Origin: Candidatus Magasanikbacteria bacterium RIFCSPHIGHO2_01_FULL_41_23
GTDB lineage: Bacteria; Patescibacteriota; Patescibacteriia; Magasanikbacterales; UBA922
Length of the DNA stretch: 64,000 bases
Reading direction: 5' to 3'
NCBI GenBank assembly: GCA_001782805.1
Contig: MFPT01000019.1
Location: forward strand, 1,801 to 65,800
In this document: in pieces, positions 1 through 64,000 of the stretch
Layout: the number at the start of each line of letters is the position of its first letter
Position numbering within the stretch: position 1 is the stretch's first letter
Translations under genes and position numbers: made by a program
Notes under the pieces: generated by a model
Told to the model about the DNA's origin: nothing
What the model saw: the letters and a program-made list of their open reading frames with translations, nothing else
Database searches by the model: none

Positions 1-506
1 TTTTCCAGTTTGCTCATGCGATTGAACAAATCAGCCTTACTCTCATCCTCCACTCGTTTTAAAAGTTCGGCGCGCGCATCTTCCCGCGATAATTGGGACA
101 AAACTTCCAATTTTTTGCCAGCCTCTACTTTCATGTCTTCAATTTTTTGGCGAATAACTTTGACCTCTTCCACTTTTTGTTCCAATTTGGTTTTATTATC
201 TTCAAAATTAAGCAGTTTTTGATCAAATAATGTCTCGCGTTGTTCCAAACGCTGTTGAATTTGTTTTTGTTCTTTGTGGCGTTCTTGTTCTTCCTGCTTG
301 GCATCGTCAATGATTTTTATGGCTTTTTCTTTGGCCTGCAGTAAAAATTCCTGCTCCTTATTTTTGGCTTCCGCAATCATTTTTTCCGCGCGCAATTCGG
401 CCGAGTTAGCTTTGGACTGGGCGATTTGTTGACGTACTAAATAACCAATGAGAGTGCCAATGGCAAGACCGGCGAATAAGAGAATAACGACAGTAATGAT
501 AGACAT
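1..506 (-). CDS. rny: Ribonuclease Y (N-terminal part; gene continues past window start)
   Basis: Minus-strand ORF starts at complement ATG 504-506. Translation MSIITVVILLFAGLAIGTLIGYLVRQQIAQSKANSAELRAEKMIAEAKNKEQE... is an N-terminal TM anchor followed by a coiled coil with the AE..AK periodicity typical of RNase Y. The KH/HD domains would lie beyond coordinate 1. Confidence 0.75.
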   Translation of the reverse strand, partial: MSIITVVILLFAGLAIGTLIGYLVRQQIAQSKANSAELRAEKMIAEAKNKEQEFLLQAKEKAIKIIDDAKQEEQERHKEQKQIQQRLEQRETLFDQKLLNFEDNKTKLEQKVEEVKVIRQKIEDMKVEAGKKLEVLSQLSREDARAELLKRVEDESKADLFNRMSKLE

Positions 507-785
507 AAAATCAGGATAAGCAAGACTAATCCTAGTTTTGTAATGGTGAGACGCCTAAAGACACTTAGATTGTGTCAATTAAGAAGTTGAGCGAAAAATT
601 TACTCGGAAAAGACTCATAAATTAGCCAAATTCGCTATCTCGACATTCCAAAATACCAGAAGTCGCTTGCAATTTATTATATTTGTAGTCATTTTTTCAA
701 ACTACGAAATTACTATACTGTATTGTTTTGTTTTTGTCAATTTTGGATTTTGCTAGTACAATTACACAATCGTTTGATTATATTC

Positions 786-832
786 GGAATCAATTGATAA
801 ATTTTATTCAATAAAATTTATCAATTGATTCC
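786..832. repeat. 47-bp perfect palindrome (GGAATCAATTGATAAATTTTAT-c-ATAAAATTTATCAATTGATTCC) in the divergent rny / methyltransferase intergenic region
   Basis: Read directly: 23-bp arms are exact reverse complements around a single central base. Confidence 0.9.
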
Positions 833-846
833 TTGTTTAAAAGTCT

Positions 847-1752
847 GTGGATAACTCAAAAACAAAAGGCTGGGGAGTGGTGGAAGCCAGTGGCGCGGAA
901 ATGTGGGATGCGTGGCCGGTAATTTTTAATGGCGGATCAAAAGCTTGGCTCACTTTGCTTTTTTATCCTAAAAAATTCGCTTTGTATAGATTTATTCAAA
1001 AGAATATTCCAAAATCTGTGGACAGTAGTGCAGGTTTTAGAATTTTGGATGTAGGTTGTGGCACGGGAGCAAGTGTAATTGAAATGAAAAAATTATTTCC
1101 TCAAGCCGAAGTTTGTGGAATTGATGTTATTCAATTGCAAATAGATATCGCGAACGCGCGTTTAAAAGAATACGCGACAGATGCTCGCGTAGAATTTTAT
1201 GATGGATTATCTATTCCAGCCGAAGATAATTCGGTGGACGTAATTTATACTTCGGATGTTTTGGGACATGTGGCTGATGTTCCCAAGTGGCTGGCCGAAC
1301 TTAATCGGATTCTAAAACCAAATGGAATTTTGGCAATGTTCAGTGAATCCAAGTTGGGCAAGCACGCGTATATTCGGAATTATTTGTCGCGACGTGGTCT
1401 TAATGTTGATCCGCATCAAGAATTTCATATTTCTTTATTTTCCAAAAATGAATTACGCGCTCTCTTGGTTGATTCTGGTTTTGAGATTAAAAAAATGTAT
1501 TCCACAGTGTGGGCAAAATTTTTGATGCATCCGGATGAACTGTATCCGGCTTTGCAATCCACGTCTCAGTTTTTCATTCTGCGATTTTTAAATACAATTT
1601 TGTATTGGCTAAAAAATAAAATAAAACCAGTTTCACTGGCTGTCGCGGAATTTTATTCTTTAATTGAAATGTATACGATCGGGCGTTGGGTTGAATCACA
1701 GGGCTATGTTATTTTGGGAAAAAAGTCCCTCGACGTGGCTCGGGATAAATAA
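847..1752 (+). CDS. Class I SAM-dependent methyltransferase
   Basis: Motif I ILDVGCGTGASVIEM and a post-I acidic residue (GIDVIQ). Methyltransf_11/25-like layout. Confidence 0.7.
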   Translation: MDNSKTKGWGVVEASGAEMWDAWPVIFNGGSKAWLTLLFYPKKFALYRFIQKNIPKSVDSSAGFRILDVGCGTGASVIEMKKLFPQAEVCGIDVIQLQIDIANARLKEYATDARVEFYDGLSIPAEDNSVDVIYTSDVLGHVADVPKWLAELNRILKPNGILAMFSESKLGKHAYIRNYLSRRGLNVDPHQEFHISLFSKNELRALLVDSGFEIKKMYSTVWAKFLMHPDELYPALQSTSQFFILRFLNTILYWLKNKIKPVSLAVAEFYSLIEMYTIGRWVESQGYVILGKKSLDVARDK

Positions 1753-1827
1753 TTATTCACCCTTGCTTGCATTTTTTTGATATTTTTGTTATTTTTCTAT
1801 CATCATTAACTTAATCTTTATTTTGAT

Positions 1828-2358
1828 ATGAATCTTTGGCATGACATTTCCGTAGGCAAAAATGCTCCGGAAGAAATTCGCGTGGTCGTGGAAATTCCGC
1901 GCGGCTCTTTGAATAAATATGAAGTGGATAAAGAAACCGGTTTGATTGCGCTGGATCGTGTGGCGCATACTGGTCAGGCATTCCCTTTTGACTACGCGTT
2001 TGTGCCGCAAACGTTGTGGGATGATGGTGACGCGTTGGATGTGATTATTTTTGCGACTGAACCGTTTTTCCCCGGACTGTTGGTGGATGTTCGGCCGGTG
2101 GGAATTATGCATATGATTGATAGTGGCGACAGTGATGACAAAGTACTGGCAGTTCCGGCTGCGGATCCACGGTGGAAGCATGTGGCTGACATTGGTGATT
2201 TGAATCAGCATCAGCTGAAAGTCATTCAGCATTTTTACGAATATTATAAAAAATTACAAAATAAAGAAGTGACGGTTTCGGGTTTTGAAGGTAAGATGCA
2301 GGCGCTGGAAGCAGTGAAAAAAGGCATGCGGATGTATAATGAAAAATTTCCGAGTTGA
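1828..2358 (+). CDS. ppa: Inorganic pyrophosphatase (family I)
   Basis: Translation EIPRGSLNKYEVDKETG...DRV...FPFDYAFVPQTLWDDGDALDVII matches the family I PPase signature. Confidence 0.9.
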   Translation: MNLWHDISVGKNAPEEIRVVVEIPRGSLNKYEVDKETGLIALDRVAHTGQAFPFDYAFVPQTLWDDGDALDVIIFATEPFFPGLLVDVRPVGIMHMIDSGDSDDKVLAVPAADPRWKHVADIGDLNQHQLKVIQHFYEYYKKLQNKEVTVSGFEGKMQALEAVKKGMRMYNEKFPS

Positions 2359-2577
2359 CTTTTTTGCGGGGATTTTGATTTACATCAACCTCCGCTACTT
2401 CAGGGATTTGATGAAGGAGGTGCGACCAAAGGATCAAGATCCATAACACTCATCTCAACCAGTGTATCCAAGGGGGTTCCCGATGCGTACACGACTGCTT
2501 TCTTCGCGGCCATGCATGCGCGTCGGGATCAGTCAAAAATAGTTCTGACTAATTCAGGACTTTTTTTGACCGAGGAA

Positions 2578-2606
2578 TTGACAGCGCATCGCTTTATCCG
2601 TATACT
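2578..2606 (+). promoter_or_regulatory. Sigma70-type promoter for infB (TTGACA-17-TATACT)
   Basis: TTGACA at 2578-2583, 17-bp spacer, TATACT at 2601-2606, about 10 nt upstream of the infB ATG. Confidence 0.5.
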
Positions 2607-2616
2607 CTTTTCAACT

Positions 2617-4644
2617 ATGAACGTCTCTGAACTCGCGCGACAATTAAAAATCAATACCAAAGATTTGTTGGAAATTTTGCCGCAATATGGTTTTGATATT
2701 GGTGTGCGCGCCGTGAAAATTGATGATCGCGTCGCCGAACAAATTACGCGCAAGTGGCGTTTTATTCGGCGCGATTTGGAAGAAAAACGGCGCAAAGAAC
2801 AAGAAGAAAAAAAAATAAAGGAGCGTGCGTTGCGCAAGGAAATGGGACATAGCGTTGTTTTGCCTGCGCTTATTACGGTGCGTGCTTTGGCCGAACGCAT
2901 GAATTTGCCGACGACACAAGTGATTATGGAACTAATGAAAAACGGGATTTTGGCCAATCAAAATCAGAATATAGATTTTGACACGGCCGCAATTTTGGCG
3001 GAAGAACTGGGTTTTCGCGTGGAGCGTGAAGGCGAAGAATCCGCAGTGCAAGAAAAAGAAGATACGCGCTCGCAGGGTTTGGAAGAAGCCTTGGCGCGAG
3101 GAGTGGAAGGGGGCGAGCCTCGTCCGCCCGTGATTGTGGTTATGGGTCATGTGGATCATGGCAAAACCAAATTGCTGGACACAATTCGCTCCACCAATGT
3201 TATGGGCAAAGAGGCGGGTGGCATTACGCAACATATTGGCGCGTATCAAACTATTTGGCAAGATCCCAAAACCAAAGTTGAGCGCGCGATTTCTTTTATT
3301 GATACTCCCGGTCACGAAGCTTTTTCCATGATGCGCAGTCGTGGTGCCAAAGTCGCGGATATTGCCATTTTAGTAGTGGCCGCTGATGATGGAGTCAAAC
3401 CGCAAACCGAAGAAGCAATCAATATTATTCGCGCGGCTAAATTACCGCTCGTTGTGGCTATTAATAAAATTGATAAAACTACCGCGGATATTGAACGCGT
3501 AAAAAATGAATTGTCGCAAAAAAATGTTTTGCCCGAAGATTGGGGCGGCGATGTTCCGGTGGTCGGGATTTCCGCCAAAAATAATGTGAACATTGATAAA
3601 CTTTTGGATGTGTTGCTGTTAGTGGCGGATATGAACGCGGAAAAAATTAAAGCTGATCCCAATTTGCCGCCCGCGGGAACAATTATTGAATCGCATGTGA
3701 ATAAAGGAATGGGACCAGTGGCGACGGTTTTGGTTCAGTCCGGTACTTTGCATGCCGGAGATAAGTTGGTAGTGAATAATGAAATTTACGGCAAAGTGCG
3801 CGCTATGAAAAATTATCGTGGCGATATTATTGCCAACGCCACACCATCAATGCCAGTTCAAATTATTGGTTTTAAAGTCGCGCCGGAAGTGGGCGATATT
3901 TTGGATGTTAGTAAAGCCGACACGGCGCTGGAAATTAATGTCAAACAAAAACGTTCGGATCAAACCAGCGCGGAACGTTCCACGATGTCCAATGCTCAAA
4001 CAGAAGGCGATGAAACTCCGCAAAAAACATTAAACTTAGTCATTAAAACCGATGTACTGGGTTCGCTGGAAGCGATTGTGGCCTCATTATCAAAAATAAA
4101 ACACGATGAAGTTGGCGTAAAAATTATTGGTAAGGGTTTAGGAAATATTACGGAAAATGACGTGGCCAAAGCTGAATCCGGCAGTGCGACCGTTGTTGGT
4201 TTTAATGTACGCCCGACAACAATGGCCGAAGAAATGATGCGCGATAAAAATATTCCGTTTTTGAATTACAACGTGATTTATGATTTGATTAATTGGGTTA
4301 AAGCCGAACTGGAAAAAATGTTGACCAAAGAGCATATTATTACTGAACTGGGCACGATGAGTATACTCGCGGTTTTTCGTCGCGACAAACAATATTCCAT
4401 TGTTGGTGGCCGAGTTATGAACGGTAAAGTCGTTAAAGGAGAATCAGCACGCGTAAAACGCGATGGACTGTTGATTGCCACGGCGCAAATAATGTCGGTT
4501 AAATTGGGTCAGCAAGAATTAAAAGATGCCAGTGAAGGCACGGAATGCGGTATCCAAATCGGTACTAAGGAAAAAATTGAAATTGGTGATACGCTGGAAA
4601 TTTTTCATGAAGAAATTAAAGTACGGAAGATTATTTTTGGTTAA
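2617..4644 (+). CDS. infB: Translation initiation factor IF-2
   Basis: IF2_N motif MNVSELARQLKINTKDLLEILPQYGF and the GTPase G1 motif VVMGHVDHGKTKLLD. The ORF-track start at 2512 is probably an upstream extension; the ATG at 2617 fits the IF2 N-terminus. Confidence 0.9.
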   Translation: MNVSELARQLKINTKDLLEILPQYGFDIGVRAVKIDDRVAEQITRKWRFIRRDLEEKRRKEQEEKKIKERALRKEMGHSVVLPALITVRALAERMNLPTTQVIMELMKNGILANQNQNIDFDTAAILAEELGFRVEREGEESAVQEKEDTRSQGLEEALARGVEGGEPRPPVIVVMGHVDHGKTKLLDTIRSTNVMGKEAGGITQHIGAYQTIWQDPKTKVERAISFIDTPGHEAFSMMRSRGAKVADIAILVVAADDGVKPQTEEAINIIRAAKLPLVVAINKIDKTTADIERVKNELSQKNVLPEDWGGDVPVVGISAKNNVNIDKLLDVLLLVADMNAEKIKADPNLPPAGTIIESHVNKGMGPVATVLVQSGTLHAGDKLVVNNEIYGKVRAMKNYRGDIIANATPSMPVQIIGFKVAPEVGDILDVSKADTALEINVKQKRSDQTSAERSTMSNAQTEGDETPQKTLNLVIKTDVLGSLEAIVASLSKIKHDEVGVKIIGKGLGNITENDVAKAESGSATVVGFNVRPTTMAEEMMRDKNIPFLNYNVIYDLINWVKAELEKMLTKEHIITELGTMSILAVFRRDKQYSIVGGRVMNGKVVKGESARVKRDGLLIATAQIMSVKLGQQELKDASEGTECGIQIGTKEKIEIGDTLEIFHEEIKVRKIIFG

Positions 4645-4713
4645 AATTTTGTTCGTTACATTTTTAAGCAAACTTTGTTTTTTTAAGTTGTAAAAACTCC
4701 CTTTCCTAAGACT

Positions 4714-4830
4714 TAAGCAAACTTCGCGAGATCTTTTTCTCGACCACTCGACCCTTCGACAAGCTCAGGGTAAACAGGCTCGGGCATCGAGAAAAAAATC
4801 ATCGCTCCAGTTTGCTTCAAAGATTAATTG
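4714..4830. repeat. Intergenic copy of GC-rich short repeat (core 4752-4775 CCCTTCGACAAGCTCAGGGTAAAC) flanked by imperfect ~30-bp inverted repeats
   Basis: The core matches copies at 8757-8782, 35222-35244, 18423-18447 (reverse complement) and the variant at 34203-34243. Flanking arms AAGCAAACT...TCTTTTTCTCGA / TCGAGAAAAAAA...AGTTTGCTT. Confidence 0.8.
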
Positions 4831-4856
4831 GATGTTGGACTGTTGTATTGGGGGGA

Positions 4857-5010
4857 ATTTCAGTAGTAGATAATTTTGTTTTCAGTAATGTGCATGAGCT
4901 TTCTTACCACTTACTTGGTTAGAGTAGATGAGATGTCAATAAGGATAGAGACTAGGAGAGTATGAGAATAGCGAGTTTTACTGAAAAGAAAATTATCTAC
5001 TACTGAAATT
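4857..5010. repeat. ~150-bp palindromic element (33-bp inverted-repeat arms AATTTCAGTAGTAGATAATTTTGTTTTCAGTAA / TTACTGAAAAGAAAATTATCTACTACTGAAATT), homologous to the element at 29871-30020
   Basis: Arms are reverse complements with 1 mismatch. Internal right-end motif GCGAGTTTTACTGAAAA is shared with the second copy. Confidence 0.85.
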
Positions 5011-5051
5011 ACTTTAAGTTATTAATTAGAAATTTATTTTAACATTACAGT

Positions 5052-5378
5052 ATGTCCGAAATTATTTTAACCGATACCAATTTTAAAGCAGAAGTTTTGG
5101 AATCCGCGATTCCGGTTTTGGTGGATTTTTGGGCGCCATGGTGCGGCCCGTGTCAAATGATGGGACCGATTATTGCCGAATTGGCAGGAGAATGGGATGC
5201 TACGAAAATTAAAATCGGGAAAATGAATGTTGATGATAACACAATCGTGCCAGGAAATTATCGCGTTATGAGCATTCCCACTTTTATACTTTTTAAAAAT
5301 GGCCAAGTTGTTGAAACATTGGTTGGAGGAATGCCCAAACAAAAATTACAAGCGGCCGTGGAAAAACATTTGGTATAA
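5052..5378 (+). CDS. trxA: Thioredoxin
   Basis: WCGPC active site, 108 aa, thioredoxin-fold sequence. Confidence 0.9.
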   Translation: MSEIILTDTNFKAEVLESAIPVLVDFWAPWCGPCQMMGPIIAELAGEWDATKIKIGKMNVDDNTIVPGNYRVMSIPTFILFKNGQVVETLVGGMPKQKLQAAVEKHLV

Positions 5379-5392
5379 TTTTCCGTGAAAAT

Positions 5393-6631
5393 ATGAATAA
5401 TCCTTTTGAAAATGCCCTAACCCAATTGAGTCGAGCCGCGAATGTCATGAAATTAGATCCGCAGGTGCACGAAAAGTTAAAATCACCGAAAAAAGTTCAC
5501 AGTGCTTCCATCACTATTATCATGGACAACGGCTCCACCAAAACATTTCCGGCTTGGCGCAGTCAATATAATGACGCGCTTGGTCCGTATAAAGGCGGAA
5601 TTCGTTATCATCCAGGAGTAACCGAAGACGAAGTGAAAGCTTTGTCATTTTGGATGACGATGAAATGTGCGGTCGTGGGTTTGCCACTGGGCGGCGGAAA
5701 AGGTGGAATTATCGTTAATCCCAAAGAATTATCCGAAACTGAATTGGAAAAATTAAGTCGCGGCTATATACAAGCATTTTATCAGCATCTTGGTCCAACC
5801 AAAGATGTTCCAGCTCCGGACGTATATACCAATTCCCAAATTATGGCGTGGATGCTGGATGAGTACGAAAAATTAACGGGCGAGCATGCTCCCGGAATGA
5901 TTACGGGAAAACCATTGTGTTTGGGCGGATCTCGTGGAAGAGACAAAGCCACGGCGCAAGGCGGAGTGTTTGTTTTATTGGAAGCAGTCAAAAAAATGGA
6001 CATGATTCCCAACGAAACAACGGTCGCGATTCAAGGTTTTGGTAATGCGGGCGCGCATATGGCGGAATTATTAGCAGTGCAAGGATTTAAAATTGTGGCA
6101 GTCAGTGATTCCAAAGGCGCGATAAAAAGTGCGAACGCGCTTGATATTTCTGCGCTAACGGCGCACAAAGAAAAAAATAGTGCAGTTACCGGCTTTACCG
6201 GAACAGAAACGATTACCAATGAACAATTACTGGAATTACCAGTGGATATTTTAATTCCGGCGGCTTTGGAAAATCAAATCACGGCCGAAAACGCGGGAAG
6301 AATCAAAGCCAAAATGATTTTGGAATTGGCCAATGGTCCGACCACGCCGGAAGCGGATGCCATTTTGTTTAAAAATAATGTGGTCGTTGTTCCCGATATT
6401 CTCGCCAATGCGGGTGGCGTGACGGTCAGTTATTTTGAACAAGTGCAAAATGCCAGTAATTATTATTGGACGGACGAAGAAGTAATGGAAAAATTGCAAA
6501 AAATAATGATCACTGCTTTTGCCGGAGTTTGGGCAACGAAAGAAAAATATGCCATTGATTTGCGTACGGCCGCTTTTGTTACGGCTTTGGAGCGAGTGGG
6601 CGCGGCTATGAAAGCGCGGGGATTAGTTTAA
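5393..6631 (+). CDS. gdhA: Glu/Leu/Phe/Val-family dehydrogenase (glutamate dehydrogenase)
   Basis: KGGIRYHPGVTEDEVKALSFWMTMKCAVVGLPLGGGKGG catalytic-region signature. GFGNAGA Rossmann motif. Confidence 0.85.
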   Translation: MNNPFENALTQLSRAANVMKLDPQVHEKLKSPKKVHSASITIIMDNGSTKTFPAWRSQYNDALGPYKGGIRYHPGVTEDEVKALSFWMTMKCAVVGLPLGGGKGGIIVNPKELSETELEKLSRGYIQAFYQHLGPTKDVPAPDVYTNSQIMAWMLDEYEKLTGEHAPGMITGKPLCLGGSRGRDKATAQGGVFVLLEAVKKMDMIPNETTVAIQGFGNAGAHMAELLAVQGFKIVAVSDSKGAIKSANALDISALTAHKEKNSAVTGFTGTETITNEQLLELPVDILIPAALENQITAENAGRIKAKMILELANGPTTPEADAILFKNNVVVVPDILANAGGVTVSYFEQVQNASNYYWTDEEVMEKLQKIMITAFAGVWATKEKYAIDLRTAAFVTALERVGAAMKARGLV

Positions 6632-7224
6632 ATTTCTTTTTTATCAATTTCTTTACCGACTTCCTTAAACATTTTTCGTAAACGAATAATGCGGCCGTGT
6701 ACAGTAGAAAGTTTCATTTTAAGTTGTTTCGCTATTTCAGCGTACGATAATCCATCAATAAAATAAAGTCGAAAAATAATCCGGTCTTGCTCATCAAGTG
6801 TTTCAATTTTTGCTTCAATATTTTTTATTTTCTCCTGTTCGGTTACATGGGATTCCGGTGAAGTTGGCGGTTGGCCATGCATTCCGTCTATATATGATTC
6901 CCTAATTTTGGCGCTGGATTTTTCAATCACTCTTTTTCTTGCCCACACATCCCGAATTCTATTTTTGAGAATCGTATATAGAAAATTTTTAAGTGAGCCG
7001 GTTGTTTCGTATTCAGGCAATATTTTCCAAAATCTGGTAAATGTTTCTTGGACTAATTCCTCTGCTTCGGCCGCATTTTGCGTTTTATCTATTGCAAAAG
7101 CCATTAGACGATCTTTGTATATATTGAATAACTCAGCAAAAGCATCTTTGTCTCCTTCTTTGGCTCGGATAATGAGGTTAAATTCGTCAATCCGCTGCTC
7201 TCCTGTATGACCATTTTCTGACAT
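6628..7224 (-). CDS. ECF-type RNA polymerase sigma-70 family factor
   Basis: Region 2 (ELFNIYKDRLMAFA...AEELVQETFTRFWK) and region 4 HTH (LSYAEIAKQLKMKLSTVHGRIIRLRKMFK). Confidence 0.75.
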   Translation of the reverse strand: MSENGHTGEQRIDEFNLIIRAKEGDKDAFAELFNIYKDRLMAFAIDKTQNAAEAEELVQETFTRFWKILPEYETTGSLKNFLYTILKNRIRDVWARKRVIEKSSAKIRESYIDGMHGQPPTSPESHVTEQEKIKNIEAKIETLDEQDRIIFRLYFIDGLSYAEIAKQLKMKLSTVHGRIIRLRKMFKEVGKEIDKKEI

Positions 7225-7338
7225 ATATTTTCGATAAGAATAAGATTATAATATCACGAGTTTAGGTCAAAGGTAAACCCTTGATTTTTTTGACCCTGCC
7301 GAGTAAAATGGCTATACGCCTTTACTTACTGTATCTTT

Positions 7339-8097
7339 ATGCAAGAATTTTTAAATGAAATTTCAAGACAAGCGGGAGCACTCGCCATGCAGTTTTATAA
7401 GCGGGGAGTGAGTTACTCCACCAAGACCAATCGTCTTGATTTATTGACTGAAGCTGACGTTGCCGTGAGCAAATTTTTAGTGGAAGCGATTCACGCCAAG
7501 TATCCGGATCATCATATCCATAGCGAAGAAATGACCGACGATATCAATACCGGTGCCGAGTATGAATGGGTGATTGATCCAATTGATGGCACATGGAATT
7601 TTGCGAATCACATTCCAATTTGGGGAGTTTTGATTGCTGTAATGCGCAATGGAGCCACGAAATACGCGGCCACATATTTTCCCATTGATGATCATTTATA
7701 TATTGCCGAAAAAGGTTTTGGTGTTTTTTTGAATGGAGAAAAAATTATTGTTTCAGATTACGATTCGCTTGATCGATCAGTCGGGCATTTTTTTGTAAAT
7801 CCCGAGCGTGTTGGAGGTCAAAAGTTGGCGGCTCTTTGGCCTCATCTATTAAATAATAATGTTCGGACAAGAAATTACGCCTGCATGTACGGCGCGGTTT
7901 TGGTGGCGCGTGGTGTGCACAATTTTTATATCAGCAATGGCGGAGTGGATCATGATCATCTCGCGCCTGTTTTAATTTGCGAAGAGGCCGGTGCAGTGGT
8001 CACTAATAGTTTTGGTGAGCCATGGAAACGAGGGATGAAAGATATGGTGATTGCCGGGCCACAATTACATCCGAAAATTCTTGAGTTGTTTAATTAA
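7339..8097 (+). CDS. Inositol monophosphatase family protein (SuhB/ImpA-like)
   Basis: Motifs HSEE and WVIDPIDGTWNFANHIP (the IMPase metal-binding motif). Confidence 0.8.
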   Translation: MQEFLNEISRQAGALAMQFYKRGVSYSTKTNRLDLLTEADVAVSKFLVEAIHAKYPDHHIHSEEMTDDINTGAEYEWVIDPIDGTWNFANHIPIWGVLIAVMRNGATKYAATYFPIDDHLYIAEKGFGVFLNGEKIIVSDYDSLDRSVGHFFVNPERVGGQKLAALWPHLLNNNVRTRNYACMYGAVLVARGVHNFYISNGGVDHDHLAPVLICEEAGAVVTNSFGEPWKRGMKDMVIAGPQLHPKILELFN

Positions 8098-8119
8098 TAA
8101 ATACTTCAAGGAAATTAAA

Positions 8120-8229
8120 ATAAAAATTCACTGCAAATCTTTTTATGAAAACCTCGTAAACATCGGTTTCAAAAAAGCTACAGGAGTTTATCCCGACTTG
8201 TCGGGATTCCATTTTTATTTTAAAAAATT
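8120..8229. repeat. Intergenic repeat element, copy 1 (ATAAAAATTCACTGCAAATCTTTTT ... AAAAAAGCT ... TTATCC ... TTCCATTTTTATT) with short terminal inverted repeat
   Basis: Shares its 25-bp 5' block exactly, and its central and 3' blocks, with 25204-25284. Contains the hairpin ATCCCGACTTGTCGGGAT. Confidence 0.8.
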
Positions 8230-8241
8230 CACTTTTAATAT

Positions 8242-11133
8242 ATGAATAAATATAATCCCCAAGAAATTGAATTAAAATGGCAAAAATTTTGGGAAGAAAA
8301 TAAAACGTTTGCGGTTACTGAAGATTCGACCAAAGAAAAATTTTACGGCCTGATTGAGTTTCCGTATCCGAGTGGCGCGGGTTTGCATGTGGGGCATCCG
8401 CGGTCGTACACGGCCATGGACGTGATTACGCGGCAAAAACGCATGGAAGGCAAAAATGTTTTGTTCCCGATTGGGTTTGATTCATTTGGTTTGCCGACGG
8501 AAAATTTTGCCATTAAAACCGGTCGGCCGCCTGCGGAAATTACGGCTGAAAATATTACCACGTTTACGCGTCAGCTCAAGTCGCTGGGTTTTGGATTTGA
8601 CTGGAATCGCGCGGTGACCACGAGCGAGCCGGAATATTACAAATGGACGCAGTGGATTTTTTTGCAATTGTATAAACATGGTTTGGCGTACAAAGCGAAC
8701 CAGCCAATCAATTGGTGTCCGAAAGATAAAATTGGTTTGGCGAATGAAGAAGTAGTGACCCATTCGACAAGCTCAGGGCAAGTCAGTTGTTGCGAACGGT
8801 GCGGCAGCACAGTAGAAAAACGGAACAAAGAACAATGGATGCTGGCGATTACCAAATACGCGGACAAATTGTTGGAAGGCCTGAATGAAGTGGATTATAT
8901 TTCGCGCGCCAAAGTGCAACAAGAAAATTGGATTGGAAAAAGTGAGGGCGCGGAAATTAATTTTGCCTTGAATGTTCCGAGACAAGATTTAGGGAAACAT
9001 AGTGTAACGGTTTTTACCACGCGACCCGATACTATTTTTGGCGCGTCGTTTTTGGCAATTTCAGCCGAGCTGGCGCAAAAATGGATAGATGTAGGCTGGC
9101 AGGCGAGTGAGGAGGTAAAAAAATACATTGTGGAAACTTTGCAGGGTCGGACGACCGCGGTGGCGCGCGAAGATATTGAGAAAACCGGTGTTGACTCGGG
9201 AATTATCGCAATCAATCCGGTCAATAATGAATCAATTCCTGTTTGGATTGTGAATTATGTGTTGGGTGATGTGGGCACTGGTGCAATTATGGCTGTGCCG
9301 GCGCACGATGAACGAGACTTTGAGTTTGCACAGAAATATAATTTGCCAACAAAAGAAGTGGTAATCAAACAATTAGGCGAGAGAGTGGATGGTAGTGAAG
9401 TTAGAAATACTGCGCGGGGGATTTGTGTTCGAGATGGGAAATTATTAATAACCCGCAATAAGAAAATGGGTGAATATCTTTTGGTAGGTGGAGGAATTGA
9501 TAATAAAGAAAGTCCAACCGGTGCATTATTGAGGGAAATAAAAGAAGAAACTGGTTATTGTAATATAAAAATTTCTTCATATCTTGGCACTGTTGAACAT
9601 AATTATTTTCATACCCAACATAAAAAAAATTTACATGCGTTGGTGGCGGGCTTCGTATTTGAATTAGAAAATGAAGAAACAGTACCCCGCGTTGAAAATG
9701 AAATTCAAAAAGCTAATATTCTGTGGTTGCCGGTTGCCGAAGCGATTGAAAAATTTGAAAATAGTCCGTCATTTTGTCGGGAAGTTGAATTTATTGAACG
9801 CTATTTGCAAAAAAAAGGCCTGCCGTTTACTGAAAATGGTGTGGCGTATAATTCTGATTTCTTAAATGAACTGCCGACTCCCGAAGCCAAAGAAAAAATG
9901 ATTCAATGGCTTGAAGAAAAAAGAGTCGGCAAACGTAAAAAAAATTACAAACTCCGCGACTGGGTTTTTTCGCGCCAGCGATATTGGGGCGAACCGATTC
10001 CATTGGTTTTTTGTGAGAATTGTAAAGGTTGGATCCCGCTTCCTGAAGATCAGCTTCCTTTAAAGCTACCACACGTTGAAAAATATTTGCCGACGGACAC
10101 GGGCGAATCACCGCTCGCGCCAATGACGGATTGGGTAAATACGACTTGTCCGCAGTGTGGCGGTCCAGCGCGGCGGGAAACTGATACAATGCCGAATTGG
10201 GCTGGATCAAGTTGGTATTGGTTACGCTATTGTGATCCGCATAATGTTGAGCAATTGGCGTCAAAAGAAAAGTTAAATTATTGGCAACCAGTGGATTGGT
10301 ACAACGGCGGCATGGAGCACACGGTTTTGCATTTGTTGTATTCGCGTTTTTGGAATCAATTTTTGTACGACATTGGCGTGGTGCCCACGCGCGAGCCGTA
10401 CAAAAAACGGACGAGTCACGGTATGATTTTGGCGAGTGATGGTCAAAAAATGAGTAAAAGTTTGGGCAATGTGGTGAATCCAGATGAAATGGTCGAGCAG
10501 TTCGGTGCCGACGCCCTGCGCGTATACATTTTATTTATGGGGCCGTTTGACCAGGCCGTGGCGTGGGATACAAATGGACTTGTTGGTGTGCGGAGATTTT
10601 TGGAAAGAGTGTGGAATTTGCAGGAAAAAATTTACGATAACATCCCAGCAATTGTCGGGCAAATAACAGATAACAAAATTCAGACTGTTTTGCATCAAAC
10701 CATTAAGAAGATTACTGAGGATATTGCCGCGATGCGATTCAATACTGCAATTGCGAAATTGATGGAGTTGAGTAATGAAATGGGTACGCGGGAAAAAATT
10801 GCGCGCGAAGATTATCATATATTTATAAAATTACTCGCTCCATTCGCGCCGCATATTACCGAGGAATTGTGGAATCTATTTGGCACCGGCGATTCAGTCG
10901 CATATGCGCCGTGGCCACAATATGATTCTGAATTAATCATAGAAGCCGAAATAATCATTGTAGTACAAGTCAACGGTAAAGTCCGCGATCAATTGACTGT
11001 CTCGCCGGAAATTAGTGAAGAAGAAATAAAACAAATGGCGTTGTCGTCCGAGAAAGTGATGAAGTGGTTAGAAGGGAAAGAGCCGAAGAAGGTGATTTAT
11101 GTTAAGGGAAAGTTGGTGAGTGTGGTGGTATAA
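8242..11133 (+). CDS. leuS: Leucyl-tRNA synthetase with embedded Nudix hydrolase domain and a short in-frame repeat insertion
   Basis: HVGHPRSY (HIGH), Zn motif CCERCGS, editing-domain motifs TTRPDTIFGA and AHDERDFEFAQKY, KMSKS. A perfect Nudix box GGGIDNKESPTGALLREIKEETGY lies at 9487-9558, inside a ~150-aa insert. The THSTSSGQVS insert is encoded by the repeat core at 8757-8782. Confidence 0.9.
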   Translation: MNKYNPQEIELKWQKFWEENKTFAVTEDSTKEKFYGLIEFPYPSGAGLHVGHPRSYTAMDVITRQKRMEGKNVLFPIGFDSFGLPTENFAIKTGRPPAEITAENITTFTRQLKSLGFGFDWNRAVTTSEPEYYKWTQWIFLQLYKHGLAYKANQPINWCPKDKIGLANEEVVTHSTSSGQVSCCERCGSTVEKRNKEQWMLAITKYADKLLEGLNEVDYISRAKVQQENWIGKSEGAEINFALNVPRQDLGKHSVTVFTTRPDTIFGASFLAISAELAQKWIDVGWQASEEVKKYIVETLQGRTTAVAREDIEKTGVDSGIIAINPVNNESIPVWIVNYVLGDVGTGAIMAVPAHDERDFEFAQKYNLPTKEVVIKQLGERVDGSEVRNTARGICVRDGKLLITRNKKMGEYLLVGGGIDNKESPTGALLREIKEETGYCNIKISSYLGTVEHNYFHTQHKKNLHALVAGFVFELENEETVPRVENEIQKANILWLPVAEAIEKFENSPSFCREVEFIERYLQKKGLPFTENGVAYNSDFLNELPTPEAKEKMIQWLEEKRVGKRKKNYKLRDWVFSRQRYWGEPIPLVFCENCKGWIPLPEDQLPLKLPHVEKYLPTDTGESPLAPMTDWVNTTCPQCGGPARRETDTMPNWAGSSWYWLRYCDPHNVEQLASKEKLNYWQPVDWYNGGMEHTVLHLLYSRFWNQFLYDIGVVPTREPYKKRTSHGMILASDGQKMSKSLGNVVNPDEMVEQFGADALRVYILFMGPFDQAVAWDTNGLVGVRRFLERVWNLQEKIYDNIPAIVGQITDNKIQTVLHQTIKKITEDIAAMRFNTAIAKLMELSNEMGTREKIAREDYHIFIKLLAPFAPHITEELWNLFGTGDSVAYAPWPQYDSELIIEAEIIIVVQVNGKVRDQLTVSPEISEEEIKQMALSSEKVMKWLEGKEPKKVIYVKGKLVSVVV

Positions 11134-11389
11134 AAAGTTATTTATTTTATTAAGAAGTATTTAAAAAATTAGTTGGAGAGGGTACTATTTTGGATTTTAG
11201 AGATTAACTTCTGTCGTGTTTGTTATTGGTTTTTTATTATCCACACTCTCACTTTGGTTCGTGAAGAAAAAATGAATAAAAAAGCGATTGACGTCGGAAT
11301 AGTTTTGCGCTAAAATAAAAATAGCTAAAGATTCTACTGACTAGAAAAGATGAAATGGAGTTCATTATTATTTTTTTGTTATTTGTTAT

Positions 11390-11890
11390 ATGTTTCAAGA
11401 AATAGAAAGATTTATAAATATAGTTGGCATACCATCATTATTGCTGGGTTTTTTGTACATCGGCAAGAGATTACAATTGTTGGATGATATTAATAACACT
11501 GTCAAAAGCCTAAAGCATAATATAAAGGTCATTTGCGACCATTTGATTAGCAAGTTTGATGGTTTTGATCATACGTTGCTCGTTAACTACAGCCCACTTA
11601 AGCTTAAGCCAGAGGCGGTCAAACTTTTGGAAATTATTGGGTTTATTGAAATGTTTAAACAACATAAACAAGACTTTTTTGATTTAATAAATAACGAGCA
11701 ACCAAAAACCAAGTTTGACGTTGAATTGCAGAGTATTAAAGCAGTCCTAATATTATTTGAGAAGGATTATTTTACTGAGGTTAAAAATTACTTGTACAAC
11801 AATCCTAATGTTGAGTACAAAAAATTTGCGCAAGTCTTGGGTATTTATGTGCGGGACAAGTATTTTAATGAACATAAGATGATTTTATGA
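11390..11890 (+). CDS. Hypothetical protein (AT-rich, no recognisable domain)
   Basis: 166-aa ORF only. Lower GC than its neighbours. Confidence 0.35.
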   Translation: MFQEIERFINIVGIPSLLLGFLYIGKRLQLLDDINNTVKSLKHNIKVICDHLISKFDGFDHTLLVNYSPLKLKPEAVKLLEIIGFIEMFKQHKQDFFDLINNEQPKTKFDVELQSIKAVLILFEKDYFTEVKNYLYNNPNVEYKKFAQVLGIYVRDKYFNEHKMIL

Positions 11891-11973
11891 ATACACCCAA
11901 CCAAGACTACGAAAAATTAAGAGAACTTGAAGAATCTTTGTGGCGTGCTGAAACCAGATTTGATTTTAATTAA
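11887..11973 (+). CDS. Small ORF (28 aa, MNTPNQDYEKLRELEESLWRAETRFDFN), possible gene fragment
   Basis: ATGA overlap with the preceding ORF. Resembles the N-terminus of NTF2-like/DUF4440 proteins but is truncated by a stop. Confidence 0.2.
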   Translation: MNTPNQDYEKLRELEESLWRAETRFDFN

Positions 11974-12063
11974 AATTGAATAATCCTAAAGTATAATTAT
12001 CGCATTAACATTCTTCTTCGCCACTAAAGGAGGCAAAGAATTACATTTTTGTTTTTTTATTTT

Positions 12064-12429
12064 ATGAATTTTAATCTTTTAACCCCCGAAGAAGAAGCGG
12101 TAATTATCCACAAAGGCACCGAAGTGCCCGGCACCGGCGAATACGATGATTTTTTTGTGGAAGGGACATACACCTGCCGTCGCTGTACTGCGCCGCTTTA
12201 TGAATCTACGGCCAAATTTCATTCCGGTTGTGGCTGGCCAAGTTTTGATCAGGAAATTTCCGGCGCGGTAAAACATATTCCGGATCCCGATGGCCGGCGT
12301 ACGGAAATCGTTTGTAATAATTGCGACGGACATTTGGGTCATATTTTTCTCGGCGAGCGATTTACGCTAAAAAATACGCGACACTGTGTTAATTCCGTCT
12401 CACTTAAATTTATTCCGAAATCAATCTAG
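12064..12429 (+). CDS. msrB: Peptide-methionine (R)-S-oxide reductase
   Basis: CxxC...GCGWPSF...[17 protein letters not shown] signature. The ORF-track start at 12049 is probably an extension. Confidence 0.85.
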
Positions 12430-12467
12430 TATTATTTAAGTAATACTATATTTTCAATTATTTTTTT

Positions 12468-13013
12468 ATGTCAAACTCAACAGAAACAATAGTTTTTGGC
12501 GGTGGATGTTTTTGGTGCATTGAAGCGGTTTTTCAAATGCTTCGCGGTGTTGAATCTGTTACTTCAGGTTATGCCGGTGGTGAAAAATCCGACCCAAATT
12601 ATTATCAAGTTGTAAACGGCAACAGTGGTCATGCCGAAGTCGTGCAAATTGAATATGATCCGGTCGCTGTTAGTCTGGAAAATTTGTACGCGGTATTTTT
12701 TACCACGCACGATCCAACCACGCGCAATCGCCAAGGGGCAGATGTGGGCACGCAATATCGTTCAGTAATTTATTATACCACTCCGGAACAAAAAATCGCG
12801 GCGGAAAATTATATAGAAAAATTAACTGATGCCAAAGTTTTTGTAAATCCGATTGTGACTGAACTTGAAGCATTGCAGAAATTTTATCCGGCAGAGACTT
12901 ATCACCAGAATTATTATCAAAATAATCAAGACAGTAATCCATACTGTCAAGTTGTCATTGATCCAAAGATTGCCAAAATTCGTCAACAATACGCGCATTT
13001 GCTGAAAAAGTAA
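12468..13013 (+). CDS. msrA: Peptide-methionine (S)-S-oxide reductase
   Basis: GGGCFWC active-site motif. HDPTTRNRQGADVGTQYRS. Confidence 0.9.
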   Translation: MSNSTETIVFGGGCFWCIEAVFQMLRGVESVTSGYAGGEKSDPNYYQVVNGNSGHAEVVQIEYDPVAVSLENLYAVFFTTHDPTTRNRQGADVGTQYRSVIYYTTPEQKIAAENYIEKLTDAKVFVNPIVTELEALQKFYPAETYHQNYYQNNQDSNPYCQVVIDPKIAKIRQQYAHLLKK

Positions 13014-13053
13014 AAATAGTTAGTTGTTGTAATAAATTGGGCACAAACAATAT

Positions 13054-14517
13054 ATGAAGGAGGGAATCAAAAAAATTTTTGCGTCCAAGAGCAAAACATT
13101 TGCCATAATTTGCTTTTGTTTTTTGCTTGGCGTGGCAGTAGCATCATTCGCTGATATTCGGCTGAATCAATTGTACTGTTATGTTATTTTTTTAACGCCT
13201 CTATTTTTGTGGTTTGTACTACAGCTTTTTGATAAAAAATTTTCTCGAGAATTTTTGTTATACGGCGGTATCGTTTATGTGTTTATATTTGGCTTGGCTC
13301 GTTACGCTTTTGTTTTTCCGCCCAATGCAAAAGAATTTATACATTTTTATGCCGGGCAAAAAGTAGAGTTAGTTGGTTATATTGCCACTGAACCGGATGA
13401 ACGCATTGACAGTGTGCGTTACATCGTGGAAACGGAAACCATCCTGAACGAAGTCGAAGGGGATAAAAATATAATGCCGCGTGGTCGCGTGTATTTAAAG
13501 TACGATCGCTATCCGCGCTTCAATTACGGTGATCGTCTGCGCGTGAATTGCAATCTTAAAATTCCCACGCCAATTGTTGACGCCACTGAGTCCAGTAAAG
13601 TTTTTCATTATGATAAATATCTGGCATTGTCCAATGTTTTCTCTTTGTGTGAATATCCGCGTATTGGGCGCATTACCGGCTCGGCCGGGGATCCAATATA
13701 TGCATTATTGCTGCAATTCAAACAAAAAATCGCCAGCCAAATCGGACTTCTCTGGCCAGAACCATATGCCAGTTTTATGGCCGGACTGCTGTATGGATAT
13801 CGTGGTGGTTTAGGATCATTGAATGAAGCCTTTAATCGAACCGGAGTGACTCATATTGTCGCGGTATCCGGATTTAACATTTCCATAATTGCTTCAATTT
13901 TAATTAATCTCTGTACGGTTTTGACTGTGCCGCGACAAAAAACATTTTGGCTAGTCGCTATGGGTATTGTGGCATTTGTGATATTTACCGGCGCATCAGC
14001 CTCGGTTGTTCGTGCCGGAGTCATGGGAATTATTACTCTTCTGGCCGCTTATGTTGGTCGACCCAAACAGATTGCCAATGTTTTACTTTTGGCCGCAGTT
14101 ATAATGATTGCGCATAATCCACTCGTCCTTTGGTTTGACGCGGGATTTCAATTATCATTTTTGTCCACATTGGGATTGGTTTATGTTGCGCCCAAAATTA
14201 AACCATTTTTGCAGGCTATTCCCGAATCGGTTGGCCTGCGCGAAAATTTAGGGTCAACATTATCCGCGATTATTGCCACTACTCCGCTTGTGATTGGACA
14301 ATTTGGCCGTTTTTCATTAGTCGCGCCACTGGTAAATATATTGGTGCTATGGATAATTCCGTATCTAATGATTTTTGGCGCGACTTCAGTCGTGATTAAT
14401 TTTACCTTTCCTTTTTTAAGTTTTTTGGTAGTTTGGCCGACAATGTTTGGAATGCGCTACGTCATATTCGTCGTCACTTGGTTTAGCCAGCTCTCCTGGG
14501 CATCAGTATCATGGTAA
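13054..14517 (+). CDS. comEC: ComEC/Rec2 competence protein, membrane channel part (DUF4131 + competence domain)
   Basis: N-terminal TM helices, the OB-like DUF4131 region, and the competence-domain motif GVTHIVAVSGFNISII. Confidence 0.75.
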   Translation: MKEGIKKIFASKSKTFAIICFCFLLGVAVASFADIRLNQLYCYVIFLTPLFLWFVLQLFDKKFSREFLLYGGIVYVFIFGLARYAFVFPPNAKEFIHFYAGQKVELVGYIATEPDERIDSVRYIVETETILNEVEGDKNIMPRGRVYLKYDRYPRFNYGDRLRVNCNLKIPTPIVDATESSKVFHYDKYLALSNVFSLCEYPRIGRITGSAGDPIYALLLQFKQKIASQIGLLWPEPYASFMAGLLYGYRGGLGSLNEAFNRTGVTHIVAVSGFNISIIASILINLCTVLTVPRQKTFWLVAMGIVAFVIFTGASASVVRAGVMGIITLLAAYVGRPKQIANVLLLAAVIMIAHNPLVLWFDAGFQLSFLSTLGLVYVAPKIKPFLQAIPESVGLRENLGSTLSAIIATTPLVIGQFGRFSLVAPLVNILVLWIIPYLMIFGATSVVINFTFPFLSFLVVWPTMFGMRYVIFVVTWFSQLSWASVSW

Positions 14518-15428
14518 ATTGTATGAAAAAAATTGTATTTATTGTAATTTTAGGGATCGTGGTTTTAATTTCAAGTTATTTCGCTTGGCTTTATTTTTCC
14601 AATCCAAGCACAAGCCCGTTGAATCCCACGTTAAAAGTTAATTTTTTGGATGTGGGACAGGGTGATGCCACACTGATTATTTTTCCCGATGGCCAAGAAA
14701 TGCTTGTGGACTGTGGTCGCGACGCAATTATTTTGGCTGCGCTCGCGCGCGTTCGCCATTGGCAGGATCGAACATTGGATTATTTGGTAGTCACGCATCC
14801 GGATGCGGATCATTATGGCGGATGTATTGATGTGTTAAAACAATATACGGTAAAACATATTTATTTTAATGGTTTTGCCAAAGAAAATAGCCAACTTTTG
14901 CAAACATTTCACCAAACTGTTCTCGATGAAGAGAATATTGGTGCGGATTTTATTATTGTTTCCAGCTCCAAAGAATTATTTATTGCCAGCACGAGTATAC
15001 GATTTTTATATCCTGATCATTCCATTGTTCAAAATCCACGTGTGCCGGGAGAATCAAGTATTGAAAGCAATAATACCTCGATCGTCATGAAAATTTCTTA
15101 TGGCAAACTCAGTGTTCTTCTGACCGGTGACATGGAAATGCCGTTGGAAAATTATTTGATTAAAAAATATGGATCAATTTTAAATGTTGAAGTTTTAAAA
15201 ATCGGACATCATGGCAGTAAATCATCGTCCGGTGAAGAATTTTTAGGCCGCGTTATGCCCCAATACTGCGTTATTTCATCCGGCCAAAATAATTCTTATG
15301 GTCATCCGGCATTACGAGTTCTCAAACGTTTGGCACGAAGTGGATGCCAAATTTTGCGAACCGATTCATTAGGTGATATACTGGCTATAATTACATTGGA
15401 AAAAATCACCATCCATGCGCAAAAATAA
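14511..15428 (+). CDS. ComEC-type metallo-beta-lactamase domain protein with own N-terminal TM anchor
   Basis: VNFLDVGQGDATLIIFPDGQEMLVDCG, HPDADHYGG, LKIGHHGSKSSS. Separate ORF in a different frame, with a 7-nt overlap with the upstream comEC part. Confidence 0.75.
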   Translation: MVNCMKKIVFIVILGIVVLISSYFAWLYFSNPSTSPLNPTLKVNFLDVGQGDATLIIFPDGQEMLVDCGRDAIILAALARVRHWQDRTLDYLVVTHPDADHYGGCIDVLKQYTVKHIYFNGFAKENSQLLQTFHQTVLDEENIGADFIIVSSSKELFIASTSIRFLYPDHSIVQNPRVPGESSIESNNTSIVMKISYGKLSVLLTGDMEMPLENYLIKKYGSILNVEVLKIGHHGSKSSSGEEFLGRVMPQYCVISSGQNNSYGHPALRVLKRLARSGCQILRTDSLGDILAIITLEKITIHAQK

Positions 15429-16854
15429 TCTACTGTGGATTTTAGTCATTGGATTTATTTTTATCCCCCTCAACTTCGTTCAGGGCGCTTTTACTTTTGT
15501 GGTAAATCAAGGAATCCGTTTGTCCAATCCCAAAGCAGTTGAAGGGGAAACAGTCAAAATCTATACCGTCGTTGCCAATAATGATTTTACTACTCTTTCC
15601 GGTGAAATCACTTTTTATAACAATAATGTGGCCATTGCCAAAGTGCCTTTGGCAAAATTAGCGTTTGAAGATGCTCGACAAATCGCGGCGGAATTTGTTT
15701 TGCCGGCCGGTGAATTAGCCTTGACCGCTGAATTGACCAGTGTTACAGCAGTTAAGAAAAACGGTGAAACAGTTACGATTCCGGACAATGAAGTTAAAAG
15801 CGGATCTGCGCCAACGGTATTTACCATTGATGGTGATAATGATCGTGACCATTTTGGGGATAGTGTTGATCCTGACGATGATAATGATGGTGTTCCTGAT
15901 ACCAAAGAGTTGGAGGCGGGAACTGATCCTAAAAAAAGTGATACTGATGCCGATGGTTTGACTGATAAAATTGAATTGGAAAAAAAGACCGATCCATTGA
16001 AAGCCGATTCGGATAATGATGGCGTGTCAGATTCCGCTGATATTTTTCCAATGAATAAATCTGAAGTCAAAGACAGTGATGGCGATAGTGTTGGCGATAA
16101 TGCTGATACTGACGATGACAACGATGATCTTTTGGACGCTGATGAAATTGCTTTTGGCAGTGATCCTTTTAAAAAAGATACAGACGGTGATGGCGTCAAT
16201 GATTTTGAAGAAAAACGTTTAGGCGGAAATCCCAAATTGGCTGACTCTGACCATGATGGTTTGACTGATGCCGAAGAAGTTAAACGTGGCACTAATTTGG
16301 CCAGTGTTGATACTGATGCTGATGGTTTGTCGGATAAAACGGAAATTGAAGGAAAAACCGATCCCAAAAATCCGGATTCTGACAGTGATGGACTCAGTGA
16401 CAGTGACGAAATTAAAGTCGGAACTGATCCATTAAAAAAAGATACGGACAATGATGGTATTGGAGACAAAGAAGATGTCTTTCCGCTTGATCCGAAAGAA
16501 AATATTGATACCGATGATGATACTATGGGAAATAATACTGATACTGACGATGATAATGATAAAATTATTGACAGTGACGAAATTAAAGTCGGAACTGATC
16601 CATTAAAAAAAGATACGGACAATGATGGCTTAACCGACTATGAAGAAAAAGTCAAAGGAACTGATGCTAAAACCGCTGATACTGATCAGGATGGAAAAAA
16701 TGATTCTGAAGATCGGACGCCATTATCCGCGAGTCGTTTTTCCAATGTACCGACGAATGCGTTATTATATGGCGCGCTCGCGATTTCCGGTTTATGTTTT
16801 GTGGCGGCGAGCGCCGCCTATTGGCGTCGTCGAAAATTAAGCGCCAGAAATTAA
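15415..16854 (+). CDS. Secreted Ca-binding protein with thrombospondin type-3-like repeats and C-terminal TM/basic anchor
   Basis: Signal peptide. At least 12 DxDxDGxxD-type repeats. C-terminal hydrophobic helix followed by RRRKLSARN. Internal 59-bp exact direct repeat (16399-16457 and 16571-16629). Confidence 0.65.
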   Translation: MRKNNLLWILVIGFIFIPLNFVQGAFTFVVNQGIRLSNPKAVEGETVKIYTVVANNDFTTLSGEITFYNNNVAIAKVPLAKLAFEDARQIAAEFVLPAGELALTAELTSVTAVKKNGETVTIPDNEVKSGSAPTVFTIDGDNDRDHFGDSVDPDDDNDGVPDTKELEAGTDPKKSDTDADGLTDKIELEKKTDPLKADSDNDGVSDSADIFPMNKSEVKDSDGDSVGDNADTDDDNDDLLDADEIAFGSDPFKKDTDGDGVNDFEEKRLGGNPKLADSDHDGLTDAEEVKRGTNLASVDTDADGLSDKTEIEGKTDPKNPDSDSDGLSDSDEIKVGTDPLKKDTDNDGIGDKEDVFPLDPKENIDTDDDTMGNNTDTDDDNDKIIDSDEIKVGTDPLKKDTDNDGLTDYEEKVKGTDAKTADTDQDGKNDSEDRTPLSASRFSNVPTNALLYGALAISGLCFVAASAAYWRRRKLSARN

Positions 16855-16858
16855 TTAT

Positions 16859-17971
16859 ATGTCATTGTTTGGCAACAAAATTGAATCATATTTGGGCGTT
16901 GATATTGGCGCTGATGGTGTTAAGTTGGTGGAATTGCGTCAAACTAAAGGCCGACCACAATTATGGACATATGGTATAGTCGAAGAACATATTTCCATTC
17001 ATCCGGAGAACGGTGAACGGTCTCTGGCTGAACTTGGATCTAAAAAATCAGTAGTTATACCGCCGGTCAATTCTGAATTTTCATTGGAGCGAGCCGATCA
17101 TATTGCTGTCTTGCTTTCTGGACTCATAAAACAAGCGCGCGTATCCGGTCGTCGCGCCGCGTCAAGTTTGCCTGTATCACATATCTTTCATACCATTATA
17201 AATTTGCCCAAAGTTCCGGAAAAAGAAATTGATGGCATGGTTCAGGCGGAAATAGCCAAGGTTTTGCCACTTCCGAACGATCAAATGCAAATTGTCTATC
17301 AAACGGTGCCACTTTCCGAAACATTGGAGAAAAATTATATTCGTCTTTTGGTTACGGCCGCGCCCAAAAATATGATTGAGTTCTATACGCGGATTTTTCA
17401 AAAAGCCGGTTTGCAATTGTATGAATTGGAAACCGAAGCTTTTGCTTTGTCTCGCGCACTCGTTGGTCGCGATGATTCCTTGACCATGATCGTGGATATT
17501 GGCGCGGAGCGAACTAATTTTTCTTTGATTGACAAAGGATTGCCTATGACGCAACGAAGTTTGAATTTGGGTGGAGCGATTCTTGATACTATTATTGCCG
17601 ATCGATTGGGAATAACTCCGGGAGAAGCGCAATCAATTAAAAGAGATATTTCTTCAAATTCGAAAACCGTTATTTCCACTGAGCCGTTTATTCGTTTTTT
17701 GGAACCACTCGCGAAAGAAATTCAGTATCATTTTGATTTGTATTTAAGTCAAACCGGCAATGAAGGTCGTAAGCCGGAAAAAATTGTCTTGACGGGCGGC
17801 GCGGCTTTTTTCCCACCAATTTTAGAATATCTCAAGAGCCAATTTCCAATGCGAGTGTTTATCGGCGATCCATGGGCTCGTGTTTTGTATCAGGACGGAT
17901 TAAAACCGATTTTGAATGAAATCGCTCCACGCATGGCCGTAGCGCTTGGTTTGGCATTGCGTCATTTTTAG
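16859..17971 (+). CDS. pilM: Type IV pilus assembly ATPase-like protein PilM
   Basis: Actin-like fold start YLGVDIGADGVKLVEL. Size and context next to the pilin and prepilin peptidase. Confidence 0.7.
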   Translation: MSLFGNKIESYLGVDIGADGVKLVELRQTKGRPQLWTYGIVEEHISIHPENGERSLAELGSKKSVVIPPVNSEFSLERADHIAVLLSGLIKQARVSGRRAASSLPVSHIFHTIINLPKVPEKEIDGMVQAEIAKVLPLPNDQMQIVYQTVPLSETLEKNYIRLLVTAAPKNMIEFYTRIFQKAGLQLYELETEAFALSRALVGRDDSLTMIVDIGAERTNFSLIDKGLPMTQRSLNLGGAILDTIIADRLGITPGEAQSIKRDISSNSKTVISTEPFIRFLEPLAKEIQYHFDLYLSQTGNEGRKPEKIVLTGGAAFFPPILEYLKSQFPMRVFIGDPWARVLYQDGLKPILNEIAPRMAVALGLALRHF

Positions 17972-17989
17972 CTTTTTACTATACTAGGT

Positions 17990-18370
17990 ATGGCAAAAGA
18001 TTGGCATATACTGTTGATTGAGAGCGATTCTTTTTTGCTTTCAATGTATAAAGCCAAATTTGAACAAGCAGGCTGGCGTGTTAGCGTGGCTGATAATGGC
18101 TTGGATGGATTGGTTGAAGCTAAACGGAAAAAACCGGATATTATTATGCTGGAAGTTCTTTTGGAACAGACCGATGGTTTTACTGTTTTGGCGGAATTAA
18201 AAAAAGATCGGCAAACTACCAACATACCGGTTGTTTTCCTTACTAGTTTGGGACAAAAACAAGATGTGGAAAAAGGATTGGCTCTTGGTGCGATTGAATA
18301 TTTAATTAAAGCGTATTGCCAGCCTTCTGAGACTATTGTTATTTTAAATCGAATTTTGGAGTCACATTAA
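17990..18370 (+). CDS. Stand-alone response-regulator receiver domain (phospho-acceptor Asp replaced by Glu)
   Basis: CheY-like fold with conserved acidic pocket, Thr/Ser and Lys, but PDIIMLEVLL where canonical receivers have LD. Confidence 0.65.
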   Translation: MAKDWHILLIESDSFLLSMYKAKFEQAGWRVSVADNGLDGLVEAKRKKPDIIMLEVLLEQTDGFTVLAELKKDRQTTNIPVVFLTSLGQKQDVEKGLALGAIEYLIKAYCQPSETIVILNRILESH

Positions 18371-18403
18371 TTTTTTGTTTTCGGATATTTATTATTTTTT
18401 TAT

Positions 18404-18874
18404 ATGAATATGAATAAAAAAGGACTTGCCCTGAGTTCGTCGAAGGGATTTACGCTCATTGAACTGTTGGTGGTCATTGCCATTATCGCCTTGCTTTCCA
18501 CTTTGGCGGTAATCGCTTTGGGATCAGCGCGCAAAAAAGCCAATGATGCTAAACGTTTGTCTGATATGACTCAGATTCGTTTTGCTTTGGAAAGTTATTT
18601 TACCAAACGCAATACATATCCAACTACTTTGCCGGCCGGTGTTGTTTTGGGAGTGGGAAACGCGACTTGTCTCAATACCACAGGTTTTGCTGTCGCTGGT
18701 TGTGCCGAACCGCTTATGGCCATTATTCCGCGTGATCCGGGCGCAGGCACTTATGTTTACTCTTCAAATAACGGGAAAACATATAAAATTTTGGCTTCAC
18801 TGGAAGCCGGCACTGATACGTTAAAACCGGGAGCAATTGCCGTTGATCCGTTTACCATTAAAAATGGACAATAA
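18404..18874 (+). CDS. Type IV pilin / pseudopilin (prepilin N-terminal cleavage/methylation motif)
   Basis: KGFTLIELLVVIAIIALL (G/FTLIE class III signal). The leader region is encoded by the reverse-complement repeat core at 18423-18447. Confidence 0.85.
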   Translation: MNMNKKGLALSSSKGFTLIELLVVIAIIALLSTLAVIALGSARKKANDAKRLSDMTQIRFALESYFTKRNTYPTTLPAGVVLGVGNATCLNTTGFAVAGCAEPLMAIIPRDPGAGTYVYSSNNGKTYKILASLEAGTDTLKPGAIAVDPFTIKNGQ

Positions 18875-18891
18875 TCCAAACGATAATTGTT

Positions 18892-19638
18892 TTGCCTATG
18901 CTGATTTTTTCCGGTTTGTTTTTTTTCATTCTTGGATCAATCACTGCTTCAGCACTCTTAACTTGGTTTTGGCGAGCAAAACAGGGAAAAAAATGGACTG
19001 TAGGTAGATCACTTTGTGATTACTGCTCCGCGCGTTTGCCATTAGTTTCCCTAATTCCAATTTTGGGAAAATTATTAATTCCTCGTTGTCCTCACTGTAA
19101 AAATTTCGGACCATGGTATTCATTTGTCGCAGAACTTTCTGTAGGCTTTGCTTGGGTTTTGGTTTGGTATTATTCATTAGTTTCAAACAATTGGGTAACT
19201 CTCGCGCTTCAATTGATTATAGTAACGGCTTTAATTATTGTCACCGTTTTTGATTTTTATTGGCAAGAAATTCCTTTTTATCTATTGGTTATTTTGCTTA
19301 TTTTCACGCTTATTTTTATTTTATTAAATCCGGATTCGGATATATCATTGGCATCACGTTTGGTGGGAGCAGTGGCCAGTGCGGGTTTTTTTGCCTGGCA
19401 ATATGTTTTATCGCGCGGTCGCTGGATTGGTAGCGCGGATATTTGGCTTGGCGCGTTTTTGGGTTTTTTATTTGGCTGGAATACGATTGTATTGGTCTTG
19501 GCTGCTGGTTATGGCTTGGCGGCAGTCGGATCAATTATTCAACTTTTTATGATGCGCTCAAAAATTCCTCGGACTATTCCTTTGGGAGGTTTTTTGTCGT
19601 TATCCGGTTTAATTTTTTTTCTCAATAAAATAATATGA
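18892..19638 (+). CDS. pilD: Prepilin leader peptidase / N-methyltransferase (A24 family)
   Basis: N-terminal CxxC...CxxC zinc motif, multi-TM, a DFYWQEIP-like aspartate motif. Genomic context. Confidence 0.75.
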   Translation: MPMLIFSGLFFFILGSITASALLTWFWRAKQGKKWTVGRSLCDYCSARLPLVSLIPILGKLLIPRCPHCKNFGPWYSFVAELSVGFAWVLVWYYSLVSNNWVTLALQLIIVTALIIVTVFDFYWQEIPFYLLVILLIFTLIFILLNPDSDISLASRLVGAVASAGFFAWQYVLSRGRWIGSADIWLGAFLGFLFGWNTIVLVLAAGYGLAAVGSIIQLFMMRSKIPRTIPLGGFLSLSGLIFFLNKII

Positions 19639-22169
19639 CGATTATGACTTGGCAAAAGTATGCCCAACTAAAAGAAGCCGAAATTTTTGGTGAATTACAG
19701 ACTGGCTTGACCGGATTATCAAACGCTGAAGTGGAAAAACTGCGGATTGATTCCGGTTACAATGAACTCGGTACGGAAACCAAACGCTGGTATGATATTT
19801 TAGGTCGTCAATTTAAATCGCCGTTCATTTATATTTTGTTGGCGATTGTACCATTGTCGGTTTTTTTCGGTGAAATGCTTGACGCGATCATGGTTATTAT
19901 TTTCATTGTCATTAATGTTGGTTTGGGTTTTTTTCAGGAATTTAAATCAGAAAAAATGCTGGCGATCCTGAGTAATTATGTGGTGGCGCGAGCGCGTGTT
20001 CGCCGCGACAAAAAAGAATCAATGATACCAAGTCGCGAATTAGTTCCCGGAGATGTGGTGATATTGGAAACCGGAGATATAGTGCCCGCAGACGCGCGTG
20101 TGCTTTCTGCCCAGGGTTTGACGATTAATGAATCGGTTTTAACCGGTGAATCAGTGCCCGTAACCAAAGATTCCGTGGCTTGTGCTACGGCTCCCGCTGA
20201 TGTGTACGCGGCGCAAAATATTGTTTTTTCCGGAACAACCGTGGTCGGAGGAAAAGCCGAAGTGGTTGTGATTGGGATTGGAAAAATGAGTTTTATCGGG
20301 AGCATTGCTCGTTTGGCCGCGGATACAGTGCGCGTTAGTGGTTTTGAAAAGGGGATTGGTCACTTGAGTACATTTATTTTGCGCCTGATTTTTGGTACTT
20401 TGGCACTGGTTTTTGCCGCCAATTTAATAATTAAACCAATCACGAGCAGTAGTTTAATTGAATTGATTATTTTTTCCATTGCCCTCGCGATTAGCGTGAT
20501 TCCCGAAGCTTTGCCGGTAGTAACGACATTTTCTTTATCACGCGGCGCACTGCATTTGGCCAAGAAAAAAGTCGTGGTCAAACGTTTGTCTGCGATTGAA
20601 GATTTGGGTGGCATTGATATTTTGTGCACGGATAAGACGGGCACAATTACGGAAAATGAATTAAGTGTTGCGGAAATTTTACCGATTGATGATTATCATA
20701 AAGATGATGTAATACTAGCGGCGGCTCAGGCTTCGCCGTTTTTGTATGAAGCGGGTAAAGAACCGAACAATGCGTTTGACAGCGCATTGGCAAAGGTAAT
20801 TACGAAAACAGAGCGAGCGGTTTTAACCAAAAGTCACATTGTGGCGGAAATTCCTTTTGATCCGGTGCGACGACGCAACGCTGTTTTGGTGGTAAGTGGC
20901 GCGAACGCAAATGTAATTGTGCGTGGCGCGTACGAAGAAGTGAGTCTGCTTTGTACCAACATTTCAGGCCATAATAAAGAAATTTTGGCCTGGCTTAAAA
21001 ACGAAGGCGAGCATGGCCGACGCGTTATTGTCGTTGCCAAACGCAAAGCAAAACAAAATGAAGTCAATGATTTGGCTGGAGCCGAACACGATTTGTTATG
21101 TGTTGGTTTGATTTCGTTTGTTGATCCGCTTAAATCCACGAGTCATGCCGCAATTACTGAAGCCAAGCAATTGGGCGTGACAGTAAAAATTTTAACCGGC
21201 GATGGTCCGGAAGTGGCCGGCGCCATTGGCCTCGAAGTCGGTCTTATTGAAAAAAATGATGAAGTCATTACCGGAGCTGAGCTGTTTGCTTTGCCTCCGG
21301 ATGAACAAACGCAAGCGGTGGAAACACATGCGGTTTTTGCGCGTGTTAACCCGAGTGAAAAATATCAAATTATTAAATTATTACAATCCAAGCATCATGT
21401 GGGATTTTTGGGCGAAGGAATTAATGACGCGCCCGCCTTGAAAATCGCCGAAGTGGGATTGGTTGTGGCCGAAGCTTCTGATGTGGCTCGTTCAGCGGCC
21501 GATGTCGTGCTTCTGAAAAAAAGTTTGGAAGTGATTATCGATGGAATTCGCGAAGGCCGAATTGTTTTTGTTAACACGTTGACGTATATTAAGTCAACTT
21601 TGGCTTCAAACTTGGGAAATTTTTATGCCGTGGCCGTTGCTTCGCTACTGATTGACTATTTGCCCATGCTGCCATTGCAAATTTTGCTGTTGAATTTGTT
21701 GTCTGATTTCCCCATGATCGCGATTGCCACTGATCGCGTGGATGCGCAAGCACTAAAAAAGCCAAAACAATATGACATTAAAGAAATCGCGCTTATTGCT
21801 ACCGTGCTTGGTTTGGTCAGTTCATTATTTGATTTTATTTATTTCGCGTATTTCAAAAATGGCGGTCCGGCCACATTGCAGACCAATTGGTTTATGGGCA
21901 GTATTATTACCGAATTATTATTTTTGTTTTCCATTCGCACGCGTCGTTGGAGTTGGCAGGGTCGCAGGCCATCAACGACAATTTTAATTCTTACTCTTGG
22001 TGCGGCTTTGGTGACGATTGTCATTCCGCTTTTGTCGTGGAGTCGGGAAATTTTCAAATTTACTCTGCCGTCTAAAAACGATTATCTGGCCGTGTTTATT
22101 ATCGCGGCTCTTTACTTTGTAACCACTGAAGTGGTAAAGTGGGCGTATTATAAGTGGTTTAATAAATAA
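19635..22169 (+). CDS. Cation-transporting P-type ATPase (Mg2+/Ca2+-type)
   Basis: Cation_ATPase_N, TGES-like actuator region, DKTGTITEN phosphorylation motif, TGDGPEVA, GEGINDAPAL. Confidence 0.85.
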   Translation: MTIMTWQKYAQLKEAEIFGELQTGLTGLSNAEVEKLRIDSGYNELGTETKRWYDILGRQFKSPFIYILLAIVPLSVFFGEMLDAIMVIIFIVINVGLGFFQEFKSEKMLAILSNYVVARARVRRDKKESMIPSRELVPGDVVILETGDIVPADARVLSAQGLTINESVLTGESVPVTKDSVACATAPADVYAAQNIVFSGTTVVGGKAEVVVIGIGKMSFIGSIARLAADTVRVSGFEKGIGHLSTFILRLIFGTLALVFAANLIIKPITSSSLIELIIFSIALAISVIPEALPVVTTFSLSRGALHLAKKKVVVKRLSAIEDLGGIDILCTDKTGTITENELSVAEILPIDDYHKDDVILAAAQASPFLYEAGKEPNNAFDSALAKVITKTERAVLTKSHIVAEIPFDPVRRRNAVLVVSGANANVIVRGAYEEVSLLCTNISGHNKEILAWLKNEGEHGRRVIVVAKRKAKQNEVNDLAGAEHDLLCVGLISFVDPLKSTSHAAITEAKQLGVTVKILTGDGPEVAGAIGLEVGLIEKNDEVITGAELFALPPDEQTQAVETHAVFARVNPSEKYQIIKLLQSKHHVGFLGEGINDAPALKIAEVGLVVAEASDVARSAADVVLLKKSLEVIIDGIREGRIVFVNTLTYIKSTLASNLGNFYAVAVASLLIDYLPMLPLQILLLNLLSDFPMIAIATDRVDAQALKKPKQYDIKEIALIATVLGLVSSLFDFIYFAYFKNGGPATLQTNWFMGSIITELLFLFSIRTRRWSWQGRRPSTTILILTLGAALVTIVIPLLSWSREIFKFTLPSKNDYLAVFIIAALYFVTTEVVKWAYYKWFNK

Positions 22170-22172
22170 TAT

Positions 22173-23087
22173 ATGTGGATTGACATTGTCATTATTATCG
22201 GACTGATCGTATTTGAAGTGGTCAGTAGTATTGATAACGCGATTGTAAACGCGCATATGCTCAAAACCATGGGCGAAAAAGCGCGCAAATGGTTTTTGGT
22301 TTGGGGAATATTTTTTGCCGTGTTTGTGGCACGGGGGATTTTGCCGTTTTTGATTGTCTGGCTGGCAACGCCTGGTTTGGGATTTTTAGCCGCAGTATCA
22401 GCGACGTTTGGAAGCAGTGAAACCGCGGCCGCTGCGATTGAATCAAGTTCGTATATTTTGTTGACCGGTGGTGGCATGTTTTTGTTGTTGTTATATTTTC
22501 ATTGGTTATTTTTGGAAAAAAAGGATCCGTATTTTTTTTCCGATAAGTGGGTTAAGGAACATCATGGTGTGTGGTTTTTCGCCATCGCGGCTTTGATGCT
22601 GGTCGGAGTAATGTATCTAACACGTGATCAACCGCTCGCCATGATTGCCGCGGCTACGGGCAATGCTGTCTTTTTTATTTTATATGGTTTTCGAGAAACT
22701 GCGGAAAAAGGAGAGAAGAAAATGGAGCAAGGCGGTGTAAGTGATTTGGCGAAATTAGCCTATCTTGAAGTTTTGGATCTTTCTTTTAGTATTGACGGAA
22801 TTTTCGGCGCATTCGCGTTTACGACCAGTATTATGTTAATTTTAATCGGCAATGGAATCGGAGCCTTAGTTGTGCGGGAATTAACTATTCGAGGAGTGGA
22901 TAAAGTGGGGAATTACAAGTGGCTTAAAAACGGCGCTATGACATCGATCGGCTTCCTCGGAGCCTTCATGACCGCCGAAGCGCTTGGCGTGCATATGGCC
23001 GAATGGATTCCGACTGTGACAACGTGTTTGTTGGTGGGGGTGACATTTTGGGCGTCGCACAGGCATTTGAAGAAACAACAAAGCTGA
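22173..23087 (+). CDS. TerC/DUF475-family integral membrane protein
   Basis: Two EVxSxIDNAIV / EVLDLSFSIDGIF repeats characteristic of the TerC/DUF475 superfamily. Multi-TM. Confidence 0.55.
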   Translation: MWIDIVIIIGLIVFEVVSSIDNAIVNAHMLKTMGEKARKWFLVWGIFFAVFVARGILPFLIVWLATPGLGFLAAVSATFGSSETAAAAIESSSYILLTGGGMFLLLLYFHWLFLEKKDPYFFSDKWVKEHHGVWFFAIAALMLVGVMYLTRDQPLAMIAAATGNAVFFILYGFRETAEKGEKKMEQGGVSDLAKLAYLEVLDLSFSIDGIFGAFAFTTSIMLILIGNGIGALVVRELTIRGVDKVGNYKWLKNGAMTSIGFLGAFMTAEALGVHMAEWIPTVTTCLLVGVTFWASHRHLKKQQS

Positions 23088-23143
23088 ATTTCTGTTGACG
23101 ACTTTTTATAAACCCTGTATTATAGAGGCGTTTTGTAGTCTAT

Positions 23144-23401
23144 ATGCCATTATTCGCAACAGACAAAGATCGTCGTTATGCTTTGCTCGGTCTCCGGATC
23201 GTGGGTGATTTTGGTGCGAGTATCGCGGTTCCAGTAATTTTATTTGTTTTGATCGGGCAATGGCTGGATGATATATATCAACAAGGATATTGGTTTACGA
23301 TTTTTGCTTTTGTTTTGGCCGCAGCCATTTCCGCGCGGATGATTTATAAAAAAGCCAAAGCGTATGGCACAGAATTTCAAAACATGGATAAAGAAAAATA
23401 A
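23144..23401 (+). CDS. Small two-TM protein, putative ATP synthase protein I (AtpI/AtpZ-like)
   Basis: 85 aa, two hydrophobic helices, sits immediately upstream of atpB. Confidence 0.4.
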   Translation: MPLFATDKDRRYALLGLRIVGDFGASIAVPVILFVLIGQWLDDIYQQGYWFTIFAFVLAAAISARMIYKKAKAYGTEFQNMDKEK

Positions 23402-23404
23402 AAT

Positions 23405-24208
23405 ATGTCAGCGATTCACATTCCAACTCTCGCGCCCGATGTCCTATTTCATATCGGAGGAATTATGATTACGAACACGATGGTCAATGTGTGGTTGGCG
23501 TTATTTATTTTTTTAGGTGTTGGATTAATGATTTCGCGCAAAGCATCATTGCGTCCGGGAAAATTGCAAAACATATTGGAATATTTTTTGGAAATTTTGT
23601 TGGGTTACTTTGATCAAGTTACAGGCGATAGAATCAAAACAAAACGATTTTTACCGCTCGTTGGCTCAATTTTCTTTTTTATTTTACTTTCCAATTGGTT
23701 GGGATTGTTGCCTGGGACTGGGAGTATTACGGTTGGAGATCATTTTCTTTTGCGTCCGGCCAATTCTGATTTGAATTTAACGGTTGCCATGGCGTTGGTA
23801 TCCGTGATTGCGTCGCATGTCTTTGGTATTATGGCCGTGGGATTTTTCGCCCATATTGGGAAATTTGTTCAATTCGGATCATTGGCACGCAGTTTTAAAA
23901 AAGGACCGATCGGAATTTTTCAGGGCGTGATTGAATTTATGGTGGGATTTTTGGAAATTATCAGTGAAATGGCCAAAGTGTTATCATTATCACTGCGGTT
24001 ATTCGGGAATATCTTTGCCGGCGAAGTTTTGATTTCGGTTATTGGCGCTTTGGTCGCCGCGATTGTGCCGACGCCATTTATGTTATTGGAAATTTTGGTC
24101 GGTTTAATTCAGGCCGCAGTATTTTCCATGTTGACGTTGGTGTATTTGACTGTTGCCAGCGCGGAACCGCATGGTGAATCAGAAACTGCGCATGTCGGTG
24201 GACACTAA
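23405..24208 (+). CDS. atpB: F0F1 ATP synthase subunit a
   Basis: LSLRLFGNIFAGE motif with the conserved Arg. Multi-TM. Confidence 0.9.
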   Translation: MSAIHIPTLAPDVLFHIGGIMITNTMVNVWLALFIFLGVGLMISRKASLRPGKLQNILEYFLEILLGYFDQVTGDRIKTKRFLPLVGSIFFFILLSNWLGLLPGTGSITVGDHFLLRPANSDLNLTVAMALVSVIASHVFGIMAVGFFAHIGKFVQFGSLARSFKKGPIGIFQGVIEFMVGFLEIISEMAKVLSLSLRLFGNIFAGEVLISVIGALVAAIVPTPFMLLEILVGLIQAAVFSMLTLVYLTVASAEPHGESETAHVGGH

Positions 24209-24296
24209 ATAATCCATTGATATTTTTTTCTAAATTTTGGAAAAAAGTATCAGTATGATTATTCATACTTTTATTCAATGATACACGGCGAGGTAA

Positions 24297-24560
<264 letters not shown>

Positions 24561-24652
24561 ATTGATTGTGATCCTGATAAGGTGAAACACTTATGTCGGG
24601 ATTACGAATTGGTTTATTTAGAATTTTTTATTTATACTGAGTTTACCGAAGT

Positions 24653-25201
24653 ATGTCAGCGCAAAACGAAACCACAAGTAATGAGACTTTAGAAAAAGGA
24701 TCTGAAGAAAGTGTGTTGGCCAGTTTAGGAATTAACAGTCAATTATTTGTTTGGCAATTAATTAACTTTGCGTTAGTGGCGTTTGTGGTATGGTATAAAA
24801 TTCTCAAGCCACTAACTAAAAAATTGGACGAACGCAAAACTATTATTGACGAAAGCTTGGATCGTGCCAAAGAAATTGAAACGTCGTACGCGAAGAGCAA
24901 AGCGGAATATGATGCGGCGCTTAAACAGGCGAAACAAGAAGCGAATGGAATTGTGAGTGAGGCAAAACGCGTGGCTGATGAATTATCAAATGCCATGAAA
25001 GCCAAAACCAAAGAAGACATTGATGGTTTGGTGAAACAGGCCAAAGTTAAAATTGATGAAGAGCGCGACGCGGTGATGGAAGGCGTGAAATTGGAAATCG
25101 CGAATTTAGTGGTTACGGCCACGGAGAAAATTTTGCGTGAAAAATTGGATGATAAAAAAGATCAGAAATTAATAAGCGATACACTCAAATCATTAGAATG
25201 A
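24653..25201 (+). CDS. atpF: F0F1 ATP synthase subunit b
   Basis: N-terminal TM followed by a long charged coiled coil. Position in the operon. Confidence 0.8.
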   Translation: MSAQNETTSNETLEKGSEESVLASLGINSQLFVWQLINFALVAFVVWYKILKPLTKKLDERKTIIDESLDRAKEIETSYAKSKAEYDAALKQAKQEANGIVSEAKRVADELSNAMKAKTKEDIDGLVKQAKVKIDEERDAVMEGVKLEIANLVVTATEKILREKLDDKKDQKLISDTLKSLE

Positions 25202-25203
25202 GA

Positions 25204-25284
25204 ATAAAAATTCACTGCAAATCTTTTTCTGGCTCACGTCGTAAACTCCGTGCCCAAAAAAGCTTTATCCGTTCCATTTTTATT
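25204..25284. repeat. Intergenic repeat element, copy 2 (same family as 8120-8229), inserted between atpF and atpH
   Basis: ATAAAAATTCACTGCAAATCTTTTT ... CGTAAAC ... AAAAAAGCTTTATCCGTTCCATTTTTATT aligns block-wise with copy 1. Confidence 0.8.
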
Positions 25285-25298
25285 CTAACAAGACTAAT

Positions 25299-25724
25299 AT
25301 GCCAAAATTGTTGCCCCGCCAATACGCCAAAATTCTCTACGCTGTGACGCACGAAGCCAAGGATGTTCCCAAGGCGGTTGGTATGTTCGCGAAATTTTTA
25401 GAGCGTCGGCGCGCGACCAAAAAATTGCCGGTTATCATTGCTGAATTTTTAAATTTGGTACAGGAGAAACAGGGGATACTGAATGTGAAAGTAACTACGG
25501 CGCGAGTATTGCCGGAAAATAAAATAATTGAATTGGTAAAAAAAGTTCTTGTTCCGAGCGGCTTGTCCCGAGTCCCGAGGGAAGTCGAGGGAGAAGTCGC
25601 GGTTGAAATAAATGTTGATGCTACGATTGTAGGCGGCATGATTATGGAAACCAGCACTCACCGCTGGGACGCCAGTGTCAAAAATCAATTAGTACAATTA
25701 AATAATCAATTAACCCGAAAATAA
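25299..25724 (+). CDS. atpH: F0F1 ATP synthase subunit delta
   Basis: OSCP-like. C-terminal motif [23 protein letters not shown]. Position in the operon. Confidence 0.75.
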
Positions 25725-25747
25725 TTAACACTTGTAAGGGAATACTT

Positions 25748-27244
25748 ATGTCATATACTGATTCGGTCATTGCCTCACTTAAGAAAAATTTAGACGCGTT
25801 CGCGCCGGGCGCCAGCGTGGAAGAAATCGGCACAGTCATTGAAGTTGGCGATGGGATTGCCCGCATGTCTGGTTTGGCCAATTGTCAGGCGCAAGAAATG
25901 ATTGAGTTCGCTGATGGGACTATTGGTGTTGTGCTTAATTTGGAAGAAGAAACCGTCGGCGCAATTATTTTGGGTGATTATAAAAAGATTAAAGAAGGCG
26001 ATACGGTCAAACGTACCGGCAAAATTATGTCAGTGCCGGTTGGTGACGCCATGATTGGTCGGGTCGTAAATGCGCTGGGCATTCCGATTGATGGCCGCGG
26101 CGCAATTAAAACCAAAGATGTGTACCCGATTGAACGCGTGGCGCCGGGAGTTATTACGCGCGAATCGGTCAATCGTCCGATGCAAACCGGGATTAAAGCG
26201 ATTGATGCTTTGATTCCCATCGGTCGTGGTCAGCGTGAACTGATTATCGGCGATCGCCAGACCGGTAAAACTGCTTTAGCGATTGACGCGATCATTAACC
26301 AAAAAGGCCAGAACATGGTGTGCGTGTACGTGGCCGTTGGTCAAAAAGAATCCAAAGTCGCGCGCTTGGTCGCGAAATTAAAAGAGGCGGGCGCCATGGA
26401 TTACACGGTCGTGGTTGTGGCCGGCGCGTCTGAACCAGCGCCAATGTCCTACCTCGCGCCATATTCCGGTGTGACCATGGCTGAATATTTTGCGGACAAA
26501 GGTCAGGATGTGCTCATTATCTACGATGATTTGACCAAACAAGCTTGGGCGTATCGCGAAATGTCACTGCTCTTGCGCCGTCCACCCGGTCGTGAAGCGT
26601 ATCCGGGCGACGTGTTTTACCTCCACTCTCGCTTGTTGGAACGCGCCTGCAACTTAAATAAAGAACATGGTGGTGGTTCCATTACGGCTTTGCCGATTAT
26701 TGAAACTCAGGCCGGTGATATTTCCGCCTACATTCCCACAAACGTTATTTCCATTACTGACGGCCAAATTTTCTTGGAAACGGATTTGTTCTACCGCGGT
26801 ATTCGTCCGGCCTTGAATGTTGGTCTTTCAGTTTCTCGCGTTGGTGGCAGCGCGCAAATTAAACCCATGAAAAAAGTGGCCGGCAGTATGAAGCTCGCGC
26901 TCGCGCAATTTCGCGAACTCGAAGCCTTTGCGCAATTCTCCAGTGACTTGGATGCCGATACCAAAAAGCAAATTGAACGCGGCCGCCGGATTACCGAACT
27001 TTTAAAGCAACCGCAATTTTCACCCATGCCCGTGGCGCAACAGGTCGCGATCATTTACGCGGTTAATAATGGTTTTTTTGACAACACGGAAATTATCGCC
27101 ATTACGGAAAAGCAGAACGCGTTCGTGGAATTTTTGCAAAGTAGTAAAAGTGCGTTGTTGGAAAAGATTGCTGGCGGTGATTGGAGTGAAGAAGTGGAAA
27201 AAGAATTGAAGTCAGCCTGTAGTGAGTTTTTTTATATAATTTAA
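25748..27244 (+). CDS. atpA: F0F1 ATP synthase subunit alpha
   Basis: GDRQTGKT P-loop and the alpha-subunit signature. Confidence 0.95.
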
Positions 27245-27270
27245 CCATTTTTTTTAATTCATTTTTCTAT

Positions 27271-36969: not shown

Positions 36970-39900
36970 ATGAATACATTAAACCAATCGCAAAAAGAGG
37001 CCATTGAATACATTTCCAACCCTCTCCTCATCGTCGCCGGCGCGGGCACGGGAAAAACAACGGTGATCACGGAAAAAATCGCACATCTTATTTCTTTCGG
37101 CTTGGCAAAACCCGAGGAAATTTTGGCGCTGACGTTTACGGATAAAGCCGCGAACGAATTACTGGAACGCGTGGATGCGCGTTTGGAATTGGGCTATGTG
37201 GATCTGCAAGTTTCCACATTTCATAAATTTTGCGAACGACTACTCCAAGAATACGCGCTGGACATTGGATTGCCACGCCAATTTAAATTAATTACGGAAA
37301 CTGATGCCTGGCTTTTATTGCGTGATAAAATATATGAACTTGGTTTGGGTTATTATCGTCCGCTTGGCAATCCGGTCAAATATATTTCTGATTTATTGCG
37401 TCATTTTTCCAAATGTAAAGATGAGTTAATTACTCCTGCGGATTATTTGGCGCACGCGGAAAGTGTGGCGCATGAAACAGGCAGTGAAACTGGAGATGAA
37501 AAATCGCGTTTGACTGAACTCGCGAACGCGTATCACGCGTATAATCAATTGATTTTACAAGCCAGTGGATTGGATTTTGGTGATTTGATTTTTTATAGCG
37601 TGCAATTATTGCGCACGCGTCCGGAAATTTTGCAGAAAGTTAATAAGCAATATAAATATATTTTGGTGGATGAATTTCAAGATGTGAATTGGGCGCAATA
37701 TCAATTGGTGAAAGAACTCGCACGCGGTGGCCAGCTAACAGTGGTTGGTGACGACGATCAATCAATTTACGCGTTTCGCGGCGCCAGTGTTTCCAATATC
37801 TTGCGTTTTAAAGATGATTATCCCACGGCCAAAAGCATTGTGTTGAATGCCAATTATCGCTCGCGTCTGGAAATTTTGGATGTCGCGTATAGGTTAATTC
37901 AAAATAATAATCCGGATCGGTTGGAAGTAAAATTAGGTTTGGATAAAAAATTAATCGCGTCCGCGGAGTTTGGTGTTTTGCAAAAAAATCAAACAGTTGT
38001 AACTTATTTGAAAGCGGAGACAATAGACGCGGAAGTGCGTGGCGTAATTCAAGAAATTATCAGCTTAAAACAAAATAATCCGGACACGGTTTGGGATGAT
38101 TTCGCGATTTTGGCGCGCGCGAATAATCATCTGGATCCGTTTATTCGCGGACTGGAAGTGGCGGGAATTTCGTATGAATTTTTATCCGCGGCCGGGCTAT
38201 ATCGTCAACCGATTGTGTTGGACGCGTTTAGTTTTTTTAAAATTGTGCATCAAACGCAAGAAAATTCCGCGTTATTTAGATTGTTGAATTTACCATGTTT
38301 GAATTTTGATCCGCATGACACGCAAAAATTACTGGCCGTGGCCAAGAAAAAAAGTTTGTCGTATTTTGAAGCTTTGGCTCTGGCGCCGCAATGGGGATTG
38401 ACTTCTGATGGAATAAAGATTTGCGCAAAATTGCATGGATTATTATCTGCGGCCGTTGGTAAAAGCAATACGGATAAACCATCAAATCTCCTTTACTCTT
38501 TTTTGGAAGAATCAGGTTATTTGCAATTTTTAGCACATAAAGAAAATGAGGGTGATCGGACGATTATTCGCCAAATTTATCAGCTTCAACAATTTTTGGA
38601 AACAGTGACGCGATTTGAAGAAACTGTTCCCGATCCGCACGTTGCTCATTTTGTGGAATATCTGAATACGATCTTGGAATCAGGCGATGAAGGAGGATTG
38701 TATCAACCGACTGATACGCCGGATTCGGTGAATGTTTTGAGCGCGCATGGCGCCAAAGGTTTGGAATTTAAATATGTGTTTGTGGTCAACATGGTGGAAG
38801 AACGATTTCCGACGCGTCGTCGTGGAACTGGTTTGGAAATTCCCGAAGAACTTATTCATGAACATGTGCCCGAAGGAGATTATCATCTGGAAGAAGAAAG
38901 ACGTTTGTTTTATGTAGCGACTACGCGCGCCAAAGAGCGTTTATATTTTTCCAGCGCGGAAAATTATGGTGGCGTGCGCGCTAAAAAAGTGTCGCGATTT
39001 TTGGTGGAAGCGGGCGTTGTGGAAGAAACTCCTAAAAAAGAAAAACCTGTCGTGAGTTTGTCTCGCAGTGAGCTTGTCGAATTGTCGAGCCAATCAGAAC
39101 CGAAAAAATCAGTTACTGATTTTGCCCCGCCAATTATGAGGCCGGCAAAAGAAAATCCCGTAGTTTACGAATTACCCAAAGCCTTTTCTTTTTCCCAAAT
39201 AAAATCATACCAAACCTGTCCGTACCAATATAAGTTGGCGCATATTTTAAAATTACCCACGAAGAGCTCGTTTAATTTTAGTTTTGGCCAAAGTATGCAT
39301 GCGACTTTGCAAGATTTTTATACCAAAGTGCAGACGATGAATCGCGCTAAACAAGAATCTTTATTTTCCCTGCCATTGGTCTCGGCCGCAATCATGTCGG
39401 CTGACAGCGTAAAAGTACCAACACTCGCGGAATTATATAAAATGTATGACGCGCATTGGATTCCGGATTGGTATGAAAATAAAAAACAACGCGCGGAATA
39501 TTATGCCAAAGGAAAAGATATTTTGAAAAAGTTTTACGCGGCCGAAGATGGACGCTGGACAATTCCCGTATCCTTGGAAGGCTGGTTTAAAATTAAAGTG
39601 GGAAATTATTTGGTGCATGGTCGCATTGATCGCGTGGATCAAGCTTCCGATGGAACGCTCCATATTATTGATTACAAAACCGGCCAAGCAAAAGAAACAC
39701 TGACGACCGAAGACAAAGAACAATTATTGATTTACCAAATCGCGGCCGAAACTTTACCTGAATATCGCCAGATTGGTAAAACTGGACAGCTGACTTTTTA
39801 TTATTTAAATGATATTTTGAAAACCTCTTTTCTCGGTGATCCGGAAGATTTGGAAAAAATAAAAGGAAAAATAACTGCGACAATTGACCAAATTTATGCG

Positions 39901-39981
39901 GGAAATTTTACGGCCACACCGAGTCAGTTTATTTGCAAACATTGTGATTTTCGGGATATTTGCGAATTTAGAGTTGGGTAA
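36970..39981 (+). CDS. UvrD/PcrA-type SF1 helicase fused to C-terminal PD-(D/E)xK nuclease with Cas4/AddB-like Cys cluster
   Basis: Walker A AGAGTGKTT, DEFQDVN, helicase motifs. C-terminal nuclease motif HGRIDRVDQ...IIDYKTG, and Cys residues at SYQTCPY ... CKHCDFRDIC. The ORF-track start at 36910 is probably extended. Confidence 0.8.
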   Translation: MNTLNQSQKEAIEYISNPLLIVAGAGTGKTTVITEKIAHLISFGLAKPEEILALTFTDKAANELLERVDARLELGYVDLQVSTFHKFCERLLQEYALDIGLPRQFKLITETDAWLLLRDKIYELGLGYYRPLGNPVKYISDLLRHFSKCKDELITPADYLAHAESVAHETGSETGDEKSRLTELANAYHAYNQLILQASGLDFGDLIFYSVQLLRTRPEILQKVNKQYKYILVDEFQDVNWAQYQLVKELARGGQLTVVGDDDQSIYAFRGASVSNILRFKDDYPTAKSIVLNANYRSRLEILDVAYRLIQNNNPDRLEVKLGLDKKLIASAEFGVLQKNQTVVTYLKAETIDAEVRGVIQEIISLKQNNPDTVWDDFAILARANNHLDPFIRGLEVAGISYEFLSAAGLYRQPIVLDAFSFFKIVHQTQENSALFRLLNLPCLNFDPHDTQKLLAVAKKKSLSYFEALALAPQWGLTSDGIKICAKLHGLLSAAVGKSNTDKPSNLLYSFLEESGYLQFLAHKENEGDRTIIRQIYQLQQFLETVTRFEETVPDPHVAHFVEYLNTILESGDEGGLYQPTDTPDSVNVLSAHGAKGLEFKYVFVVNMVEERFPTRRRGTGLEIPEELIHEHVPEGDYHLEEERRLFYVATTRAKERLYFSSAENYGGVRAKKVSRFLVEAGVVEETPKKEKPVVSLSRSELVELSSQSEPKKSVTDFAPPIMRPAKENPVVYELPKAFSFSQIKSYQTCPYQYKLAHILKLPTKSSFNFSFGQSMHATLQDFYTKVQTMNRAKQESLFSLPLVSAAIMSADSVKVPTLAELYKMYDAHWIPDWYENKKQRAEYYAKGKDILKKFYAAEDGRWTIPVSLEGWFKIKVGNYLVHGRIDRVDQASDGTLHIIDYKTGQAKETLTTEDKEQLLIYQIAAETLPEYRQIGKTGQLTFYYLNDILKTSFLGDPEDLEKIKGKITATIDQIYAGNFTATPSQFICKHCDFRDICEFRVG

Positions 39982-40130
39982 AATTTTAAATATATAAAAA
40001 TATCTCGCACCAAAACTCGTCCGTCCTTCAGTCTGGTTTGCGAATATAGCACTTATTATCCTTAGCTGGCTCATACTGAAGGCGGACTCAAACATTGGTG
40101 CTCTATATTTTTATATATTTAAAATTTTAC
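39981..40130. repeat. ~150-bp palindromic intergenic element (24-bp perfect AT-only arms AAAATTTTAAATATATAAAAATAT plus nested inner palindrome GTCCGTCCTTCAGT/ACTGAAGGCGGAC)
   Basis: Read directly. The arms flank the helicase stop codon and reach to ~18 nt before the next gene. Confidence 0.85.
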
Positions 40131-40147
40131 AAAATTAAATAAAAAAT

Positions 40148-40669
40148 ATGATTTTATTTATTTACACCATCCTTTTCCTCCTGTACGTTCCCGTCCTCAT
40201 TTTCATGCTCTACACGCTCTACGCCATCGTAAAAGGCGCGCCATATGTGCCCCTGGCGCGAGAAAATGTGATGATTATGATTCAAACTGCTAAACTTAAA
40301 TCAACTGATATTTTTTTTGATTTGGGTTCGGGTGATGGTCGGCTGTTACGCGCGGCCGCGCCATTGGTAAAACAATGTGTGGGAATTGAAATTAATCCTT
40401 TATTGTATTATTGGAGTAGATTTTTGTGTCGGAATTATAAAAATATTACCATTAAACGTCAGGATTTATGGACAACTGATCTCCGTGAGATTAATGTCAT
40501 CAGTTTATTTTTCATTGCTCATAAAATGGATAAACTGGCGATTAAATTAAGTCGTGAGCTTAAAACCGGCGCACGTGTTGTTTCGTATGGTTTTAAATTT
40601 TCCTCATGGAAACCAACGGAAAAAAATGGAAAAGTATATTTATATATTTTTCCCGATTGCGTACTCTAG
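40148..40669 (+). CDS. Small membrane-anchored class I SAM-dependent methyltransferase
   Basis: N-terminal TM helix. Motif I FFDLGSGDGRLL and a post-I GIEINP. Confidence 0.6.
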   Translation: MILFIYTILFLLYVPVLIFMLYTLYAIVKGAPYVPLARENVMIMIQTAKLKSTDIFFDLGSGDGRLLRAAAPLVKQCVGIEINPLLYYWSRFLCRNYKNITIKRQDLWTTDLREINVISLFFIAHKMDKLAIKLSRELKTGARVVSYGFKFSSWKPTEKNGKVYLYIFPDCVL

Positions 40670-40675
40670 ACAAGT

Positions 40676-41005
40676 ATGGTACTCTGCATATATCAATCTC
40701 TGTACTTTATGACATTTACGCCACTTGGTGACACACTTAAAAATAAAATTGACAAAAATAGTATTCTTGGCCGTCAATTGGAATCAGCCGGATCAATTGA
40801 AGCCGCAGAAACAGTTTTGCGCGAAATGTTTGGAGATTTGGCTAATCAAGCCAAACCGCTATTTTTAAAAAATCGCACGCTAACCGTCAGTTGTGCCAGT
40901 TCAGCGATTGCTCAGGAAATCAGAGTAAATCAAGTAAAAATCGTGGAAAATATCAACGCGAAACTAGGAAAAAACGAAGTTGACCGTATTCGGTATTTGG
41001 CGTAG
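40676..41005 (+). CDS. DUF721/DciA-family protein
   Basis: LKNRTLTVSCASSAIAQEIRVNQVKIVENINAKLGKNEVDRIRY matches the DUF721 core. The start may be the ATG at 40709. Confidence 0.55.
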   Translation: MVLCIYQSLYFMTFTPLGDTLKNKIDKNSILGRQLESAGSIEAAETVLREMFGDLANQAKPLFLKNRTLTVSCASSAIAQEIRVNQVKIVENINAKLGKNEVDRIRYLA

Positions 41006-41027
41006 AATAGTTGGATAATACCGCGTT

Positions 41028-41447
41028 ATGACCATCCGTCACTACTTAATAACTATGGCCTTGGCCACACTTTTGTGTTGGCTGTCTTGGATTTTGGTAC
41101 TTATAAATATCGATCCTTTTGTGGCGAATCTTTTTGGGTTAGGATTTTTTTATGTCAGTTTTTTCTTTTCATTAATCGGCACTACGGCTCTTGGTTTATT
41201 TTTTATGTATCAGCATCGTTGGCAGAACAAGGCGCCATTGTTTGCCTATGTGGCGAAAAGTTTTCGGGAAGCCATATTTGTATCCGGATTTCTTACTCTC
41301 GCGATTTTTTTGCAGGGAGAACAATGGTTGAATTGGTGGACAGGATCACTCTTGGCCGCAGGATTTATTTTGTTTTTGTCATTAATAATGTCCTTGGCTC
41401 CGCGACACGAAGCCCGCTCTGATTACTCACCAAATAATTTTGTTTAG
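41028..41447 (+). CDS. Hypothetical membrane protein (4 predicted TM helices)
   Basis: Hydrophobic segments only. Confidence 0.4.
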   Translation: MTIRHYLITMALATLLCWLSWILVLINIDPFVANLFGLGFFYVSFFFSLIGTTALGLFFMYQHRWQNKAPLFAYVAKSFREAIFVSGFLTLAIFLQGEQWLNWWTGSLLAAGFILFLSLIMSLAPRHEARSDYSPNNFV

Positions 41448-42693
41448 TATGCGTCAATCCCAATTATTTACCAAAACGCAAAAGCAAGTTTCCGAAGAAG
41501 AAGTCAGTGTGAACGCCCAATTATTAATGCGTGCCGGTTTTGTGGATCGTTTATTCGCCGGAGTTTATACCATGTTGCCGCTTGGTTTGCGCGTGCTCGC
41601 TAAAATTGAAAATATTATTCGCGCAGAAATGAATCGTGTTGGCGGACAAGAAGTCTTGATGCCTGCTTTGCATCCCAAAGAAAATTGGTTGGCAACTGGT
41701 CGTTGGGATGCGCTTGATGTATTATTTAAATTAAATGGCAGTGGGGATAAAGAATATGCACTCGGCGCGTCGCACGAAGAAGTCGTGACTCCGCTGGTAA
41801 AAAAATTTGCGTTTTCGTATAAGGATTTGCCGCAAGCTGTCTACCAAATTCAAACTAAATTTCGCAATGAAGCGCGGGCGAAATCCGGAATTTTGCGCGG
41901 ACGTGAATTTCGCATGAAAGACATGTATTCATTTCACCACAATCAGGCTGATTTGGACGAATATTATAGCCAAATGATTGAAGCTTATTGGCGCGTTTAC
42001 ACCCGATGCGGAATTCGCGAACAAACTTATTTGACGTTTGCCTCGGGCGGGACTTTTTCCCAATATTCGCATGAATATCAAACCGTCACGAATGCTGGGG
42101 AAGATTTGATTTATGTTTGCGACCAATGCCAGATTGCCATCAATCAAGAAATTATTGCGGATACCAATAATGCTTGCGGTCAATGTAAAAATACTGATTT
42201 GCGCCAAGTGAAAGCGATTGAAGTCGGTAATATTTTTAAATTGGGTACCAAGTATAGCGCGCCATTTAATTTTACTTATACTGATGAAAATAATACGTCA
42301 CAGCCGGTGATAATGGGTTGTTATGGCATTGGTCCATCACGCGTTATGGGAACAATTGTGGAAGTTCATCACGATGACAAAGGTATAATTTGGCCGGCGG
42401 AAGTGGCTCCATTTACCATTCACTTAATTTCATTGTGCCAAACAAGTAATGATGTGACCATGGCCAATGAATTATATAAAAAATTAACTGATGCGGGTAT
42501 CGAAGTTTTATATGATGATCGGCCGGACGCGCGCGCTGGTGAAAAATTCGCTGACAGCGATTTGTTGGGAATTCCTTTGCGCGTTATTGTCAGTGCGAAA
42601 ACTATCGCTGCGCACACAGTAGAAGTAAAGCCGCGATCCAGCGCTGAATCAAGTTTGACTCCATTGACTGAATTTTTAGCTCGCTATGTTTAA
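41440..42693 (+). CDS. proS: Prolyl-tRNA synthetase (INS-less form)
   Basis: N-terminal RQSQLF...AQLLMRAGF...LPLGLRVL...EVLMPALHP. Motif 2 EFRMKDMYSF, IEVGNIFKLGTKYS, motif 3 GCYGIGPSRVMGTIVEVHHDDKGIIWP. Confidence 0.85.
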   Translation: MFSMRQSQLFTKTQKQVSEEEVSVNAQLLMRAGFVDRLFAGVYTMLPLGLRVLAKIENIIRAEMNRVGGQEVLMPALHPKENWLATGRWDALDVLFKLNGSGDKEYALGASHEEVVTPLVKKFAFSYKDLPQAVYQIQTKFRNEARAKSGILRGREFRMKDMYSFHHNQADLDEYYSQMIEAYWRVYTRCGIREQTYLTFASGGTFSQYSHEYQTVTNAGEDLIYVCDQCQIAINQEIIADTNNACGQCKNTDLRQVKAIEVGNIFKLGTKYSAPFNFTYTDENNTSQPVIMGCYGIGPSRVMGTIVEVHHDDKGIIWPAEVAPFTIHLISLCQTSNDVTMANELYKKLTDAGIEVLYDDRPDARAGEKFADSDLLGIPLRVIVSAKTIAAHTVEVKPRSSAESSLTPLTEFLARYV

Positions 42694-43735
42694 ATTTTGG
42701 CAAAGAAATGGCAAGGATCTTGGTGTTGATTTAGGTACGGCCAACACGCGCATTTATACGACTGAAAAAGGAATTACCATCGATGAACCAACTGTTGTGG
42801 CGGTGAACACCAAAACCGAACAGATTTTGGCAGTAGGTGATGAAGCCAAGCAAATGTTGGGCAAGACTCCACCTCATATTTTGGTTACTCGGCCATTGCA
42901 ACACGGCATTATTTCCGATTATGAAGTCGCAGAAAAATTATTGCGTTATTTTATTGATAAAGTTCATGATGGCGGATTGTCCATGCTGTCCCGTCCGCGC
43001 GTAATTGTTGGCGTGCCGCTTAACGTGACCGAAGTGGAAGCCAAAGCAGTTGAAGATGCGATTATAGGGGCCGGAGCGCGCGAGGTTTTTATTGTCCAAG
43101 AACCAATTCTCGCCGCTATTGGCGGTCGAATGCCGATTGAAGATCCGGTCGGTAATTTATTGGTGGATATTGGCGCCGGTAAAACCGAAATCGCGGTCAT
43201 TTCTCTGCATGGAATCGTGACCTGGAAATCAACTCCTATTGCCGGCGAAGAAATGAACAAAAATATTGTCCAATATGCGCGCGAAGTTTTTAATTTATTT
43301 GTGGGTGAAGCGCACGCTGAATACATTAAAATGAAAGTAGGCGCTTTGGTTGCAGGCGGGGAAATTTTGCAAATTCCCATGCGTGGTCGCGATGTTATGT
43401 CCGGTCTTCCTAAAGAAGTAATTATCACTGACGCGCATATTCGCGAAGCGCTTGATCGTTCAGTGCGTACGATTATTGATCATATTAAAATGACTCTGGA
43501 AGTTACGCCTCCGGAATTAACAGCTGATATTCATGAGCGCGGAATGCTTTTGACCGGTGGTGGCGCGCTTATTTCCGGTCTTGATCGATTGATCGCGCAG
43601 GCCACCGATATTCCCGTACGCATTGCGGATGATCCGCTTTCGGCTGTAGTGCGAGGGACGGCTGTTCTTCTGGAAAATTCAGTTCTCCTTCATTTGGTTC
43701 GTTTGCCTTCGGCTCGCCAATCCATTCGTTCCTAA
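42686..43735 (+). CDS. mreB: Rod shape-determining protein MreB
   Basis: DLGTANTRIY and the actin-like ATPase motifs. Confidence 0.9.
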   Translation: MFKFWQRNGKDLGVDLGTANTRIYTTEKGITIDEPTVVAVNTKTEQILAVGDEAKQMLGKTPPHILVTRPLQHGIISDYEVAEKLLRYFIDKVHDGGLSMLSRPRVIVGVPLNVTEVEAKAVEDAIIGAGAREVFIVQEPILAAIGGRMPIEDPVGNLLVDIGAGKTEIAVISLHGIVTWKSTPIAGEEMNKNIVQYAREVFNLFVGEAHAEYIKMKVGALVAGGEILQIPMRGRDVMSGLPKEVIITDAHIREALDRSVRTIIDHIKMTLEVTPPELTADIHERGMLLTGGGALISGLDRLIAQATDIPVRIADDPLSAVVRGTAVLLENSVLLHLVRLPSARQSIRS

Positions 43736-43744
43736 TTTTTTAAT

Positions 43745-44497
43745 ATGCGACGTCGCTTAGTTACGGCGTTAATGATTATCGCAGTGTTGCTGCTGTTGAT
43801 TTTTTTGCGTAAGTATGGTTATCTTAATTTTTTTGAAAGCACTGTTCGTCTGGTAACTGATACGGTTTTAAAAAAAATGTATCAAGCCTCAATCACGGCG
43901 GAAATGGTTGAAAAAAATAACTCGGTTGAATTAACGGCCTGCATTGCCGAGGATACTAAAATTCGTTTGCTGGAAGAAGAAAATACCAATTTGCGTGATC
44001 AATTAAAATTTTCTGAAAAAAATAATGTCAGTCTTGGCGCGGATGTGATTGGTCGTGATTTGGATCCGCTTGGTACAACGCTGATTATCAATCGCGGTGT
44101 CAGCGATCGTGTGGCAATCAATCAGCCGGTAATTTTGGGAAATGGTTTTTTGATTGGAAAAATAGTTCGTGTTGAAGCGCATACGGCCGTAGTTCGTCTT
44201 TTGAGTGATTATCAAAGTAAAGTTGCGGCCACAGTAATGAATCGGGAAAAAAGTTTGGGTTTGGTGATTGGTGGTTATGGTCTAACCATTAAATTGGATT
44301 TGATTCCGCAAAATGAAGTTATTCAACCGGGCGATGTCATCATCACTTCCGGTTTGGAGGCGGGGATTCCGCGTGGTTTGGTGATTGGCATGGTTGAAGT
44401 CGTGGAAAAAAAACCGCAAGAACCATTTCAGCAAGCGGTTCTTAAAACCAGCGCTGATCTGCACAATATAAGTGTAGTTTCAATAATTTTTAATTAA
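43745..44497 (+). CDS. mreC: Rod shape-determining protein MreC
   Basis: N-terminal TM, coiled coil, beta-rich C-terminus. Position after mreB. Confidence 0.7.
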   Translation: MRRRLVTALMIIAVLLLLIFLRKYGYLNFFESTVRLVTDTVLKKMYQASITAEMVEKNNSVELTACIAEDTKIRLLEEENTNLRDQLKFSEKNNVSLGADVIGRDLDPLGTTLIINRGVSDRVAINQPVILGNGFLIGKIVRVEAHTAVVRLLSDYQSKVAATVMNREKSLGLVIGGYGLTIKLDLIPQNEVIQPGDVIITSGLEAGIPRGLVIGMVEVVEKKPQEPFQQAVLKTSADLHNISVVSIIFN

Positions 44498-44500
44498 GTT

Positions 44501-45043
44501 ATGAAGCATAGTTTTATTTTTTTGCCGTTATGGCTTTTGGCTGTGCCACTTCTGTTCTTTTTGCATGTGGCCGTGATTATTTTTTTGCCGTATCCATTTT
44601 CAGAAATTAATGTGCTGGCCACTGCCGTTGTAATGGCCGTAATAATTACGGAAAGCGGAGCGGTAGTGTGGTGGACATTTTGTCTTTTTTATCTTTTTGA
44701 TTGGTATACAGTGGGACCGTTTGGTTTGGTATTGTCAGCCGCGGTTTTAGCGGCACTTGTTTTATTTTGGTTGTATCGCGGTATATTATCTAATCGCGAA
44801 TTTTGGTCAGCGGCTATTTTGGTCGCGGTATTTTTGATTTTTTTCAGAATTTTCAGCGCCGGATTTTTCTGGTTGCGCGCTGTTGATCAGTCCGGTCTTA
44901 TCGCGTCGTTATTTCGCAGCGTGACTGTCGAAATTTTTGTCACGGCTTCTTTTGTGTCAGTTTGGTATTTACTGCTGGCGCGCTTTTTGCCCAGTTTAAA
45001 AGTAACTCATGCCAAACGTATGAATCTCTATGCCAAAAACTGA
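44501..45043 (+). CDS. mreD: Rod shape-determining protein MreD-like membrane protein
   Basis: Polytopic membrane protein between mreC and the PBP2 gene. Confidence 0.5.
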   Translation: MKHSFIFLPLWLLAVPLLFFLHVAVIIFLPYPFSEINVLATAVVMAVIITESGAVVWWTFCLFYLFDWYTVGPFGLVLSAAVLAALVLFWLYRGILSNREFWSAAILVAVFLIFFRIFSAGFFWLRAVDQSGLIASLFRSVTVEIFVTASFVSVWYLLLARFLPSLKVTHAKRMNLYAKN

Positions 45044-46943
45044 TTGGGTTGAAGATTCTTATCAGCCGAATCTTCTTGAACAAACTAAAGATTTTATTAC
45101 TCGAGGCACTTCTCATGTCGGCAGTAGTTTAGGGAAAAATCGTTTAAATTGGCTTTTGGCGTTGACTCTAACGCTATTATTTTTGTTAGGTTTGCGATTA
45201 GTTTGGCTGCAAATATGGCGTGGCGATGAGTATCGTTTGTTGGCTATCAATAATAGCGAGCGCATTATTCCAATTCCGGCTGAACGTGGTCTTTTGTTCG
45301 ATCGCCATGGTAAGCAATTGGTGGATAATGTGCCGAGTTTTTCCTTATATTTATTACCTCAGGATTTGCCTCGAGATTCGACAGCTCGTCAATATATTAT
45401 TGACCAAGCGGCCAGCCTAAGCAATAAAAGCCAGACGGAAATTAAAGAATTAATTGATCAATATAAAAGTTACAGTCAGGATTCAATTGTGATTAAAGAG
45501 GACATTGATTATGAAACTGCTTTACAATTGCAAGTTGCGAGCACGGATATTCCCAGTATTTTTATTGCGCAAGGCAGTAAGCGTTGGTATGGGATGCATT
45601 CTGCCACTTCCAGCACAGCTTTGCCCAGTTCTTTATCGCATATACTTGGTTATACGGGCAAACTGGACGCTGCTGAGTTGAAAAAATTGTATAGTCAAGG
45701 ATATATACCAACTGATTCAATTGGCAAAACCGGAATTGAAAAAGAATATGAATCAAATGTGCGCGGAGTTAATGGCCGTCGACGCTTGCAAGTCAACGCG
45801 CGCGGCAAAGAACAGGCGGTTTTGGGTGAAATCGCTGCCGTATCCGGCGCTCAGCTGGAGTTAACGATTGATCTTCTTTATCAGGAAAAATTACAGAATA
45901 TAATGCAATCTTCTTTGGAAAAGGCAGGAAAAAGTCGAGCGGCAGGCATTGTTACCAATCTCAAGGGAGAAATTTTGGCATTGGTAAGTCTGCCCACTTT
46001 TGATGATAATGATTTTTCCGGCGGTATTTCCACCACTACGTACAAAAAATATCTTGAAGATGAAAATCATCCGTTATTTAATCGGGCAATTTCTGGTCTC
46101 TATCCTTCCGGTTCAACAATTAAACCGGTCGTAGCCGCCGCCGCGTTGGAAGAACATATAATCGATCGCTCCACCACTTTTTTGAGTACAGGCGGAGTAC
46201 AAGTGGGGCAGTGGTTTTTTCCTGATTGGAAAGCGGGCGGTCATGGAATAACGAATGTCACCAAGTCACTCGCGTGGTCAGTTAATACATTTTATTATTA
46301 TATTGGCGGCGGTTTTCAGACGTTTAATGGTTTAGGCGCAGACCGTTTGGCTGGATATTTACGTCGGTTTGGTTTGGGAAGTATTTTGGGAATTGATTTG
46401 CCCGGCGAGTCAGCCGGTTTTGTTCCAACTAAAGCTTGGAAAGAAGAGCGCAAAAATGAGCCATGGTATATTGGAGATACCTACAATTTGTCAATTGGCC
46501 AAGGTGATTTGTTAGTAACACCGTTGCAAATTGCGGCGCAAACTTTGGCCATTGCCAATGGCGGAACATTGTATGTTCCTAGCGTTGGTAAAACATTAAT
46601 TAATCCTATTACCGGAGAACGGCATGATTTTAAGCCCAAAGTTCTTCGTACTTCTTTGGCCAGTTCGGAAACAATAAATATTATTCGCAGTGGTATGCGT
46701 GACTGTGTGGTTTATGGTTCATGCAGTCAGCTTGGTTCATTGCTATTTTCCAGTGCCGGTAAAACCGGTACAGCCCAATGGAACCAAGCCAAGGAAAATC
46801 ACGCGTGGTTTACTTCGTTTGCTCCATTTGATAAGCCGGAAATTACTGTAACTATTTTAGTGGAAGAAGGCGGAGAAGGAAGTCGTATTTCCTTACCGAT
46901 TGCCAAGGAGTTTTATGCTTGGTGGTGGAAAGAATCCCGATAA
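45030..46943 (+). CDS. mrdA: Penicillin-binding protein 2 (peptidoglycan D,D-transpeptidase)
   Basis: SGSTIKP (SxxK), SxN, and KTGTA motifs. Confidence 0.85.
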   Translation: MPKTDWVEDSYQPNLLEQTKDFITRGTSHVGSSLGKNRLNWLLALTLTLLFLLGLRLVWLQIWRGDEYRLLAINNSERIIPIPAERGLLFDRHGKQLVDNVPSFSLYLLPQDLPRDSTARQYIIDQAASLSNKSQTEIKELIDQYKSYSQDSIVIKEDIDYETALQLQVASTDIPSIFIAQGSKRWYGMHSATSSTALPSSLSHILGYTGKLDAAELKKLYSQGYIPTDSIGKTGIEKEYESNVRGVNGRRRLQVNARGKEQAVLGEIAAVSGAQLELTIDLLYQEKLQNIMQSSLEKAGKSRAAGIVTNLKGEILALVSLPTFDDNDFSGGISTTTYKKYLEDENHPLFNRAISGLYPSGSTIKPVVAAAALEEHIIDRSTTFLSTGGVQVGQWFFPDWKAGGHGITNVTKSLAWSVNTFYYYIGGGFQTFNGLGADRLAGYLRRFGLGSILGIDLPGESAGFVPTKAWKEERKNEPWYIGDTYNLSIGQGDLLVTPLQIAAQTLAIANGGTLYVPSVGKTLINPITGERHDFKPKVLRTSLASSETINIIRSGMRDCVVYGSCSQLGSLLFSSAGKTGTAQWNQAKENHAWFTSFAPFDKPEITVTILVEEGGEGSRISLPIAKEFYAWWWKESR

Positions 46944-46954
46944 TACTAGGATTC

Positions 46955-46983
46955 TTGACCCGGAGGACAAATTTCGCTATGAT
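46955..46983 (+). promoter_or_regulatory. Sigma70-like promoter (TTGACC-17-TATGAT) upstream of greA
   Basis: Spacing and hexamers read directly. Followed by the hairpin ATATCCG-10 nt-CGGATAT. Confidence 0.4.
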
Positions 46984-47033
46984 TACTATATCCGCTATAT
47001 TAGACGGATATATTTTAAGTTTAAATAATCGCA

Positions 47034-47516
47034 GTGGTTTTTATGTCAGCTCCTCAATATATGAGTTTGGAAAAGTTGTCTGCTCTACGCGCTGAATCAA
47101 CTGAAATCAAAAGTGTGAAAATTCCTTTAATTGCTCGTCGCATTGATGAAGCTAGGCAAATGGGTGATTTGTCCGAGAACGCGGAATATCACGCGGCACG
47201 CGAAGAAATGTCTTGGGCGCGCGCTCGATTTGAAGAATTATCATTTATTTTGGAAAACGCGATTGTGATTGAAGAGGCTCAAAACACTGCCAAAAAAGGA
47301 GCTACCGTACAGCTTGGTTCAACTATTATCGTCTCTATTAATAATAAAGAAAAAACATATATGATTGTTGGTGCTCAAGAGGCTGATCCGGGAGCTGGAA
47401 AAATTTCCAATGAATCTCCGCTGGGTCAGGCTTTTTTAGGCAAAGCCAAAGGTGACCCGGTTGAAGTAAAAGTCCCGTCAGGCATGCAGGTCTATACCAT
47501 TACTGAAATAAAATAA
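47034..47516 (+). CDS. greA: Transcription elongation factor GreA
   Basis: Coiled-coil N-terminus with the conserved acidic tip (DLSENAEYHAA). FKBP-like C-terminus. Confidence 0.85.
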   Translation: MVFMSAPQYMSLEKLSALRAESTEIKSVKIPLIARRIDEARQMGDLSENAEYHAAREEMSWARARFEELSFILENAIVIEEAQNTAKKGATVQLGSTIIVSINNKEKTYMIVGAQEADPGAGKISNESPLGQAFLGKAKGDPVEVKVPSGMQVYTITEIK

Positions 47517-47537
47517 TAATTTGGCATTTTAATTACT

Positions 47538-49025
47538 ATGTCAGACATCAAATCGTCCATTGATATTAATGATGAGTTTTCCATTCGGCTTAATAAATTG
47601 CGCGAATTGGAAGCAGTCGGACGTCTGGGATATCCGGCGCGTTCTCATCGTTTGCAAATAATTAAAGACGCGCTTTTGGTTGAGCCAGATAAAGAAGTAA
47701 CAATTGCTGGCCGTATTATCACCAAACGTGACATGGGTAAATTGACGTTTTGTCATATTCAGGATGAGTCAGGTAGGATGCAAGTGGCATTAAAAAAAGA
47801 TGAATTACCCGATGTTGACTACACTACTTTTATTAAGAAAATTGATGTCGGTGACATTGTTCAGATCCGCGGTGAGCGGTTTGTGACGCACAAAGGCGAA
47901 GAATCTATTCTCGTACGCGAGTGGACTTTATTGTCCAAGGCTTTGCTCCCCATGCCGGAAAAATTTCATGGTTTGTCTGACATTGAAGTGCGCTATCGTC
48001 AACGCTACCTGGATTTAATGTCCAATCCGGAATCAATGCGGATCGCCGTGGTGCGTAGTAATGTGGTCCGCGCCTTGCGTAGTTATTTTGACGCGCGTGG
48101 TTTTTATGAAGTGGAAACACCAATTTTACAAACCCTGTACGGTGGTGCTTTGGCCAAGCCGTTTGTTACGCATCACAACGCGCTCGACATCCCGTTGTAT
48201 TTGCGCATTGCGCCGGAATTATATTTGAAGCGTTTGATTGTCGGTGGTTTTGAAAAAGTGTATGAAGTCGCAAAATGTTTTCGCAATGAGGGTATTGATC
48301 ACAACCACAATCCGGAATTTACGCAAATTGAATTTTATTGGGCGTACGCGGATTACACTATGCTCATGGATTTGATGGAAGATTTGTTGCCGACGTTAAT
48401 TAAGGCCGCCGGTTTGCCTTTGAAATTTACGACCAATGGGGCTGAAGTGGATTTCACGCCGCCGTATCCTCGCGTTTCCTTGCGTGATTTAGTTAAGCAA
48501 TACGCCAAAATTGACATTGAAGAATATCCGGACGCGGCATCAATGCTCGCGGTGGCGAAAAAATTAGACGTTGACGGCGTGGACGAGACACTTGATCGTG
48601 GTACATTGGTTGACGAAATTTACAAAAAATACGCGCGGCCGTTTATTATCAATCCCATTTTTATGATTGATCATCCGGTGGAATTGTCACCACTGGCTAA
48701 ACGAAAATTTGACGCGCCGAATTATGTTGAGCGTTTTCAACTGTTGTGCGTGGGTGGTAATGAGCTCTGCAATGCGTTCACAGAATTGAATGATCCGATT
48801 GATCAAGAGGCACGGTTCAAAGAACAAGTGGCCAATAAAGAAGCGGGGAATGAAGAAAGTATGCCCTATGACGAAGATTTCGTGACCGCGCTCAAGCACG
48901 CCATGCCGCCCACGGCTGGTTTGGGTATGGGAATCGATCGCTTGATTAAATTACTGGTTGACGCGCCTAATTTGAAAGAAGTAATTTTGTTCCCGACATT
49001 GAAGCCGGTTGAGAGAAAAGAGTAG
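47538..49025 (+). CDS. lysS: Lysyl-tRNA synthetase (class II)
   Basis: OB anticodon-binding domain, then class II motifs (FRNEGID, GGNELCNAFTELNDP, GLGMGIDRL). Confidence 0.9.
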   Translation: MSDIKSSIDINDEFSIRLNKLRELEAVGRLGYPARSHRLQIIKDALLVEPDKEVTIAGRIITKRDMGKLTFCHIQDESGRMQVALKKDELPDVDYTTFIKKIDVGDIVQIRGERFVTHKGEESILVREWTLLSKALLPMPEKFHGLSDIEVRYRQRYLDLMSNPESMRIAVVRSNVVRALRSYFDARGFYEVETPILQTLYGGALAKPFVTHHNALDIPLYLRIAPELYLKRLIVGGFEKVYEVAKCFRNEGIDHNHNPEFTQIEFYWAYADYTMLMDLMEDLLPTLIKAAGLPLKFTTNGAEVDFTPPYPRVSLRDLVKQYAKIDIEEYPDAASMLAVAKKLDVDGVDETLDRGTLVDEIYKKYARPFIINPIFMIDHPVELSPLAKRKFDAPNYVERFQLLCVGGNELCNAFTELNDPIDQEARFKEQVANKEAGNEESMPYDEDFVTALKHAMPPTAGLGMGIDRLIKLLVDAPNLKEVILFPTLKPVERKE

Positions 49026-49076
49026 TAATTATATGGATATAACACTCAACATTGAATTTGAAAAAGCAGTCCATGT

Positions 49077-49496
49077 ATGAAAACGGTGATGGTATTCGGA
49101 ACATTCGATATTTTGCACGTTGGCCACTTGGATTTTTTTAAGCAAGCGAGAAAATTGGGTGATTATTTGTTGGTTGTAGTCGCGCGTGATGTGAATGTAA
49201 AAAAAATTAAACAAAATGAAGCGATTAATAATGAAAAAGAACGGTTGGAATTACTCCAACATATTGATTTGATTGACAAAGCGATCTGGGGCGATACGCG
49301 CGATGTGTATAAAGTCATCCGTACATACAAGCCAGACGTTATCGCGCTTGGTTATGACCAAAAAGAATTTACGGATACATTAAAAGACAAAATGAAGGAA
49401 TTTAAATTATCTACGAATGTTGTGCGTCTCAAACCATACCACGCCGAAAATAAAAAAAGCGGCAAAATAAAATCCATTCTTCTCAAAAGTTTATGA
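49077..49496 (+). CDS. Cytidylyltransferase-fold nucleotidyltransferase, RibL/TagD-like (probable FMN adenylyltransferase)
   Basis: GTFDILHVGHLDFF (HxGH). Collinear with archaeal-type RibL. Confidence 0.6.
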   Translation: MKTVMVFGTFDILHVGHLDFFKQARKLGDYLLVVVARDVNVKKIKQNEAINNEKERLELLQHIDLIDKAIWGDTRDVYKVIRTYKPDVIALGYDQKEFTDTLKDKMKEFKLSTNVVRLKPYHAENKKSGKIKSILLKSL

Positions 49497-50533
49497 TGCG
49501 TGAGCTCCTCATTGCGACAACTAACCAGCACAAAATCACCGAGATTAAGGCTTTTTTGGAGCACATGCCATTTACGTTTTTATTGTTATCAGATCTTAAA
49601 GAATCTATCCCAGCCCCTGAAGAAATAGGGGAAACTATTTCCGAGAACGCCGTGCTTAAAGCCCGTTATTACGCGCAAAAGTCCGGTATGTTAACTTTAG
49701 CTGACGATACCGGACTTTTTATTGATGCTCTTGAGGGCTGGCCAGGCGTAATGAGCGCGCGCGTGGGATCAACGAGTACAGAGCAAACAGATTTAACATT
49801 GCAGAAAATGGAGGAAGTTCCGGAAGACAAACGCACGGCTCACTTTGAATCCGTAACCGCTTTGGTTGATCCGGAATCAAATGTAGAATTTATTGCTCAT
49901 GGTGTAACGCAGGGAAAAATTTTGACCAAGCCGGTTGAGCATCCAAATCCGTTTGGTTTTGATCCGATTTTTTATCTTCCCGAAATGGGGAAATCGTACG
50001 CTGAATTAACGACCGTAGAAAAAAATGCGGTGTCGCATCGTGGCAAAGCGTTAATTCGTATCAAGCATCATTTGCAAAATACCTACGTGGCCAAACACAT
50101 TGTCGTGCCATTTGCCTTAATTATCAAAGACGGCCGAGTATTAATGAATTTGCGTAATGATCCGCACCGACCGGAATATCACAACAAATGGGAATTTCCC
50201 GGTGGAAAAGTTGAATTTGGCGAGACTATGCATGGCAACTTGATTCGTGAAGTGAGAGAAGAAGTGGGATATGATGTGCAAATTGTCAAAATGCTTCAGG
50301 ATATTGCTGTGGAAAGTCAAATGCAAAAAACCTACGCGTATCAGGTTTTTCTCGTTCCCTATGTTTGTAAAATTATTGGCGGCGATGGAAAGTTTTCCGA
50401 CGGCGAAGTTTTGGAAACGCGTTGGTTTGATGTCGATGACGTTTTGAATTATGAACTGATCGGGGAGAACGAAAGGATGTATCGGGCGTTTTTGCCGGAA
50501 TTAAAAGAAACCATAAAAAATTATCAATTATAA
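49493..50533 (+). CDS. Fusion of RdgB/HAM1 non-canonical purine NTP pyrophosphatase with C-terminal Nudix hydrolase
   Basis: N-terminal HAM1 motifs (TTNQHKITE, LADDTGL, GFDPIF). C-terminal Nudix box GKVEFGETMHGNLIREVREEVGY. Confidence 0.8.
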   Translation: MMRELLIATTNQHKITEIKAFLEHMPFTFLLLSDLKESIPAPEEIGETISENAVLKARYYAQKSGMLTLADDTGLFIDALEGWPGVMSARVGSTSTEQTDLTLQKMEEVPEDKRTAHFESVTALVDPESNVEFIAHGVTQGKILTKPVEHPNPFGFDPIFYLPEMGKSYAELTTVEKNAVSHRGKALIRIKHHLQNTYVAKHIVVPFALIIKDGRVLMNLRNDPHRPEYHNKWEFPGGKVEFGETMHGNLIREVREEVGYDVQIVKMLQDIAVESQMQKTYAYQVFLVPYVCKIIGGDGKFSDGEVLETRWFDVDDVLNYELIGENERMYRAFLPELKETIKNYQL

Positions 50534-51799
50534 TTGTATATGTTAGATATTAAATTCATCCGCGACAACAAAGATTTATTAAAACAGAATTGTAAAAACC
50601 GGAATGTCGAAGTTGATATTGACCGACTCATTGAGGTTGATGGACTTCGCCGTACAAAAATTGGCGAAGTTGAAGAATTGCGCGCGATGCGCAAGGCCGG
50701 ATCAAAAGCCAAACCGACATCGGAAGAAATTGAGCGTATGCGCGTGGTGGGGGAGGAGATTAAACAAAAGGAAACTGAACTCGCGGCGATTGAAATCGAA
50801 TACACAGAAATGATGATACGCGTGCCAAACATAACGCATCCCGAAACTCCGATTGGCGGGGAAGATAGTTACAGGGTGTTTGAAACCATCGGGGAGCCAA
50901 CGCAATTTGACTTTACCCCAAAAGATCATGAAGAATTATTGACCAACCTCAATTTAATTGATTTTGAGCGTGGCGCGAAAGTTGCCGGCGGTAAATTTTT
51001 CTTTTCCAAGGGTGATTTGGTTCGATTGAATCAAGCCTTAATTCATTATGGAATTGATGTGGTAACTGCGCATGGTTATGAATTAATAGAAACTCCTGAT
51101 CTGGCGCGTAACGAAATTCTGCAGGGGATTGGTTTCAACCCACGCGGTCTCGAATCGCAAATATATTCAATTGAAAACATGGATTTAAGTTTAATTGGCA
51201 CGGCCGAAATTACGGTTGGCGGATATCATAAAGATGAAATTTTGGATTTAACACCTGGGCCAAAAAAATATGTTGCGCTTTCGCATTGTTTCCGCACCGA
51301 AGCCGGCGCGTACGGTCGCGAAAGTAAAGGATTATATCGCGTGCATCAATTTACAAAACTGGAAATGTTTGTGTATTGTAAACCCGAAGACAGCGAAGCA
51401 ATGCACCAAGAATTATTAGCGATTGAAAAAGAAATTTGCGACGGACTTGGTTTGTCCTATCGTGTGATTGATATCGCGAGCGGAGATTTGGGCGGACCGG
51501 CGTATCGTAAGTTTGATATTGAAGCTTGGATGACAATGAATGGTTCGGCAAGCTCACCACAAGGAGGCTTCGGTGAAATTACGAGCACGAGTAATTGTAC
51601 GGATTATCAGGCACGACGTTTGAACATTCGTTATCGGACTGAAAACGGTGAAACAAATTTTGTGCATACTCTAAACGGTACGGCGATTGTGACGAGCCGA
51701 TTTCCCATCGCGATTGTAGAACAATATCAACAAGAGAATGGCACGATCAAAATGCCTGAAGTTTTGCAAAAATATTTAGGAAAAAAAATAATCGGTTAG
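50534..51799 (+). CDS. serS: Seryl-tRNA synthetase
   Basis: N-terminal coiled-coil arm. Class II motifs (FRTEAGAYGRESKGLYRVHQFTKLE, GSASSPQGGFGEI). Confidence 0.9.
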   Translation: MYMLDIKFIRDNKDLLKQNCKNRNVEVDIDRLIEVDGLRRTKIGEVEELRAMRKAGSKAKPTSEEIERMRVVGEEIKQKETELAAIEIEYTEMMIRVPNITHPETPIGGEDSYRVFETIGEPTQFDFTPKDHEELLTNLNLIDFERGAKVAGGKFFFSKGDLVRLNQALIHYGIDVVTAHGYELIETPDLARNEILQGIGFNPRGLESQIYSIENMDLSLIGTAEITVGGYHKDEILDLTPGPKKYVALSHCFRTEAGAYGRESKGLYRVHQFTKLEMFVYCKPEDSEAMHQELLAIEKEICDGLGLSYRVIDIASGDLGGPAYRKFDIEAWMTMNGSASSPQGGFGEITSTSNCTDYQARRLNIRYRTENGETNFVHTLNGTAIVTSRFPIAIVEQYQQENGTIKMPEVLQKYLGKKIIG

Positions 51800-51826
51800 T
51801 AGTATAGATAAAACGCAATACACTCT

Positions 51827-52594
51827 ATGTCAAGCATAATTTTATCACAAAAAGCAGTTTTAATAATTCTTCCCGGTTGGGGAGGCACGCGTCAAACGTG
51901 GCATGAATTTATTAGATTGGCGGAAAAAGATTTTGAAGTTAGGTGTCTTGAATTACCTTGTTTTGGAGCTGAACCAGAACCTGATTCTGTTTGGGGAATT
52001 TCCGAGTATGTTGAATTTGTAAAAAACAAGATTTTGGAAATTAATTATTCATCTAGCGCTAGTGGACAAAAATCAGATCGAAAATTAATTATTTTAGGTC
52101 ATTCTTTTGGCGGTCAGGTTGCTGTCCAGCTCGTTGGTACCAATTCAATTATTTGTGATACACTGATATTAAGTGGCCCGGCGATTTTTCGGAAAAATTG
52201 GTCATTTAAAGCTTTGATTTTTTGGCCAATCGCGAAATTGGGTAGATTATTTTTTTCCGTTTCCCCATTTAAAAAATTAGAAAAAACAGTTCGTCACGTA
52301 TTCTACAAATTAATTGATTCTCCTGATTATACACAAACATCAGGCCGCACTCGAGCCATTTTTCAAAAAATAACCAAACAAGATGTTTCGGAATTTCTGC
52401 CACAAATAACGGTTCCGACTTTGGTGATAGCCGGAGAAGGTGATACCTCTGTTTCAGCATCGGCCAGCGCTCGCGCGGCGCGATTAATTCGGAAGGCTAC
52501 GTTTGTTTCTGTTTCAAACGGTACACATGGACTACATCGTCAAAATCCAATAGAGTTTTTGAGCATAATAAAAAACTATTTAACTTCCTTATAA
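51827..52594 (+). CDS. Alpha/beta-fold hydrolase
   Basis: GHSFGG nucleophile elbow. Confidence 0.6.
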   Translation: MSSIILSQKAVLIILPGWGGTRQTWHEFIRLAEKDFEVRCLELPCFGAEPEPDSVWGISEYVEFVKNKILEINYSSSASGQKSDRKLIILGHSFGGQVAVQLVGTNSIICDTLILSGPAIFRKNWSFKALIFWPIAKLGRLFFSVSPFKKLEKTVRHVFYKLIDSPDYTQTSGRTRAIFQKITKQDVSEFLPQITVPTLVIAGEGDTSVSASASARAARLIRKATFVSVSNGTHGLHRQNPIEFLSIIKNYLTSL

Positions 52595-52599
52595 CAAAC

Positions 52600-54216
52600 A
52601 TGTTTGCACTCCTTAATCCATTCAATATTGTCATTTTTGGTCTCTGGTCAATCAGTGCCATTCTAGACTATGTGGAATTTTGCCACATCTGGCAATTAAA
52701 AGAATATCGCATTGATCGCATGCGTGATTTTTTTTCTACCAAACAAGGTCAAAGTTGGTGGCTAAATTATTTTTTGTTGATTCGAATTTTTTTGGTTTTT
52801 TTGGTTTATTTTTGGCCGATCAATGAAATTGTTCATTTAAAGCTTGGTATCTTGGCCTGGTTTACGGTTGATGTATTGTATCATGTCAGTCGATTGTTGC
52901 GCCGTTCTCTCCGCTATCCCAATCCAACAGTAAAAGCCGTACTGTTGATTATCTCGGCTTTTTTATTTGAATTTAATTTGGCTATTCTTTCCCGCGATTG
53001 GAACGTGGTTTTTTTCTTTCTCATTGCTCGTTTTTTTGTTATTAGTTTTTTGGTTTTGGTGTTGAATCAAATAACGCATAGGATTAAAGAATGGATTATC
53101 TGGCGCGCCACCAAAAAAATTGCCACATATCAAAAGCTGATTGTAATTGGAATTACGGGCAGTTATGGGAAATCAAGCGTCAAGGAATATCTGAGTCAAA
53201 TTTTGGCGGAAAAATATAGAATTCTTAAAACTCCGGGTAATACCAATACTGATATTGGAGTGGCCAAGTTTATTTTGCGATCTGATTTAGACAGTGTAGA
53301 TATTTTTGTGGTGGAAATGGGAGCTTATCAGATTGGCGAAATAAAAAAAATCTGTGGGATTGTCAAACCAAAAATCGGAATTTTGACGGCAATCATTGAA
53401 CAGCATTTGTCATTATTTGGTTCAATTGAAAATATCCAGGAGGCCAAGTACGAATTATTGCGTGCTATTCCGCGCGATGGTTTAGTTATCACCAACGCGG
53501 ACAATATTTTTTGTTCGGAATTATTACCGAATTTAGATTGCGAGCGCAAAGAAACATTTGGCGAGGATATAAAAAATATGCCTGATTGTTTGATTTCCGA
53601 TATTAAAACCAAAGCTGAATTTGCCGTAGAGTGGAACATTGATTATCAAGAAGGAACATTATCTTTCTCCGCTCCGCTTTTGGGCGCGCATCAAGCAAAC
53701 AATATTACTCCGGCAATTATGGTGGCGCGTTATTTGGGAGTCTCTGTTAATCAGATTACCCATGCGGTTAGCCATTTGCGTCCGGGGGAAAAAGCTTTGT
53801 CGGTATATCAGTATGGCCGAGCAACGATTATTGATGATACGTATAATTCCAATCCGGTTGGTTTCAAAGCGTCGCTCAGTATTCTAACTTCATTTCCATC
53901 CACTCTTCCGCGAATCGTCATTACGCGTGGCATGTTGGAATTGGGTGAAAAAACTCGTGAATATCATGAGCAAATCGGTGAAGAAATTTCGTTTTCCGCC
54001 GATGAGTTAATCATCATTACTCCGGATTTTGTGGAAGATTTTATGGCGGGAATCAGCGCACTCAAAGATAAATATCGCTTGAAGGATGTAAAAACAATTT
54101 TTTCAGCAGTGGAATTGCTTGAATATATTAAGAATCGAAGTCATGAGCCGGTCATAATTTTATTGGAAAATAGAATGCCGTTGAATGTGTATCAGGAAAT
54201 AAAGAAAAATATATGA
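52600..54216 (+). CDS. Mur ligase (MurF-like UDP-MurNAc-peptide ligase) with ~170-aa N-terminal polytopic membrane extension
   Basis: ATP-site motif IGITGSYGKSS, followed by Mur ligase middle and C-terminal domains. The first ~170 aa are hydrophobic. Confidence 0.7.
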   Translation: MFALLNPFNIVIFGLWSISAILDYVEFCHIWQLKEYRIDRMRDFFSTKQGQSWWLNYFLLIRIFLVFLVYFWPINEIVHLKLGILAWFTVDVLYHVSRLLRRSLRYPNPTVKAVLLIISAFLFEFNLAILSRDWNVVFFFLIARFFVISFLVLVLNQITHRIKEWIIWRATKKIATYQKLIVIGITGSYGKSSVKEYLSQILAEKYRILKTPGNTNTDIGVAKFILRSDLDSVDIFVVEMGAYQIGEIKKICGIVKPKIGILTAIIEQHLSLFGSIENIQEAKYELLRAIPRDGLVITNADNIFCSELLPNLDCERKETFGEDIKNMPDCLISDIKTKAEFAVEWNIDYQEGTLSFSAPLLGAHQANNITPAIMVARYLGVSVNQITHAVSHLRPGEKALSVYQYGRATIIDDTYNSNPVGFKASLSILTSFPSTLPRIVITRGMLELGEKTREYHEQIGEEISFSADELIIITPDFVEDFMAGISALKDKYRLKDVKTIFSAVELLEYIKNRSHEPVIILLENRMPLNVYQEIKKNI

Positions 54217-55430
54217 AGTCTTTTATTTTTACGGGATTTTCACCAAACACACGCGCCGAAGATGCTTGGCTGGCTTTTAAATTATTATTAACCCTCCCCA
54301 AACAATTATTTTTACATAATGCCACGCGAAAATTAGAACAGTGGTTTCGCGAATATTTTTCCTGTTCGTACGCGATTGCTTTTGACAGCGGAAGATCCGC
54401 TTTGCAAAAGGCTTTGGAAGTCAATGACATTGGTCATAATGACGAGGTTATTCTCCAAGCATTTACTTGTATTGTGGTCGCGAATGCCGTAACTAATTTG
54501 GGTGCAACGCCAATTTACGCGGATTGCACTGATACCTATACGCTTAATCCCGCAGACGTAAAGAAAAAAATTACCCAAAAAACCAAGGCAATTATAATTC
54601 AGCATACGTTTGGTATACCGGCTCAATTGGAAGAATTATTGGCCATTGCCAGAGAACGCAAACTTTTGGTAATTGAAGATTGTGCCCATTCACTTGGCAA
54701 TGTACATCAAGGAAAATTACTTGGTACATTTGGTGACTTAGCAATGTTTAGTTTTGGAACTGACAAAGTAATATCGGGCGTGCGTGGCGGTATGATTATT
54801 ACCAATAATAAAAAATGCGGTGACTTGCTTCAAAAAATTCGAGATGATTTGCCCCAATTGTCCATACTGGTTCAACTGCAACATTTACTGCATCCCATTT
54901 TTTTCTTTATTGGCAAAAATATTTACCATCTTTTTATTGGCAAAGTTATTCTTTTTTTAGGACAAAAATTTAGAATTGTCAATCGAATTATTTATTCAGC
55001 TGAAAAAGAGGGGAGAGTGCCTGTGTGGTTTCCGGCGCAAATGCCAAATGTTTTGGCCACACTTGCTTTCAACCAAATAAAAAATTTGGATGCTTGGAAT
55101 ATGGCGCGGCAAAAAAATTCCGCTTTTTATGCAAAACAATTATTAAACAAAATTGGTGTCCAAATAAATGATAATCAAGGCGCGTGGCTACGTTTTCCTT
55201 TGGAAGTAACTAATCCAATTCAATTAAAGCATAAGGCGCTTAAGAGTAGAATTATTTTGGGCGATTGGTATTCTTCTCCTGTCGCGCCGATTGACAGTTC
55301 AAGTGAATCAGCCAAATATATGGCAGGCTCATGTCCAAATGCTGAGAGAATCAGCAAACATATTATAAATCTTCCGACCGACCAATTTTTAAGTGAGGAA
55401 GATTTGCAACGAGTGACCGCGCTATTCTAA
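54213..55430 (+). CDS. DegT/DnrJ/EryC1/StrS-family PLP-dependent sugar aminotransferase
   Basis: Fold-type I motifs. Lysine region SFGTDKVISGVRGG. Confidence 0.7.
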   Translation: MKSFIFTGFSPNTRAEDAWLAFKLLLTLPKQLFLHNATRKLEQWFREYFSCSYAIAFDSGRSALQKALEVNDIGHNDEVILQAFTCIVVANAVTNLGATPIYADCTDTYTLNPADVKKKITQKTKAIIIQHTFGIPAQLEELLAIARERKLLVIEDCAHSLGNVHQGKLLGTFGDLAMFSFGTDKVISGVRGGMIITNNKKCGDLLQKIRDDLPQLSILVQLQHLLHPIFFFIGKNIYHLFIGKVILFLGQKFRIVNRIIYSAEKEGRVPVWFPAQMPNVLATLAFNQIKNLDAWNMARQKNSAFYAKQLLNKIGVQINDNQGAWLRFPLEVTNPIQLKHKALKSRIILGDWYSSPVAPIDSSSESAKYMAGSCPNAERISKHIINLPTDQFLSEEDLQRVTALF

Positions 55431-55436
55431 TTTTCA

Positions 55437-56492
55437 TTGTCTATGACACTAAGAGTTATTAAAGATATTGATCCTCAGCTGTGGAATGTATTTTTGAAAA
55501 AACAAATCTTTACTATTTTTGTTCAGTCGCCGGATTATGGTGATTTTTATCGCTCAATGAGCGAAAAAGCTTGGATTTGGGGGATTGTTGACGAATCAAA
55601 CAATTTAGTTGGCGGTTCCTTGATTGTAAGCGTCCATGCTCGGCGCGGTAATTTTATTTTTGTGCCGTATGGACCAATTTTTGATTCTGAATTAACAGAA
55701 GACGAATTAAAAACCGCATTTGATATTTTTATAAAAGAGTTGCAGTTGTTTGCTCATAAAGAGAAGTATGATTTTATTCGGTGCAGTCCTTTTTTTGCCG
55801 ATACACCAAACTGGCGTGAAGCTTTTTCCCAACGTGGATTTCGTTTAGCACCCATGCATATTTTGGCTGAATATACCTGGCTTTTGGATATTACCAAAAG
55901 CGAAGATGAATTGCTAAAAGGAATGGAAAAGAATCACCGTAATTTGATTCGTCGGTGTGAAAAAGAGGGGATTAGAGTTGATATTTCAGTCACGTCAGAG
56001 GCATTGGTTGATTTCAATGATCTGCTTGATGCCACGGCTCTTCGTCAAAATTTTCATCGCTTTCCAATTGAGTATATTAAAAAAGAGTTTTTTAGTTTTG
56101 CGTTACGTGGAGAAGCAGTGGTAATTCGCGCTTATTTGCCAGATGGAACACTTGATACAGCAGGGATTTTTATGTTTTATGGTACCATGTCCTGTTATCG
56201 GCACGCCGCTTCAAAATTAACTGACAAAAAAATTCCCACATCGTATTCAGTCCAGTGGACAGCAATTCAAGAAGCCAAGCGTCGCGGCTGTACACGGCAT
56301 AATTTTTGGGGAATTGCCCCGCCCGATGCCGACAGCAGTCATCCTTTTTATGGTTTGACACATTTTAAAAAAGGATTTGGCGGACAACCTTACGCGCTTC
56401 TGCCTTGCCATGATTTGCCAATCAGCTGGCGATATTGGTTTACTTGGTTTGTGGAAAAAATACGAAGTGTCAAGCGGGGATTTGCTAAGTAA
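55437..56492 (+). CDS. FemAB-family peptidoglycan bridge-formation aminoacyltransferase
   Basis: FemAB layout with a C-terminal GNAT-like block (VQWTAIQEAKRRGCTRHNFWGI). Confidence 0.6.
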   Translation: MSMTLRVIKDIDPQLWNVFLKKQIFTIFVQSPDYGDFYRSMSEKAWIWGIVDESNNLVGGSLIVSVHARRGNFIFVPYGPIFDSELTEDELKTAFDIFIKELQLFAHKEKYDFIRCSPFFADTPNWREAFSQRGFRLAPMHILAEYTWLLDITKSEDELLKGMEKNHRNLIRRCEKEGIRVDISVTSEALVDFNDLLDATALRQNFHRFPIEYIKKEFFSFALRGEAVVIRAYLPDGTLDTAGIFMFYGTMSCYRHAASKLTDKKIPTSYSVQWTAIQEAKRRGCTRHNFWGIAPPDADSSHPFYGLTHFKKGFGGQPYALLPCHDLPISWRYWFTWFVEKIRSVKRGFAK

Positions 56493-56495
56493 AAT

Positions 56496-57326
56496 ATGCG
56501 GGTTTTTAAACAAAAAAAAATTAGACGAGTCCTTAGGCATAATTTTTCTTTTCAGAGTGGATCGGAAAAATTGGATATTAAGAAGATGACATTAAAAAAT
56601 AAATTATTTGGATTTTTAAGTATCTTGGCTTTAATCAGTATTATTGGACTTTTTATTTGGCATCCGGCATTTAAAATTAGAATTATTACCTTGACTGGAC
56701 TTGAGCGTACTGATTATGCTGAAGTTCGTCGCACAGCCGAAAACATCTTGGGCAGTCAACGATTTGGTTTTTTACCGCGCAATAATTATTTTTTAATCAA
56801 TGAATCCGAGCTTGAGGAAATTATTGTAAATAGATTTTTTTTTGAAGCGATAAAAATCACTAAGAAATTCCCCAATTCGCTATTGATCAAGGTGTATGAA
56901 CGTCAGCCAGTAGCAATTATACAGAAGGAAGATTCTCGTAGTCTGGTTGACTCCAATGCCTTAATTGTAGAAAAGCTTAGTCAGATTGATGTCACTACCT
57001 CAACAAAAAACAATTTTCCGTTATTAGTTTATTTAGATGGGATATCAAGCCAACCGGAAAAAGACAAACAATTAGTCGAAGGGGTTTTGGCTTGGAATAA
57101 TTTTATAACCAAGTCACTCAATGTGTCTGTAATTAATTATGTGATTGAAACAGAAACCAGCGGAATGATTGTTATTGAAGATGGCTGGCGTATATTGGCG
57201 AATTTTACCGAAAATCGTGAAGCGCAATTTACGGCACTCAACGCCGCGTTTAAACAAAATAATTTTAGCACAGAAGGTCTACGATATATTGATGTTCGTT
57301 ATCCGGGGAGGGCATACTGGCAATAG
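56496..57326 (+). CDS. ftsQ: Cell division protein FtsQ/DivIB (POTRA domain)
   Basis: N-terminal TM and a POTRA-like region. Gene context with the mur/fem genes. Confidence 0.6.
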   Translation: MRVFKQKKIRRVLRHNFSFQSGSEKLDIKKMTLKNKLFGFLSILALISIIGLFIWHPAFKIRIITLTGLERTDYAEVRRTAENILGSQRFGFLPRNNYFLINESELEEIIVNRFFFEAIKITKKFPNSLLIKVYERQPVAIIQKEDSRSLVDSNALIVEKLSQIDVTTSTKNNFPLLVYLDGISSQPEKDKQLVEGVLAWNNFITKSLNVSVINYVIETETSGMIVIEDGWRILANFTENREAQFTALNAAFKQNNFSTEGLRYIDVRYPGRAYWQ

Positions 57327-57384
57327 AAATATACTGTCGCACAATATATCTTATGCGACGCTACAGATTAAATTAAATTATTTA

Positions 57385-64000: not shown

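Follow-up and report, generated by a model that had tools for sequence, protein, structure and literature searches.

Described palindromic repeats and structured RNAs

The described systems that come closest to the three elements reported here, which we call A, B and C, are the MITEs and the REPINs. MITEs (Correia/CREE of Neisseria, QMITE of Coxiella, Nezha) are non-coding and about 150 bp in length, and their AT-rich arms form long terminal inverted repeats; they lie at AT-rich intergenic sites near genes, occur in both orientations and have transcripts that form one stable hairpin (PMC10969869, PMC2649163, PMC2229807), AT-rich intergenic targets and stable transcript hairpins being typical of them (PMC10969869). 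REPINs (RAYT, IS200/IS605-like Y1) are lineage-restricted, vertically inherited extragenic hairpins in which compensatory changes are frequent; no target-site duplication is expected for them, and a folded single-stranded intermediate has been proposed (PMC3116915). The elements reported here resemble both groups in the respects just named. REPINs are known mainly from Proteobacteria and cyanobacteria and not from CPR bacteria, and a full-text literature search returned no description of small palindromic mobile repeats in reduced CPR genomes.

Two kinds of structured RNA also invite comparison. K-turns (box C/D, U4 snRNA, ribosomal Kt-7) combine tandem sheared G.A pairs with a 3-nt bulge opposite no nucleotides. 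In the stem-loop tigRNAs of TIGR systems variable palindromic stems flank a small conserved motif, as they do here; tigRNA hairpins occur in CPR bacteria and may carry an extended hairpin in the loop (PMC12045711; bioRxiv 10.64898/2026.09.09.750476).

The explanation that we favor, with somewhat more confidence than doubt, is that A, B and C are lineage-specific, non-autonomous palindromic insertion elements of about 150 bp, of the MITE/REPIN/Correia kind. The three elements are homologous and share one architecture, B and C are insertions relative to the genomes of relatives, and both orientations occur.

Two homologous hairpins between housekeeping genes

We refer to the whole stretch of DNA that was analyzed, 64 kb in length, as the window. 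Through an exact match of AtpD it is assigned to contig MFPY01000009.1 of GCA_001782895.1, a MAG of Candidatus Magasanikbacteria from groundwater at Rifle. Two of the elements had been recognized in it by the first-pass annotation.

4856..5010, + strand: element A, a 155-nt hairpin in the infB-trxA spacer
4856-4888 (left) and 4978-5010 (right), + strand: arms of element A, 33 nt, 97% complementary, with 89 nt between them
4889-4898, + strand: 5' junction of element A, TGTGCATGAG, followed by the interior (4899-4971) and the 3' junction CGAGTT (4972-4977)
29868..30023, + strand: element B, a 156-nt hairpin in the atpG-atpD spacer
29868-29903 (left) and 29988-30023 (right), + strand: arms of element B, 36 nt, 94% complementary, with 84 nt between them
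29905-29912 and 29982-29987, + strand: junctions of element B, TGTTTGAG and CGAGTT

Element A lies between the genes for IF-2 and thioredoxin and element B between those for the gamma and beta subunits of ATP synthase, the flanking genes being those that the annotation had named. The left arm of B overlaps the atpG stop codon TAA (29870-29872). The inverted repeats of A were located as had been claimed, with a true start at 4856 in place of 4857, one position off. The paralogue that had been given as 29871-30020 is the segment of B homologous to A, and the full arms of B reach 29868 and 30023.

The difference between the arms of A and B that had been quoted earlier, CAGTAGTAGATA versus TAGTATTATGTA, is correct. 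Over the 33 homologous nucleotides, the arms differ at five positions per side. Four of these five differences are paired and exactly compensated (C-G to T-A, G-C to T-A, G-C to T-A and A-T to G-C), and four exact double changes would be expected by chance with a probability of about 7e-6 under independence. The fifth difference on either side has no compensation. The internal box GCGAGTTTTACTGAAAA, described as shared, is exactly identical in both copies and has no further exact match in the 64-kb window.

Both elements fold far better than shuffled sequence, with z values of -8.5 to -11.4 for RNA and -5.7 to -9.8 for DNA, and as single-stranded DNA they are stable on both strands. GC content is 14-21% in the arms and 39-51% in the interiors, against 41% for the window.

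A third copy in the opposite orientation

A window-wide inverted-repeat search yielded four long hairpins in the whole 64 kb, three of which are A, B and a further family member, C (39978-40130), that the earlier reader had missed.

39978..40130, - strand (family orientation): element C, a 153-nt hairpin
39978-40013 and 40095-40130: arms of element C, 36 nt, with 81 nt between them
40087-40094 and 40014-40019, - strand: junctions of element C, TGTTTGAG and CGAGTT
40131..40147 (to 40149 as 19 nt), + strand: AT-rich tail after element C, up to the start codon of the downstream methyltransferase gene

Element C overlaps the stop codon TAA (39979-39981) of a UvrD/PD-(D/E)XK helicase gene. Its arm sequence bears no relation to that of A or B, and its outer stem contains an AGA/GAG purine-purine internal loop. 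Its minus strand has the motifs of A and B in equivalent places of the structure, with TGTTTGAG directly after the 5' arm and CGAGTT directly before the 3' arm. Element C is thereby antisense to both flanking genes, and the family orientation is independent of gene direction: A and B are on the plus strand and C on the minus strand.

The tail that follows C weakly resembles the left arm of C (11 of 500 shuffles score as high). Since relatives have only the stop codon, 1 nt and the start codon here, the tail may have come with the insertion of C. As a general property, a right flank that is a direct copy of the left arm was rejected, the similarity being non-significant for A and B and marginal for C.

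The first-pass annotation had called for a covariance model, and such a model served as an independent test of the relationship of C to the other two. A model made from A and B only, with their sequences unmodified (R2, leave-one-out for C), recovers the minus strand of C at 44.2 bits; the plus strand of C scores 10.7 bits, the reverse strands of A and B score 33-35 bits, and every other hairpin scores at most 19 bits. For another model (R1) one extra C was inserted into a loop of the element C sequence for alignment register. Covariance model scores were 111.5 bits for A on the plus strand and 27.7 on the minus strand, and 130 bits for B on the plus strand. The three-sequence covariance model found no further copies in the 64-kb window or in 72 kb of relatives' DNA.

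Shared architecture and covariation

Comparison of the three copies in a structure-aware register shows a single plan: an AT-rich outer stem (32-36 bp), an asymmetric junction with TGT(N1-3)TGAG on its 5' side and CGAGTT on its 3' side, a GC-richer inner stem and a tip of about 40 nt that is variable among copies. In the inner stem, two runs of pairs, the first of four and the second of at least four, are separated by a conserved bulged A of the 3' strand. In this register the 5' loop of the junction reads (C)TGT-N1-3-T and its 3' side TT. The termini are weakly conserved (AATTTYA), and the best-conserved part is the internal junction.

With a consensus structure derived from the same three sequences, pairing is found in 91% of cells and both sides change in 16 of 30 pairs; when the 3' partner is moved by 1-3 columns as a shifted-register control, at most four pairs change on both sides. 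The first-pass annotation had read the covariation of the two arms as the signature of selection on structure. The covariation itself is real, and it extends to the inner stem and to the third copy. As a discriminator between the options it fails, because REPINs show compensatory change routinely (PMC3116915), so that such change does not separate RNA from mobile DNA.

Several features of the fold depend on the strand. The family orientation has ten G.U pairs. Seven of these lie in the interior of A and allow it to pair on the family strand; on the other strand it barely folds. The RNA folding energy of A and B is 8-10 kcal/mol better on the family strand. The outer-stem mismatches, read in the family orientation, are all purine-purine: G.G in A, A.A in B and AGA/GAG in C. 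The G.U pairs and purine-purine mismatches are hints of a strand-specific fold, either of RNA or of one DNA strand.

These strand preferences, together with covariation in both stems, a covariance model that is strongly strand-specific and conservation that is centered on an internal loop and not on the termini, are points in favor of a structured RNA family, be it a cis-acting mRNA element or a small RNA. We consider this reading unlikely, although it carries real weight. It would treat the K-turn-like junction and the inner stem with its bulged A as a putative protein-binding site, and the outer stem as a clamp that is free to covary. A cis role in mRNA cannot hold for all three copies, because C is antisense to both flanking genes, and no promoter-like site was found at C. 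Close relatives are without the elements at the same sites. The covariation comes from three sequences of one genome, and relatedness alone can inflate it. Searches of Rfam at gathering thresholds gave no match for the elements, and those with relaxed E-values turned up nothing but miRNA precursors, generic long hairpins that scored 25-28 bits where the thresholds are 74-249.

The likeness to K-turns itself is partial. The 5'-UGAG-3' strand opposite 5'-CGAG-3' allows the pairs U.G, G.A, A.G and G-C, so that tandem G.A pairs could form in each of the three elements, and inspection of the register places them beside an asymmetric loop and a canonical stem, as in a K-turn. The junction departs from the standard K-turn by inspection, since its loop has 5-7 nt opposite 2-3 nt and a non-Watson-Crick pair adjoins the bulge. 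Likenesses to hammerhead, attC, ssoA and Rep-nonanucleotide sequences that were noticed by eye were set aside, being unsupported by Rfam or by motif position.

Empty sites in relatives

Comparison with relatives, together with the two orientations of the copies, lends the strongest new support to the preferred explanation, insertion of palindromic mobile DNA. Element B is missing at the orthologous atpG-atpD site in the relatives L147, L148 and L007 (AtpG identity 93%, 88% and 75%). The spacer is free of a hairpin and measures 23 nt in L148 and 9 nt in L007, and in L147 the stop codon is followed directly by what forms the right flank of B in the window. In L147 and L148 the empty site is GGAATAA|TATTAATAC, and the filled site is GAATAA[TTTTAG...CTAAAA]TTATTTAATAC; B therefore starts at the stop codon, between the A and the T of an AT-rich near-palindrome. 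A check for a target-site duplication had been proposed in the first-pass annotation. Comparison of filled and empty sites at B revealed no direct repeat of 2 bp or more, and in this respect B departs from a classical MITE. The flanks of B and C are mutually complementary and not repeated.

Element C is likewise missing at the orthologous site in L154 and L155, where a stop codon, 1 nt and a start codon follow one another (AATAA T ATG). The spacer in the window is 166 nt, and C, too, abuts a stop codon TAA. The infB-trxA spacer measures 407 nt in the window. In L150 it is 60 nt long, and in L152, where it contains a small hairpin unrelated to A, 188 nt. The exact target of A is undefined because its flanks are too diverged from those of relatives. 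Identical copies are present in strain-level contigs, for example A in L149, and no presence/absence polymorphism within the species was seen among the sampled strains.

At the exact atpG-atpD position, L006 (91%) and L009 (72%) carry other long hairpins, unrelated to B, so that this junction seems to attract or tolerate hairpin insertions. The L006 hairpin is a repeat (arms TGTCATTCTGGCGAAAGCCAGAATCCAG, 10985-11062) with a second copy 8 kb away at 18981-19065, and the L009 hairpin, at about 2210-2290, has TACGAAT-rich arms.

The same two relatives could be taken to suggest that the position tolerates or favors hairpins as such, and all three elements lie in co-directional gene pairs after stop codons. 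On this basis one might regard A, B and C as long terminator or RNA-processing hairpins that are needed by their operons and evolve in place with fast sequence turnover, which we think quite improbable. Motifs shared at unrelated loci imply copying between loci and not evolution in place; one copy, C, is inverted, and the atpG-atpD spacer of L147, L148 and L007 does without a hairpin. The terminators of relatives are ordinary ones, GC-rich and flanked by A and T tracts; neither a consensus terminator nor a convincing promoter was found in the three element regions. The short GC-rich stem-loop and U tract of an intrinsic terminator are absent from the elements, whose lower stem is 14-21% GC. 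The suggestion in the first-pass annotation that they could be long bidirectional terminators is accordingly not supported, both for want of a consensus terminator and in view of the AT-rich lower stem.

The remainder of the infB-trxA spacer in the window (4645-4855) contains a second hairpin of about 100 nt, at approximately 4714-4818, that is unrelated to A, and, upstream of A, the sequence TTAAGCAAACTT twice in direct orientation (about 4664 and 4712). This hairpin and repeat may represent another insertion beside A.

Probable classification as mobile elements

A MITE family was among the options that had been proposed from the sequence alone. The part of this proposal that concerns mobility stands, in view of the empty sites of B and C and the two orientations; the part that concerns the classical MITE definition does not, because there is no target-site duplication and the internal junction, not the termini, is best conserved. 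In size and arms the elements do conform to MITEs (length 145-156 bp; arms 32-36 nt long and 92-97% complementary), and there are three copies in 64 kb, with B and C absent in relatives. Neither A nor B contains an ORF of at least 60 aa, and the only such ORF that overlaps C (39805-40095, - strand) runs antisense through the helicase gene. Unlike MITEs, however, the elements lack a target-site duplication at B, the one site with a well-defined empty allele, their termini are weakly conserved, they have no similarity to described families, and no cognate IS or transposase was found within the 64-kb window.

REPINs are matched in another set of features, the hairpin with frequent compensatory changes foremost among them (four double changes between A and B; 16 of 30 pairs across the three copies). 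The arms, on the other hand, are not REP-type palindromes and include no conserved REP head sequence: folded alone they reach 0 to -2.6 kcal/mol, a range in which shuffled sequence does as well. A strict assignment to REPINs was rejected on the ground that the arms are not themselves palindromic. Only three copies are seen here, and the 64-kb window has no RAYT gene. More generally, Pfam searches of the ORFs of the 64-kb window identified no transposase, integrase, reverse transcriptase or Nop/Tas gene, and the ORFs of at least 100 aa are either housekeeping genes or without a family match.

Against the classification as mobile DNA we count the small number of known copies (three, with none in 72 kb of relatives), the missing target-site duplication, the lack of a transposase, integrase or reverse transcriptase in the 64-kb window, the uniform presence of the elements in the sampled strains of the species, conservation that is internal and not terminal, arms that are not palindromic and the hints of strand specificity. 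Most simply, the family is a new family of an already known kind of element. Its only unusual features are the tandem-GA junction with the bulged-A stem and insertion next to stop codons without target duplication.

If the elements are mobile, they may spread, or may have spread in the past, via a folded single-stranded or cruciform intermediate, and the conserved junction could be recognized by a trans-acting protein encoded elsewhere in the genome. Either selection on the fold or the way in which the elements are copied would keep the arms complementary, and differences between copies would then show as compensated pairs. As the elements lie within co-directional operons, they are presumably co-transcribed as hairpins with a duplex of at least 33 bp, and such transcript hairpins could serve as RNase III targets or as mRNA-stabilizing barriers.

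A bolder version gives the junction a larger role, as the recognition site of an undescribed hairpin-specific machinery of CPR bacteria, acting in transposition or RNA binding, which would make the elements a new class of structured element and not ordinary MITEs. We give this only a small chance of being correct. One possibility under it is that folded single-stranded hairpins are inserted at stop-proximal, AT-rich sites without target duplication; the other is that a protein uses the dispersed hairpins as snoRNA-like or K-turn-like modules.

The combination of variable stems with a small conserved junction might further suggest dispersed guide-RNA-like units, related to the stem-loop tigRNAs of TIGR or to box C/D-like RNAs of CPR bacteria, a relationship that we judge highly improbable. 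The copies here are single and dispersed and form no tandem array, there is no adjacent tas and no Nop/Tas gene among the window ORFs, and the region beside the junction is base-paired with covariation, in contrast to the dual unpaired spacers of 8-12 nt associated with box C and box D. The published 14-nt interval from box D over N9 to box C (TG/CG, N9, CCA/CGA/CTA/CAA) was searched for in the elements and gives no consistent pair at equivalent positions. A TIGR stem-loop array proper was rejected, as the tandem array, the adjacent Nop-domain tas and the box D/box C dual spacers are all missing.

Returning to insertion of palindromic mobile DNA as the most probable explanation, its truth would mean that a small palindromic mobile repeat is documented in a Candidate Phyla Radiation genome, that of an uncultured groundwater bacterium. 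It would also provide a clean case of 'covariation' without the need for a functional RNA, and thus a caution for RNA scans that rely on compensatory changes. Where the genes had been tightly coupled (stop, 1 nt, start, or a spacer of 9-23 nt), the insertions left 166-202 nt between them, with a duplex of at least 33 bp in that space. An effect on processing or translational coupling is probable for the atp operon and for other housekeeping operons. Among the features of the family, only the conserved junction could point to something new.

Searches of wider collections

We also searched larger sequence collections with patterns derived from the elements. The general motif pair gave at least 120 matches in viral contigs; there is no outer stem among the matches listed, and we therefore regard them as chance. 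A 20-base general pattern gave 13 chance matches in viral contigs. A pattern based on the core of B and C gave 13 chance matches in JGI metagenomes, where a rough hand estimate predicts about 14. A pattern specific to A and B gave four chance matches in GTDB genomes and returned neither A nor B. The source genome was itself missing from the results of these collection scans, which makes their negative outcome weak. Only AT-rich chance matches, or none, came from BLAST searches of phage and plasmid sequences.

Other features of the window

The ATP synthase operon that carries element B has a second peculiarity. A 539-aa ORF (27271-28890, + strand) between atpA and atpG has no match in Pfam, NCBIfam or PDB sequences, and an insertion of an ORF at this place is unusual for an F-type ATPase operon. 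In L006 the same place is occupied by a 230-aa ORF (9282-9974) with no Pfam match. As a partner protein of the elements the 539-aa ORF was discarded, as it has no family match and A and C are without such a neighbor.

The fourth long hairpin of the window is a perfect 47-bp palindrome (786-832; 23-nt arms, 1-nt loop, 19% GC) that sits just upstream of a methyltransferase gene (847-1752). The leucyl-tRNA synthetase (8242-11133, + strand) has, next to its editing domain, a NUDIX domain (aa 389-504), and the enzyme of a relative, 1107 aa in length, has no NUDIX match. Inside the UvrD/PD-(D/E)XK helicase gene, positions 38863-38962 (+ strand) give a sub-threshold match to Rfam n00280 (42.5 bits against a gathering threshold of 65.2), which probably reflects conserved coding sequence.

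Finally, coding strand and GC skew switch in the region 57385-60000 (- strand). Its ORFs encode an S24 (LexA-like) peptidase, a Y-family polymerase (IMS) that is short or split, and a Bro-N domain, and the region may be an SOS-type or prophage-derived cassette.

Follow-up and report, generated by a model that had tools for sequence, protein, structure and literature searches.

A 24-base repeat inserted in frame in conserved genes of a Magasanikbacteria genome acts like a spreading DNA element, among the smallest known

The DNA analysed here, a stretch of 64,000 nt from Candidatus Magasanikbacteria (Patescibacteria/CPR), an ultra-small groundwater bacterium, is referred to as the window. It carries a 24-base repeat that has been copied in frame into surface loops of essential genes and, being found also in unrelated phyla and in phages, acts like a spreading DNA element of a size among the smallest known. 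Within some genomes the repeat has multiplied by copy-and-paste, with a burst in this Magasanikbacteria lineage, and it works like the Rickettsia palindromic elements (RPEs) and the intragenic REPs, yet is a member of neither family. Probably, it is a tiny repeat that proliferates, its coding copies being survivors in permissive loops that would be translated. The wider proposal, that a 24-nt unit devoid of structure is mobile between and within the genomes of many phyla and phages through an undescribed templated insertion, is put forward only tentatively.

Within the LeuS ORF, the 26-mer CCCATTCGACAAGCTCAGGGCAAGTC is located in frame at positions 8759–8784. The preliminary description of this DNA had correctly recognized a repeat core here, placing it 2 nt away, at 8757–8782, and had called it GC-rich; with 15 of 26 positions being G or C (58%, vs about 41% for the window), it does exceed its surroundings, only moderately so. 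At up to 3 mismatches, the whole 26-mer matches nothing in the window except its own site, which indicates that the shared core is shorter than 26 nt. The 20-nt core TTCGACAAGCTCAGGGCAAG, again at up to 3 mismatches, gives five matches (4755+, 8763+, 18425−, 35223+ and 39062−) against 0.01 expected from shuffles. This supports the proposed family of at least five copies in the window, the match at 39062− being newly found. Five copies, also against 0.01 expected, are obtained with the 24-nt consensus at up to 6 mismatches. This consensus, YCC-TTCGACAAGCTCAGG-RYAA-RC, corresponds to 8 codons and has sharp edges: across 126 instances drawn from many phyla, conservation extends from position −3 to +20, with random sequence on either side. 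The unit also occurs in a long form of about 45 nt (42–46 nt) with the nested architecture half A, unit, half B, which looks like one 24-nt unit nested in another; this form is present in the window, L009 and L057, and its architecture is shared by an unrelated Pseudomonadota MAG. Five of the six firm copies in the window lie within genes and one is intergenic, with none paired. The six firm copies and two candidates are:

4745–4786, forward strand: intergenic long form between infB and trx, consisting of half A, the unit (4752–4775) and half B
8758–8787, forward strand: LeuS segment THSTSSGQVS (codons 173–182), with the short-form unit at 8760–8783
18422–18447, reverse strand: short form, reversed, in the prepilin leader peptide, MNMNKK-GLALSSSK-G/FTLIELL
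34204–34248, forward strand: TypA site 1, long form PSTHSIGAQGSGREP, 45 nt in place of a KD turn
35221–35244, forward strand: TypA site 2, short form LSTSSGQV, 24 nt in place of a DG turn
39046–39091, reverse strand: long form, reversed, in a helicase-nuclease (UvrD-type, 1023 aa), SLSRSELVELS
51541–51564, forward strand: SerRS, probable diverged short-form variant GSASSPQG, in the same frame as the PSxSSGQ copies
25553–25591, reverse strand: atpH (ATP synthase delta subunit), possible long-form variant, resembling TypA site 1 by eye

The SerRS segment is assigned as a probable variant from its sequence, with 8 mismatches to the consensus and a profile E of 0.0015, the profile itself including this copy; solved SerRS structures show a 7-aa gap at the same position. 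The atpH segment is a weak candidate and was not significant in the profile scan. A scan for GC islands, considered as a route to further inserts, was discarded, as its 115 islands discriminated poorly.

Neither a hairpin nor a palindrome was found when the 24-nt unit was examined for self-complementarity, the fold z-scores being close to 0: the two strands of the 24-mer fold at −0.9 kcal/mol (z = +0.84) and −1.7 kcal/mol (z = +0.17). The same fold test revealed no terminal inverted repeats in the unit, and the long forms fold at z = +0.03 and −0.55.

The LeuS ORF (8242–11133, 963 aa) contains the insert in frame, and its codons 173–182 encode THSTSSGQVS as originally reported. The segment had been placed between the editing-domain entry (EEVV) and the Zn motif (CCERCGS); it actually substitutes for the 2-codon turn (D/N-G) of the ZN-1 zinc hairpin, whose tip it forms (aa 173–182), and the Pfam editing domain begins at aa 228. 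All 119 of the other closest LeuS clusters read ANEEVV-xG-C.ERCG, leaving the window LeuS as the sole carrier among 120, and the segment is therefore lineage-specific. At the DNA level, the site is empty in 33 relatives. E. coli LeuRS aligns with an 8-residue gap exactly at the insert (ANEQVID, the gap, GCCWRC), in line with the earlier statement that this enzyme has no residues there. The insert-bearing protein is encoded on 15 contigs, one of which, from an ENA assembly, is 100% identical over 4965 nt and has a different upstream context, so that the insert is not an assembly artefact. For the copies in general, an origin from errors of assembly, binning or sequencing in the contigs is hardly credible. 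Most carriers are indeed metagenome-assembled, and the JGI contigs identical to the window may derive from the same reads; however, besides the LeuS allele of the independent ENA assembly, copies occur in finished Sphingomonadales genomes and plasmids and in Chryseobacterium and Epilithonimonas isolates, and every coding copy is in frame and avoids the one frame that contains a stop. A metagenome scan for the LeuS junction of this species returned 0 matches, either to the filled or to the empty allele, and no polymorphism of filled and empty sites was seen inside any single species.

In TypA, site 1 lies between strands E54–59 and E75–81; aligned with L004, the nearest relative, which is empty, it shows a clean gap of 39 nt. 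The variant first noted at 34203–34243 is thus real, and the full lineage-specific segment spans 34204–34248. Site 2 lies between strands E396–399 and E406–420. In the AF2 model, both inserts are coil between beta strands, with pLDDT below 50 for residues 63–72 of site 1. Among 120 TypA clusters, nearly all internal insertions of at least 3 aa are found in these two loops, and most of these loop insertions are recognizable copies of the 24-nt repeat. Distant TypA carriers, scattered on the tree, have the same DNA element, rather than the same peptides in unrelated codons, in the same frame (PSxSSGQ) and in the same two beta-hairpin loops, while their nearest neighbours (76–93% identical, most 84–93%) are mostly empty. 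The shared codons speak for a repeat family and against ordinary conserved sequence, the objection that the preliminary description had raised itself. Fitch parsimony requires at least 11 changes for the 12 site 1 carriers and at least 7 for the 8 site 2 carriers; as the carriers are scattered and have empty nearest relatives, these changes are taken as independent.

The same scatter could arise from few insertions, if filled alleles were moved by homologous recombination or gene conversion. The window and L154 agree at site 2 in site, orientation, frame and the GGACAAGT variant, with proteins only 74% identical, and ComEC and type IV pilus genes are encoded in the window, both of which favour such transfer. 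In contrast, the carrier flanks differ at many synonymous positions up to the junction, the carriers match their empty neighbours across the entire TypA gene, and the site 1 insert itself varies among L155, L156, L157, L159 and the window. Allele transfer is consequently considered quite improbable as the source of the TypA pattern.

The pilin copy is a clean gain of 8 codons, and the nearest pilins (83–90% identity) are empty, reading MNKKG/FTLIELL or MNRKG/; the alignments to orthologues originally recommended thus find the LeuS, TypA and pilin segments missing from the closest orthologues. The helicase copy, absent from the first list of copies, sits in the linker joining UvrD_C and PD-(D/E)XK. 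The intergenic copy occupies the whole loop between inverted-repeat arms at 4730–4743 and 4787–4800, and the resulting infB/trx hairpin folds with z = −3.0. Hairpin-loop placement is retained solely for this copy; as a general site it was rejected, since only 4 of 154 instances have stems of at least 6 bp (0.6% in the control).

Five of the six frames of the 24-nt unit are free of stops, and the coding copies are all in frame, without exception avoiding the sixth. The repeat yields recurrent peptide strings, namely PSTSSGQ, LRQAQGK, FDKLRAS, ALSLSKG and PELVEG, and the predicted peptides of filled genes include EEVVTHSTSSGQVSCCER and EILSTSSGQVIK. The recurrence of PSxSSGQ in loops of many proteins would be expected if the segments were ancient protein parts or a convergently selected module, such as a flexible Ser/Thr loop, rather than a DNA repeat. 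This reading is very unlikely and already contradicted: an intergenic copy exists, copies in reverse orientation give unrelated peptides, other frames such as LRQAQGK are used elsewhere, the codons are identical across unrelated genes, and nearly all orthologues are without the segment.

New copies of the proliferating repeat turn up in both orientations, at loci that have no relation to one another. For their persistence, the following course of events is proposed. With about 90% of the genome coding, the copies that last would be the ones that keep the gene in frame, read in any of the five frames free of stops (for the most part PSTSSGQ, rich in Pro/Ser/Thr/Gly), at positions where extra residues are presumably harmless. 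Such positions would be the beta-hairpin tips (LeuS ZN-1 and both TypA loops), the inter-domain linker of the helicase, the cleaved leader peptide of the pilin and, outside genes, the intergenic hairpin loop. The inserts would be transcribed and translated as passenger loops, as judged for translation from frame and stop-codon statistics only.

The junctions are imprecise, with a variable 5′ edge and net gains of +18, +21, +24, +33 and +39 nt, and two turn codons are usually lost. In filled/empty TypA pairs of 80–83% nucleotide identity, 24 nt replace GACGGC and 39 nt replace CGCGGG, so that 6 nt of the target are gone, and no target-site duplication was found in the pairs compared. The imprecise junctions, together with the lack of target duplication and of terminal inverted repeats, suggest that insertion may proceed as a short templated patch at repair or replication rather than as a classical transposase reaction. 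No transposase, reverse transcriptase or RAYT (a tyrosine transposase of the IS200/IS605 type) was found among the genes called in the window. Random insertion followed by selection would not lead one to expect that independent events repeatedly remove exactly the two turn codons; insertion may thus be targeted or guided by homology.

The repeat is not peculiar to this type of genome: the same 19–24 nt core is found in at least 120 genome stretches from many phyla and in 29 viral contigs. The majority of carriers are metagenome-assembled genomes, and the finished sequences include Sphingobium and Novosphingobium replicons, with the core present in both genomes and plasmids of cultured Sphingomonadales. 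In Patescibacteria, exact in-frame copies are present in the genes for M17 aminopeptidase, beta-CASP RNase, GyrB, FolD, PfkB, EF-P, NusA and PolX. Inverted pairs of the repeat occur in Sphingomonadales, and tandem arrays with a period of exactly 24 nt occur in unrelated phyla (L060, L066). In a few cases, the 3′ ends of tRNA or tmRNA genes adjoin the repeat (L006 and L032, plus L122 from the sequence only), too small a number to carry weight. The window has 5 copies in 64 kb, vs none in the 1.12 Mb of 80 other LeuS loci from Patescibacteria, and no copies were found in the 21.9 kb scanned from the closest relative. That a 24-mer is nearly the same in different phyla can hardly be attributed to vertical descent of a selfish element, and requires either frequent horizontal spread or a shared constraint.

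Alternatively, the segments would be filler, copied during break repair from an abundant conserved nucleic acid (a small RNA or DNA oligonucleotide), and not an autonomous or trans-mobilized element; the cross-phylum identity would then reflect conservation of the template rather than spread of a repeat. This would be consistent with an identical core in many phyla and phages, with the tandem arrays, with sharp edges that nevertheless have imprecise junctions and small target deletions, and with the lack of terminal inverted repeats, target duplication and hairpin. However, searches with Rfam at gathering and permissive thresholds, over the window and 16 carrier loci, returned no family that covers the repeat or its surroundings. 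Furthermore, copies occur very unevenly in related genomes, and the core is absent from the 5,426 E. coli genomes searched; this patchiness counts against a universal template, which predicts a more even spread. Filler is therefore regarded as unlikely. To our knowledge, the core fits none of the Tn3-type inverted repeats, rRNA, RNase P RNA, hammerhead cores, KOPS or Chi, and a literature search by DNA strings, peptide strings and concept gave nothing on this 24-nt sequence.

If the repeat is a mobile unit, it would rank among the smallest mobile elements known, and would be the main origin of new loop insertions in conserved proteins of gene-dense Patescibacteria, a specific and recurrent source of such insertions in ultra-small bacteria. 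Its spread across phyla without hairpin, inverted ends or target duplication would imply an insertion mechanism outside those described, and a comparison of genomes with and without the repeat could serve to look for it. In metagenomic protein sets, the recurrent peptide strings would then also disturb alignments, the assignment of orthologues and the filtering of spurious ORFs.

Among known repeats, RPEs are palindromic, about 100–150 bp long and confined to Rickettsia; they were reportedly described by Ogata and co-workers in 2000. The present repeat resembles them in being dispersed, with intergenic copies and copies in frame in housekeeping ORFs, including tRNA synthetases, and in adding short peptides at tolerated surface positions. 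Insertion in frame without stops is found in LeuS, twice in TypA, in the pilin and in the helicase, and elsewhere in GyrB, FolD, EF-P and NusA. The likeness to RPEs drawn at the outset is thus justified as regards in-frame insertion and short hydrophilic peptides; in contrast, the present unit has 24 nt (about 45 nt in its nested form), lacks self-complementarity and is spread over many phyla.

The GTAG/CGTC REPs, about 24–28 nt long and known from over 80 species in 8 phyla, carry a GTAG or CGTC tag on a stem of 8–9 bp with a loop of 4–5 nt, and lie mainly outside genes (Di Nocera, De Gregorio, Rocco 2013, PMC3733652). Such repeats are defined as imperfect palindromes of 20–40 nt whose tag is terminal (PMC3733652). 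REPs frequently form inverted pairs. Some are intragenic, including those in Sphingomonadales tRNA synthetase genes, and encode 8-aa peptides, e.g., VAPAQAGA; the CGTC REPs have no known dedicated transposase, and RPE-4 and RPE-6 have been equated with them (PMC3733652). The present repeat is likewise short and partly inside genes, a single unit giving an 8-aa peptide. Unlike the REPs, it has another sequence, with neither a stem nor a GTAG/CGTC tag at either end of the consensus, is mostly intragenic (five of the six firm window copies) and is never paired in the window. The supplement of PMC3733652 contains none of the peptide strings of the repeat. Since REP peptides of this kind are published, the original remark that nothing comparable is established is true of Patescibacteria and of this one sequence, but no further.

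The DNA uptake sequences (DUS/USS) of Neisseria and Haemophilus are 9–12 nt long and arise by substitution within existing sequence. The present repeat is similarly a short over-represented word, intergenic as well as in frame within genes; here, in contrast, DNA has been added, with net gains of 18–39 nt relative to orthologues. It differs from MITEs in having neither terminal inverted repeats nor a target-site duplication, 6 nt of the target being lost.

A similar size is found in SDR1–8 (small dispersed repeats) of the Nostocaceae, which, in work ascribed to Elhai and co-workers (2008), are said to be 21–27 nt long, sharp-edged and recently mobile. Some reportedly insert into the centres of palindromes and into their own copies; they are said to be confined to one cyanobacterial subgroup, with several folding into hairpins. 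SDR1–8 are also described in PMC5861425. The present unit, at 24 nt, falls within this size range and has sharp edges and random flanks; a nested form exists, and the copy between infB and trx lies at the centre of a palindrome and takes up all of its loop, a likeness that is weak as a general rule (4 of 154). In contrast to SDR1–8, which were compared by description only, the core is found across many phyla and is not restricted to Nostocaceae. The Nostoc copies of the core sit in a hairpin with an 11-bp stem and may, for this reason, overlap one SDR family.

The 26-mer of the preliminary description lies at 8759-8784, and not at 8757-8782, within the 963-aa LeuS ORF (8242-11133), where it is translated as THSTSSGQVS. 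With up to 3 mismatches allowed, the 26-mer as typed has no second match in the window (G+C content ~41%); at the same threshold, five matches vs 0.01 expected are obtained with the shorter 20-nt core TTCGACAAGCTCAGGGCAAG. The repeat family proposed there is confirmed, and it gains a helicase copy missing from the original list; the reported TypA variant copy is also real.

Copies in the window (position, strand, location)
4755, plus strand: core copy, intergenic, infB/trx
8763, plus strand: core copy, LeuS
18425, minus strand: core copy, prepilin
35223, plus strand: core copy, TypA (site 2)
39062, minus strand: core copy, UvrD/PD-(D/E)XK helicase
34204-34248: variant copy, TypA (site 1)
51541-51564: weaker candidate, SerRS
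25553-25591: weaker candidate, atpH

The edges of the unit are defined by the alignment of 126 instances from a genome-wide pattern scan. The conserved block spans positions -3 to +20 (Y-C-C, the searched core, R-C) and has sharp edges and random flanks, giving a unit of 24 nt, or 8 codons; tandem arrays with a period of exactly 24 nt occur in one Flavobacteriales MAG and one Anaerolineales MAG. Neither strand folds more stably than shuffled sequence, and the unit is therefore not palindromic. Of its six reading frames only one, in reverse, is closed (by TGA); the sequence reads PSTSSGQA, LRQAQGKL or PFDKLRAS on one strand and ACPELVEG or LALSLSK on the other. A long form of ~45 nt, built as half A, full unit and half B, is found in the window at 4745-4786, and an unrelated Pseudomonadota MAG has one of identical layout; the TypA site 1 and helicase copies look like this form. 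The intergenic copy occupies the entire loop between inverted arms at 4730-4743 and 4787-4800; as a general property of the element, a hairpin-loop location was rejected on test. A separate 33-nt inverted repeat upstream of the thioredoxin gene (4856-4888/4978-5010, 97% complementary, arms 89 nt apart) is distinct from the element and gives weak microRNA-precursor-like Rfam hits on both strands.

Comparison with orthologues shows the LeuS, TypA and pilin inserts to be lineage-specific, as the preliminary description had supposed. For LeuS, the segment is present in only one of the 120 closest 90%-identity clusters, that of the query itself; every other cluster with a recovered site has ANEEV(V)-xG-C.ERCG. 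In the DNA of 33 relatives the empty site is GTN-GAY/AAY-GGN-TGY, so that 30 nt in the window correspond to 6 in the relatives, and in the alignment E. coli LeuRS shows a gap of 8 residues, in line with the earlier statement that it has no residues there. The insert occupies the turn of the ZN-1 zinc hairpin (aa 173-182) and not, as had been proposed, the entry to the editing domain, since Pfam places that domain at aa 228-397. An assembly artefact as the origin of this allele is excluded by the exact protein being encoded on 15 contigs and by an ENA assembly that has different upstream genes and is 100% identical over 4965 nt.

Two further observations concern the leuS region. From ~8169 on, just upstream of leuS, the window is matched at 100% identity by L003, a stretch of an independent ENA assembly; before that point L003 carries RhuM and PIF1-helicase genes, where the window has gdh, a sigma factor and an inositol phosphatase, and the breakpoint marks a strain-level rearrangement or insertion. 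LeuS also contains a complete NUDIX domain after the editing domain (9406-9753, aa 389-504); in precomputed Pfam lists, related Magasanikbacteria LeuS have an alpha/beta-hydrolase, a HAD or no extra domain.

In the pilin, the leader MNKKG|FTLIELL of the nearest relatives (83-90% identity) corresponds to MNMNKK-GLALSSSK-G|FTLIELL in the window, with 8 codons cleanly added. The insert sits in the peptide removed by cleavage, and a diverged version is found in two more distant clusters. A second, independent pilin-leader insertion, in a different reading frame, is seen in a MAG labelled Gammaproteobacteria (L124 7934-7952, forward core copy; MMKLLKI-LRQAQDKQ-NGFTLVELL).

TypA shows recurrence at the same positions. 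In its closest relative (cluster P0122, 90% identity, locus L004, 10001-11863) site 1 is empty, with a clean 39-nt gap; the final codons of the insert take the place of KD. Site 2 of this relative holds a different, shorter insert, the 5-aa PNGAS (CCC AAC GGG GCA AGC), ending in GGGCAAGC as the element does; this could be a copy that lies in another frame and has lost its interior. Across 120 TypA clusters, nearly all internal insertions of at least 3 aa map to one of two loops, FY|..|TKINIV or QVIIK-EI|..|K-EPFE, with 12 clusters carrying an insert at site 1 and about 8 at site 2 (e.g., PSADSGQVP, PSASSGRPV, PSTGSGRES, PSTSSGQVI). The DNA of five carriers reveals the same element in the same frame, as in L154 (CCT TCG ACA AGC TCA GGA CAA GTG) and L155 (CCT TCG GCA GAC TCA GGG CAA GTT). 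Carriers lie scattered over the tree, and most of the clusters nearest to them, at 76-93% identity over core columns (most 84-93%), are empty; Fitch parsimony puts the minimum number of changes at 11 for the 12 carriers of site 1 and at 7 for the 8 of site 2. In an AF2 model both inserts form coil between strands, with pLDDT <50 at site 1. The element is a repeat family that brings extra DNA, in either orientation, to unrelated loci, with recent and recurrent gains and a burst in the lineage of the window.

Two filled/empty TypA pairs at 80-83% nucleotide identity show 24 nt in place of GAC GGC and 39 nt in place of CGC GGG. Overall, the junctions are thus imprecise, with net gains of +18, +21, +24, +33 and +39 nt and, as a rule, loss of the two turn codons; no target duplication is found at those compared with orthologues. 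GAY is present at all three verified coding targets, which hints at microhomology with the internal GAC of the element. A templated patch during repair or replication would be more likely than a transposase reaction, because the junctions are imprecise, target deletions are small, and terminal repeats, hairpin and duplication are absent. The genes called in the 64-kb window include no transposase, reverse transcriptase or RAYT.

Insertion would be largely indiscriminate, with selection presumably retaining copies that keep the frame, avoid the stop-containing frame and land in permissive places. All places observed are either loops or segments that can be dispensed with, namely the tips of beta-hairpins, a linker between domains, a leader peptide that is cleaved off and the loop of an intergenic hairpin. 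Such a filter is consistent with the predominance of the Pro/Ser/Thr/Gly frame. The filter is also supported by the occupancy of each permissive TypA loop (~10% of lineages), since this agrees in order of magnitude with our rough estimate, not a measurement, of ~100 copies per Mb over a few thousand permissive sites.

The preliminary description considered one type of genome, which is too narrow. The 19-mer TTCGACAAGCTCAGGRYAA, with a chance expectation of ~17 in 596 Gb on both strands by our arithmetic, matches at least 120 stretches of species-representative genomes. The matches listed include, by record title, about 20 Patescibacteria, Sphingomonadales (finished genomes among them), Chryseobacterium and Epilithonimonas isolates, Nostoc, Leptolyngbyaceae, Acidobacteriota, Planctomycetota, Chloroflexota, Bacteroidota, Omnitrophota and others. 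The matches are not due to chance, since the positions flanking the searched pattern are conserved, with C at -2 in 119 of 126 instances. Viral sequences contain the core as well (29 IMG/VR contigs), some copies in AT-rich phages being in frame from a predicted ORF start codon, and so do finished Sphingobium and Novosphingobium replicons; a search of 5,426 E. coli genomes gave no copy. Hairpins of ~100 nt in Sphingomonadales have the core as their outer arms, and in Nostoc it makes up the loop and 3' arm of a hairpin with an 11-bp stem. Other Patescibacteria carry exact in-frame copies in genes for M17 aminopeptidase, beta-CASP RNase, GyrB, FolD, PfkB kinase, EF-P, NusA and PolX, most in the PSTSSGQ frame. 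The distribution is very patchy: the window has five cores per 64 kb, whereas neither 1.12 Mb around LeuS from 80 other Patescibacteria contigs nor 21.9 kb from the closest relative contains any. In unrelated genomes, single copies lie ~3 nt downstream of a tRNA gene 3' end (L006 417-435) and ~20 nt from a tmRNA gene 3' end (L032 2848-2866); another follows a tRNA-like 3' end at which Rfam called no tRNA (L122).

The SDR class of Nostocaceae comprises self-nesting repeats of 21-27 nt that insert into palindrome centres, and by description, not by sequence, it is the closest analogue in size and behaviour. The suggested kinship with Rickettsia palindromic elements holds for behaviour, namely in-frame gene insertion, but not for structure, as the element has no palindrome and a different length. 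Hypothetical proteins from environmental bacteria commonly contain peptide strings such as FDKLRAN, LRQAQ, LSLSKG and PELVEG, so annotators have probably already met the repeat. It also works like intragenic GTAG/CGTC REPs, but without palindrome or tag; these occur in >80 species of 8 phyla, some inside tRNA synthetase genes, giving 8-aa peptides (Di Nocera et al. 2013, PMC3733652). Neither a description of the repeat nor its DNA or peptide strings were found in the literature searched, and no Rfam family covers it. We rate the element among small interspersed repeats entering genes in frame, a known kind; its cross-phylum identity could make it more than that.

At gathering score, Rfam reports no family over the whole 64 kb, and no tRNA, rRNA or riboswitch is detected. 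At ~57977-59159 on the minus strand, genes for a Y-family DNA polymerase (IMS) and an S24 peptidase (LexA/UmuD-like) adjoin each other. A 479-aa ORF without Pfam hit (15415-16854) contains a perfect 60-nt direct repeat (16398-16457/16569-16628), and a 539-aa ORF (27271-28890), also without Pfam hit, lies between atpA and atpG within the ATP synthase operon.

Follow-up and report, generated by a model that had tools for sequence, protein, structure and literature searches.

The leuS gene of the window (the whole stretch of 64,000 nucleotides analysed here) encodes what sequence and structural modelling indicate to be a complete bacterial leucyl-tRNA synthetase (LeuRS), with a complete Nudix domain of ~147 amino acids built, through short linkers, into a loop on the surface of its CP1 editing domain. 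The product is predicted to be a bifunctional polypeptide that joins LeuRS to a Nudix pyrophosphohydrolase domain, and we hold with moderate confidence that this domain is an autonomous, active module occupying a permissive, cassette-like insertion hot spot of LeuRS.

Results

The LeuRS core and its motifs

leuS is a single open reading frame of 963 amino acids with neither stops nor frameshifts inside (Table 1), and the sequence-only reading of this DNA was right that the frame is uninterrupted. The Pfam domains found in the protein are tRNA-synt_1, the LeuRS editing domain of CP1 (PF13603, aa 228-397, 2.3e-52), NUDIX (PF00293) and Anticodon_1; the NCBIfam model for bacterial LeuRS (TIGR00396, leuS_bact) is matched with 982.3 bits against a cut-off of 548.4, the match being broken in two around the insert. 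A full-length structural model, which the earlier reading had proposed as a check, agrees with this assignment: the AF2 model has a pLDDT of 88.1 and a pTM of 0.77, and Foldseek matches it best to 4aq7, the LeuRS-tRNA complex of E. coli (TMt 0.83, E 7e-79).

Conservation was read from an alignment of 53 sequences (A2). In the threonine-rich motif, which works in LeuRS editing, R261, D263 and T264 do not vary, and conservation is at least 90% at T259, T260 and P262; in the second editing motif, AHDERD, residues D356, R358 and D359 are invariant. A comparison with Thermus LeuRS gives AHDQRD as the counterpart of this motif. Past the insert, the alignments show G533 to be invariant and S538 to be at least 90% conserved. 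The synthetic site (HVGH, KMSKS) and the CP1 editing site (TTRPDT, AHDERD) are both intact.

Table 1. Features of the leuS gene (positions in the window; residues of the 963-aa product).
Feature	Position	Residues	Strand	Basis or remark
leuS, bacterial-type LeuRS with nested Nudix	8242..11133		+	ORF, TIGR00396, AF2 model, Foldseek
HIGH signature HVGH, synthetic site	8386..8397	49-52	+	H49, G51 and H52 invariant in A2
Threonine-rich editing motif TTRPDT, CP1	9016..9033	259-264	+	Conservation in A2
Editing-site motif AHDERD	9301..9318	354-359	+	~20 residues upstream of the insert
Inserted Nudix hydrolase domain (predicted), CP1 surface loop	9376..9816	379-525	+	Comparison with profile of insert-free relatives
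Nudix box GGIDNKESPTGALLREIKEETGY	9490..9558	417-439	+	Exact match to G-x5-E-x7-R-E-U-x-E-E-x-G-U
X-loop region EHNYFH	9595..9612	452-457	+	Y455 = +16 and F456 = +17 after the Nudix box
LeuRS sequence resumes, FTENGVAYNSDF, and completes CP1	9826..9861	529-540	+	Aligns to Thermus 377-386
CENC...CPQC zinc-type module after RYWGEPIP	10012..10158		+	Motif location; empty insertion site 2
KMSKS loop, synthetic site	10447..10461	736-740	+	K736, M737, S738 and K739 invariant in A2

The inserted Nudix domain

Relative to a profile of 22 insert-free relatives, the protein has an extra segment of 146 amino acids, which in the alignment stands in place of residues 368-376 of Thermus thermophilus LeuRS. 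NUDIX (PF00293) is matched at aa 389-504 (E 8.6e-17, 61.8 bits, gathering threshold 21.1), and the excised insert alone scores 65.1 bits at the same threshold. A Nudix domain in frame after the AHDERD...KEVVI stretch of CP1 had been claimed by the sequence-only reading, together with this very profile search as a check, and the match and the uninterrupted frame uphold the claim. Its range of 9361-9860 encloses the real insert and also takes in short LeuRS flanks; its Nudix box at 9487-9558 is indeed a textbook match and includes one extra G.

Predicted catalytic or metal-binding residues of the box are E423, R431, E432, E435 and E436. Across 41 inserts with a mean column identity of 34%, no variation is seen at G417, R431, E432, E435, E436 and G438, and conservation of E423 is 90% or more; because the box residues are kept over such divergence, purifying selection appears to act on Nudix catalysis. 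In pairs of species representatives, synonymous sites are saturated in every case and the inserts are still 40-56% identical in amino acids; a strict Nudix box is found in 88 of 156 LeuS-like proteins. The insert is modelled as a plain Nudix domain with the alpha/beta/alpha Nudix fold, and its best NCBIfam match is NF003786 (E 9e-8, far under the cut-off of that model). We predict that the module is catalytically active and works autonomously, as an Mg2+-dependent hydrolase whose substrate is of the nucleoside-polyphosphate type. The linkers between insert and LeuRS are short and confidently modelled (pLDDT 79-94 in the AF2 model), which would also suit a fixed, functionally coupled arrangement.

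Clues to the substrate

The structure nearest to the insert is PDB 2AZW, a MutT/nudix family protein of Enterococcus faecalis with no assigned function. Next after it comes an Ap4A/Ap6A/DIPP group (3I7U, 1VC8, 7AUI, 9CXX), and the further neighbours include the ApnA/polyphosphate hydrolases 3I7U, Rv2985, Ndx1, DIPP and CT771; at a sequence identity of only ~20% to any solved Nudix, the structural neighbours of the model thus lean to the ApnA/polyphosphate hydrolase class. A conserved X-loop tyrosine ~17 residues past the Nudix box is the mark of ApnA hydrolases (Dunn et al. 1999, summarised in PMC5389931). Position +17 is aromatic in 37 of the 41 inserts (Y in 21, F in 16); in the window protein, +16 is Y and +17 is F. 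The X-loop proline of ADP-ribose pyrophosphatases was looked for at +13 to +18, where no proline is conserved in the 41 inserts (seven have one at +19), and the NADH pyrophosphatase motif SQPWPFPxS is absent from the insert sequence. A NuCoA (CoA-pyrophosphatase) motif ahead of the box was rejected for a mismatch in spacing, judged by eye against the PROSITE pattern. To our knowledge, the substrates of Nudix enzymes are not readable from sequence, and acyl-adenylates are chemically atypical Nudix substrates. The most likely substrate class is a dinucleoside polyphosphate, an NTP or another polyphosphate, in preference to ADP-ribose, NADH or CoA.

An insertion hot spot in related LeuS

Related LeuS were surveyed, as the sequence-only reading had advised: among the 120 closest clusters, 61 carry a Nudix domain, 92 carry some insert and 28 have none. 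Site 1, the loop that holds Nudix in the window protein, is occupied in relatives by Nudix, HAD, methyltransferase, a Nudix+HAD tandem or a domain that matches nothing in Pfam. Site 2 (profile positions 443-455), empty in the window LeuS, receives alpha/beta-hydrolase inserts, the insert at site 3 is either HAD or unknown, and where CP1 begins, a further site takes one or two additional Nudix domains, bringing some LeuS to a total of three. Catalytic motifs are kept in the other cassettes as well (HAD motif I in 23/23, GxSxG in 34/43). Since inserts are present in so many of the clusters, with varied domains at few sites, we regard this as a hot spot and not as a one-off event. Every identified cassette is a hydrolase or transferase of small molecules, and this may point to a common theme.

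The closest core relative, P0006 (on an ERZ27296333 contig), has 83% core identity (17% core distance) and shares with the window the locus order ELFV-dehydrogenase / sigma factor / IMPase / leuS, and carries a different domain at the exact site of the window protein's Nudix. Together with the other enzymes found in this loop, it points to a hot spot with autonomous modules, which fits the house-cleaning role suggested by the sequence-only reading, and speaks against a Nudix whose activity is fitted to proofreading by LeuRS. Of the further functions suggested there, Ap4A hydrolysis is a plausible one; hydrolysis of mis-activated aminoacyl-adenylates would be chemically atypical for a Nudix enzyme. 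In an exhaustive search of 1.84 billion representatives, the nearest kin of the insert are almost all embedded in LeuS; the Nudix lineage therefore appears to be a long-standing resident of LeuRS, and may be specialised to it.

Probable cassette turnover

Like the different domain in P0006, several further observations suggest that the cassettes turn over. Distances of the LeuRS core and of the Nudix domain are only weakly correlated in a crude test (Mantel r 0.22; the NJ tree is equally to be taken as crude), and the nearest neighbour is the same for core and Nudix in 16 of 63 cases. L005 (MGBC129510, a MAG labelled Bacilli) combines a Firmicutes-type LeuS core with a Nudix subtype that it shares, at the same site, with some Patescibacterial LeuS. 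GC3 is 0.238 in the window's insert vs 0.463 in both flanks, in the lowest 0.3% of contig windows; lower GC3 of inserts was seen in 16 of 21 loci, and because it is general among inserts, the low value is no proof of recent transfer. In the sequence, the insert bears no sign of a classical mobile element: a search for repeats flanking it returned only short, chance-level matches, with neither target-site duplication nor terminal repeats. An intein or self-splicing insertion was rejected, since no Hint domain (NUDIX is the sole Pfam match in the insert) and, in the window, no Rfam intron family was found.

Other Nudix genes

Positions 49493..50533 of the window encode a fusion of Ham1/RdgB (aa 5-191, 3e-53) with a C-terminal NUDIX (aa 209-332, 1e-15), so that the RdgB-fused second Nudix announced by the sequence-only reading was recovered by profile matches to both domains. 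A recent copy of this Nudix into LeuS was rejected, the two being only 26% identical over 65 aa. Near insert-free leuS, a free-standing Nudix gene was seen only at three Saccharibacteria loci, in a conserved leuS-nusB-nudix-rnc-rpsP order; as this Nudix shows no special kinship with the LeuS inserts, the order is not counted as evidence of functional linkage.

Discussion

Carried on LeuRS, the Nudix module would be expressed constitutively, its ratio to an essential enzyme of translation being fixed at 1:1. It would be one of several interchangeable cassettes (Nudix, HAD phosphatase, alpha/beta serine hydrolase, methyltransferase, Pfam-less domain) at three to four permissive LeuRS hot spots, a set that appears to span Patescibacteria and at least one MAG labelled Bacilli and whose members appear to be gained, lost and swapped among leuS genes; recombination in the strongly conserved LeuRS flanks is the probable route. 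The embedded Nudix and the RdgB-Nudix fusion of the sequence-only reading are thus both real, but the emphasis of its interpretation shifts, because unrelated enzymes occupy the same LeuRS loop. More tentatively, and as a possibility that we would not yet back, in Patescibacteria and at least one Bacilli-labelled lineage, LeuRS may be an exchangeable 'domain-cassette platform', on which small metabolic or house-cleaning enzymes are stored, expressed and horizontally swapped in frame at three or four fixed loops of an essential and highly conserved gene, with the LeuRS flanks as recombination landing pads. In a variant of it, the cassettes would jointly form a LeuRS-anchored nucleotide/metabolite sanitation unit.

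The Nudix domain could also be coupled to its host functionally, clearing LeuRS by-products on site, with candidates in Ap4A or Ap3A, formed from enzyme-bound Leu-AMP and ATP, or in released non-cognate adenylates; this would make a self-cleaning LeuRS where ApaH- or YqeK-type Ap4A hydrolases may be lacking. Ap4A is produced by aminoacyl-tRNA synthetases (aaRS), and the ApnA/polyphosphate hydrolases among the structural neighbours, the aromatic residue conserved at the ApnA-marking X-loop position, the short tether to CP1 with its confident model, and the near confinement of the lineage's closest relatives to LeuS all agree with such a role. We nevertheless consider it less likely than an autonomous module, as equally close LeuRS hold HAD, methyltransferase or unknown domains in that loop, 28 of the 120 closest LeuS are insert-free, the window protein has F rather than Y at +17, the top structural match (2AZW) is without assigned function, and acyl-adenylates are not typical for Nudix enzymes. 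CP1, in which the insert is located, rotates in the course of the LeuRS cycle, and the Nudix fold might serve as a regulatory or sensor domain: on binding a nucleotide metabolite, it would influence allosterically how CP1 moves from its aminoacylation to its editing position and back, with hydrolysis being secondary. Although the connection looks rigid in the AF2 model, and non-enzymatic Nudix domains (NrtR, AraR) exist and appear among the structural matches, a sensor of this kind is improbable: conservation of the catalytic Nudix-box residues across highly diverged inserts would be expected if the domain is an enzyme, but not if it serves for binding alone, and unrelated enzymes at the same site speak against a dedicated allosteric role.

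An immunity module has even less to recommend it in our view. By analogy with IleRS bearing an N-acetyltransferase domain (NCBIfam NF040702), embedded hydrolases might act at the target itself to destroy natural leucyl-adenylate mimics that inhibit LeuRS (agrocin-84/TM84-like or aminoacyl-sulfamoyl-adenosine-like), and this one antibiotic target does receive a variety of enzymes of the detoxifying type (hydrolases, a methyltransferase); however, toxin or biosynthetic genes were not seen near leuS in the window, and we know of no obvious cleavage of phosphoramidate or sulfamoyl linkages by Nudix chemistry. It is scarcely credible that an assembly chimera or a sequencing error fused separate genes. 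The source is a metagenome-assembled genome, in which chimeras are possible in principle, but the two LeuRS halves share one frame and each is indispensable, because CP1 splits the Rossmann fold; furthermore, an identical protein is present on two public contigs (P0004, 'Candidatus Magasanikbacteria bacterium RIFCSPHIGHO2_12_FULL_41_16'), the architecture and its site recur in over 60 diverged homologs that were assembled independently, and the domain boundaries coincide exactly with a structural loop.

The protein differs from known systems in several ways. Canonical LeuRS (E. coli 4AQ7, T. thermophilus 1H3N/2BYT, N. gonorrhoeae 7NU8) has the same domains, with the HIGH, KMSKS, T-rich and AHD(E/Q)RD motifs and the anticodon-binding and C-terminal domains, but a short CP1 loop (9 residues in Thermus, ~17 in Neisseria) instead of the predicted catalytic domain of 147 aa; structure comparisons found no Nudix-type insert in solved LeuRS. 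Free-standing Nudix hydrolases, of which 2AZW is the nearest, are separate proteins, whereas the window Nudix has both termini spliced into CP1. Known Nudix fusions (NadM-Nudix, NF003786, a bifunctional NMN adenylyltransferase/Nudix; double-Nudix proteins; the window's RdgB-Nudix) likewise combine Nudix with a nucleotide-handling enzyme, but they are end-to-end fusions, whereas the LeuS Nudix is an internal domain insertion. IleRS with N-acetyltransferase (NF040702, ileS_w_GNAT) is similar in that it has a second catalytic domain on a class I aaRS. aaRS are among the most conserved enzymes, and the domains added to them mostly serve RNA binding or editing (ProRS INS is a cis editing domain of this kind) or, in eukaryotes, signalling. 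Compared with such additions, the window Nudix is nested inside an existing editing domain and appears to be part of an interchangeable set at several sites. In the literature searched (full text, few subscription journals), no description was found of LeuRS with an enzyme domain, Nudix or other, in its interior, nor of an interchangeable set in any aaRS.

A predicted catalytic hydrolase lies within the proofreading domain of an essential synthetase, and several unrelated enzymes take turns at these loops in a bacterial radiation that is large, for the most part uncultivated and probably symbiotic. Should the modules be autonomous, they would represent a new route for minimal genomes to keep and exchange accessory enzymes, and if the cassette platform is true, it would be a previously unrecognised way to package and move genes in streamlined genomes; if, on the other hand, Nudix acts on Ap4A or adenylates, translation would have a new built-in quality or alarmone control. 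The permissive sites may be regarded as naturally validated and could be used for engineering LeuRS fusions. Current annotation names such proteins 'leucine--tRNA ligase' or, wrongly, 'alpha/beta fold hydrolase', and for this reason their extra, predicted enzymatic capacity would be invisible in metabolic reconstructions.

A complete Nudix domain within an intact LeuRS

The leuS gene of the window is a single frame without stop or frameshift, as the sequence-only reading had stated, and the Nudix domain that it placed inside the leucyl-tRNA synthetase (LeuRS) was recovered by the Pfam search it had proposed (NUDIX PF00293, E 8.6e-17, 61.8 bits against a cut-off of 21.1), together with a Nudix box that fits the 23-residue signature exactly. 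Pfam also matched the LeuRS editing domain, the class I synthetase core and the anticodon-binding domain, and the NCBIfam model TIGR00396 (leuS_bact) scored 982 bits against a cut-off of 548, its match being split into two stretches around the insert. The boundaries of the insert were set by comparison with a profile built from 22 relatives that lack it; when aligned to Thermus thermophilus LeuRS, it takes the place of loop 368-376, inside CP1, which has 9 residues in that species and about 17 in Neisseria LeuRS. An identical protein is present in public data as 'leucine--tRNA ligase' of Candidatus Magasanikbacteria bacterium RIFCSPHIGHO2_12_FULL_41_16.

The synthetase part is intact, and its signature and editing motifs are invariant or near-invariant across 53 aligned sequences from insert-bearing and insert-free relatives. 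An AlphaFold2 model of the full-length protein reached a mean pLDDT of 88.1 and a pTM of 0.77 (pLDDT 82-93 in the Nudix region, 79-94 in the two linkers), and its best Foldseek matches were solved bacterial LeuRS, the top one being the E. coli LeuRS-tRNA complex 4aq7 (TMt 0.83).

Features of the window LeuS, of the RdgB-Nudix fusion and of two further ORFs
Feature	Protein (aa)	Window (nt)	Strand	Remark
leuS ORF	963 aa	8242..11133	+	single frame
HVGH	49-52			conserved in relatives
LeuRS editing domain (Pfam)	228-397
TTRPDT	259-264			editing motif, conserved in relatives
AHDERD	354-359			editing motif, conserved in relatives
Inserted segment	379-525	9376-9816	+	extra relative to insert-free profile
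NUDIX PF00293	389-504
Nudix box GGIDNKESPTGALLREIKEETGY	417-439	9490-9558	+	exact fit to signature
KMSKS	736-740			conserved in relatives
ORF directly downstream of leuS	166 aa	11390..11890	+	no Pfam match
ORF	539 aa	27271..28890	+	no Pfam match
RdgB/Ham1 (dITP/XTP pyrophosphatase family) + C-terminal Nudix		49493..50533	+
Nudix box of the fusion, GKVEFGETMHGNLIREVREEVG		50204-50269	+

Modelled alone with 40 homologous inserts, the insert gave a pLDDT of 89.8 and a pTM of 0.82, and Foldseek agreed with a profile search of PDB sequences, an Aquifex Ap4A hydrolase ranking second in each. Across 41 inserts (mean column identity 34%), no variation occurs at G417, R431, E432, E435, E436 or G438, and E423 is kept in at least 90%; a strict Nudix box occurs in 88 of the 156 LeuS-like proteins collected. 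Synonymous changes between species representatives have reached saturation, yet the inserts retain 40-56% amino-acid identity. The insert is a real Nudix fold and looks catalytically competent; the fold match, the invariant catalytic residues, the strict box and the identity retained despite saturation together indicate purifying selection on an enzyme and not a decaying passenger.

Insertion sites and cassettes in LeuS relatives

The whole window LeuS was searched against 5.8 billion proteins, where the Nudix-bearing architecture proved common among close relatives. Among the 120 closest cluster representatives, 36 carried Nudix only, 28 no insert, 19 Nudix plus alpha/beta-hydrolase, 11 HAD plus alpha/beta-hydrolase, eight HAD only, seven alpha/beta-hydrolase only and three Nudix plus HAD; the other eight had different combinations, among them a methyltransferase and two Pfam-less domains. 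Profile mapping and Pfam scans defined the insertion sites. Site 1, that of the window, follows the 'K.VV' strand of CP1 and holds Nudix (~145 aa), HAD (~200 aa), a methyltransferase (184 aa), a Nudix+HAD tandem (355 aa) or an unknown domain of ~100 aa. At site 2, in the CxxC module that follows RYWGEPIP, the insert is an alpha/beta 'Ser_hydrolase' domain (~180 aa), and at site 3, further downstream, HAD or an unknown domain of ~176 aa. More distant LeuS have one or two extra Nudix domains at the start of CP1, giving up to three per LeuRS (e.g., proteins P0125, P0129 and P0135). Catalytic motifs are kept in the other cassettes as well (HAD motif I in 23/23, GxSxG in 34/43), and when 1.84 billion representatives were scanned exhaustively by HMMER with the insert alone, most of its nearest relatives proved to be LeuS-embedded.

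The window LeuS is thus one case of a widespread system in which several enzymes are inserted at several sites of an essential gene, which raises its interest above what the single case in the sequence-only reading implied. Synthetases are well known to carry appended domains, and NCBIfam has an entry for IleRS bearing a GNAT domain; therefore, the LeuRS-Nudix combination is not categorically new. In the full-text literature searched, which covers few subscription journals, we found no published account of LeuRS with an embedded Nudix or any other enzyme domain, nor of a synthetase-Nudix fusion. Database names of insert-bearing LeuS are generic or misleading ('leucine--tRNA ligase', 'alpha/beta fold hydrolase').

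Two domains embedded in LeuRS are Pfam-less: one of ~100 aa at the Nudix site (P0006, aa ~369-475) and one of ~176-180 aa near profile position 527 (P0006, aa ~631-825), the latter with only a faint NTP_transf_5 match (E 0.006); P0013, P0037, P0073, P0048 and P0028 are likewise examples. Some Patescibacterial LeuS fall below canonical enzyme length at exactly the site of the window insert. Two relatives of 770-774 aa (P0098, P0114) lack both the insert and the 'NSDFLNGL...EAKEK..LEEK' segment that completes CP1 elsewhere in bacteria, so this region tolerates deletion as well as insertion. The insert scan also found P0149 (1318 aa), in which the catalytic domain of a Peptidase_M17 (leucyl aminopeptidase) comes in three separate stretches, accompanied by two GNAT and two Nudix domains; similar multi-domain nesting therefore seems to exist in another housekeeping enzyme.

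Cassette turnover and distribution

The cassettes turn over. P0006, the nearest core relative of the window LeuS (core distance 17%), shares its gene order (IF-2 ... ELFV dehydrogenase / sigma factor / inositol monophosphatase / leuS) but its site 1 is occupied by a different domain without Pfam match and its site 3 by another; the next core relatives are insert-free. Core and Nudix distances correlate weakly (Mantel r 0.22, reached by 0 of 2000 permutations; mean distance 0.34 for cores and 0.70 for inserts), and the nearest neighbour is the same for both in 16 of 63 cases. Codon composition changes sharply at the insert: its GC3 is 0.238, whereas the LeuS flanks on either side have 0.463 and genes of the contig average 0.379, and only 0.3% of equal-sized contig windows are as low. 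Since GC3 is also lower in the insert than in the core at 16 of 21 other loci (mean difference 0.064), part of this reflects codon usage being relaxed in general and need not point to recent transfer. A search for repeats flanking the insert found none. Similarly AT-rich third positions occur in two other contig genes (51827..52594 and 60134..61249).

When one genome per species was scanned, a strict Nudix box within a site-1 insert was present in about 17 of the 80 recovered loci. Their labels are Magasanik-, Falkow-, Zambryski-, Paceibacterota, Saccharibacteria or 'Patescibacteria group'; others among them are TPA MAGs under names (such as 'uncultured Gammaproteobacteria') that we suspect to be wrong. 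Of the loci with ordinary, non-Patescibacterial labels, almost none has an insert. The exception is L005 (3001-5808), from a MAG labelled 'uncultured Bacilli bacterium MGBC129510', the LeuS core of which is nearest to Firmicutes LeuS (63%) and the Nudix of which lies in the same CP1 loop and belongs to the same subtype as that of Patescibacterial P0017 and P0092; identity there is 44% for the insert, against 45-54% for the core. The insert is therefore either not strictly confined to Patescibacteria or was transferred.

Three Saccharibacteria-type loci (L057, L063 and L065, ~5.7-7.1 kb into each) have an insert-free leuS, downstream of which nusB, a free-standing Nudix ORF (165-168 aa) without special similarity to the LeuS inserts, rnc and rpsP lie on the same strand. 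The LeuS frame of a Candidatus Gracilibacteria locus (L076, 2881-6066) is broken under genetic code 11 at profile positions 370-450, probably because UGA is read as Gly (code 25); as this gap spans sites 1-2, an insert may be hidden there.

Possible roles of the Nudix domain

Because the LeuRS is intact, the Nudix domain is complete with catalytic residues under selection, and hot spots of the gene accept unrelated enzyme domains, we infer that the domain is, on balance, probably an autonomous and predicted active pyrophosphohydrolase. It would ride in the permissive CP1 loop with constitutive co-expression supplied by LeuRS, and the conserved flanks would provide a route by which cassettes move between leuS genes.

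The main alternative, possible but rather doubtful in our view, is that the domain is coupled to LeuRS chemistry, above all by hydrolysing Ap4A/Ap3A formed from enzyme-bound Leu-AMP. The X-loop is the specificity region of Nudix enzymes (Srouji et al., PMC5389931). At +17 after the Nudix box, 37 of the 41 inserts have an aromatic residue (21 Y, 16 F), and neither a conserved ADPRase-type proline nor the NADH-type SQPWPFPxS motif was found, which leans toward dinucleoside-polyphosphate or NTP-type substrates, although this is only a lead, and the window protein itself has F at +17. Coupling would fit this aromatic residue, the ApnA-type structural neighbours, the long residence of the Nudix lineage inside LeuS and a tether to CP1 that appears short and rigid in the model; however, the content of the site is interchangeable and many relatives are insert-free. 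Less likely than either an autonomous module or coupling are a role of the domain as a sensor, which seems improbable, a role in immunity against inhibitors, more improbable still, and an artefact, which we consider negligible.

The RdgB-Nudix fusion and the rest of the window

The second Nudix domain reported by the sequence-only reading was also found, C-terminal to Ham1/RdgB in one ORF. Over 65 residues it shares only 26% identity with the LeuS insert and is therefore not a recent duplicate of it. No Rfam family, tRNA included, reached its gathering score within the 64-kb window. From ~850 to 57300, nearly all genes lie on the + strand.

Follow-up and report, generated by a model that had tools for sequence, protein, structure and literature searches.

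Rickettsia palindromic elements (RPEs), reportedly described by Ogata et al. in 2000, are said to be about 100-150 bp long and to be restricted to Rickettsia and its relatives. Elhai et al. are said to have described in 2008 the small dispersed repeats SDR1-8, which reportedly measure 21-27 nt and are linked to tandem heptamer repeats. Elements of the IS200/IS605 type, which move by 'peel and paste', are at least several hundred bp long, possess two different end hairpins and use a defined target of 4-5 nt. The SDRs of Nostocaceae are given as some 20 bp long (PMC2884548), SDR5 is placed between nucleotides 3 and 4 of HIP1 (PMC4390886), and SDRs are reported solely in Nostocaceae (PMC5861425). 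REPs are species-specific in sequence and essentially extragenic, have a conserved GTAG or CGTC head and are associated with RAYT transposases (PMC3116915). The Acido-Lenti-1 RNA motif corresponds to Rfam family RF01687 (Weinberg et al. 2010, PMC2864571). Here we describe a short dispersed hairpin repeat that is found in the leader of a prepilin gene within a 64,000-nucleotide stretch of DNA from Candidatus Magasanikbacteria bacterium RIFCSPHIGHO2_01_FULL_41_23 (the window), and compare it with these systems.

The repeat copy in the prepilin leader

The prepilin ORF begins with MNMNKKGLALSSSKG/FTLIELLVV, where the slash marks the cleavage site predicted between G15 and F16. An N-terminal methylation motif consists of Gly at -1, Phe or Met at +1 and Glu at +5, followed by a hydrophobic helix, and the class III signal peptide motif of the window protein, KG/FTLIELLVVIAIIALL, agrees with it. 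The gene is accompanied by that of a cognate A24 peptidase and by pilus assembly genes nearby (Table 1), and the order PilM, response regulator, pilin, A24 peptidase and P-type ATPase is kept in loci L001 and L002. The organism also has ComEC and type IV pilus genes. Most of the pilin homologues (n=2758) start with MNKKG/FTLIELLVVIAII. The window protein is 100% identical to an entry from a RIFCSPHIGHO2_12 Magasanikbacteria genome and is found on 18 contigs from several sources.

Table 1. Positions of the pilin locus and of the five repeat copies in the window; mismatches are counted against the consensus CCCTTCGACAAGCTCAGGGCAAGC.
Feature	Position	Strand	Description
PilM	16859-17971		pilus assembly gene near the pilin gene
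Prepilin/pseudopilin gene	18404..18874	+	156 aa; Pfam N_methyl PF07963, E=3.5e-8
Prepilin leader	18404-18448	+	
25-mer in the leader	18423-18447	+	
Hairpin repeat copy, pilin leader	18424..18447	-	24 nt; 3 mismatches
Stem CCC of this copy (+ strand parts)	18429-18431		
Loop TGAGTTCGTCGAA of this copy	18432-18444		
Stem GGG of this copy	18445-18447		
Prepilin peptidase (A24 family)	18892..19638	+	directly 3' of pilin; Pfam A24_N_bact and Peptidase_A24
Intergenic copy CCCTTCGACAAGCTCAGGGTAAAC	4752..4775	+	2 mismatches; downstream of infB
Long imperfect hairpin, intergenic copy at its apex	~4712-4820		
LeuRS copy, zinc-knuckle loop	8760..8783	+	2 mismatches; ORF 8242-11133
TypA/BipA GTPase copy	35220..35243	+	4 mismatches; ORF 34027-35874
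Degenerate copy, UvrD/AddA-type helicase-nuclease	39061..39084	-	6 mismatches; ORF 36910-39981

Within this ORF, the 25-mer GACTTGCCCTGAGTTCGTCGAAGGG encodes G-LALSSSKG directly before FTLIE, and the copy itself reads CCCTTCGACGAACTCAGGGCAAGT on the minus strand. The 25-mer is identical at 22 of 25 positions to the reverse complement of 8760-8784, which overlaps the LeuRS copy. At up to three mismatches it has 2 matches in the window against 0.00 expected, with none in 100 dinucleotide shuffles. An initial annotation, made from the letters alone, had called this segment the reverse complement of a repeat core, an identification that these counts bear out. That annotation had also conceded that the match might be due to chance; the shuffles and the homologous leaders without an insert both speak against this.

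Comparison of pilin leaders among relatives, as the initial annotation had proposed, showed that about 100 of the best 120 homologues lack any extension and have the leader MNKKG/FTLIE or a close variant, and that the window pilin reads MNMNKKG-LALSSSKG/FTLIE. Among the same 120, an 8-aa leader extension at the insert point is found only in the window protein (P0001), P0005 and P0006. The claim that the repeat encodes the pilin leader therefore needs narrowing: LALSSSKG does stand right before FTLIE, but the repeat is not the whole leader, having added eight codons to MNKKG. At the DNA level, the filled site of the window is AAAAAAGGA[CTTGCCCTGAGTTCGTCGAAGGGA]TTTACG, and the empty site in the syntenic loci L002 and L003 is AAAAAAGG(C/T)TT(C/T), also written ATGAAYAAAAAAGG(Y)TTYAC. 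The window DNA is exactly 24 nt longer than these empty orthologous sites.

Because the length of the copy is a multiple of three and its frame has no stop, it is translated as LALSSSKG. By inspection, no in-frame ATG, GTG or TTG lies between the insert and the G/F site, and the insert must consequently be translated. The final Gly of LALSSSKG represents the -1 residue of the cleavage site: the AAG GG end of the element itself supplies the Lys-Gly now preceding Phe+1, and the ancestral KKG has been displaced upstream. As judged by the preserved K-G/F-T-L-I-E, cleavage at G/F is predicted to occur despite the insert.

The dispersed hairpin and its insertion sites

The element has the consensus CCC-TTCGACAAGCTCA-GGG-CAAG(C/T), with an invariant loop of 13 nt and a covarying stem of 3-4 bp. 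The repeat 23-mer CCCTTCGACAAGCTCAGGGCAAG is followed by C or T, for a unit of 23-24 nt in all, and the next base is C in 92 of 129 copies, giving the canonical 24-mer. Scanning one genome per GTDB species for the exact 23-mer returned at least 120 genome stretches from at least 17 phyla, with flanks that are unrelated between loci. Among the matches listed are Pseudomonadota (alpha, beta and 'delta'), Acidobacteriota, Chloroflexota, Planctomycetota, Lentisphaerota, Bacteroidota, Cyanobacteriota, Deinococcota, Spirochaetota, Elusimicrobiota, Calditrichota, Omnitrophota, Latescibacterota, Methylomirabilota, Margulisiibacteriota, Saccharibacteria and many other CPR groups. Cultured isolates with the 23-mer include Sphingopyxis granuli, Chakrabartia, Citromicrobium and Microcoleus, and finished plasmids or chromids of Sphingobium, Novosphingobium, Moraxella osloensis and Gloeothece PCC 7822 also have the element, which is unannotated there. 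None of 5,426 complete E. coli genomes contains it. A literature search with the loop, the core and the diagnostic peptides found no relevant paper, which is not proof of novelty.

The stem varies in a paired manner. Across all loci examined, the loop is flanked by CCC/GGG in 160 cases, GGC/GCC in 6, TCC/GGA, TGC/GCA, CGG/CCG and CAC/GTG in 2 each, and GTC/GAC in 1. In a metagenome scan with the pattern DCTTCGACAAGCTCAGH, which excludes the CC/GG stem, 133 copies were collected, and Watson-Crick pairing was found at pair 2 in 93% and at pair 3 in 92% of them (33% and 25% by chance), and at pair 4 in 52%. Taking the 117 distinct sequences over their four stem pairs, pairing was seen in 85.9% of cells against 63.3% in shuffles, none of 500 reaching the observed value; slid partners gave 19-37%. 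Both sides had changed in 135 cells of these sequences, and the covariation score was 0.613 against 0.189. The pairs are thus maintained by compensatory changes; what is conserved is a hairpin whose 13-nt loop is constant and whose stem varies, with a short tail on its 3' side. Several stem and tail subfamilies occur, such as GGGC..GCCCGAA, ATGC..GCATGAC and TCAC..GTGACCG.

One of the element's six reading frames has a stop codon (TGA). Of 56 copies at low-GC loci, 26 are within stretches of 200 or more codons that contain no stop; the core strand is sense in 24 of these 26, and the Ser/Thr/Gly-rich PSTSSGQ frame is the one read in 16. The pilin orientation, with the reverse strand as sense, is the rare one.

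The window holds five copies (Table 1) against fewer than 0.1 expected. In 20 block shuffles none was found at five or fewer mismatches, and matches at exactly six occurred at 0.05 per window. The intergenic copy forms the apex of a long imperfect hairpin, and the fold of 4690-4840 has a free energy of -43.5 kcal/mol (z = -3.7); the orthologous IF-2/thioredoxin spacer of L127 is 12 nt only. The three remaining coding copies, like that of the pilin gene, are insertions or replacements relative to homologues. The window LeuRS reads EEVV-THSTSSGQVS-CCERCG, with THSTSSGQVS in place of D/N-G (net +8 aa), and its DNA has ACC CAT TCG ACA AGC TCA GGG CAA GTC AGT where GAT GGT would stand. In 108 of 111 LeuRS homologues with a readable NWCP...CERCG segment, the sequence is EEVV(D/N/G)G(C/K)CERCG; among the 111, the insert is common only to P0123 and P0125, and the extension of P0197 is unrelated. 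BipA of the window reads VIIKE-ILSTSSGQVIKV-EPFEE, where its relatives and the solved structures have the 6-residue loop IDGxKx (net +6 aa), and here the copy is translated as LSTSSGQV. In an unrelated BipA homologue, P0327, this loop holds a canonical copy of its own, KDPSTSSGQAEPFEE, and such a second, independent case points to selection for permissive sites. The degenerate copy encodes SRSELVEL in the linker between the UvrD_C and PD-(D/E)XK domains of the helicase-nuclease. That the element is translated on either strand, as the initial annotation had suggested, is confirmed by HSTSSGQV (LeuRS) and LSTSSGQV (BipA) in the core sense and by LALSSSKG and SRSELVEL in the reverse sense.

A 36-nt inverted pair at 13436/15456 was considered as further copies and rejected: its ends resemble the element, but no clean indel was seen relative to orthologues. 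An Rfam scan of the whole window at gathering threshold gave no matches, and a tRNA/tmRNA scan of it found none. The E-value search in Rfam, extended to nine loci and to 4640-5060, returned Acido-Lenti-1 in L034 and otherwise only miRNA and CRISPR-DR noise.

Several sites show how cleanly the element enters DNA. Excising exactly the 23-mer restores heptamer periodicity in CAACTGT repeats of Microcoleus (L061, computed), and likewise in GGGAACA repeats of Gloeothece (L141) and GGATAAA repeats of a Bacteroidia MAG (L064), both by inspection. Because removal of 23 nt restores the period, no target-site duplication was made and no target bases were lost. In L034, the element is a 25-nt insertion into the terminal loop of hairpin 1 of Acido-Lenti-1, where the consensus has about 4 nt. 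Perfect flanking stems of at least 6 bp accompany 7 of 129 copies against 0.7 expected, a genuine enrichment that concerns a minority of copies. The tandem arrays, the hairpin loop, the flanking stems and the intergenic apex together indicate that the target DNA is often of a kind that extrudes single strands. A target-site motif sought in the flanks amounted to a weak A at -1 (44% of copies) and a C at +1. Net length changes are 24 nt in pilin, 24 nt in LeuRS, 18 nt in BipA and 23 nt in the tandem arrays.

An all-against-all BLAST of the 2,992 ORFs within 2 kb of copies at about 240 loci, run in search of a mobiliser, returned housekeeping genes only; the recurring families were sensor kinases, ABC transporters and similar ones, with no transposase-like family among them. 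A phage origin was rejected, there being only 11 exact matches in 2.9 M viral contigs; in phage genomes the sole recurring match is one of 20 nt in a single Pseudomonas phage lineage, and other partial ones have E about 0.9. Assembly artefacts were ruled out by finished isolate replicons, by diverged orthologous copies from independent samples and by the presence of P0001 on 18 contigs.

Origin and fate of the leader insert

Counted on the sequences, the pilin copy has 3 mismatches to the consensus in the window, 8 in L004 (P0006) and 11 in L001 (P0005). It is shortened in L139 (P0004), where MNKKK-FAPS-G remains, and is broken by a nested 15-nt palindrome, GAGTCCCGTCGGGAC, in L140 (P0002). 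The inserted residues vary accordingly (LALSSSKG, LGLNSSKG, MASNSSKG, FAPSG), and K/R-G/FTLIE is kept. All pilin copies have AGT/AAT TCN where the consensus has AGC TTG, one of the changes being synonymous, and because this derived variant is common to all of them a single origin can be argued. The copy probably behaves as a neutral segment of a leader that is cleaved off, and the decay of the coding copies in general suggests that they are probably neutral passengers.

The distribution of the inserts is patchy. A neighbour-joining tree of mature pilins places the insert in P0001, its remnants in P0002 and P0004, and a separate occurrence in P0005 and P0006; P0003, P0007 and P0011, all without it, interleave between them. 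The LeuRS insert, with identical, odd flanks T..VS and the same C-to-A change, occurs on three separated branches (window, L127 and P0125) and is absent from L126, the closest relative, and from P0122, P0124 and P0126. Four genes concordantly place the window nearer to L126 than to L127. To account for such patterns one has to assume that the insert was precisely lost several times, that short segments moved laterally, or that the element re-inserted.

We consider it likely that 18424-18447 is a slightly decayed copy of the dispersed hairpin repeat that was inserted into the prepilin leader and is tolerated as an essentially neutral passenger. The copy sits after the ancestral MNKKG and before FTLIE, the mature N-terminus; the G/FTLIE site would stay available to the adjacent A24 prepilin peptidase, and the extra residues should leave with the leader. 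The passenger would now be eroding through substitutions and indels of 3n. Other coding copies of the window are in similarly permissive places, namely the LeuRS zinc-knuckle loop, the BipA surface loop and the helicase-nuclease linker, a placement that fits many insertions followed by selection purging the damaging ones. With low confidence, we infer that spread is non-autonomous and dependent on structure: either the loop of the folded single strand might be recognised by a trans-acting enzyme, or the element might be copied by template switching at stalled forks. Either way, insertion would be clean, with no target-site duplication, into DNA prone to single-strandedness such as hairpin tips and tandem repeats. 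The pilin case probably represents an ordinary, neutral in-frame repeat insertion that keeps the peptidase site.

The empty search for a mobilising enzyme, the patchy phylogeny and the uneven net length change count against this explanation. Identity across phyla is also hard to square with ordinary vertical selfish DNA and could mean a conserved function. A bolder reading, which we hold as possible yet doubtful, is that the pilin insert is one footprint of an undescribed, ultra-small class of mobile DNA that is, or was recently, active, that is copied into hairpin tips, tandem repeats and protein loops with no target duplication, and whose loop, identical in at least 17 phyla, is read either by universal housekeeping replication or repair or by an unrecognised enzyme that is widely shared. 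Such a class may also go in and out of given sites time and again, and this would account for the patchiness seen in LeuRS and pilin.

Four other explanations were weighed. It is unlikely that the pilin hairpin is a functional cis-element, a binding or processing site recognised by its invariant loop as RNA or ssDNA and acting on the translation or stability of pilin mRNA or in a regulon shared with LeuRS, BipA and the helicase. An invariant 13-nt loop with covarying stems across many phyla is what marks a selected structure, the pilin copy is located 21-44 nt 3' of the first ATG, where structure could affect initiation, and folded in isolation it still gives a 4-bp CCCU/AGGG hairpin. However, the closing pair is broken in the LeuRS (CCA..GGG) and BipA (ACT..GGA) copies, the pilin copy is altered at two loop positions, and its orthologues are truncated or carry 8-11 mismatches. 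Moreover, the local folds of the coding copies are no stabler than those of shuffles (z from -0.06 to +0.76), orientation is mixed within the window, and the closest relatives are without the element at the same sites.

We give little credence to an adaptive role of the longer leader, in prepilin targeting or processing kinetics, for which the repeat would have been raw material. The inserted residues differ freely between orthologues, and leader lengths in the pilin family range from 4 to 29 residues without pattern; these observations outweigh the extended leaders found at the same position in other lineages (P0022, P0025, P0048 and P0100) and the retention of Lys-Gly in all insert-bearing copies.

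That pilin variation or gene conversion uses the element as a recombination target, with pilin 5' ends swapped between loci or lineages, is highly improbable. Lateral exchange of short segments would be compatible with shared derived changes that are patchily distributed on the pilin and LeuRS trees, and an organism with ComEC and type IV pilus genes may take up DNA. Against this, the window contains no silent pilin cassettes or other prepilin N-termini, the element also resides in unrelated housekeeping genes and intergenic hairpins of many phyla, and a length of 24 nt does not suffice for efficient homologous recombination. The initial annotation had offered a recombination or regulatory target as its own alternative: for the family such a role is possible, the hairpin being covarying, but for the pilin copy it is unlikely given that orthologous copies decay.

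That the resemblance is due to chance, or that an ordinary leader peptide converged on the repeat, can practically be dismissed: the AAGGG part does encode the conserved Lys-Gly of prepilin leaders, but the other 19 nt of the insert are absent from the roughly 100 homologous leaders, and neither the shuffles nor the number of copies in the window agrees with chance.

Implications and comparison with known systems

The odd, long pilin leader is explained by inserted repeat DNA that happens to rebuild the peptidase site, and not by a new kind of signal peptide. More broadly, the peptides PSTSSGQA, PFDKLRAS, LRQAQGK, LALSLSKG and CPELVEG all come from the translation of a single DNA element and occur in thousands of predicted proteins and spurious ORFs. 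For annotation, unrecognised insertions and read-through of this kind lead to false similarity between unrelated proteins and to inflated families of 'hypothetical protein'. Where copies are coding, they also show which loops of essential proteins, LeuRS and BipA among them, are permissive. The hairpin-repeat family, unusually small and widespread, is the interesting part rather than the pilin case: an element of 23 nt that is identical across phyla, forms a selected hairpin and inserts cleanly calls into question the lower size limit usually assumed for mobile DNA, and raises the question of what reads the 13-nt loop in Patescibacteria, Acidobacteriota, Cyanobacteriota and Sphingomonadales alike.

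The element can be set against each of the described systems. Two copies in L034 score 39.0 bits against the Acido-Lenti-1 gathering score of 37, and the composite with the insert is a member of that motif; the repeat itself, however, is a 25-nt insertion in the loop of the motif and not the motif, and other copies match no Rfam family. With IS200/IS605 the element shares the lack of target-site duplication and of terminal inverted repeats, a folded hairpin and sites prone to single-strandedness, but it measures only 23-24 nt, and no target motif emerged in its flanks. REPs and REPINs (PMC3116915) resemble it as short interspersed hairpin repeats, often in inverted pairs, which the present element forms in the alphaproteobacterial L007, L025, L031 and L040. 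An ssDNA hairpin read by an HUH-Y1 enzyme would be a plausible model for its spread. By contrast, the loop is conserved in the present element rather than the head, and copies lie inside genes; no RAYT was found within 2 kb of copies and no conserved head in their flanks.

The likeness to SDRs extends to size class, apparent mobility, precise insertion into conserved sequence and an association with heptamer arrays, reported for SDRs and seen here in L061, L141 and L064. The clean insertions of 23 nt in heptamer arrays and of 24 nt in pilin fall within the size range that SDRs reportedly have. The present element differs in spanning phyla and in having a covarying stem with an invariant loop, a comparison drawn on the described properties of SDRs. 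RPEs and the present element are both dispersed palindromic repeats that stand in-frame in genes, in more than one frame or orientation, occupy permissive parts of the protein surface and are found in non-coding DNA too. The differences are the length of 23-24 nt, the invariant 13-nt loop, the CPR host and the spread over at least 17 phyla. The Rickettsia parallel drawn by the initial annotation is therefore apt as an analogy, for repeats read in-frame on both strands, but does not extend to membership, on account of size and taxa. In behaviour, RPEs are the nearest analogue, with Elhai's SDRs close as well.

Indels at the pilin leader and arrays of the hairpin element

The insertion site of the hairpin element in the pilin leader evolves through 3n indels. 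In one sister lineage (locus L140, 754-810) the pilin-leader copy of the element has gained a nested perfect 15-nt palindrome, GAGTCCCGTCGGGAC, and the leader of the encoded pilin P0002 reads MKKWFTPSESRRDESRG, while in another sister lineage (L139, 392-425) the copy is reduced to FAPSG in pilin P0004. Separately, the pilin start in the window carries a tandem duplication, ATGAAT ATGAAT (18404-18415), resulting in MNMNKKG where orthologues have MNKKG.

The element is also arranged in tandem at several loci (L021 1683-1753; L050 4719-4817; L006 and L019). One array with a period of 24 nt lies within a 902-codon ORF and repeats DPSTSSGQ, and another has a 38-nt period with a constant spacer. Within one Pseudomonadota MAG the element is partly duplicated internally (CCCTTCGA-CCCTTCGA..., CAAGCTCAGGG-CAAGC...).

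Insertions and other repeats in the window

The infB-thioredoxin spacer (window 4645-5051; 407 nt), which contains a copy of the hairpin element and a long-hairpin repeat, is a local insertion hotspot. The corresponding spacer is just 12 nt in length at one orthologous locus (L127 7452-7464) and is filled by a 248-aa ORF at another (L126). The two homologous long hairpins have near-perfect arms of 33-36 nt with a spacer of about 85 nt, and folding of window 4840-5051 gave -61.5 kcal/mol (z = -6.4). None of the three long hairpins of the window matched a family in Rfam; they could be MITE-like elements or a structured RNA.

Insertion of entire domains seems to be tolerated by the LeuRS of this lineage. 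The window LeuRS (8242-11133) has a NUDIX hydrolase domain inserted C-terminal to its editing domain at aa 389-504 (Pfam E=8.6e-17), and the 1314-aa orthologue at L001 has an alpha/beta-hydrolase domain in place of NUDIX.

The ORF directly 5' of pilM specifies a protein with calcium-binding repeats of the bacterial thrombospondin type-3 (TSP3) class, which are encoded by tandem repeats in the DNA. The signal-peptide region of this protein and ComEC, a separate ORF, each harbor one arm of a 36-nt inverted pair, whose similarity exceeds chance. The pair is similar to the hairpin element at the ends (CCCTTCGAC...TCAGG) and unlike it in the middle, and comparison with the orthologues in L001 and L002 gave no clean indel.

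Repeat and RNA features, with window coordinates unless a locus is named
Feature	Position	Description
Long hairpin	4856-5010	intergenic; homologous to 29868-30023
Long hairpin	29868-30023	intergenic; homologous to 4856-5010
Third long hairpin	39978-40130	geometry like the other two; sequence unrelated
DNA-level tandem repeats	15841-16704	periods ~66 to 237 nt; in ORF 15415-16854
36-nt inverted pair	13436-13471 and 15456-15491	arms complementary 31/36
Acido-Lenti-1 RNA motifs (two; Rfam RF01687)	L034 6668-6737 and 6875-6944	39 bits; gathering score 37

The element within a known RNA motif

In both Acido-Lenti-1 motifs of L034, the loop of hairpin 1 holds the hairpin element as a 25-nt insertion, and the same composite was found again in the further Acidobacteria loci L008, L053 and L059.
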